In this document: in pieces, positions 1-10,299 of the stretch
Numbering within the stretch: the first letter of the stretch is position 1
Layout: each line of letters starts with the position of its first letter
Assembly (NCBI GenBank): GCA_050012255.1
Contig: JBEKHN010000032.1
Span: forward strand, 1-10,299
Length of the DNA stretch: 10,299 nucleotides
Direction: 5' to 3'
Source: Candidatus Bathyarchaeia archaeon
Lineage (GTDB): Archaea > Thermoproteota > Bathyarchaeia > Bathyarchaeales > Bathycorpusculaceae
Program-made: the position numbers and the translations under genes
Notes under the pieces: generated by a model
The model's input: only the letters and a program-made list of their open reading frames with translations
What the model was told of the DNA's origin: nothing
Databases searched by the model: none

Positions 1-115
1 AACGTAAAAGTTTCTCTTCTGCCGCATTTTGTCGCTTCGGAACCCTTATTGTCACCTTTTTTCTCAGTCTGTGGCCTCGAAAACCCCTTTCTATGAGTAA
101 AGATTTGTATTTCAT
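1..115 (-). CDS. 5' part of a basic hypothetical protein running off the left edge (MKYKSLLIERGFRGHRLRKKVTIRVPKRQNAAEEKLLR...)
   Basis: Own translation, not in ORF track: ATG at 115-113, AGGAGG Shine-Dalgarno at 130-125, frame open to window edge. Confidence 0.6.
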   Translation of the reverse strand, partial: MKYKSLLIERGFRGHRLRKKVTIRVPKRQNAAEEKLLR

Positions 116-415
116 TTTGACAAACCTCCTATTGCCCAAGTCTTCATTGCCCAGATTTAAGACGTAATCTCTTTTGCGCTCTTTTCCCGTTCGGTCAGGC
201 GTTCGGTGGGCTTATGCAATTCGTTGAAGAACAAAGTCGCAGCCGAATCAAAAAGCAGTCACGGACCTGAAGAACTTCTACACCCATCTCTTCTTTTTTC
301 CAGAATAGATAGACCTTCGTCTGCATCAAAAAGCCGCAGATCTTGATCAGGCTTGCAAGCTTCTCGAGGCTCGCGTTTGCTATTTCCTTCTGATAAGCAT
401 CCTTAGTGCGCGCGC

Positions 416-516
416 TATGAGGGGTAAGTTTTCGAGTCTTTTTTACCCCTCGCAGTATAGTCTTAGCTTCATTATGAGGGGGTAAGTTTTTGAGCTTTTT
501 TGACCCCTCGTAGCAT
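416..516. repeat. Two direct repeats (416-458 and 473-516), each internally an inverted repeat
   Basis: TATGA-GGGGTAAGTTTTCGAGTCTTTTTTACCCCTCGCAGTAT vs TATGAGGGGGTAAGTTTTTGAGCTTTTTTGACCCCTCGTAGCAT (6 substitutions, 1 indel). Copy 1 has perfect arms GAGGGGTAA (419-427) and TTACCCCTC (443-451). Confidence 0.9.
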
Positions 517-605
517 CAACTCACTATCCTATCCTTTCCTGTTCCAGTAATATCCAGATGTATCCTGAAGCGGCTGTAGGTTTTAGCGTCCATTGGAAGC
601 CCATG

Positions 606-687
606 GTTGTCCTGTCGTCCACTAACCGTCGTCCGTCGTGGTCGTCGTCGTGGTCGTCCGTCGTCCGTGTTGGTTGGTTGGTTGGGG
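606..687. repeat. GTCGTCC/GTCGTG short-repeat array followed by (GTTG)4GGG
   Basis: GTCGTCC at 614, 628, 653, 660; variants at 606, 635, 641, 647; (GTTG)4 at 669-684. No A on the + strand from 626 to 688. Confidence 0.9.
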
Positions 688-702
688 TAAAGTTTTATCC
701 CA
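683..702. repeat. Imperfect palindrome TGGGGTAAAGTTTTATCCCA related to the 416-516 repeats
   Basis: Arms TGGGGTAAA / TTTATCCCA with 1 mismatch; shares GGGGTAA(A)GTTTT with both upstream repeats. Confidence 0.75.
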
Positions 703-1002
703 CTACGAGCGCGCGCGACACAAAGCTCCTGCGAAACCTTCGATTTTTAGACTTCTTAAGATTTTAGATCCTCTCTCGGTGAAATTCATTGAATTTTCCG
801 ATCGGCTTTTTTTGCTGTGGCGAGCACTTTCAACCATGTTGATTTGTCATTCTCAGCTGCTTTTTGATCAGGAATGAATTTCAAAAGGCCAAAGCATGGT
901 TAAAAAACACCCTGCCTAAGCTTCTTCTGCTGCCCAATACGGCAGTTTTTAGGGCCATCTGCTTCTTGATCTGTATTAAGGGATCGAAAAATGGAACCCG
1001 TG

Positions 1003-1761
1003 TCAATTGGTATCCGTGCGGGCTACGTGTGGGTCGATGGATTGCCGGTTTGGCCATGAAATGTCCTCTCGCCAATTTACTCCTGGAAAAGCTTCTACGA
1101 TCGGTGTCACCACTTGAACTACGGCCTCGCGGAAGAAGTCATGTTCTGCCAAGTCCTGGTTTAAGCGTCTAAAAGCCTCAGAATCTAGCGCGTACGCCAA
1201 TTGTCTTCCACGAGCTCTACCCTTCGCATCTGCTCTGTCAGCTGTGACGAGGTTCCATTCTCTGAGTCGCTTCAGAATCGTGGAGACTTGAGACTTGGAC
1301 ACGTGCAATATTTTCTTAAGGCCGCTTTGTGTGAAGTAAAGTTTCTCATGGCATAATAGGATCGAAATCGTTTTCAAATCGGAATCTCTCACGCGTCCGT
1401 AGAGCGAGAGGCCTATGAGACCGATTATTCCGTGTTTTTGAAAGACTTCTTGCATGTTCAGCACGGGTTTTTCCGTTTGTGGTTGCGCGTTCCGTATTTC
1501 CCTCATGTATTCTTCAAACTCGTCCATTCTCTGTTTGCTCTTCCAGTTGTTTGCAGTCAATACTGGAATCATCTCCAAGAAGTCGACGTCGAGTTTATGA
1601 CAGAAACGACGTTGAAGTTCCGAGATTTTGTCTGGCTGTCTCTCCCAAGGCCATATAGGAAAAGTCTCTGTCGGACCGCATATGGGACAGACCACCGTGT
1701 GCTTTATGAGCCAAGGCGGGCAAAACTCTTTCCTAGTCATTTTCGTTCTCACTCTCCACAT
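1003..1761 (-). CDS. Winged helix-turn-helix DNA-binding protein with N-terminal Cys motif (possible Zn site)
   Basis: FTQSGLKKILHVSKSQVSTILKRLREWNLV...GRQLAYAL fits a wHTH; FCPP...CPICG near the N-terminus; start overlaps the upstream ORF. Confidence 0.8.
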   Translation of the reverse strand: MWRVRTKMTRKEFCPPWLIKHTVVCPICGPTETFPIWPWERQPDKISELQRRFCHKLDVDFLEMIPVLTANNWKSKQRMDEFEEYMREIRNAQPQTEKPVLNMQEVFQKHGIIGLIGLSLYGRVRDSDLKTISILLCHEKLYFTQSGLKKILHVSKSQVSTILKRLREWNLVTADRADAKGRARGRQLAYALDSEAFRRLNQDLAEHDFFREAVVQVVTPIVEAFPGVNWREDISWPNRQSIDPHVARTDTN

Positions 1762-2117
1762 GAATTCTTGAGAAGCTTCGACAGAGCGTCAACAACGCGT
1801 TCTTTTTGCCTGTAAACCTCGCGAGTCTTGTCCTCTATGAATAGGTTGACGATTGCGGTGAGTGGGTTGATGATTTTTCTAGTCAGAATACAGTCGAGGT
1901 ATTCGTGTCTCAATGTTTCTAGAGCGTCACGCAAATCTTCATCATAAACGTAGATTATGCCCTCTGCCACTTCTCCGGACAAGCTACTTCCAACTTGTGG
2001 TTTCCAACGAACCGCAGTCACCTCATCGCATGGAATCAAAGTTTTCAGCTTCACAAGCTGTTTAGCGAGGACACCCTGAACACAAGGATGCTCGAGTTTC
2101 ACGATTTTCTGCATCAT
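1749..2117 (-). CDS. Hypothetical protein with zincin-like HExxD motif
   Basis: SGEV...GIIYVYD...ALETLRHEYLD resembles the strand-plus-HExxH helix of minimal metallopeptidases, with the second His replaced by Asp; ATGA overlap with the upstream gene. Confidence 0.75.
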   Translation of the reverse strand: MMQKIVKLEHPCVQGVLAKQLVKLKTLIPCDEVTAVRWKPQVGSSLSGEVAEGIIYVYDEDLRDALETLRHEYLDCILTRKIINPLTAIVNLFIEDKTREVYRQKERVVDALSKLLKNSCGE

Positions 2118-2686
2118 CTTTCACCCAACCCGCTTGAATCACCCGGTTGCAGTCCATGTTCATTCATTTTTTGACGCAGCGTTTCGGCACGCTTTTTCAG
2201 TCGCTTCAAAGCATTCAGAACCTTATCATAAACGCCCAGAACTTCGGCTGTGGAGAACTCATCAACATTTGCAAGAATCTCGTCCGCAATGGTACTCAAC
2301 AACTGGTGTGTCTCAGTCGCAAGAGAATTCAACTCCTCGACGAGCCGCTGCGCACGCTTTGATTGGGCTTCATTGGTTGTTTCACTTTGATCCTCGTCTA
2401 GCACAGCAAGCGCAGGACTGAACACTCTGTTTTCAGAGACTACCCTTTTAACCTCCTCGATTGTAACTTCACCCATACCTTCAAACTCTCTGGCAATCTC
2501 CAGCAGACGCTCGCACTCAACCAGTTGTGAAAACCTGAAAAGTTTGTTGACACCCCAAGCCTTTAATGCATTAAACTCTTCTCCAAGCGCAAGAGACTCC
2601 AACTTGGCGAAAAGGTCGCCTATCGCCATATACAGTGAGATTGCACTTTCACTCAAGCCTGTTTCATGGGCCAACAAGGCCTGCAC
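2114..2686 (-). CDS. C-terminal half of split ParB-like protein: HTH plus helical/coiled-coil region
   Basis: Begins directly with QALLAHETGLSESAISLY, a ParB-type HTH; overlaps the ParB domain ORF by 23 nt; heptad-rich C-terminus. Confidence 0.75.
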   Translation of the reverse strand: MQALLAHETGLSESAISLYMAIGDLFAKLESLALGEEFNALKAWGVNKLFRFSQLVECERLLEIAREFEGMGEVTIEEVKRVVSENRVFSPALAVLDEDQSETTNEAQSKRAQRLVEELNSLATETHQLLSTIADEILANVDEFSTAEVLGVYDKVLNALKRLKKRAETLRQKMNEHGLQPGDSSGLGER

Positions 2687-3113
2687 TCCCTCCCTCCCTC
2701 TTGCCTGTCTCCTTTTCTAACTCTCGTGCCCAAGCCGCGTAGAATAGGCACTTTTCGTACGCCGACCTATCTTTTCTTTGAAACGTTGCCTCGCTTGTGC
2801 GGAAAACATCCGAACCTTTGACGCAAGGTATTACATCTACAAGAACCTCTATTTGCTCGTCTTTCACTGAAAGAAGTCTTCCATCACCATCAATGAGTTC
2901 AAACTCATCAGTTTTTCCCGGGATTGAATGGACAAGCAGAGGTTGCAGAATTCCATCTTTTTCAACTGATCTTGCTATTTTTGGGCCGTGAGCTCTTTGA
3001 GGAAGAACGGTAGATCGATGGACATTTCCAGCTCGCACCCACTTTAGCACTCTCTCCTCTGCTTGTTCAATTTTGCCCTCACTAGTCATCGTTTCATCCT
3101 CGCCAGTTTTCAT
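2664..3113 (-). CDS. ParB/Srx N-terminal domain protein (N-terminal half of split gene; real start may be ATG 3089)
   Basis: IARSVEKDGILQPLLV...FELIDGDGRL matches ParB box I and the GxxR motif; ...SEATFQRKDRSAYEK resembles the ENxQRxDL region. Confidence 0.85.
   Translation of the reverse strand: MKTGEDETMTSEGKIEQAEERVLKWVRAGNVHRSTVLPQRAHGPKIARSVEKDGILQPLLVHSIPGKTDEFELIDGDGRLLSVKDEQIEVLVDVIPCVKGSDVFRTSEATFQRKDRSAYEKCLFYAAWARELEKETGKREGGSAGLVGP
2686..2700. repeat. Tetranucleotide repeat (CTCC)3CTC at the ParB frameshift
   Basis: Removing one 4-nt unit joins the two ORFs in frame (...ETGKREG-VQALLAHETG...). Confidence 0.8.
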
Positions 3114-3248
3114 CCACGCACATTACGTGAGCGCGGAGTCGTGCGTAACTTCGGTGAAATAGAGGAAACAATCACTGTCAGCTTTGGGTTCCTTTTGGAA
3201 ACTTATGAATCGTCTCGGAAACCGTCTTCTGAATTGTGTTGGCTTTGA

Positions 3249-3476
3249 CTATGCGCACGCGCTAACTTCCGGTCTTCCTTGGCCATCTCCCTCAAAATGG
3301 CCCGCACTAGACGCATGGGGTAGCGCGCGCCCGTTAACTATGAAAGGCTGCTGAACGCCAACCGTATTTACAGAATCGGCGAGTTCTGTTTGGTGAATTT
3401 GGGGAGGCAGAACTGGAGAAGGGTGAACAGTCTTTGCCTTCACAATTTTGTAGTCTCTTTTTTCTCTCATTTTCAA
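3249..3476 (-). pseudogene. Truncated, degenerate ParB-like paralogue
   Basis: KIVKAKTVHPSPVLPPQIHQTELADSVNTVGVQQPFIV aligns without gaps to KWVRAGNVHRSTVLPQRAHGPKIARSVEKDGILQPLLV of the next gene; FEGDGQGR matches FELIDGDGR; stop follows shortly. GGTG SD precedes ATG 3470. Confidence 0.7.
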
Positions 3477-3501
3477 ACACCATTTCTAACATAGAGTTTG
3501 G

Positions 3502-3526
3502 AGCGCAGGTGCGCTATTTATTTATA
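3502..3526. promoter_or_regulatory. Divergent promoter region: inverted repeat AGCGCA-GG-TGCGCT abutting a TATA-like tract
   Basis: IR at 3502-3515; TATAAATAAATA on the minus strand at 3526-3515, about 45 nt upstream of ATG 3470. Confidence 0.5.
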
Positions 3527-3595
3527 GTAGTTTGTGATAGTATGACCGTGGAGATATATTATCTGTAAGGAAGGAAATCAGGACAGTATCCGCCG

Positions 3596-4465
3596 TTGAC
3601 ATTGAATGACGAAAGTCCTAGTATCCCTCTACGCTTGCAAAACCTCGCGCGCGCGCTAAAATTCAACGAATTGCGCACAAGGAAGTTGTCAGCGTTAGAA
3701 TTGAGGGTTCTTCTGACTCTGGCTGATAATGGTCCCCTAACCATGTACTCCATCGCGCGGATGCAGAAAGTTGCATACTCAGCCATCCACAAAGCCACTA
3801 AGAGTCTGGAAAAACTGAACTGGGTGAAGATCATAAGAGAGGAAAAATCGAAAAAACAAGTGACTAGGAAGATCTACAGTCTGACCAGAGAAGGATTGTT
3901 ATGGTTTCTAAGTCGGATACCCACGCTCTTACCAAGAGCGTTAGCTTCCAACGAATTCGCAAAGCCTTCGCCAAGATCGTTGAAGCCCGTCAAATTGAAG
4001 AGCCAAAGAAACCTCGAGGCCCGCTTGTTTCCGGCCTTCAATATACGAAAAACTGCGCAAAAAAACACTGAGCTTTTCCCAGTGGTTTTCGAAAACTGGG
4101 ACTTCTTCAAAAGAATCAAAGTAGCAGACCGCCTATTTAATGGGTTCCCTCAGGCAGCCATGTCAGCTCTCTGCGACTATTACCATCAGAGTTTTCCTTC
4201 AAAGGAATTCTCTTCCCTTGACACGCTTTTCGCATATTACTTGTATTATGGATTTATAGAAGGCGAAGCATACACTCGCGTATATCAGGAAGATCAGGAA
4301 AAGGATGATTGGATTGCAGAAAACAGAAACAGAGCAATGAAAATGCGCGACGAAGGAAAAGATCCACGTCTGCGGAAAATCATTTTAACTGTCACAAAGG
4401 ATCTTGAAAAGAATCTTTCCACAAAACTGGAGTTTGTCAAATCACTCGCAACCCCACAAGCATGA
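3596..4465 (+). CDS. N-terminal winged-HTH (MarR/PadR/TrmB-like) regulator with uncharacterised C-terminal domain
   Basis: LELRVLLTLADNGPLTMYSIAR...AYSAIHKATKSLEKLNWV...RKIYSLTREGL; 289-aa ORF; TTG start uncertain. Confidence 0.8.
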   Translation: MTLNDESPSIPLRLQNLARALKFNELRTRKLSALELRVLLTLADNGPLTMYSIARMQKVAYSAIHKATKSLEKLNWVKIIREEKSKKQVTRKIYSLTREGLLWFLSRIPTLLPRALASNEFAKPSPRSLKPVKLKSQRNLEARLFPAFNIRKTAQKNTELFPVVFENWDFFKRIKVADRLFNGFPQAAMSALCDYYHQSFPSKEFSSLDTLFAYYLYYGFIEGEAYTRVYQEDQEKDDWIAENRNRAMKMRDEGKDPRLRKIILTVTKDLEKNLSTKLEFVKSLATPQA

Positions 4466-4602
4466 TACAGATTATCCGATACACATAGGGCTCGGGCTAT
4501 TTCACTTTTACTCTACTCTCTCCAATCCTCATGAATGTTGTTTCAGGACTAGTCTTTTAACAGATTTCAAGGGGTCATGTTCGTTTGCGGGCTTGACGAG
4601 TC

Positions 4603-5469
4603 TTGCTGTCACAGAGCGAAGTCGGAATATACTATTTAGAGAATTCCCTCAGAGTGCCTAGTCTCTGGAACCTCACGAGAAAGCATTTCCGAGTCTCGCT
4701 CTATGATGGAAGGTTCGTCAAGCTCAACCATTTTGAAAACCGCCTAAACGAGAGAGACCTAAGGTTCTACTGTTACAAGCTCAGGCCTATGCATGTCTAC
4801 TTCAGTGTTCTAAATTGGCTTTTTCCCGAAAGAGTCGGTAAGAAATACAAGGCCGAGTATTGCATTCCCTTGAACGGCGAATATGTCATTGATGTTGACA
4901 GTTACCTTGTCGGTTTTGGGCATGTCCACAAAGTCGATGACCACTGGCTTGTCTGTCCAGAATGCTTGGACATGGCCAAACGCATAGCATTGCAGCTTTG
5001 CGAGGTCATTCACAAATATTACTCAAAGATCGCCATAGTCTTCAGCGGTTGCGCTGGCTTTCACGTTCACGTCATGGACTTCAACTATTACGATTGGGTT
5101 CACTATCACTGGAACGACCCGATATGGGCTCATTCAGCAGCTAGGTTCAAGTTCACTAAACTACTGCAGAAGCAAACTCACTGTTTCGATAGGACTCACT
5201 TCACCGTATTAGTTGACCCCATGCGAGTTGTAACCGTTCCAAACACACTAAACGGCAAAACAGGCCTAGTCTGCAGATTCATTGGAACACCGATAGACCT
5301 GGAACTTCTAGCGCGCGCCAAGATTTGTCGGACTCTGTCAAAATTCACACACAGTAGTATAGAACAGGTTACAGATGGCCTGTTCTTGACGGAAAAAATG
5401 TGTACATTCCTTCTCAAGCAGAACGTTCCGGAGAAGTTTCTGCAGGCTATTCACAATTTTGAGCTTTGA
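4603..5469 (+). CDS. Archaeo-eukaryotic primase, PriS (small subunit)-like paralogue
   Basis: Motif I GEYVIDVD, Zn knuckle H...CPEC, motif II VFSGCAGFHVHV, motif III region VDPMRVVTVPNTLNGKTGL, plus PMHVYFS. Confidence 0.88.
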   Translation: MLSQSEVGIYYLENSLRVPSLWNLTRKHFRVSLYDGRFVKLNHFENRLNERDLRFYCYKLRPMHVYFSVLNWLFPERVGKKYKAEYCIPLNGEYVIDVDSYLVGFGHVHKVDDHWLVCPECLDMAKRIALQLCEVIHKYYSKIAIVFSGCAGFHVHVMDFNYYDWVHYHWNDPIWAHSAARFKFTKLLQKQTHCFDRTHFTVLVDPMRVVTVPNTLNGKTGLVCRFIGTPIDLELLARAKICRTLSKFTHSSIEQVTDGLFLTEKMCTFLLKQNVPEKFLQAIHNFEL

Positions 5470-5648
5470 TCGCCTCCGTTTCGCAAGACTGAGCGAATAG
5501 TTGTTCTTGAATTTTGCTCGGAAAAAACGACCAGCACTAGATAAAGTACTTTCTTGTGTAGACGGCACTAGTGCTCTGAAATGTGAGAACTGCAGTTTTG
5601 TGTTGCGGCGGACGGCAAGGTTTTGCTCAATGAAGTATCAAAATCGTT

Positions 5649-5852
5649 TTACGATGCGTGTTTCTGTCGTTTGCTTTCTTTGTTCTTACGATCTCTGAAG
5701 TTGAGTCTCAACACATGCTTTCTTGGATTCCACTCGATCTTCAACAAGCCTGAAAAGAAGAGATCCGTTACTATGAGGTTGACCTCTTCCTCATCATGTT
5801 CTTGATCGTATTCATCTTCGTATTCGCTTCCAAGGTTCTCGATAAAATCCAA
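5649..5852 (-). CDS. Small hypothetical protein or gene remnant, acidic N-half and basic C-tail
   Basis: Protein-like 67-aa ORF; the frame stays open for 23 more codons upstream without a start codon, so it may be 5'-truncated. Confidence 0.4.
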   Translation of the reverse strand: MDFIENLGSEYEDEYDQEHDEEEVNLIVTDLFFSGLLKIEWNPRKHVLRLNFRDRKNKESKRQKHAS

Positions 5853-6012
5853 GAAGAATTGTCTCGCAACTGCTTCTTTGCTTATGTGTACCCGCTCCGT
5901 TCCATTCGGAAGATGCTATAGGACTCTTGTACTTATGCTCTGTGAGGCGCGCGCTCTAGATGGTATTGCTACAAGTGCCGAAAATACGTTCAGTTCGAGG
6001 TGCGATGAGTGG

Positions 6013-6125
6013 ATGCCTAAATGCCCTAAATGTGGTAGCTCGGAAATCATTGAGTCCAGTCTGCACATTTTTCTTTTGGTTCAAAGAAGTATAAATGCCA
6101 ACGATGTGGGACGGTTTTCAAGTAA
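6013..6125 (+). pseudogene. Frameshifted Zn-ribbon mini-protein (MPKCPKCGSSEIIES...FGSKKYKCQRCGTVFK)
   Basis: First CxxC follows ATG 6013; second CxxC lies in the -1 frame ending at TAA 6123-6125. One added base near 6055-6077 gives a 37-aa Zn ribbon. Confidence 0.65.
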
Positions 6126-6133
6126 GTGATGTT

Positions 6134-6304
6134 ATGACTAGGTGCGCATCCCGTTGAAGAGGAAATAGGTCTTACAGGATGTGGCTGGTTCGCTATCAGG
6201 GTTGCGGCGTGGAGTATTGCGATAATTGCAAGTTGAGGTTAAGAGACCGTATGGTAGGGTTCGGCGGCTGGACGTGCGTGAGGTGCGAAGGAAAAGTCAG
6301 CTAA
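6134..6304 (+). pseudogene. Degenerate multi-Cys Zn-finger mini-protein; 41-aa intact ORF from ATG 6179
   Basis: MTRCASR*RGNRSYRMWLVRYQGCGVEYCDNCKLRLRDRMVGFGGWTCVRCEGKVS: two intact CxxC, two eroded ones (CASR, YQGC) and an in-frame TGA at 6155. Confidence 0.55.
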
Positions 6305-6413
6305 TCAGAGCGCGCGCTCTTTATGGCTTGATTTCTGTAATATTACAAGGTTGGTAACTTGGCTTAAATTCCGAGATCCCGTTGTCAGTTCCTTAGTCAA
6401 AGAGGAACTTTGA

Positions 6414-6890
6414 GTGTTCAATGAGGCTGTGGCAGGGTTCAGGACAGAAATTTCATTCGCGCTCTTAGTGCTGTTGTTCTTCTGTTTGATGTCGCGTATG
6501 GATTATGTTGTTAATTTGACTCTGTATGATTATGGTCTCCGTTTCTCCTATGAATGGGCAGAGGGATACTGGGTTACCTATAATGCAATTTTCGTTACGT
6601 TTGCGTTGGCGATGAGTTGTGCCTACTGGTTTGGGTCTCACAAGACGCGAAGGGACATGAAATTCTCCATCGCGCTGCTCACCACGATAGTTTTCTTAAC
6701 CGTAGGCGGCCTACAAGACATCATGTTTTTTGTTTTTTGGGCTGGTGGTCTGCCTCCAAGCAATATTGTTTGGTGGTGGTCTCCTTTGACAAACCTTATT
6801 GGAACTTGGAACAGCACGATTCAAATCGGCTTCACGACATTGATGGTTGGCGCGAGCATCTGCACATGGATACTGGCCACAAAGAAATAG
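6414..6890 (+). CDS. Hypothetical integral membrane protein (about 4 TM helices)
   Basis: Several long hydrophobic segments, aromatic-rich loop LYDYGLRFSYEWAEGYW, GAGG upstream of the GTG start. Confidence 0.8.
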   Translation: MFNEAVAGFRTEISFALLVLLFFCLMSRMDYVVNLTLYDYGLRFSYEWAEGYWVTYNAIFVTFALAMSCAYWFGSHKTRRDMKFSIALLTTIVFLTVGGLQDIMFFVFWAGGLPPSNIVWWWSPLTNLIGTWNSTIQIGFTTLMVGASICTWILATKK

Positions 6891-7216
6891 AAACGATTAA
6901 CCATCTCATCGAACTGAACCGCACGCGCCCCCAAGAACCTTATTGTCATGAGCTCTCCCTCTACATCAGCACTTCTTATTTCTATCCTATCAGCTCTTCG
7001 CGCACTGAAAAGTTACCACCCTTGCCGGAAGTCTCGCGCGCGCACGTTCCTGATTAACAATAGCATAACACAGTTTAGGTAGCACGACATAACAATTCAA
7101 GCAAACAAAACATAACATCATAAACCAAGAAGCGCGCGCGCTCAACGTTAAACGCTACCCAAAACGTTTTGCTTTCGCAGCTCTTGGATCTTAATCAAGA
7201 ATGAAGGCTAAAGAAT

Positions 7217-8182
7217 ATGGAGAAAATGTTAGTGACTGGTGGAGCGGGCTTCATTGGAAGTCACCTGATTGAAGCTCTTATGGCCCGCAGAATCAACGTC
7301 TGCGTTTTCGACGACTTCGCAGCTGGAACCCTGCAGAACATTAAACCGTGGCTTAAAGATCCAGGCTTCAGCTTCATAAAAGGCGATCTGCTGTGTTCAG
7401 CTGACTTGGCAAAGATTGAGAAAACATGTTTCGAAACAGTCTTTCACTTCGCAGCAAACCCAGAAGTCAGGGCTGGCTTAACTAACCCAGATGTCCACTT
7501 TCAACAAAACGTGGTCGCCACACGCAACCTTCTGGAAGCCGTTAGAAAAGCCGAAAACAAACCTACATTAATCTTCACATCAACATCCACGGTTTATGGT
7601 GAGCCTACGAAAATTCCTACGCCTGAAGATTATGCTCCGCTGAAGCCGATTTCCACTTACGGCGCGTCTAAACTGGCCTGCGAAGCCCTCATCTCAGCTT
7701 ACGCGTACACCTACGGTTTCAAAGCCATAATCTACCGCCTAGCCAACATAGTAGGCCAAAGAAGCCAACACGGCGTAATCCACGACTTCATCCAAAAACT
7801 ACAGAAAAACCCAAACGAACTCGAAATCCTCGGCGACGGAACCCAAAACAAATCCTATCTCCACATAAACGACTGCATAGAAGCCATACTCCTAGGACAG
7901 GAGAAATCAACAGAGCAAGTTGAGATTTACAACGTCGGGTCAGAAGACCAAATAGACGTAAAAACCATAGCTCAAATTGCCGCTGAGAAAATGGGCCTTC
8001 AACACGTCAAGTTCAAGTTCACAGGCGGAGTAGATGGCGGAAGAGGCTGGAAAGGCGACGTTAAAAACATGCTCCTAGACGTAAGCAAAATCAAATCATT
8101 AGGCTGGAAACCAAAACTCAACAGCAAACAAGCCATAACAAAAACCGTAAAAGAACTAATACCTTTTACCTGTACTTTTTGA
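7217..8182 (+). CDS. NAD-dependent epimerase/dehydratase (extended SDR, UDP-glucose 4-epimerase-like)
   Basis: TGGAGFIG Rossmann motif, HFAA, STSTVYG, catalytic YGASK, RLANIVG, GDGTQNKSY, GWKP C-terminus. Confidence 0.95.
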   Translation: MEKMLVTGGAGFIGSHLIEALMARRINVCVFDDFAAGTLQNIKPWLKDPGFSFIKGDLLCSADLAKIEKTCFETVFHFAANPEVRAGLTNPDVHFQQNVVATRNLLEAVRKAENKPTLIFTSTSTVYGEPTKIPTPEDYAPLKPISTYGASKLACEALISAYAYTYGFKAIIYRLANIVGQRSQHGVIHDFIQKLQKNPNELEILGDGTQNKSYLHINDCIEAILLGQEKSTEQVEIYNVGSEDQIDVKTIAQIAAEKMGLQHVKFKFTGGVDGGRGWKGDVKNMLLDVSKIKSLGWKPKLNSKQAITKTVKELIPFTCTF

Positions 8183-8198
8183 AGTACCCCTTTTCCTG

Positions 8199-8645
8199 TT
8201 AGCCTAAGTAAGCCGCTTTGACTTCTTCCTTATTCGATGTGTCTACCAGTCTTTGGTCGCCAGAGAGAAGCTGGTCCACGCCGAGATGTTTTGCCGAGAC
8301 TACTTGTAGCGCGTCAGCTGCGTAGATGTGATGTTTCTCTACAAGCAGCCAACACTCCGCAAGCAGTCTTGATCTTACAGGAACAACCTTAGCTACACCC
8401 AGCTTCAGCAGTCTCACAGTCTCAGCGATGAAAGATTCGCGAGCAGCCCTGTAATCTTCACTCTCCAGCCAGTTCCTTCTATAATACGTGTCCAACGCCC
8501 CTAAAACCTCACCCACGTTCCAAACTGAAAAATGCAAAGTCGCAACGCCGTTAAAGGCCCTCAAGTAGGTCTCTCTAACCTCGTCTGATCCTTCCTCGAG
8601 CACATATCTCTTAACGATGGCACTTGAGTCCAAGTAAACTTTCAA
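8199..8645 (-). CDS. vapC: PIN-domain toxin (VapC family)
   Basis: VYLDSSAIVKRY, conserved acidic residues in VGEV, ADALQ, SGDQRL; 148 aa; TTG start overlaps the upstream stop. Confidence 0.92.
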   Translation of the reverse strand: MKVYLDSSAIVKRYVLEEGSDEVRETYLRAFNGVATLHFSVWNVGEVLGALDTYYRRNWLESEDYRAARESFIAETVRLLKLGVAKVVPVRSRLLAECWLLVEKHHIYAADALQVVSAKHLGVDQLLSGDQRLVDTSNKEEVKAAYLG

Positions 8646-8911
8646 ACTGCTTGCTCCCTCAATTCGCTGATAACCTTTCCAGCAGAAGTGGCGACCTTCG
8701 GCTTAACAGGCCTCACCTCTAGATCAGTTGACATTCTGGAACACATCTTCTCCAGCGCCTCAGCCACAACCAGCTCGCTGAGCTCCTCCTCCAAAGCCTC
8801 CTCAACTGCTCCACTCACCCCCTTTAAACCCCTCTTCGAAGAAGCTTTGACCTTAAAAATCTCCCAAAGGCCCTCATCGATCATTATACTCGTCTTAATC
8901 TTCCCCTTCAT
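8642..8911 (-). CDS. vapB: Antitoxin with ribbon-helix-helix-like N-terminus (VapB)
   Basis: KIKTSIMIDEGLWEIFK...VSGAVEEAL RHH pattern, C-terminal SAGKVISELRE; directly upstream of and coupled to the PIN gene. Confidence 0.8.
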   Translation of the reverse strand: MKGKIKTSIMIDEGLWEIFKVKASSKRGLKGVSGAVEEALEEELSELVVAEALEKMCSRMSTDLEVRPVKPKVATSAGKVISELREQAV

Positions 8912-8932
8912 ACACTTAACCCTACGTAACGA

Positions 8933-8956
8933 AAGGAGTAAATACTCCTTAATAAC
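8933..8956 (-). promoter_or_regulatory. vapBC promoter: TATA-like TTATTAAG with overlapping palindromic operator
   Basis: Perfect IR AAGGAGTA-AA-TACTCCTT at 8933-8950, 22-39 nt upstream of the vapB ATG; TTATTAAG on the minus strand at about 8956-8948. Confidence 0.7.
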
Positions 8957-8963
8957 CCTTGCA

Positions 8964-9300
8964 CACGTGCACTCTGAAGATCAGATAGACATCAAAACTC
9001 TCAGCAAGCTTCTGTGTATAAGCAAACAACAACGCTCAAAACGAAGCTTTCTGCTTTCTAGTACTAAACACCCCAGCCCCCATCTCAATCCATCTAGCAA
9101 AAACTCTCAACGAAGCCTTCACCACCGCCTACGCCACACACGCCTTCAAAGGAAGAAGAGGCTGGAAGGGCGACGTCAAAAACATGCTCCTAGACGCAAG
9201 CAAAATCAAATCATTAGGCTGGAAACCAAAACTCAACAGCAAACAAGCAATAAGACAAGCCATTAAAGCCCGCGCGACCACAAAAAAGACAAACAGGTAA
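8964..9300 (+). pseudogene. Scrambled remnants of NAD-dependent epimerase gene(s)
   Basis: 9155-9253 matches 8040-8138 at 95/99 nt; 8973-8999 encodes SEDQIDIKT (gene: SEDQIDVKT); 9112-9150 encodes [13 protein letters not shown] (gene: EALISAYAYTYGFK). Confidence 0.9.
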
Positions 9301-9342
9301 CCAACCATCTTCACGCGCGAGGCAAAAGACGCGCGCGCGATA

Positions 9343-9597
9343 TTATTGGTAAATCGTTTTTCTTGGGCCTATGGCTATAATGTAAATGGTCTTGTCTTTC
9401 TCTGAAATGGTGTAGATTATTCTGAGTTTCCCAACTCGTAGGCTGTAGTTTTCTTTCAAGTCTCCGTGAAGTCGTTTTCCTGCGTAGGATTGAATCTCTA
9501 AACCGATTAAACTTTCTAGAACTTGGGTTTTGACCTTTTCTTCTAGCTTTTTATAGAATTTCTCGGCTTGTCTTGATAAGAGAATCGTGTATTTCAA
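9343..9597 (-). CDS. relE: RelE/ParE-family toxin
   Basis: YTILLSRQAEKFYKKL...GKRLHGDL...YSLRVGKLRIIY...IIAIGPRKTIY; basic, 84 aa. Confidence 0.93.
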   Translation of the reverse strand: MKYTILLSRQAEKFYKKLEEKVKTQVLESLIGLEIQSYAGKRLHGDLKENYSLRVGKLRIIYTISEKDKTIYIIAIGPRKTIYQ

Positions 9598-9812
9598 TGG
9601 GCTTCTTCCTTTAGAAGACTGTGCAGTTCCTTGACTCTTCCAGTCTTGATGTCTTCGAGGCCTTTGCGGATGTCTTTCATCATGTCTGAATCGCTTAAAA
9701 TCTCAATGGTCTCCAAGAGCTCGCCCATTAGCTTTGTGGCTTCGTCAAGCTTCTGCTTGGTTTCGGAGAGGAGCTTTCGGTCTTCCTCATCTAAATATGC
9801 AACCTTCGCCAT
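9594..9812 (-). CDS. Cognate antitoxin of RelE (likely start ATG 9812)
   Basis: Small acidic ORF coupled to relE; LLETIEILSDSDMMKDIRKGLEDIKTGRV is a typical antitoxin C-terminal pattern; GTGA SD-like sequence upstream of ATG 9812. Confidence 0.8.
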   Translation of the reverse strand: MAKVAYLDEEDRKLLSETKQKLDEATKLMGELLETIEILSDSDMMKDIRKGLEDIKTGRVKELHSLLKEEAH

Positions 9813-10070
9813 TAAAATCACTCAAGTATTACAGATGTGGATCCGACTAATAAATTTGAAAGCGGAAACGCATGGTAGCCTCAACAAGTGCTTCGAGTGT
9901 TCTCTCTTCATGATAGTTCTAGTCAAATCGCTTTCTGCCTGCTTAAAAGCTAAATCACAGATGAATTAGGCGCGCGCGCCATTCTTAAGGCATATTTGTA
10001 TTGTATCGTAGGCCCGGGCTAGGGGCCCGCCTGAACATACACGCCAAAAGCGCGCGCATAAACCATAAAG

Positions 10071-10078
10071 CTTATAAA
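10071..10078 (+). promoter_or_regulatory. TATA box of the AbrB-type gene
   Basis: CTTATAAA preceded by an A-rich BRE-like stretch, about 34 nt upstream of ATG 10112. Confidence 0.55.
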
Positions 10079-10111
10079 CGTAGAAATCCCTCTTTAAAGT
10101 GGGAATACAAA

Positions 10112-10299
10112 ATGGAAATCCAGATTGGCGATAAAGGAAGGATGACCCTTCCCCTCAAATTAAGAATGCTGCTAGGCATAAAAGAAGGCGACTGTTTAAC
10201 CATTGAAATGGCAACCGGTGGCATATTCCTCAAGCCTAAAGGCGCCTCAGCAAAAGAAGTGTGGGGAGCAGCCAAGCTCAAGAAAGTTGAAATCGAAGA
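10112..10299 (+). CDS. AbrB/MazE/SpoVT-family DNA-binding protein, probable antitoxin; partial at right edge
   Basis: Own translation MEIQIGDKGRMTLPLKLRMLLGIKEGDCLTIEMATGGIFLKPK fits the KGRxTLPxxxRxxLGIxEGD signature. Confidence 0.9.
   Translation, partial: MEIQIGDKGRMTLPLKLRMLLGIKEGDCLTIEMATGGIFLKPKGASAKEVWGAAKLKKVEIE

Follow-up and report, generated by a model that had tools for sequence, protein, structure and literature searches.

The iterated run in its gene context

The window analysed here, a stretch of 10,299 nt, is an entire contig from a 2.35 Mb Bathyarchaeia metagenome-assembled genome (G000), in keeping with the archaeal source guessed in a first-pass annotation made from the letters alone. 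That annotation had estimated a GC content of ~44% (computed, 0.43-0.48) and had claimed 12 loci of the palindrome GCGCGCGC where fewer than 0.1 would arise by chance. The count bears this out: we found 12 loci with 15 overlapping matches (starts at 408, 709, 3323, 3647/3649, 5311, 5947, 6310, 7036, 7132/7134, 9331, 9970/9972 and 10050) compared with a mean of 0.07 and a maximum of 2 in 200 dinucleotide-preserving shuffles of the window. The alternating GC runs and the features that they border are as follows; the runs are given without strand.

408-415: GC run, 8 nt; divides block 1-409 from the repeated non-coding element 418-703
418-703, plus strand: repeated non-coding element with two 38-nt direct repeats and a ~30-nt terminal word, between two GC runs
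709-717: GC run, 9 nt; closes the repeated element 418-703, with dozens of matches stopping at 699-706
3323-3330: GC run, 8 nt; no homology boundary found nearby
3646-3656: GC run, 11 nt; close to the 5' end of the wHTH (TrmB/MarR) ORF 3596-4465
5311-5318: GC run, 8 nt; within ORF 4603-5469 (AEP-primase-like), at the point where homology to other copies of the gene ends
5947-5954: GC run, 8 nt; terminates the repeated block 5656-5950
6310-6317: GC run, 8 nt; part of a longer palindrome (6307-6320), no homology boundary found
7035-7043: GC run, 9 nt; left border of the 86-nt segment 7044-7129
7132-7141: GC run, 10 nt; right border of segment 7044-7129, upstream of an epimerase gene
8199-8911, minus strand: PIN (VapC) toxin with a small upstream ORF (Pfam)
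9330-9339: GC run, 10 nt; left border of the ParE/RelE toxin-antitoxin module
9343-9821, minus strand: ParE/RelE-type toxin 9343-9597 (PF05016, E = 1.3e-8) with a small upstream ORF 9594-9821; a mobile module between two runs
9970-9979: GC run, 10 nt; right border of the toxin-antitoxin module, with a degenerate run at the same place in the G001 copy
10050-10057: GC run, 8 nt; upstream of a MazE/AbrB-type antitoxin gene

Three of the 12 runs (3646, 5311 and 10050) fall within our crude gene calls, and the last of these is probably upstream of the true gene start because the MazE domain only begins at residue 42, so the earlier placement of nine loci outside genes is about right. As also annotated, run 9330-9339 stops 3 nt short of the stop of the toxin ORF 9343-9597 on the minus strand. 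Pfam matches support the epimerase, PIN (VapC), ParE-type toxin and MazE/AbrB labels but not the "Zn-finger pair" or the "membrane gene", neither of which had a match. The "origin-like block" is better described as the repeated non-coding element 418-703, copies of which were found in four other genomes (G003, G007, G008 and G009) and which had no match in Rfam.

Many of the runs coincide with the ends of homologous segments. A search of 11 genomes placed a homology boundary at most 12 nt from 8 of the 12 window loci (BLAST ends being good to within a few nt), and with only G001 and the rest of G000 as targets 6 of the 12 loci lay at a boundary compared with 0-2 at offset controls. Block 1-409 matches G000:C6 at 94%, and further matches (288/294/297-409 and 418-665/568/512) begin or end at the 408-415 run. 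Within the AEP-primase-like ORF, query 4704-5309 matches G009:C30 while other copies align to residues 1-246 only. The block 5656-5950 recurs in G007:C14 (93%), G001 (91%) and G000:C14 (93%), and segment 7044-7129 matches G001:26712-26794. The ParE/RelE module is found in other contexts, at 98% identity in G001 (9319-9977) and 99% in G007 (9333-9884). Finally, the 3' end of the epimerase is duplicated around the VapC pair (~8040-8140 and ~9160-9260), and query 9155-9248 matches the epimerase region of G004.

Abundance, location and conservation across the genome

The palindrome is genuinely iterated, as first proposed, and genome-wide: GCGCGCGC is the top 8-mer by z-score in G000 with 434 copies per strand against ~26-31 expected. 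Its enrichment persists in the Markov-corrected counts that the first-pass annotation had suggested, with observed/expected ratios of 16.8, 16.0 and 13.9 at orders 0, 1 and 3. The ratio of 1.1 at order 6 merely reflects enrichment of the shorter words GCGCG and GCGCGC. Maximal alternating GC runs of at least 8 nt number 393 and are preceded by A and followed by T. Run lengths (6 nt, 517; 7 nt, 171; 8 nt, 201; 9 nt, 123; 10 nt, 63; 11 nt, 2; 12 nt, 2) show a bump at 8-10 nt and then drop sharply. The consensus is (T)A-(GC)4-5-T(A), usually A-GCGCGCGC-T, and around the G000 runs we found no conserved flanks beyond the A/T, profiles being flat outside positions -2 and +2.

The runs are strongly intergenic and accessory, which answers the coding/intergenic and core/accessory comparison also proposed at first pass. 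Although coding DNA makes up 81% of the genome it holds only 11-15% of the runs (50 of the 393 of at least 8 nt in crude gene calls), and the runs are equally present in all three types of intergenic region. About 74% lie in DNA that does not align to the complete sister species and 14% at block edges; run density per kb is 1.17 in unaligned and 0.29 in aligned intergenic DNA, compared with 0.056 and 0.008 in unaligned and aligned coding sequence. Between G000 and G001, 19 of 46 runs (from G000) and 19 of 39 (from G001) are conserved versus 50.5% of random intergenic 9-mers. Runs thus change at a neutral rate and are not conserved above expectation.

These data bear on the earlier suggestion that the run is a selected motif, serving as a methylation, chromatin or Z-DNA signal like the cyanobacterial octamer HIP1. 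Alternating GC is able to form Z-DNA, which would favour such a signal; our z-alpha search gave no match, and neither did its control. The over-representation is also on the scale of HIP1, for which 15- to 300-fold is given (PMC5861425). However, HIP1 is described there as conserved above expectation within and between ORFs, whereas the GC runs are nearly missing from ORFs, are confined to variable DNA and drift neutrally. Cognate orphan methylases are reported for HIP1 (PMC5861425, PMC4390886). The search for a methyltransferase, another of the proposed checks, revealed none that co-occurs with the motif: of the 11 genomes of the genus, just two had a match to the C5 methylase PF00145 and the complete G001 had none, and the N4/N6 methylase PF01555 had no match in the motif-rich G080. 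We therefore consider a HIP1-like signal highly improbable.

Runs at rearrangement junctions

The full comparison covers one species pair, G000 and G001. Within G000, the end of a high-scoring segment pair lies at most 8 nt from 60 of the 393 loci versus 12-23 at offset positions, and the edges of syntenic blocks hold 53 of the 393 G000 runs and 85 of the 455 G001 runs. Among 234 structural variants between the two genomes, 62 have 8 nt or more of alternating GC at the junction (0-2 in controls) and 96 have 6 nt or more (5-9 in controls), so that the proposed position of the motif at module boundaries holds when breakpoints are examined, as it does for the 8 window loci above. Captured DNA is marked in the same manner: G001 carries a 100-nt internal fragment of the epimerase that abuts a run on the left and whose right join falls 12 nt before the next run, and inserted fragments, random gene pieces included, can bear a run at each end.

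Clean indels indicate the polarity of these events. Of 104 between G000 and G001, 59 have no run whatsoever and 25 have a run in the short allele and none in the long allele; put differently, the long allele is run-free at both ends in 25 of the 45 run-bearing indels. At these scars the short allele is derived, since Pfam domains (ChrB_C, MFS, UbiA, GNAT and DUF996) are cut at the junctions, and the long allele is ancestral, being also present in G007, G003 and G009. An independent run-free deletion in G007 indicates the same polarity. The derived short alleles of many indels contain an insert of 6-16 nt built around a GC core, at a place where the ancestral allele shows ordinary sequence. Joints with inserted nucleotides occur at deletions as well as at captures such as the epimerase fragment. 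Some insertions have runs at their ends while the empty site is run-free. Cases in which a run has simply been added to DNA that otherwise aligns are scarce (5).

The first-pass annotation had read the run as a recombination joint for gene cassettes. The enrichment at junctions upholds the joint, but a conservative exchange of run-flanked cassettes, comparable to that at integron attC or plasmid dif sites, is largely refuted by the indels. Modules such as the ParE/RelE pair are indeed bracketed by runs and 98-99% identical elsewhere, and 3 of the 45 run-bearing indels (e.g. G001 1559002-1560753) show the pattern of two sites filled and one empty. However, the 25 indels with run-free long-allele ends do not fit, random gene fragments are bracketed too, the runs are not conserved and neither are recombinase-binding arms around them. 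A conservative site-specific recombination site is thus very improbable.

Restriction-type cutting at a GCGCGC-like site is another candidate. Here a 4-nt self-complementary overhang would be re-ligated with slippage, the ends re-annealing in register, shifted by 2 or after fill-in, to give runs of 6, 8 and 10 nt. The run is palindromic, its lengths stop sharply at 10 nt, and lengths of 8 and 10 nt are in excess, all of which might be explained in this way. Against it, such a site is missing at the ancestral end-points of the deletions, 9-nt runs are common (123), we identified no nuclease, and the C5 and N4/N6 methylases have the sparse occurrence described above. We regard this origin as improbable.

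Association with an IS5/IS1182-like element

An IS5/IS1182-like IS and its MITEs of 150-290 nt were found inside GC runs. The IS has matches to DDE_Tnp_1 (PF01609), with a 328-aa ORF between terminal inverted repeats at two loci (L255 and L273), and occurs in G000, G001, G003 and G007; its family-level assignment is loose because the NCBIfam IS1182 and IS5 models match the transposase below their cut-offs. The flanks of the MITEs measure exactly 6 nt in nearly every copy, and extend further only at chance level. Flanks of 6 + 6 nt against an 8-nt empty site would fit an 8-nt run plus a 4-bp duplication, although a palindromic target of this kind is indistinguishable from element tips. Insertion of the IS and MITEs into the middle of runs is seen in 3-4 filled/empty pairs, and from the flank arithmetic we infer the same for the remainder.

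The converse is that the runs are themselves transposable-element tips, GCGCGC being outermost in the IS and MITEs. On this view a solo run of 8-10 nt would be either the footprint of an excision or a "solo tip" that remained after two tips recombined in a deletion, and the larger scars would likewise reflect deletions from one tip to another. In support of this, eight loci from diverged members of the family, including motif-poor genomes, were compared: seven have a GC run at one end of the element or at both, and the eighth (L282) is ambiguous. The exact 6-nt MITE flanks with chance-level extension point the same way, as do the A/T preference that IS and MITE flanks share with the motif, three element-bearing insertions with run-free empty sites, and one short allele (C10:59513-60755) that retains 7 nt of terminal inverted repeat together with a run. 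However, the motif-rich G004 and G008 have 0 terminal-repeat and 0 DDE_Tnp_1 matches. In family f35, none of 5 sampled genomes has a transposase match, yet the 10-mer is present 42-131 times in four of them and 13 times in the fifth. Extinct or unrelated elements are possible in all these genomes. Conversely, the IS is present in 30 of 53 genomes of family f24, where AGCGCGCGCT is not enriched. No target duplication was found outside the run, and the dinucleotides on both sides agree in just 7 of 19 copies, which fits insertion into a run better than a run that is part of the element. Where neither ancestral end has an element, the scar would also have to be explained by a series of steps. An origin of the runs as element tips therefore seems doubtful, if with a real chance of being correct.

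Distribution across the Bathyarchaeia

The motif is patchy over the Bathyarchaeia, in a pattern that is not accounted for by Ku, C5 methylase, reverse transcriptase or the IS. Its architecture is the same in a distant family, where a 100-kb sample of G080 held 20 runs, with A before 14 and T after 14 of them. Of the 11 genomes of the genus, 8 have Ku/LigD, and G000 has an operon of LigD-Pol, Ku and ligase/PE. Across the class, however, the 10-mer reaches 20 copies or more in 17 genomes, of which 12 had no Ku match; many Ku-positive genomes are motif-free, and G016 has the same LigD/Ku operon with no enrichment of the motif. Judged by this distribution, Ku/LigD is not the enzyme that writes the run.

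Origin of the run

Our own reading, which we hold tentatively, is that the alternating run may be a junction mark, written at deletions, captures and replacements of DNA in the flexible genome. It looks like a rearrangement scar rather than a conserved signal because it lies at the joints of deleted, inserted or swapped DNA that is non-essential and variable. We infer illegitimate recombination of the end-joining type, and name no candidate for the acting enzyme. An identical GC tail or adaptor, complementary to itself, would be given to both DNA ends, and these would be sealed through it. With the same tail on both, any two ends could be joined, and an identical palindrome would be left at every joint. 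Once written, runs would drift at the neutral rate, and the IS5/IS1182-like IS and MITEs would insert into the middle of them. Weighing against this reading are the 59 clean indels that have no run, the scarcity of simple run additions (5), the distribution of Ku/LigD and a filler more constant than known end joining produces.

Comparison with known systems

The GC run resembles HIP1 (GCGATCGC) in being a GC-rich octameric palindrome, over-represented more than 10-fold and restricted to a lineage. It differs in shunning ORFs, in its neutral drift, in its position at the junctions of rearrangements and in having no methylase that co-occurs with it.

REP/BIME sequences are also short extragenic palindromes in hundreds of copies, and specific IS elements are reported to insert into them (PMC1525189). 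REPs are described as imperfect hairpins of 20-40 bp with a conserved head (PMC3733652), whereas the run here is a perfect 8-10 nt with no conserved flanks beyond A/T and arises de novo at deletion joints. Although the run is extragenic, it does not match the REP/BIME description, its conserved part being only 8-10 nt plus the A/T flanks.

Likeness to transposon excision footprints or solo remnants lies in the short palindromic remnants of tips and in the GCGCGC that caps IS and MITE copies. An excision footprint is expected to be a small, pure insertion accompanied by a target duplication, and to require the element. The events here mostly delete or replace DNA, and no match to the element turned up in several of the motif-rich genomes.

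Integron attC and plasmid dif modules are likewise discrete units, often toxin-antitoxin pairs, between short repeated sites. However, attC and dif (Xer) sites span 28-140 bp with recombinase-binding arms and support conservative exchange, whereas the GC run has no conserved arms and the indels do not support conservative exchange.

NHEJ and MMEJ scars share with these junctions the deletion with a few inserted nt, the capture of unrelated fragments and the location in dispensable DNA. Known end-joining fillers vary in sequence, and we know of no NHEJ or MMEJ product with a filler of constant sequence. The core here is always (GC)3-5, at junctions in a class across which Ku does not co-distribute with the motif.

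Abundance and shape of the GC run

The window contains 15 overlapping matches to the octamer GCGCGCGC at 12 loci, compared with a mean of 0.07 and a maximum of 2 in 200 dinucleotide-preserving shuffles. Taken as maximal alternating G/C stretches (hereafter, runs), these loci are 8-11 nt long. The window is the entire contig C32 of the host genome (G000), a MAG of 38 contigs, 2.35 Mb and 48% GC with an estimated contamination of 5%, and the nearest relatives of the window's epimerase all come from Bathyarchaeia/Bathyarchaeota MAGs. Across G000 the octamer occurs 434 times per strand and ranks first among 8-mers by z-score, with 868 occurrences on both strands vs 51.5, 54.2 and 62.4 expected under Markov models of orders 0, 1 and 3. 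The first-pass annotation was right to describe an iterated palindrome in the window, and the enrichment extends genome-wide after Markov correction. The order-6 ratio is only 1.1 because two sub-words of the octamer, GCGCG and GCGCGC, already head the lists of over-represented 5-mers and 6-mers.

The length distribution of runs in G000 (4 nt, 7,854; 5 nt, 1,735; 6 nt, 517; 7 nt, 171; 8 nt, 201; 9 nt, 123; 10 nt, 63; 11 nt, 2; 12 nt, 2; 14 nt, 1; 16 nt, 1) reveals the 8-10 nt runs as a separate population with a sharp upper limit. An A precedes 68-82% of the runs that start with G and a T follows 60-80% of those that end with C, with a weaker preference for T at -2 and for A at +2, and no conservation farther out. 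The motif is therefore no part of a longer repeat, and these flat flanks rule out a MITE or other long repeat underlying it.

Genomic location and conservation

With our own crude gene calls for G000 (2,191 genes, 81% coding), coding DNA holds 23 of the 201 8-nt runs, 18 of the 123 9-nt runs and 9 of the 69 runs of at least 10 nt; for comparison, it holds 6,396 of the 7,854 4-nt runs. Spacers that bear a run are longer (median 382 nt vs 110 nt without one). Run density is alike in tandem (0.79 per kb), divergent (0.61) and convergent (0.88) spacers, and no fixed distance to start or stop codons was found in G000, which together argue against a promoter or terminator element.

We compared G000 with its complete sister species G001 of the same genus, a single contig of 2,346,764 nt that was used in full. 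Syntenic blocks are mostly ~91-95% identical, and 59% of each genome aligns.

Table. Runs relative to DNA aligned between the two species
G001: 455 runs; 43 inside aligned DNA, 85 at a block edge, 327 unaligned
G000: 393 runs; 49 inside aligned DNA, 53 at a block edge, 291 unaligned

Intergenic runs of G000 were 12% inside aligned blocks, 14% at edges and 74% unaligned, vs 44%, 3.3% and 53% for random intergenic positions. Run density was 1.17 per kb in unaligned and 0.29 in aligned intergenic DNA; the corresponding values for coding sequence were 0.056 and 0.008. Of the runs in aligned DNA, 19 occur in both species, 20 in G001 only and 27 in G000 only, the unshared ones mostly being 1-3 substitutions apart (clean gaps, 5). 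Conservation of the runs is 19/46 and 19/39, vs 50.5% for random intergenic 9-mers and 46% for GC-rich ones, so the proposal of a HIP-like signal is not borne out, and the aligned DNA of this one species pair gives no sign of selection on the runs.

Runs at homology boundaries

Repeated segments in G000 end at runs and seldom cross them. With BLAST ends accurate to a few nt, a segment end lies within 8 nt of 60 of the 393 loci, vs 12-23 at offsets of 30-200 nt, and in 208 of 237 such cases the partner copy lacks a run at the matching end. In the window, a search of 11 genomes of the genus, which as relatives are not independent, placed a match end within 12 nt of 8 of the 12 loci; against G001 and the rest of G000 alone, 6 of the 12 lie at a boundary, vs 0-2 at offset control positions.

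Table. Window loci and segments at homology boundaries
Loci with a match end within 12 nt: 408, 709, 5311, 5947, 7035, 7132, 9330, 9970
1-409: block with a second copy in G000 (contig C6), 94%
5656-5950: block with further copies in G000 (contig C14), G007 and G001
7044-7129: segment exactly between two runs, also in G001
9319-9977: ParE/RelE module, 98% in G001 and 99% in G007, in different surroundings

In G001 the ParE/RelE module adjoins 100 nt from the interior of the epimerase gene, and this piece has a run at its left end.

Several other features of the window were observed. The 3' end of the epimerase gene occurs twice (8040-8140 and 9160-9260), on either side of a PIN/VapC toxin-antitoxin pair, which was thus apparently inserted into or beside the gene end. 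Between two GC runs lies a non-coding element (418-703; Rfam gave no match on the window) with two 38-nt direct repeats (421-458 and 479-516) and short CGTCGT-type repeats. Copies of its terminal word of ~30 nt (669-703), 93-100% identical, are found at dozens of sites across all genomes of the genus; the word contains TAAAGTTTTA, the top 10-mer of G000 under a maximal-order Markov model. The left half (1003-5469) looks like a plasmid- or virus-like module, with a MarR-like ORF, a weak ParB_N match, a wHTH (TrmB/MarR) ORF and a weak AEP primase-like ORF; stop-broken copies of the AEP-like gene occur in G000 (C19), G009 (C30) and G006 (C95).

Runs at structural variants

Colinear blocks of G000 and G001 yielded 234 variants of at least 60 nt, comprising 104 clean indels and 130 replacements. 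A junction was scored when a run lay within 15 nt of it, and positions 60-200 nt into the flanks served as controls. The short and long alleles are the two states of an indel, and a run in the short allele at a deletion joint is called a scar.

Table. Runs at variant junctions
Run of at least 6 nt: 96 of 234 variants (controls 5-9)
Run of at least 8 nt: 62 of 234 variants (controls 0-2)
Clean indels, scored for runs of at least 6 nt:
Short allele with run, long allele without run at either end: 25 of 104
Run in short allele and at one end of long allele: 6 of 104
Run in short allele and at both ends of long allele: 3 of 104
Run or runs in long allele only: 11 of 104
Run nowhere: 59 of 104

The first-pass annotation had proposed a recombination joint for gene cassettes. 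As a mark of junctions this idea is upheld by the homology boundaries and the structural variants; as a conservative cassette site it is not supported, given the 25 clean indels with a run in the short allele alone.

Polarity of the scars

Long-allele junctions fall inside the Pfam domains ChrB_C, UbiA, GNAT acetyltransferase and DUF996, and another lies near the end of an MFS transporter; ChrB_C (residues 6-138) is cut at residue 56. Six of the 18 scars for which G000 has the long allele interrupt a called gene at a point over 30 nt away from either gene end. The ChrB-MFS order is also present in the genus members G007 (91%, colinear), G003 and G009, which makes the G001 state, a 1.64-kb deletion carrying a 7-nt run, the derived one. 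At C8:16972 of G000, a 9-nt run stands in place of 254 nt retained by G001, and G007 has an independent deletion at this site with different end-points and no run. Two distinct scars at most 660 nt apart (G001:422301-422969) replace 206 nt and 1,641 nt of G000 sequence, which suggests local hot spots.

Filler was read from clearly resolved events only, mismatches blocking automatic extraction at many others; at these joints the filler measures 6-16 nt and has a GC core, in many cases with an A in front of it, and twice it extends a CGC or GCGC that the ends had to begin with. Some insertions have a run at both ends and an empty site without one (606-nt and 13-kb examples in G001). Given run-free ancestral ends and a run in the derived joint, we infer that the run arose as new DNA when the joint was formed and did not pre-exist as a site for conservative recombination. 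Our tentative reading, which we hold at somewhat less than an even chance, is that the run is a scar of an end-joining or DNA-capture process. This process would seal joints via a self-complementary GC tail, and an IS/MITE family would afterwards use the scars as landing sites.

Associated IS and MITEs

Runs of 6 nt are often directly followed by a common terminal inverted repeat that belongs to MITEs 150-290 nt long, which fall into several subfamilies (72 ends in G000, 39 in G001). Their autonomous partner is a 328-aa DDE_Tnp_1 transposase (G009:C18), nearest to the IS1182 and IS5 models of NCBIfam with scores under the cut-offs. When an autonomous IS bearing these MITE repeats was sought in the species pair, only decayed copies turned up (C24 and C10 of G000, and in G001). 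Flanking runs of 6 nt on both sides were seen in 17 of 36 detected MITE pairs, and the summed lengths of 12, 13, 14 and 15 nt were found in 17, 5, 3 and 1 cases. Empty sites had an 8-nt run in three filled/empty pairs (one mismatched) and a 9-nt run in a fourth, complex case. No direct repeat outside the run was seen, and flanking dinucleotides were equal in only 7 of 19 copies. Taken together, these data fit an element that inserts in the middle of the run and duplicates 4 bp, comparable to the IS elements reported to target REP sequences (PMC1525189).

Alternatively, GCGCGC could be the tip of the element itself, and the main rival to the scar reading is that the runs in general are tips or footprints of IS/MITE-type elements. 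Diverged relatives of the transposase in other genera and families (41-74% identity) also mostly have GC runs at the element ends, as this rival would have it. The MITE terminal repeat is present in 66 copies in G000, 23 in G001, 21 in G003 and 10 in G007, and in 0-2 copies in the other seven genus genomes, including the motif-rich G004, G008 and G009. The transposase family is found in 65 of 301 class genomes, among them 30 of 53 from the motif-poor family f24 and none from f35, where the motif is abundant. We regard the rival as less likely than the scar reading.

Six contigs of G000 (C8, C9, C15, C16, C20 and C25) end within GC-capped MITE copies, so MITE repeats break this assembly. Two ~1.5-kb insertions in G001 that are missing from G000 (G001:2007252-2008767 and 2251983-2253520) have long terminal inverted repeats, classical target duplications and no GC run, and are ordinary IS of another family.

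Distribution and search for the agent

The 10-mer AGCGCGCGCT is present in 7-114 copies in all 10 other genus genomes and in 0-1 copies in 20 genomes of neighbouring genera. A genus-specific trait is thus true among these 30 close relatives but fails class-wide: in the 301-genome sample the trait is wide but patchy, in families f1, f26, f27, f29, f35 and f36. Counts reach 24-131 in f26, f27, f35, f36 and three further genera of f1, where the reversed control gives 0-5. A 100-kb sample of G080 (f35, 40% GC) contains 20 runs that reach 8 nt or more, and GCGCGCGC is its top 8-mer (62 vs 0.7 expected); A precedes 14 of the 20 runs, T follows 14, and 14 lie outside crude ORFs. In several f24 genomes (among them G126, G084, G179 and G124) the control pattern T-CGCGCGCG-A reaches 13-26 copies with no enrichment of A-GCGCGCGC-T, so this family may have a version of the motif in the other phase.

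The suggestion of a methylation signal found no backing in methyltransferases: the C5 type (PF00145) is present in 2 of 11 genus genomes, G000 and G007, and the N4/N6 type is missing from G080. Two intact C5 cytosine methyltransferase genes were seen in G000 (C7:4931-5887 and C6:37304-38281), and among 31 relatives the family is found in G000, G007 and G030 only. A search for Z-alpha gave no match, and its control search was also blank. IS630/Tc1-type transposases (DDE_3, TA target) are present in none of 31 genomes, and reverse transcriptases that could template telomerase-like addition in none of 10 motif-rich genomes. The AEP primase-like gene of the window is confined to 5 of the 11 genus genomes, where most copies are pseudogenes, and the multi-copy genes of G000 considered as transposases are really PQQ propellers, GT4, TBP, TFB and one integrase.

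Ku is present in 8 of 11 genus genomes (the three without it being the least complete) and in 1 of 20 neighbours. G000 has a complete NHEJ operon of LigD-Pol, Ku, a ligase fused to a 3'-phosphoesterase (PE) and DUF72 (C10:11503-15305; L270:7504-11306). The sole Ku-positive neighbour, G016, has the same operon (Pol 65% identical) and no motif enrichment. Across the class, 89 of 301 genomes have Ku, including 5 of 17 with at least 20 copies of the 10-mer, so Ku/LigD fits as agent within the genus but fails class-wide. None of the candidates tried explains the trait. Because it is patchy across 301 genomes, an agent that writes the run could be sought by phylogenetic profiling.

Implications and comparison with known systems

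A bolder form of the scar reading, which we consider doubtful, is that some Bathyarchaeia have an unrecognised, horizontally patchy end-sealing activity that writes TA(GC)4-5TA at every illegitimate joint, together with an IS/MITE family specialised on the scars. Such an activity would mark deletions, captured fragments and cassette replacements, and the IS/MITE family would have evolved to live in the scars. If this is true, past events of double-strand-break repair and DNA capture can be read off the genome. More generally, if runs are written at joints, they serve as an internal marker of structural change for a class of archaea that is uncultured and abundant worldwide. Single genomes would then suffice to trace where genes were lost or captured and how toxin-antitoxin cassettes move, and the runs would point to a joining enzyme or mobile agent that leaves a constant sequence signature.

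In the portions of the literature available to us on the octamer in archaea and on Bathyarchaeota MITEs and transposases, we found no printed description of the motif, and a term search of the HIP review PMC4390886 returned neither 'archaea' nor 'GCGCGC'. HIP1 is reported (PMC5861425) to be conserved within and between ORFs, whereas the Bathyarchaeia run is conserved at the level of random 9-mers. If written at junctions, it would clearly run counter to the HIP1 case, being an octamer palindrome over-represented to the same degree but a neutral by-product, with no selected signal behind it.
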